Source: Escherichia coli (GTDB taxonomy: Bacteria > Pseudomonadota > Gammaproteobacteria > Enterobacterales > Enterobacteriaceae). Taken from it: DNA of 369 nucleotides. Made by a program: the position numbers and the translations under genes. Below the pieces are notes generated by a model. That model was not told the origin of the DNA, did not search any database, and was given only the letters and a program-made list of their open reading frames with translations. Positions 1 through 369 of this stretch are shown here, piece after piece; position 1 is the first letter of the stretch, and every line of letters begins with the position of its first letter. The stretch lies in the NCBI RefSeq assembly GCF_003334385.1, contig NZ_QOWN01000188.1; one strand, given 5' to 3'.

Positions 1-216
1 CAACGATTTGGCCGCCGCCTCAGCCTGTATGTGAACACGGCAGCGGAAGCCATCCGGGCGCTGTCGTTACAGGTGCCGGGCTTTCGCCGTCAGATGAACG
101 AAGGCTGGTACCAGATACGTATTGCCGGTGATGACACGGCACCGGAGGCGGTGTATGCCCGCCTTCACGAACCACTGGGTGAGGGAACGGTCATCCATAT
201 TGTGCCGCGACTGGCC
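1..216 (+). other. N-terminal ubiquitin-like (beta-grasp) portion of the gpI-like protein, N-terminally truncated by the window edge
   Basis: This stretch aligns with the N-terminal region of lambda gpI, which has been described as a ubiquitin-like fold. It shows an alternating hydrophobic and charged pattern typical of a small globular domain (LSLYVNTAAEAIRAL ... GWYQIRIAG ... GTVIHIVPR). The domain boundaries are approximate. Confidence 0.55.
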
Positions 217-369
217 GGTGCCGGAAAGGGCGGACTGCAGATTGTGCTGGGGGCGGCGGCCATCGTGGGCTCTTTCTTCACTGCCGGAGCCACGATGGCG
301 TTATGGGGTTCAGCCCTGGCAGCCGGTGGTTTTTCTGCCACCACGATGCTGTTTTCACTTGGAGCCAGC
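1..369 (+). CDS. I: Tail tip assembly protein I (lambda gpI family), internal fragment; both the start and the stop lie outside the window
   Basis: Frame 1 is open across all 123 codons, while frames 2 and 3 contain TGA stops (for example at 32-34, 95-97, 129-131, 180-182). Third codon positions are GC-rich, consistent with this frame. The translation shares blocks with lambda gpI as I recall it: QRFGRR, AEAIRAL, GWYQ(I/V)RIAG, VIHIVPR, QIVLGAAAI, GSFFTAGAT, LFSLGAS. By that recalled alignment the true start codon should sit roughly 60-70 nt upstream of position 1 and the stop a few hundred nt downstream. Confidence 0.9.
235..369 (+). other. Uncharged Gly/Ala-rich hydrophobic segment (predicted membrane-interacting or glycine-zipper-like region), continuing past the window end
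   Basis: Codons 79-123 (LQIVLGAAAIVGSFFTAGATMALWGSALAAGGFSATTMLFSLGAS) contain no charged residue (D, E, K, R, H) in 45 positions and are rich in Gly, Ala, Ser and Thr spaced among Ile, Leu, Val, Phe and Trp. This is long enough for one or two hydrophobic helices. The same character is present in the corresponding region of lambda gpI as recalled. Confidence 0.6.

Follow-up and report, generated by a model that had tools for sequence, protein, structure and literature searches.

We are confident that the analysed DNA (a stretch of 369 nt with 62% G+C, hereafter the window) is an internal fragment of a gpI-type gene from a lambda-like E. coli prophage. By homology, the encoded protein would serve as a plug of the tail tip as in phage lambda, and its N-terminal domain would most likely be removed during assembly. 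Nothing in the data contradicts the gpI identification, and the caveats concern function only. This is an already known gene of a known kind, since its family, the structure of the lambda protein and the genomic context have all been described. Frame 1 is open across 123 codons and is the sole stop-free frame in the six-frame translation (each of the other five frames contains 2–4 stops), while both ends of the gene fall beyond the window:

1–369, plus strand, frame 1: gene of a lambda gpI-family tail-tip protein, codons 24–146 of 226 (BLASTP, PF06805, PHROG 4244)

The window had been recognised as a lambda gpI homologue in a first-pass annotation, which proposed BLASTP or HMMER searches and a Pfam comparison as a check; these returned lambda gpI and the lambda tail assembly protein I family, as expected. 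By BLASTP, the translation aligns to lambda gpI residues 24–145 with 76/124 identities (61%, E 5e-46). The Pfam model PF06805 (Lambda_tail_I), which spans the N-terminal domain only, is matched at E 2.4e-12 (window residues 1–74 against model positions 15–83 of 83), and the translation also matches PHROG 4244 “tail protein” (E 3.7e-61) and PHROG 32 “tail assembly protein” (E 1.8e-35). No NCBIfam model was matched by the 123-aa translation, which is uninformative because Pfam and PHROGs do match. The full 226-aa ORF, including the C-terminal part beyond the window, was taken from the 100%-identical locus L001 of E. coli G1/2; it is collinear with lambda gpI end to end (151/225 identities, 67%, E 4e-105), and its residues 1–224 match chain I of PDB 8IYK (phmmer, E 5.9e-96). 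Chains named “putative tail assembly protein” in PDB 9L9P and 25VF are matched at E 1e-20 and 6e-13. The gpI family is large: 999 clusters result when it is grouped at 90% identity, and at 50% identity there are 3273 representatives (E <= 1e-3).

In a global codon alignment, the window and lambda I share 66% amino-acid and 68% nucleotide identity, with 31/21/64 differences at codon positions 1/2/3 (dN 0.271, dS 1.049, dN/dS 0.26). Comparison with four copies from EHEC phages (93.8–96.2% nucleotide identity) gives 0–3/0–1/13–19 differences at these positions and dN/dS of ~0.03–0.08, a pattern which indicates recent purifying selection among close gpI copies. The third-position bias also bears on whether the signal could belong to something else in the window, for example a structured RNA or a gene read from the opposite strand or in a different frame. 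Minus-strand ORFs of 43–59 aa do exist, and the first 34 nt are dual-coding with the upstream gene K, but frame 1 alone agrees with the bias, and stops interrupt the other five frames; the minus-strand ORFs were rejected as products on these grounds, and the probability of such a signal is practically negligible. Scans of the window found no promoter-like sites, terminator-like sites or repeats, and the sole match in its Rfam scan, mir-2011 (E 0.35), is far under the gathering score and is attributed to chance.

The 5' part of the window is shared by two genes:

1–34, plus strand, frame 2: 3' end of K (JAB plus NlpC/P60 peptidase), the RefSeq K CDS ending at L001 20034, which is window position 34

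31–33 (L001 20031–20033), plus strand: in-frame GTG, the RefSeq start of I (WP_016238129.1, 193 aa)

The complete I ORF occupies L001 19932–20612 (ATG start), with the window lying at L001 20001–20369. It overlaps K by 103 nt, a length identical to that in lambda (K 14276–14875, I 14773–15444); the frame-2 codons at window positions 2–31 encode NDLAAASACM, the last ten residues of K, and are followed by the TGA stop at 32–34. The earlier placement of the window inside the I gene holds for codons 24–146 of I, but the first 34 nt encode the K 3' end as well.

The GTG at window positions 31–33, which overlaps the K stop by 4 nt in the RefSeq form, is very probably an internal Val codon and not the I start. 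An ATG located 99 nt upstream of it opens the 226-aa ORF, the first 33 residues of which align with lambda gpI, and a GAGAGG motif precedes the ATG, while none precedes the GTG. The N-termini of 34 of the 66 distant homologues (30–74% identity) align at query residue 14, and strands beta1 (14–19) and beta2 (29–33) of the confident N-domain model lie before the GTG. Based on the homologue N-termini and the fold model, I is predicted to start at the upstream ATG (226-aa form), or at least upstream of residue 14, which puts the start 20 or more residues ahead of the GTG. The short RefSeq annotation deletes beta1 and beta2 of the ubiquitin-like domain, and this internal GTG is an example of a recurrent annotation error: some phage records use the short GTG form of I and others the long form. 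The substitution pattern could not be used to argue for the long start because constraint within the K/I overlap is dominated by the K frame: relative to lambda, I codon positions 1/2/3 show 11/4/4 differences, and I position 1 is K position 3. Residues 1–13 of I are poorly conserved, with an occupancy of 0.23 among distant homologues.

Annotation of the family is uneven in other respects as well. Fourteen database entries named “tail assembly protein” (P0044, P0074, P0083, P0106, P0012, P0129, P0178, P0005, P0007, P0019, P0084, P0094, P0095, and P0111) contain internal duplications of 30–60 residues, frameshifted stretches, or K-I or L-I fusions. These are probably artefacts, while some of the fusions could be real; I-K and I-J fusions were mentioned by Iyer et al. 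(PMC1779556).

The window DNA is 100% identical to chromosomal prophages of three E. coli strains isolated from human faeces in Germany (G1/2, G6/7, and G8). A match to it is present in 1877 of the 5426 complete E. coli genomes (median two copies, up to 11), and 133 phage records match at 80–97%, mostly Stx-converting phages and PPompW prophages. With near-identical copies in a third of the complete E. coli genomes, the window has low discovery value; in practice, the gpI gene is useful as a reliable marker of a lambdoid prophage tail module in the surrounding DNA. The suggestion of a related but distinct lambdoid lineage is fair, because the nearest relatives are EHEC/Stx-type lambdoid prophages (96–97% nucleotide identity), the protein identity to lambda being 61–67%. 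Among the lambdoid prophages of EHEC and EPEC and the Stx phages (PPompW, BP-4795, YYZ-2008, Stx1/Stx2), the gpI genes share 93.8–96.7% of nucleotides and 96.7–99.2% of amino acids in the window, have the same K overlap and the same long I–J spacer with the small RNA PasB, and differ by scattered, mainly synonymous changes.

For describing the surroundings we used the loci of E. coli G1/2 (L001), G6/7 (L011), and JE86-ST05 (L012), along with the lambda reference NC_001416 (L002). The G1/2 prophage adjoins yecD/aspS and carries on one strand the lysis, terminase, capsid, portal, connector, major tail, chaperone, tape measure, M-like, L, K, I, J, and side-fibre genes, the small and large terminase subunits and the holin being upstream of I. 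The M-like protein corresponds to PHROG 14, K to PHROG 30, and I to PHROG 4244/32. K contains both expected domains (Prok-JAB, E 3.6e-15; NLPC_P60, E 1.7e-12) with an intact JAMM motif, HSHPGGLPWLSEAD, while J is 66% identical to lambda J across 1069 aa. The M-like, L, K, I, and J genes thus follow the tape measure collinearly in a prophage with head and lysis genes, and I is situated between K and J on the same strand, its 5' end overlapping K. The first-pass annotation, drawn up from the letters of the window, had foreseen a phage or prophage lambdoid tail module with a JAB plus NlpC/P60 K gene upstream, and its proposed inspection of the flanks did reveal K-like and J-like genes on the same strand as well as terminase, portal, capsid, tape measure, M-like and L genes. 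Its expectation of J immediately downstream needs an amendment: J is present on the same strand, but a 340-nt spacer with PasB intervenes.

Since gpI homologues are components of F-pyocins, one can suggest that the window comes from an F-type (flexible, lambda-tail-like) tailocin cluster and not from a phage. This origin is extremely improbable, because the terminase, portal, major capsid, and head–tail connector genes, together with the holin and lysis genes, lie upstream in the exact-match locus, which identifies it as a prophage. Tail genes lacking capsid, portal, and terminase were found in none of L001, L011, and L012; a complete lambda-type head module is present in JE86-ST05, and the window is closest in DNA sequence to complete phage genomes, Stx-converting ones among them.

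A separate question is whether this prophage is still functional. In G1/2, the genes for terminase, capsid, portal, tape measure, and L bear flags marking them as frameshifted or partial, and similar flags occur in G6/7, so the G1/2 copy might not be making tails and the gpI-like gene could be a relic in a decaying prophage, no longer used for tails. Nevertheless, the flagged sets differ between G1/2 and G6/7, which carry the same prophage at the same yecD/aspS site: the breaks in L and the major tail protein are confined to G1/2, and those in J and the YadA-like gene to G6/7. Such differences between sister assemblies suggest assembly indel errors and not prophage decay. Moreover, the I and K ORFs are intact, the JE86-ST05 tail module and prophage (98.4% nucleotide identity in the window, same RefSeq I accession) are free of frameshift flags, and the low dN/dS among close copies speaks for recent purifying selection. 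We consider a relic unlikely.

Some additional features of these loci were observed. The near-identical L-K-I tail-tip module, whose I proteins share one RefSeq accession, is combined with different head modules (L001 5266–9386 versus L012 1157–8349), which represents mosaicism: in G1/2 the capsid is encoded by one large gene of ~1.9 kb, while the JE86-ST05 module is of the lambda type, with portal, S49 protease, decoration, and capsid genes. Cargo genes occur downstream of the side fibres (L001 27223–33902): one codes for an adhesin-like protein with a YadA C-terminal domain, another for an S6-family peptidase autotransporter (SPATE-type) whose annotation is split into pieces, and a third is DinI-like, near the prophage end at yecD. 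K of the lambda reference has 199 aa and lacks the N-terminal ~48 JAB residues, including the AESCG glutamate; the missing residues are encoded right after L in another frame (L002 1237–1376, which is lambda ~14136–14275; L010 1519–2262). An additional base at this place gives a K of 247 aa in re-sequenced lambda (PV340536.1) and in most lambda-like records, and it looks as if a 1-nt difference in J02459 truncates the reference K.

The gpI-type protein consists of four parts: a MoaD/ubiquitin-like N-domain, a glycine hinge, the uncharged hydrophobic helices H1 and H2, and a C-terminal plug with beta-strands. Of these, the N-domain minus its first strand, the whole hinge, H1, and the start of H2 are encoded in the window, while the plug lies outside:

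1–207, plus strand: N-terminal MoaD/ThiS/ubiquitin-like beta-grasp domain, residues 24–92, strands beta2 to beta5

208–234, plus strand: glycine-rich junction RLAGAGKGG, residues 93–101, a predicted processing site (conservation among homologues, low pLDDT)

235–309, plus strand: hydrophobic helix H1, residues ~102–126, LQIVLGAAAIVGSFFTAGATMALWG (Kyte–Doolittle peak at residues 103–121, homologue alignment)

310–339, plus strand: variable Gly/Ala/Ser loop between H1 and H2, residues 127–136 (occupancy 0.58, length differing among homologues)

340–369, plus strand: first ten residues (137–146 of ~137–156) of hydrophobic helix H2, which extends past the window (Kyte–Doolittle peak at 136–149)

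The N-domain, whose beta1 falls just upstream of the window, adopts a ThiS/MoaD-like ubiquitin-type beta-grasp fold in a confident model built on 64 diverse sequences. It terminates in HIVP across an alignment of 67 homologues (30–74% identity), in which P92 is invariant (100%), and the hinge that follows retains G96 in 97%, A97 in 78%, and G101 in 93% of the sequences. The end of the domain and the glycine-rich linker with its conserved glycines are encoded in the window as IVPRLAGAGKGG, Gly96 at nt 217–219 and Gly101 at nt 232–234 both being inside the hinge; residues 94–101 have low pLDDT in the N-domain model.

Both helices are conserved in character across the 67 homologues. H1 has a mean hydropathy of 1.54, 1.9% charged residues, and an invariant G107, while H2 has 0.4% charged residues and invariant glycines at G144 in the window and G151 just beyond it. 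There is no D, E, R, or H within residues 101–161, which comprise these two uncharged hydrophobic helices. The H2 region corresponds to lambda 137-GILFSLGASMVLGGVA-152, the first gpI segment resolved in virions (PMC10721106), and lambda H1 is resolved from residue 101 in the closed tail, its density being lost in the open state (PMC11101478). The full-length AlphaFold2 model, which was based on a shallow 19-sequence alignment and has helices at 107–116 and 138–155, was set aside for its low confidence (mean pLDDT 48), and because of this H1, H2 and the plug are assigned by homology.

Lambda gpI itself (NP_040599; PDB 8IYK, 8IYL, 8K35, 8XCG, 9E7M) has the same domain order, the same position between K and J, and the same K overlap. 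About a third of the residues differ, mostly on the N-domain surface and in the H1–H2 loop, which is 2 residues longer here, and our protein has a two-residue C-terminal extension (QG).

The classical view represents gpI as a purely transient assembly chaperone absent from the finished tail, and it is echoed by the database name “tail assembly protein” and by Iyer et al. (PMC1779556). For lambda, this view is already refuted by structures: mass spectrometry and several independent cryo-EM studies place gpI in the virion as a trimer in the tip lumen, with residues ~101/134–223 seen (PMC10721106, PMC11101478, PMC12617516). The pyocin homologue PA0640 is likewise present in particles, and only the N-terminal domain may be transient. 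For the window's protein, a purely transient role is thus very unlikely. Of the first-pass label “tail tip assembly”, the assignment to the gpI family stands, while “assembly protein” is outdated, gpI being a virion tail-tip plug.

In lambda, the C-terminal two-thirds of gpI form the structural plug of the mature tail tip (PMC10721106, PMC11101478); the trimer serves as a support for the tape measure's C-terminal coiled coil and as a plug for the tube, and gpI strands are augmented onto J (PMC10721106, PMC12617516). Upon LamB binding the plug separates and H1/H2 vanish from the density, for which entry into the outer membrane was proposed (PMC11101478). We suggest that the window's protein functions similarly. 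By homology with lambda, three copies would be located inside the tail-tip cone, threaded into J, where they would hold the C-terminal end of the tape measure protein and block the tube. After receptor binding by J, the cone would open and the plug loosen; H1 and H2 would then be released towards the outer membrane, probably inserting there, and the tape measure and DNA would exit. The ubiquitin-like domain most likely acts in assembly and is then cut off at the glycine hinge before the tip joins the tube, probably by the peptidase (JAB) domain encoded in K, the overlapping gene upstream. Here we infer the role as a plug, the insertion into the membrane, and the loss of the N-domain by analogy with lambda and the pyocin, and the insertion of H1/H2 into the membrane is a hypothesis even in lambda.

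The pyocin comparison concerns PA0640, the tip plug of the P. aeruginosa F-type pyocin (F7 “THIP”). According to the literature it has, like gpI, a C-terminal plug trimer holding the C-terminus of the tape measure, as well as two hydrophobic helices, and its N-domain is missing from mature particles. However, PA0640 is a distant sequence relative operating in a tailocin and not in a phage, and the N-domain removal was shown there, not for lambda-type phages. A functional analogue is the plug domain of the T5 baseplate hub pb3, which is also trimeric, occupies the same place in the tip lumen, and opens on receptor binding (PMC10721106); it is thought to contact the outer membrane (PMC10721106). 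Unlike gpI, which has its own gene, the pb3 plug is inserted into one large hub protein, and a ubiquitin-like domain is missing. The N-domain itself shares only 9–22% sequence identity with MoaD, ThiS, SAMP1, and Urm1 and, unlike them, is fused to a plug predicted to be membrane-active. A sulfur-carrier or conjugation role is not indicated, because no E1-like or sulfur-transfer partner is encoded nearby.

In 2006, Iyer et al. (PMC1779556) proposed that the K JAB domain cleaves I at the conserved Gly, and the window spans the domain junction in question (IHIVPRLAG/AGKGG-LQIVLG). The N-terminal domain of lambda gpI was never resolved (PMC11101478); it may be cleaved or merely disordered. For PA0640, removal of the N-domain was demonstrated and the process was termed a “proteolytic checkpoint”; the K homologue PA0639 is needed for tips, yet it is absent from particles, and recombinant PA0640 loses its N-domain to E. 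coli proteases (bioRxiv 10.64898/2026.02.24.707460). Because of the latter result, K need not be the protease, and its role as such is a prediction only. We put forward tentatively, as a possibility that is less likely than not, that in lambdoid phages the JAB domain of K cuts after Gly96, which would represent a deubiquitinase-like maturation and an assembly checkpoint freeing a glycine-ended ubiquitin-like protein. If this is true, the freed protein might have a further role in the infected cell. Such cleavage would be a property of the whole gpI family, predicted already in 2006, and is nothing special to the window; who removes the ubiquitin-like domain, and why, is a family-level question better addressed in lambda itself.

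The I–J spacer (340 nt, L001 20613–20952, versus 60 nt in lambda) carries on the opposite strand PasB, a known Hfq-dependent prophage sRNA:

L001 20620–20698 (251–329 nt downstream of the window end), minus strand: PasB (probe match and E2348/69 coordinates)

The published PasB Northern probe, AATCCCGCAGTGATCGCGGAGCT, matches L001 20625–20647 exactly. In E2348/69, PasB occupies 1466261–1466343 on the minus strand, flanked by the I stop (1466255) and the J start (1466496), and it aligns to L001 20698–20620. PasB is convergent with I, and the end of its terminator is at a distance of 8 nt from the I stop. Promoter-like hexamers (TTCACA-16-TATAAT, L001 20747–20720) precede the published 5' end by 21 nt, which makes the real transcription start uncertain. 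PasB is absent from Rfam and carries no annotation in any record examined; an Rfam search of the spacer gave nothing at E <= 0.7, including AgvB, AsxR, Esr41, and STnc100. Interpretation of the element as a new antisense sRNA or a moron was rejected given the probe match and coordinates, PasA, PasC, and PasD were excluded by their published contexts, and a 112-aa ORF in the spacer was dismissed as it has no PHROG match.

The first ~160 nt of the spacer are conserved at 71–89% in ~147 phage records, while the G1/2-type lineage has a different distal half. Just upstream of J, every phage examined, including lambda (L002 ~2560–2590), has a G+C-rich hairpin with a T-run after it, and this hairpin shows a compensatory change between lineages, GGCACCC/GGGTGCC versus GGCATCC/GGATGCC (A2 alignment columns ~241–275). 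In G1/2, this J-proximal hairpin is replaced by a different, perfectly symmetrical 14-bp hairpin (L001 20819–20850).

Follow-up and report, generated by a model that had tools for sequence, protein, structure and literature searches.

The closest described relative of the protein analysed here is the tail assembly protein gpI of phage lambda (PF06805; TAPI of Iyer et al., 2006; PDB 8IYK, 8K35 and 9E7M). Cryo-EM has shown gpI to be part of the virion, as a trimer that plugs the lumen of the tail tip and grips the tape measure protein by its C-terminus. The resolved part begins at residue 135 (PMC10721106) or 134 (PMC12617516) and, in the closed tail, at residue 101 according to PMC11101478, which cites 8IYK/8IYL; residue 101 is the second glycine of a Gly-Gly pair (GG). 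The N-terminal domain of gpI is seen in no solved tail structure. Iyer, Burroughs and Aravind (2006; PMC1779556) proposed that the JAB domain of the neighbouring gene product K frees the ubiquitin-like (Ubl) domain of gpI, the cut being made at the last glycine of that domain. According to a conference summary of October 2025 (PMC12908700), the Davidson laboratory finds that gpK cleaves the Ubl from gpI only once gpI engages other tip proteins; biochemistry and mutants are given as the basis. Our literature search located gpK–gpI cleavage in this summary only and found no full paper and no mapped cut site. Removal of the Ubl by K has been reported experimentally at that level and is not a new idea. 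Publication of the gene, its fold, its pairing with K and the hypothesis of processing dates back to 2006, as the preliminary description of this DNA acknowledged for the processing proposal, and cleavage itself has since been reported by a specialist laboratory.

A second related plug is PA0640/PyoF9 of the Pseudomonas aeruginosa F-pyocin (PDB 25VF), whose K homolog is PA0639 and which has an N-domain and linker homologous to those of the window protein (hmmsearch E 1.7e-12) and of which the C-terminal portion alone is seen in particles. A 2026 preprint on the F-pyocin shows that stalled tips still contain the N-terminal region of PA0640 whereas mature particles lack it, and terms this a proteolytic checkpoint. 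Among the loci read, the closest relative (P0133; 48% identical over 98 aligned residues) is accompanied by a K with JAB and NlpC/P60 domains.

Ubiquitin-fusion precursors, which are cut after Gly75-Gly76, likewise consist of an N-terminal Ubl followed by an unrelated protein, with a short flexible tail after beta5 and a dedicated peptidase that removes the Ubl. Prokaryotic JAMM/Ubl processing pairs of the ThiS/MoaD class are represented by QbsD–QbsE, Mec+–CysO and HvJAMM1–SAMP. The locus studied here differs from both. Unlike in the ubiquitin fusions, a JAMM metalloenzyme from the adjacent gene serves as the protease, and not a general cellular DUB, and the literal GG lies 4 residues beyond LAGA, the equivalent of LRGG, and is not conserved. 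Unlike in the ThiS/MoaD-class pairs, the Ubl forms one chain with a structural protein, in cis, and is discarded, rather than being a carrier or modifier; the equivalent of the terminal GG is G-A/S, and the annotation of the 12-kb locus lists no E1-like adenylating enzyme and no partner for sulfur transfer.

The gene I homolog and its neighbour K

The window (the whole stretch of Escherichia coli DNA that was analysed, 369 nt) is open in frame 1 of the + strand across all 123 codons. Its DNA is 100% identical in three E. coli chromosomes and 90–99% identical in about 1,800 more, and its sequence also matches many Stx-converting and lambdoid phages. The 100%-identical locus (L001, from NZ_CP060083) is a lambda-type tail cluster with the order V-G-T-H-M-L-K-I-J, where V is the major tail gene and H the tape measure gene. 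The full-length gpI homolog has 226 residues and begins 23 codons upstream of the window, at an ATG (L001 5934–5936) that lies 66 nt before it, such that window residue n is full-length residue n+23; full-length numbering is used below unless the window is named.

Lambda gpI matches this protein end to end (phmmer, E 6e-96) with one 2-residue gap, and Pfam PF06805 (Lambda_tail_I) matches window residues 1–74 (E 2.4e-12). In the full-length protein the C-terminal domain aligns to the chains of PDB 9E7M, and homologs in the collected set match PHROG 32, ‘tail assembly protein’. The order of parts is that of TAPI (N-terminal Ubl, Gly-rich linker, hydrophobic helices and C-terminal plug domain), and in the annotated locus, read together with Pfam, K (JAB + NlpC/P60) and J (central fibre) flank the gene. 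The window covers an internal part of this lambda gene I homolog, which is an unremarkable E. coli prophage copy of a gene already studied in depth. Domain order, K-I-J synteny and the overlap of K with I are all shared with lambda, and the differences from lambda gpI are only allelic: AGAGKGG in the window stands against AGAKSGG in lambda, the inter-helix loop has a 2-residue insertion, and there are 3 extra C-terminal residues. The features of the window are collected in Table 1.

Table 1. Features of the 369-nt window (nucleotide positions within the window)
Feature	Position (nt)	Strand	Remarks
3' end of K homolog (JAB + NlpC/P60)	1..34	+	Frame 2, stop TGA nt 32-34, overlaps gene I; from RefSeq of the identical locus, translation and Pfam
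Ubl beta-grasp core, window aa 1-70 (full-length 24-93)	1..210	+	5' incomplete; beta1 and the invariant G21 precede the window
Ubl tail L-A-G-A, window aa 71-74 (full-length 94-97)	211..222	+	Near-invariant Gly nt 217-219, Ala/Ser nt 220-222
Variable Gly/Lys-rich spacer G-K-G-G, window aa 75-78	223..234	+	Contains GG nt 229-234
Hydrophobic Gly/Ala-rich segment: H1, loop and start of H2 of the plug protein	235..369	+	Continues past the 3' end of the window

The preliminary description had read A72-G73-A74-G75-K76-G77-G78 from the window, followed immediately by a hydrophobic segment, and had given a similar sequence for lambda. Both points hold: the GG (ggc gga) runs directly into LQIVLGAAAIVGSFF, the start of a 50-residue uncharged stretch (residues 104–153), and lambda gpI reads ...VAGAKSGGV..., with its G100-G101 ungapped at the aligned position. 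The homologous lambda residues are described as helices H1 and H2, predicted to be transmembrane (PMC11101478, PMC10721106). Across 79 full-length homologs G107, G144 and G151 of the hydrophobic segment are invariant.

The neighbouring K (L001 5291–6034) is indeed the JAB protein that had been expected there. Pfam assigns Prok-JAB to its residues 3–105 and NLPC_P60 to residues 111–224, and it carries an intact JAMM motif, HSHPGGLPWLSEAD (E...HxH-x7-S-xx-D). About 300 viral loci were gathered with six diverse single-protein medoid gpI queries. Of these, 276 extend far enough upstream, and in 267 of the 276 a two-domain K immediately precedes a Ubl-bearing I; when I is clustered at 70% identity, the pairing holds in 33 of 34 informative clusters. 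In the exceptions K is decayed, or other genes stand between it and I. The strict JAMM motif occurs in 230 loci and spacer-length variants of it in most of the rest. Across 40 diverse K–I pairs the JAMM residues E19, H68, H70, S78 and D81 are all invariant, and so, in the same pairs, is the NlpC/P60 pair C121/H187. The 12-kb locus has 11 annotated genes, all of them tail genes, and none is an E1-like adenylating enzyme (ThiF/MoeB/UbaA); this is a Ubl fold and not a conjugation system.

The pairing bears on a reading in which the JAB domain of K serves mainly in counter-defence, stripping host Bil-type ubiquitin-like modifiers from the central tail fibre, while the Ubl of gpI has a separate role, for example in keeping the hydrophobic helices soluble. 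Hör et al. raise counter-defence explicitly for DUB domains of siphophage tail assembly proteins, and Bil acts on the J-type central fibre, whose gene is adjacent to I. However, the idea is speculation in its source, and it leaves the near-universal pairing of JAB with a gpI-fused Ubl unexplained. K is also needed where Bil is not involved: lambda tail assembly depends on it (PMC12617516), and deletion of PA0639 from the F-pyocin gives tip-less tubes. We regard this reading as highly improbable as the main function of the domain, while noting that counter-defence would be compatible with removal of the Ubl by K, the explanation that we prefer, and need not exclude it.

The ubiquitin-like domain and its C-terminal end

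A collection of 1.8 billion representative proteins yielded 3,273 hits, and an N-domain alignment of 62 sequences was used for structure prediction. The resulting AlphaFold2 model has a mean pLDDT of 90, with strands at residues 14–19, 29–33, 59–64 and 87–93 and helices in between; confidence drops after residue 93. Its modelled topology and its closest structural neighbours make the N-terminal region a Ubl with the beta-grasp fold, of the MoaD/ThiS/SAMP class. MoaD, ThiS and SAMP were not among the matches when PDB sequences were searched with a profile HMM built from the N-domain. The predicted fold and the Lambda_tail_I match uphold the beta-grasp assignment of the preliminary description. 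Its extent, given there as nt 1–234, stands in part: the Ubl does cover the 5' part of the window, but the domain starts upstream, with beta1 outside the window, and nt 1–34 also encode the 3' end of K.

In the model beta5 ends at R93, and by register L94-A95-G96-A97 takes the place of the L73-R74-G75-G76 tail of ubiquitin. An hhalign comparison with E. coli MoaD (MG1655) sets ...IHIVPRLAG96 on ...VAFFPPVTG80, at 26% probability and with a register uncertain by one residue. With G96 on MoaD G80, this weak alignment would make G96-A97 the equivalent of the terminal G80-G81. The GG, at 100–101, had been likened to the C-terminal processing position of ubiquitin; it falls beyond that position, which is occupied by LAGA.

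The conservation pattern points the same way. Among the 79 full-length homologs P92 is kept in 78, G96 in 77 and A/S at position 97 in 69. Position 100, by comparison, is Gly in 31 homologs (29 have a gap) and position 101 is Gly in 63 (about 80%). The picture is similar in an independent set of 39 dereplicated viral clusters, where the residue four after the proline is Gly in 37 and the fifth is A, S or G in 38, while a literal GG within 7 residues after the G-[A/S] pair occurs in 18. By our reading of the tails, 14 of these 18 GG-bearing clusters have the GG abutting the hydrophobic segment; elsewhere GG is often swapped for AG, LG, VG or IG. The spacer itself varies in length, with 11–16 residues from the invariant tail Gly to the invariant Gly of helix H1. 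Nor does the presence of GG call for a special explanation in a protein of this composition: 17 of the 123 window residues are Gly, and GG occurs 2 times against 2.2 expected on shuffling, with a probability of 0.92 for at least one. As judged from these alignments, the near-invariant element at the domain end is P-x3-G-[A/S] (window G73-A74) and not GG, and the conserved glycine at the C-terminus of the Ubl is G96 (window G73). The di-glycine had been described as conserved, which overstates the case.

Two observations count against this emphasis. In clusters L193 (31 loci) and L220 the near-invariant Gly after beta5 is replaced by Ala or Val (IIPIPKARKNGG, IIPIPTVSKNAG), which indicates that Gly is not absolutely required at the position of G96. 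Conversely, the conservation of the second Gly of the GG suggests that this residue has some function. The K proteins of L193 and L220 have a JAMM spacer of 9 residues instead of 7 (HSHTGDGATTVPSATD), so that protease loop and substrate tail may co-vary in these clusters; the link is not clean, since L191 has a longer spacer yet keeps the Gly.

Proposed position and agent of the cut

We propose, with a probability of about 0.6, that in this lambda gene I homolog the Ubl is removed by K during tip maturation through a cut at or next to window G73-A74 (G96-A97). The protein is built from a MoaD/SAMP-like Ubl, a tail and spacer that are short and rich in Gly, and two hydrophobic helices that run into a C-terminal domain, which forms the trimeric plug inside the tail tip. 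The Ubl would be a module for assembly only, removed by the adjacent K (a JAMM/JAB metallopeptidase joined to an NlpC/P60 cysteine peptidase) as the tip matures, and the hydrophobic and C-terminal portion alone would stay in the particle. The cut would fall directly after beta5, where other Ubls carry their terminal GG. The GKGG spacer, including its GG, would probably be retained as a flexible N-terminal end or helix cap (hinge) of the mature plug protein. Gene identity, fold, K–I linkage and the conservation pattern are taken from the present analysis, whereas the role of K as the cutting enzyme and the gating of the cut by assembly are taken from the literature.

Three lines place the scissile bond most likely at or near the G-[A/S] pair, which we infer to be the candidate site: the near-invariance of P-x3-G-[A/S], which GG does not share, the alignment of G96 with MoaD G80, and the reported resolution of residue 101 in the mature lambda tail. 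A further, indirect indication comes from a model of K joined by a linker to residues 1–113 of I, predicted with AlphaFold2 from a paired alignment (pTM 0.77). Residues 94–95, which belong to a tail of low pLDDT in the isolated N-domain model, become a strand in this chimera, and pLDDT falls below 50 from G100. Order followed by collapse from G100 is what would be expected if the tail docks on K up to about residue 99 and is free beyond it. The comparative data favour the G-[A/S] pair over the GG and so offer a concrete and cheaply testable prediction for mapping the site.

The preliminary description had instead put the candidate cut at codons 77–78, with the JAB peptidase of K cleaving right after G77-G78 (G100-G101) and releasing a Ubl that ends in ...AGAGKGG. 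GG is present in the window protein and in lambda, its second Gly is the better conserved of the two, and it sits at a boundary of order and disorder, both in the chimera and in lambda, where density is reported from about residue 101. The same report also tells against such a cut, because cleavage after G101 would exclude residue 101 from the mature tail in which it is said to be resolved. The first Gly and the literal GG are poorly conserved, a GG is expected from composition alone, and the pair lies off the Ubl terminus. It is also absent from PA0640: this F-pyocin homolog, which loses its N-domain, reads KQSG rather than GG, and its linker IGSKQSGLF keeps a G-S pair with a single Gly where the window has GG. 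We consider cleavage after the GG quite unlikely; the GG singled out at the outset is probably not the cut site.

The virion data agree with loss of the Ubl. K was not detected in lambda virions (PMC10721106). Mass spectrometry of lambda virions gave one gpI peptide with 9.87% coverage (PMC10721106, Table S2), which corresponds to 22 residues. The sole tryptic peptide that fits is 202–223; trypsin is assumed here, as the protease is unnamed in the methods, and gpI is a low-copy protein. The Ubl contains four well-sized tryptic peptides, none of which is reported in the lambda virion data, as would fit its absence from virions; the authors do not comment on this.

It might be asked whether K makes a site-specific cut at all. 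The N-domain could instead stay attached but disordered in particles, or be trimmed by host enzymes at an exposed, flexible linker, and the JAB domain would then bind or chaperone the Ubl. When E. coli expresses PA0640 on its own, the protein does lose its N-terminal region to host proteases, according to the F-pyocin preprint, and cleavage of the linker is therefore not strictly K-dependent. The structure papers call the N-domain unresolved and go no further, and the low confidence of the Ubl tail in the isolated model would suit an exposed linker. Against this, the invariance of the JAMM catalytic residues in the 40 diverse pairs argues for selection for catalysis, and in the F-pyocin protein the N-terminal part is stable in stalled tips and lost only on maturation. 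Cleavage of gpI by gpK is also what the conference report describes, and if the domains were retained, three folded 10-kDa domains would need to be hidden in or beside the tip lumen. We therefore hold the absence of a specific K cut to be unlikely, and the reading that we prefer remains one in which K cuts off the Ubl, at or next to G96-A97.

K appears, from its invariant C121/H187 pair, to hold a second peptidase that is active. Since both of its peptidase sites are invariant and only one cut, removal of the Ubl, is accounted for, the NlpC/P60 domain might trim at a second site in the Gly-rich spacer, including the GG, and K might be a general maturation protease of the lambda tail tip. We think this very doubtful. 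The lambda tape measure protein is cut from gpH to gpH* within a region rich in Gly, and no protease is known for this step (PMC12617516).

Annotation and variant homologs

RefSeq/PGAP starts gene I at a GTG at window nt 31–33, overlapping the stop codon of K (GTGA), although the frame is open further upstream. This call shortens the protein by 33 residues, and the Ubl loses beta1, most of beta2 and the invariant G21. The same short start is found in database representatives P0001, P0009, P0017, P0019 and P0032, whereas lambda-like homologs begin at the upstream ATG. The truncated Ubl that results from the RefSeq start, here and in many database copies, would mislead domain-based annotation. 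Upstream of the window (L001 1–5280), frameshifts are annotated in gene L and in the tape measure gene, and a truncation in the major tail gene. The host prophage looks defective, and the K/I pair described here may sit in a decaying prophage.

Some full-length gpI homologs have C-terminal extensions of 150–380 residues beyond the plug domain (P0127, 580 aa; P0075, 432 aa; P0057, 375 aa; P0067, 370 aa); these extensions carry no PHROG annotation. A few loci have genes inserted between the otherwise tightly overlapping K and I (L140 153–1439, L142, L187 553–1407 and L007 513–1416). Judged by sequence, the inserts encode a small protein with a lipobox and one that is KilA/Bro-like, and the upstream gene in L007 matches Pfam Phage_pRha. 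An apparent absence of K within 1.5 kb upstream of I in L007, L140, L142–144 and L187 was rejected as such, because the inserts read as morons and the sister locus L145 has an adjacent K.

Natural gpI homologs that lack the Ubl were sought as possible cases of joint loss of JAB and Ubl. The five candidates (P0005, P0007, P0047, P0048 and P0085) were rejected as chimeras, in which the C-terminal domain of gpI is in frame with fragments of DNA methyltransferase, terminase, major tail, major head or tail fibre proteins. Judged by their sequences, they are most likely large deletion scars in decayed prophages. P0006, P0020, P0081 and P0084 are chimeras of K and I, also of the deletion-scar kind.

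Follow-up and report, generated by a model that had tools for sequence, protein, structure and literature searches.

Why should a phage protein regarded as a soluble tail-tip assembly factor contain 45 consecutive residues without a charged side chain? The question arises in a 369-nucleotide stretch of Escherichia coli DNA (the window), where an initial annotation read nucleotides 235–369 as a transmembrane hairpin or glycine-zipper segment whose role was not well established. The hairpin is real, conserved, functionally important and already known: its role has been described explicitly since 2020–2024, with membrane insertion itself still put forward as a hypothesis. These nucleotides very probably encode the first helix (H1) together with the turn and the N-terminal half of the second helix (H2) of the published H1/H2 hairpin of a lambda gpI-type 'insertion' or 'plug' protein, which has been proposed to enter the host outer membrane on triggering.

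A lambda-type gene I in an E. coli prophage

Frame 1 of the plus strand is open across all 369 bases; the other two plus-strand frames are interrupted by stops and the minus strand holds short open reading frames (ORFs) only. Three E. coli chromosomes carry a lambdoid prophage that matches the window at 100% DNA identity; more than 130 phage records match it at 90–97%, and there the gene bears the name tail (tip) assembly protein I. At a prophage locus with a 100% match (L002), the full gene I spans 5932–6612 and encodes 226 amino acids, of which the window covers residues 24–146 (window residue 1 is residue 24; full-length numbering is used below unless stated). phmmer aligned the encoded protein with lambda gpI over residues 1–224 (E = 5.9e-96; 8IYK chain I; also 8IYL, 8K35 and 8XCG), and phrog_32 ('tail assembly protein') matched the gpI homologue at 4.8e-79, with further matches to other PHROG tail families. 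The alignment and the prophage match establish the gene as the gpI homologue it had been taken for. Gene order at the locus is G/T, tape measure (H), M, L, K, I, J, so that I sits between K (JAB and NlpC/P60 peptidase) and J (central fibre). The K coding sequence (L002 5291–6034) matched PF14464 (Prok-JAB) at 3.6e-15 and PF00877 (NlpC/P60) at 1.7e-12.

Several methods agreed on an N-terminal ubiquitin-like domain in the encoded protein. Pfam Lambda_tail_I (PF06805) spans residues 15–97 (E = 4e-15), AlphaFold2 (AF2) gave a very confident beta-grasp domain (pLDDT >90 over residues 14–92, and 93–98 at 11–90), and Foldseek returned MoaD, SAMP1, ThiS and ubiquitin (TMt ~0.7), as well as Urm1, for this domain. 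Pfam covered the N domain only, with hits of DUF4225 and DUF3693 over the hairpin too weak (E ≥ 1) to be treated as anything but noise, and NCBIfam had no model for the 226-aa protein. Towards the other end, residues 137–223 aligned with the resolved gpI chains of 9E7M, which start at lambda residue 134 (E = 9e-39), and the C-terminal plug and beta-strand region carried near-invariant F177, N182, P191, Y194, G195, G200 and S205 in the family alignment. Judged by homology, the prophage protein possesses this region, the part that docks into gpJ in lambda; trimeric residence in the mature tail tip is known from lambda. The features of the window are as follows.

1–222, plus strand: the larger part of the N-terminal ubiquitin-like domain (a MoaD/ThiS-like beta-grasp), residues 24–97 (Pfam, AF2, Foldseek)
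2–34, plus strand: 3′ end of gene K in frame 2 (...NDLAAASACM, TGA stop at 32–34), overlapping gene I
223–234, plus strand: junction G-K-G-G (98–101); the ubiquitin-like domain closes with the Gly-Gly at nt 229–234, where gpK (JAB) is predicted to cleave
235–321, plus strand: hydrophobic helix H1 (~102–130) with invariant G107 (AF2, hydropathy, alignment, published lambda H1; PMC11101478)
322–336, plus strand: inter-helix turn A-G-G-F-S (131–135) (AF2 break at 131–135; low column occupancy)
337–369, plus strand: first half of H2 (136–146 of ~136–156) with invariant G144 (AF2 helix 136–156; aligns with the resolved N-terminus of lambda gpI)

RefSeq/PGAP begins gene I at an internal GTG (window 31–33, L002 6031), which gives a 193-aa product without the first 33 residues and drops the first beta-grasp strand (AF2 strand 14–19). 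The true start is the ATG at L002 5932, from which 226 aa are encoded, in line with lambda gpI from residue 1 on, and the gene overlaps K by 103 nt. The '190-residue' lambda gpI of a 2020 review looks like the same start truncation (PMC7291167).

Elsewhere at this locus (L002 1–5280), the annotation marks the tape-measure gene (H) and L as frameshifted and the major tail gene as truncated; I is intact. The prophage is probably defective and partly decayed, and because H and L are frameshifted, this copy of gpI may be out of use. Between the I stop and the J start, outside the window, lies a spacer of ~340 bp (L002 6613–6952) with two strong inverted repeats, CCCGCAG...CTGCGGG and AACCCCGGTATC...GATACCGGGGTT, the second adjoining a T/A run. 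The spacer also holds a mechanical 112-codon GTG ORF, has no Rfam match and could be a moron or an insertion remnant. At a second locus (L001), a small coding sequence annotated as 'tail fiber protein' (L001 4241–4474) lies between I and J.

Extent and conservation of the uncharged segment

Nucleotides 235–369 encode LQIVLGAAAIVGSFFTAGATMALWGSALAAGGFSATTMLFSLGAS, 45 residues (79–123 in the window frame) with no D, E, K, R or H. Counting thus bore out the uncharged stretch, as it did the dominance of small residues with large hydrophobics between them: A11 G7 S5 T4 (60% small) and L6 F4 I2 V2 M2 W1 (38% large apolar), with one Q. The run is really longer. The last charged residue upstream is K76 of the window frame (nt 226–228), so the run starts at nt 229, at the Gly-Gly; at the other end it extends 12 residues beyond the window. 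In full it comprises the 59 residues 100–158 between K99 and K159 (56% G/A/S/T, 39% large apolar, almost no polar), with lysines at both flanks of the hairpin (K99 and K159/K161). When the 226-aa sequence was shuffled 100,000 times, only 38 shuffles contained an uncharged run of at least 59 residues; at the charged share of the rest of the protein (21%), the probability is ~1e-6 for 59 residues and ~2.5e-5 for 45.

Scanned in full with HMMER, a set of 1.84 billion cluster representatives returned 3,273 relatives at E ≤ 1e-3, and we aligned 63 near-full-length relatives that were 32–70% identical to the query. Charged residues made up 1.7% of columns 100–158 in these homologues, compared with 23.7% for the N domain and 16.8% for the C domain, and columns 104–119 held none at all. 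G107, G144 and G151 were invariant. Conservation was highest at both ends of the segment, GG-x-x-Q-I-v-L-G-a-a-L-I-a and G-a-S-m-x-L-G-G-V-a-Q-M-L, the latter being the strongest block (144–157) and lying mostly past the window end, as does the second half of H2. Among three blocks first singled out as most conserved, QIVLGAAAI, which holds the invariant G107, deserved that description; GSFFTAGAT was moderately conserved (G119, 82%), and LFSLGAS had G144 as its only invariant position. The centre of the segment (121–141) varied in sequence and length, yet was only 0.5% charged; columns 129–136 were occupied in just 19–37 of the 63 homologues (indel-prone), and the uncharged segment ranged from 41 to 69 aa across homologues.

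A set of 44 unique close DNA copies gave a pN/pS of 0.11 for residues 100–158, an estimate that reaches shallow divergence only, since none of the 80 viral-contig loci fell below 97% protein identity. Charge depletion, conservation and this low ratio together argue that the apolar, uncharged character is the property under selection, which agrees with the functional constraint initially suspected. Across the family, selection acts on charge exclusion more than on the exact sequence of the central part.

Four cluster representatives (P0010, P0119, P0059 and P0024) change within the hairpin region to the frame-2 translation of the window (for example ...YGVQPWQPVVFLPPRCCFH... and ...RADCRLCWGRRPSW...). 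They are frameshifted copies or gene calls, so that decayed genes represent the hairpin region in databases. A 382-aa relative (P0007) was considered as a K–I fusion and rejected, its N-terminal 208 residues being unrelated to K.

Predicted helices, published structures and the role of the hairpin

From the 63-sequence alignment, AF2 placed two helices, 98–130 and 136–156, after the ubiquitin-like domain (pLDDT 56–71, and ~56–68 over 98–130) and left the C-terminus of the monomer unstructured. Structure prediction on the full-length protein, proposed at the outset, therefore gave a helical pair. Its hydrophobicity sufficed for two transmembrane calls in published TMHMM analyses (PMC7291167, PMC11101478, PMC12874032). 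The Kyte–Doolittle 19-residue maximum was 1.81 for H1 (at 104–122, above 1.6) and 1.48 for H2, compared with 1.78 in lambda H2. Wimley–White octanol energies were mildly favourable (−1.6 to −3.8 kcal/mol per 19-mer), and translocon-type (Hessa) sums were marginal for spanning (+1.5 to +3.4 kcal/mol). On these figures the segment is moderately, not strongly, hydrophobic, and the transmembrane half of the first reading holds in part: two calls can be made, but the translocon sums are marginal and the H2 maximum is low.

The glycine-zipper half fell away. Read directly, the segment contains no GxxxG; its glycines stand at 107, 113, 119, 126, 132/133, 144 and 150/151, spaced 6–7 apart, and its 11 small-xxx-small pairs match the ~10.5 that a hand calculation gives from composition. 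Small residues showed no periodicity peak near 90–100 degrees, and neither small nor apolar columns gave a clean amphipathic signal. We therefore rejected a strict glycine zipper.

The view of gpI as absent from virions is likewise outdated. Three copies lie within the mature tail tip, as mass spectrometry and cryo-EM have shown (PMC10721106, PMC11101478, PMC12617516; PDB 8IYK, 8K35, 8XCG, 9E7M). Goulet et al. 2020 reported two transmembrane helices called by TMHMM in gpI (PMC7291167). Xiao et al. 2023 found gpI in virions by mass spectrometry, modelled a gpI trimer (135–223) as a tripod beneath the C-terminal coiled coil of gpH, and pointed to lambda 137–152 as highly hydrophobic and a possible membrane-interacting element (PMC10721106). 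Ge and Wang 2024 described two helices, H1 and H2, with a plug (159–175), and likewise reported a TMHMM call for lambda gpI; according to that study, gpI of the closed tail is resolved from residue 101 onward (PMC11101478). In the LamB-bound open state, gpI is resolved only from 167, residues 101–166, including H1/H2, being lost, and the residues that follow the hairpin are directed toward the outer membrane; the authors propose that H1/H2 insert there (PMC11101478). H1 (lambda 101 to ~133) is resolved in only one of the closed-state studies, the other virion maps beginning at 134–135 (PMC11101478, PMC10721106, PMC12617516). The Ur-lambda study repeats the membrane view, with 'Strongly predicted transmembrane domains' in gpI (PMC12617516), and two transmembrane helices were called by TMHMM in the gpI homologue of an F7 pyocin (PMC12874032).

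These data fit a model in which gpI consists of a ubiquitin-like domain ending in Gly-Gly, an uncharged hairpin of ~59 residues, and a C-terminal plug with beta-strands that lock into gpJ. In the closed tip, three gpI copies sit in the lumen, their helices surrounding or supporting the C-terminal coiled coil of the tape measure, while the tube is sealed by the plug; once LamB has bound, the plug opens and H1/H2 can no longer be seen. Upon triggering, the freed hairpin would partition into the host outer membrane at the mouth of the tube, before the tape measure and DNA exit. Moderate hydrophobicity and a lack of charge suit storage in a protein lumen followed by entry into a lipid bilayer. Outer-membrane insertion is hypothesized from vanished density and from predictors, and the modest AF2 helix confidence, the marginal translocon sums and the H2 Kyte–Doolittle value of only 1.48 count against this account. 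To our knowledge, an alpha-helical hairpin in the outer membrane is unusual, which also speaks against insertion.

A less likely but serious alternative is that the hairpin is a packing element only, which clamps the tape-measure C-terminal coiled coil, holds the plug, and is expelled or disordered after triggering without ever spanning a membrane. Closed-state gpI helices do touch or encircle the tape-measure C-terminus, conserved glycines and small residues recur 6–7 apart as in tight helix–helix contacts, and translocon-scale energies are marginal. However, charge exclusion persists in the variable centre, where partner packing does not obviously need it; several groups have made TMHMM transmembrane calls, and in the open state the residues after the hairpin are directed at the outer membrane. 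The roles first suggested for the segment thus match the literature unevenly: packing against the tape measure has been shown by structure, and membrane association at ejection is the current, inferred model.

It seems very improbable that, while the tip is being assembled, the hairpin tethers gpI to the producing cell's inner membrane and leaves the ubiquitin-like domain on the cytoplasmic side, which would make its role one in assembly and not in infection. Two hydrophobic stretches with lysines on both sides would suit an in–in hairpin topology, and gpI is classically seen as an assembly factor; but the mature tip keeps the segment in the lumen, its hydrophobicity is marginal for translocon insertion, and the literature searched contained no membrane-bound tail-tip intermediates. 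Slightly less credible still is the 2006 description of the region as a linker, glycine-rich, of low complexity and flexible, that joins the ubiquitin-like domain to a C-terminal globular one. The high G/A/S/T content of residues 100–158, the length-variable centre and the lack of a Pfam model over the segment are in keeping with a linker. The large apolar share and near absence of polar residues are unlike flexible linkers, however, and three invariant glycines, well-conserved flanking blocks and the low pN/pS tell against one; the AF2 helices and the H1/H2 resolved by cryo-EM already contradict it. That the composition is a by-product of the opposite strand or of a nucleotide-level signal, such as an antisense ORF or RNA element, can practically be dismissed: a 59-codon antisense ORF is present (165–344, minus strand, ending at the TCA codon of S119 in window numbering), but the sense frame is homologous over its full length to a structurally solved protein with thousands of relatives, and Rfam had no match in L002 5900–7000. 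Long antisense ORFs are expected by chance because stops in that register need the rare sense codons TTA, CTA and TCA. By coordinate arithmetic, the antisense ORF and the sense frame share their third codon positions, which leaves variation at these positions unable to exclude the antisense ORF; its dismissal as an expected register artefact rests on sense-frame homology.

The gpI hairpin bears on how siphophages open a path through the Gram-negative outer membrane: for lambda and F-type pyocins alike, it is at present the candidate element that would contact the membrane first. The window itself adds one more well-conserved member to the family and nothing beyond that; it is useful for correcting the old views of gpI as a non-virion assembly factor and of the segment as a 'linker', and for showing the family-wide selection on charge exclusion.

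The Gly-Gly junction and related tip proteins

Iyer et al. 2006 identified gpI's ubiquitin-like domain, predicted its removal by the JAB domain of K at a C-terminal glycine, and named the middle region of gpI a glycine-rich linker (PMC1779556). Cleavage of this domain by gpK is reported in a meeting summary (PMC12908700), and the mature F-pyocin is without the N-terminal part of its gpI homologue. In the 63 homologues, position 101 is Gly in 96% and position 96 in 97%. The upstream JAB peptidase gpK would accordingly be placed to remove the ubiquitin-like domain at the Gly-Gly, the presumed exact site, and if it cut there, the mature protein would begin essentially at the start of the hairpin.

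Mass spectrometry of virions recovered a single gpI peptide at 9.87% coverage (S2 Table, PMC10721106). This coverage fits only the C-terminal tryptic peptide 202–223 of lambda gpI (22 residues, VVSQEISTADEGDGGQVVVIGR), and the C-terminal position of the sole peptide is weakly consistent with removal of the N domain. Mass spectrometry would all but miss the 60-residue tryptic peptide that spans the hairpin, and this may be one reason why gpI used to be regarded as a non-virion protein.

More tentatively, the role of the ubiquitin-like domain may go beyond that of a steric checkpoint: it could keep the membrane-active hairpin directly after it soluble, as a chaperone that is built in and later cleaved off. 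The JAB domain of gpK would cut between Gly100 and Gly101 once the hairpin is housed around the tape-measure C-terminus, and the three freed hairpins might then form the first outer-membrane opening through which the tape measure and DNA exit. Each element has been proposed or reported separately, and both their linkage and the insertion are hypothetical. If true, a ubiquitin/deubiquitinase-like pair would serve as the delivery system for a stored membrane-insertion device.

Lambda gpI shares with the prophage protein the three-module layout, the K-I-J gene order, full-length homology and an uncharged run of 59 residues (lambda 99–157; 100–158 here), and QIVLGAAAI, GSFFTAGAT and LFSLGASM-LGGVAQMLAPK are near-identical in the two. 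Differences comprise ~30% of residues, chiefly in the ubiquitin-like domain; a two-residue gap (an insertion) in the phmmer alignment near the H1–H2 turn, at query S135-A136 / T137; and the prophage host of the query, which looks partly decayed (frameshifted H and L).

The tip plug protein PA0640 / THIP of the F-type pyocin of Pseudomonas aeruginosa belongs to the same family and is also a trimer that plugs the tip lumen. Its N-terminal helices encircle the tape-measure C-terminus, TMHMM calls two transmembrane helices in it, and its N-terminal domain is missing from mature particles. In contrast to gpI, it belongs to a bacteriocin and not to a phage, its uncharged segment is shorter (94–142), and identity between the two is low. 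PDB entries 9L9P and 25VF, which may be PA0640 / THIP, matched the query at E = 1e-20 and 6e-13 (phmmer).

In phage T5, a tripod of three pb3 plug domains closes the tube where the gpI tripod does, and an outer-membrane interaction upon opening has been proposed for it (PMC10721106). Unlike gpI, this plug is an insertion within one large hub protein and not the product of its own gene, and it has neither a ubiquitin-like domain nor a JAB partner.

Pore-forming colicins carry an uncharged, Ala/Gly-rich helix–turn–helix hairpin of ~40 residues that is buried in a soluble assembly and released into a membrane when triggered. They act on the inner membrane, and their hairpin is buried inside a globular ten-helix domain. 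The gpI hairpin resembles that of the colicins in working principle only, the two having no homology.

Modules resembling gpI also occur in other protein contexts. Positions 159–276 of the central tail fibre J profile (phrog_31) matched residues 84–210, placing an I-like module near the J N-terminus, and in the 399-position family phrog_28576 the I module is C-terminal (positions 193–393). These profile matches point to I–J and other fusions, such as were noted in Iyer et al. 2006.
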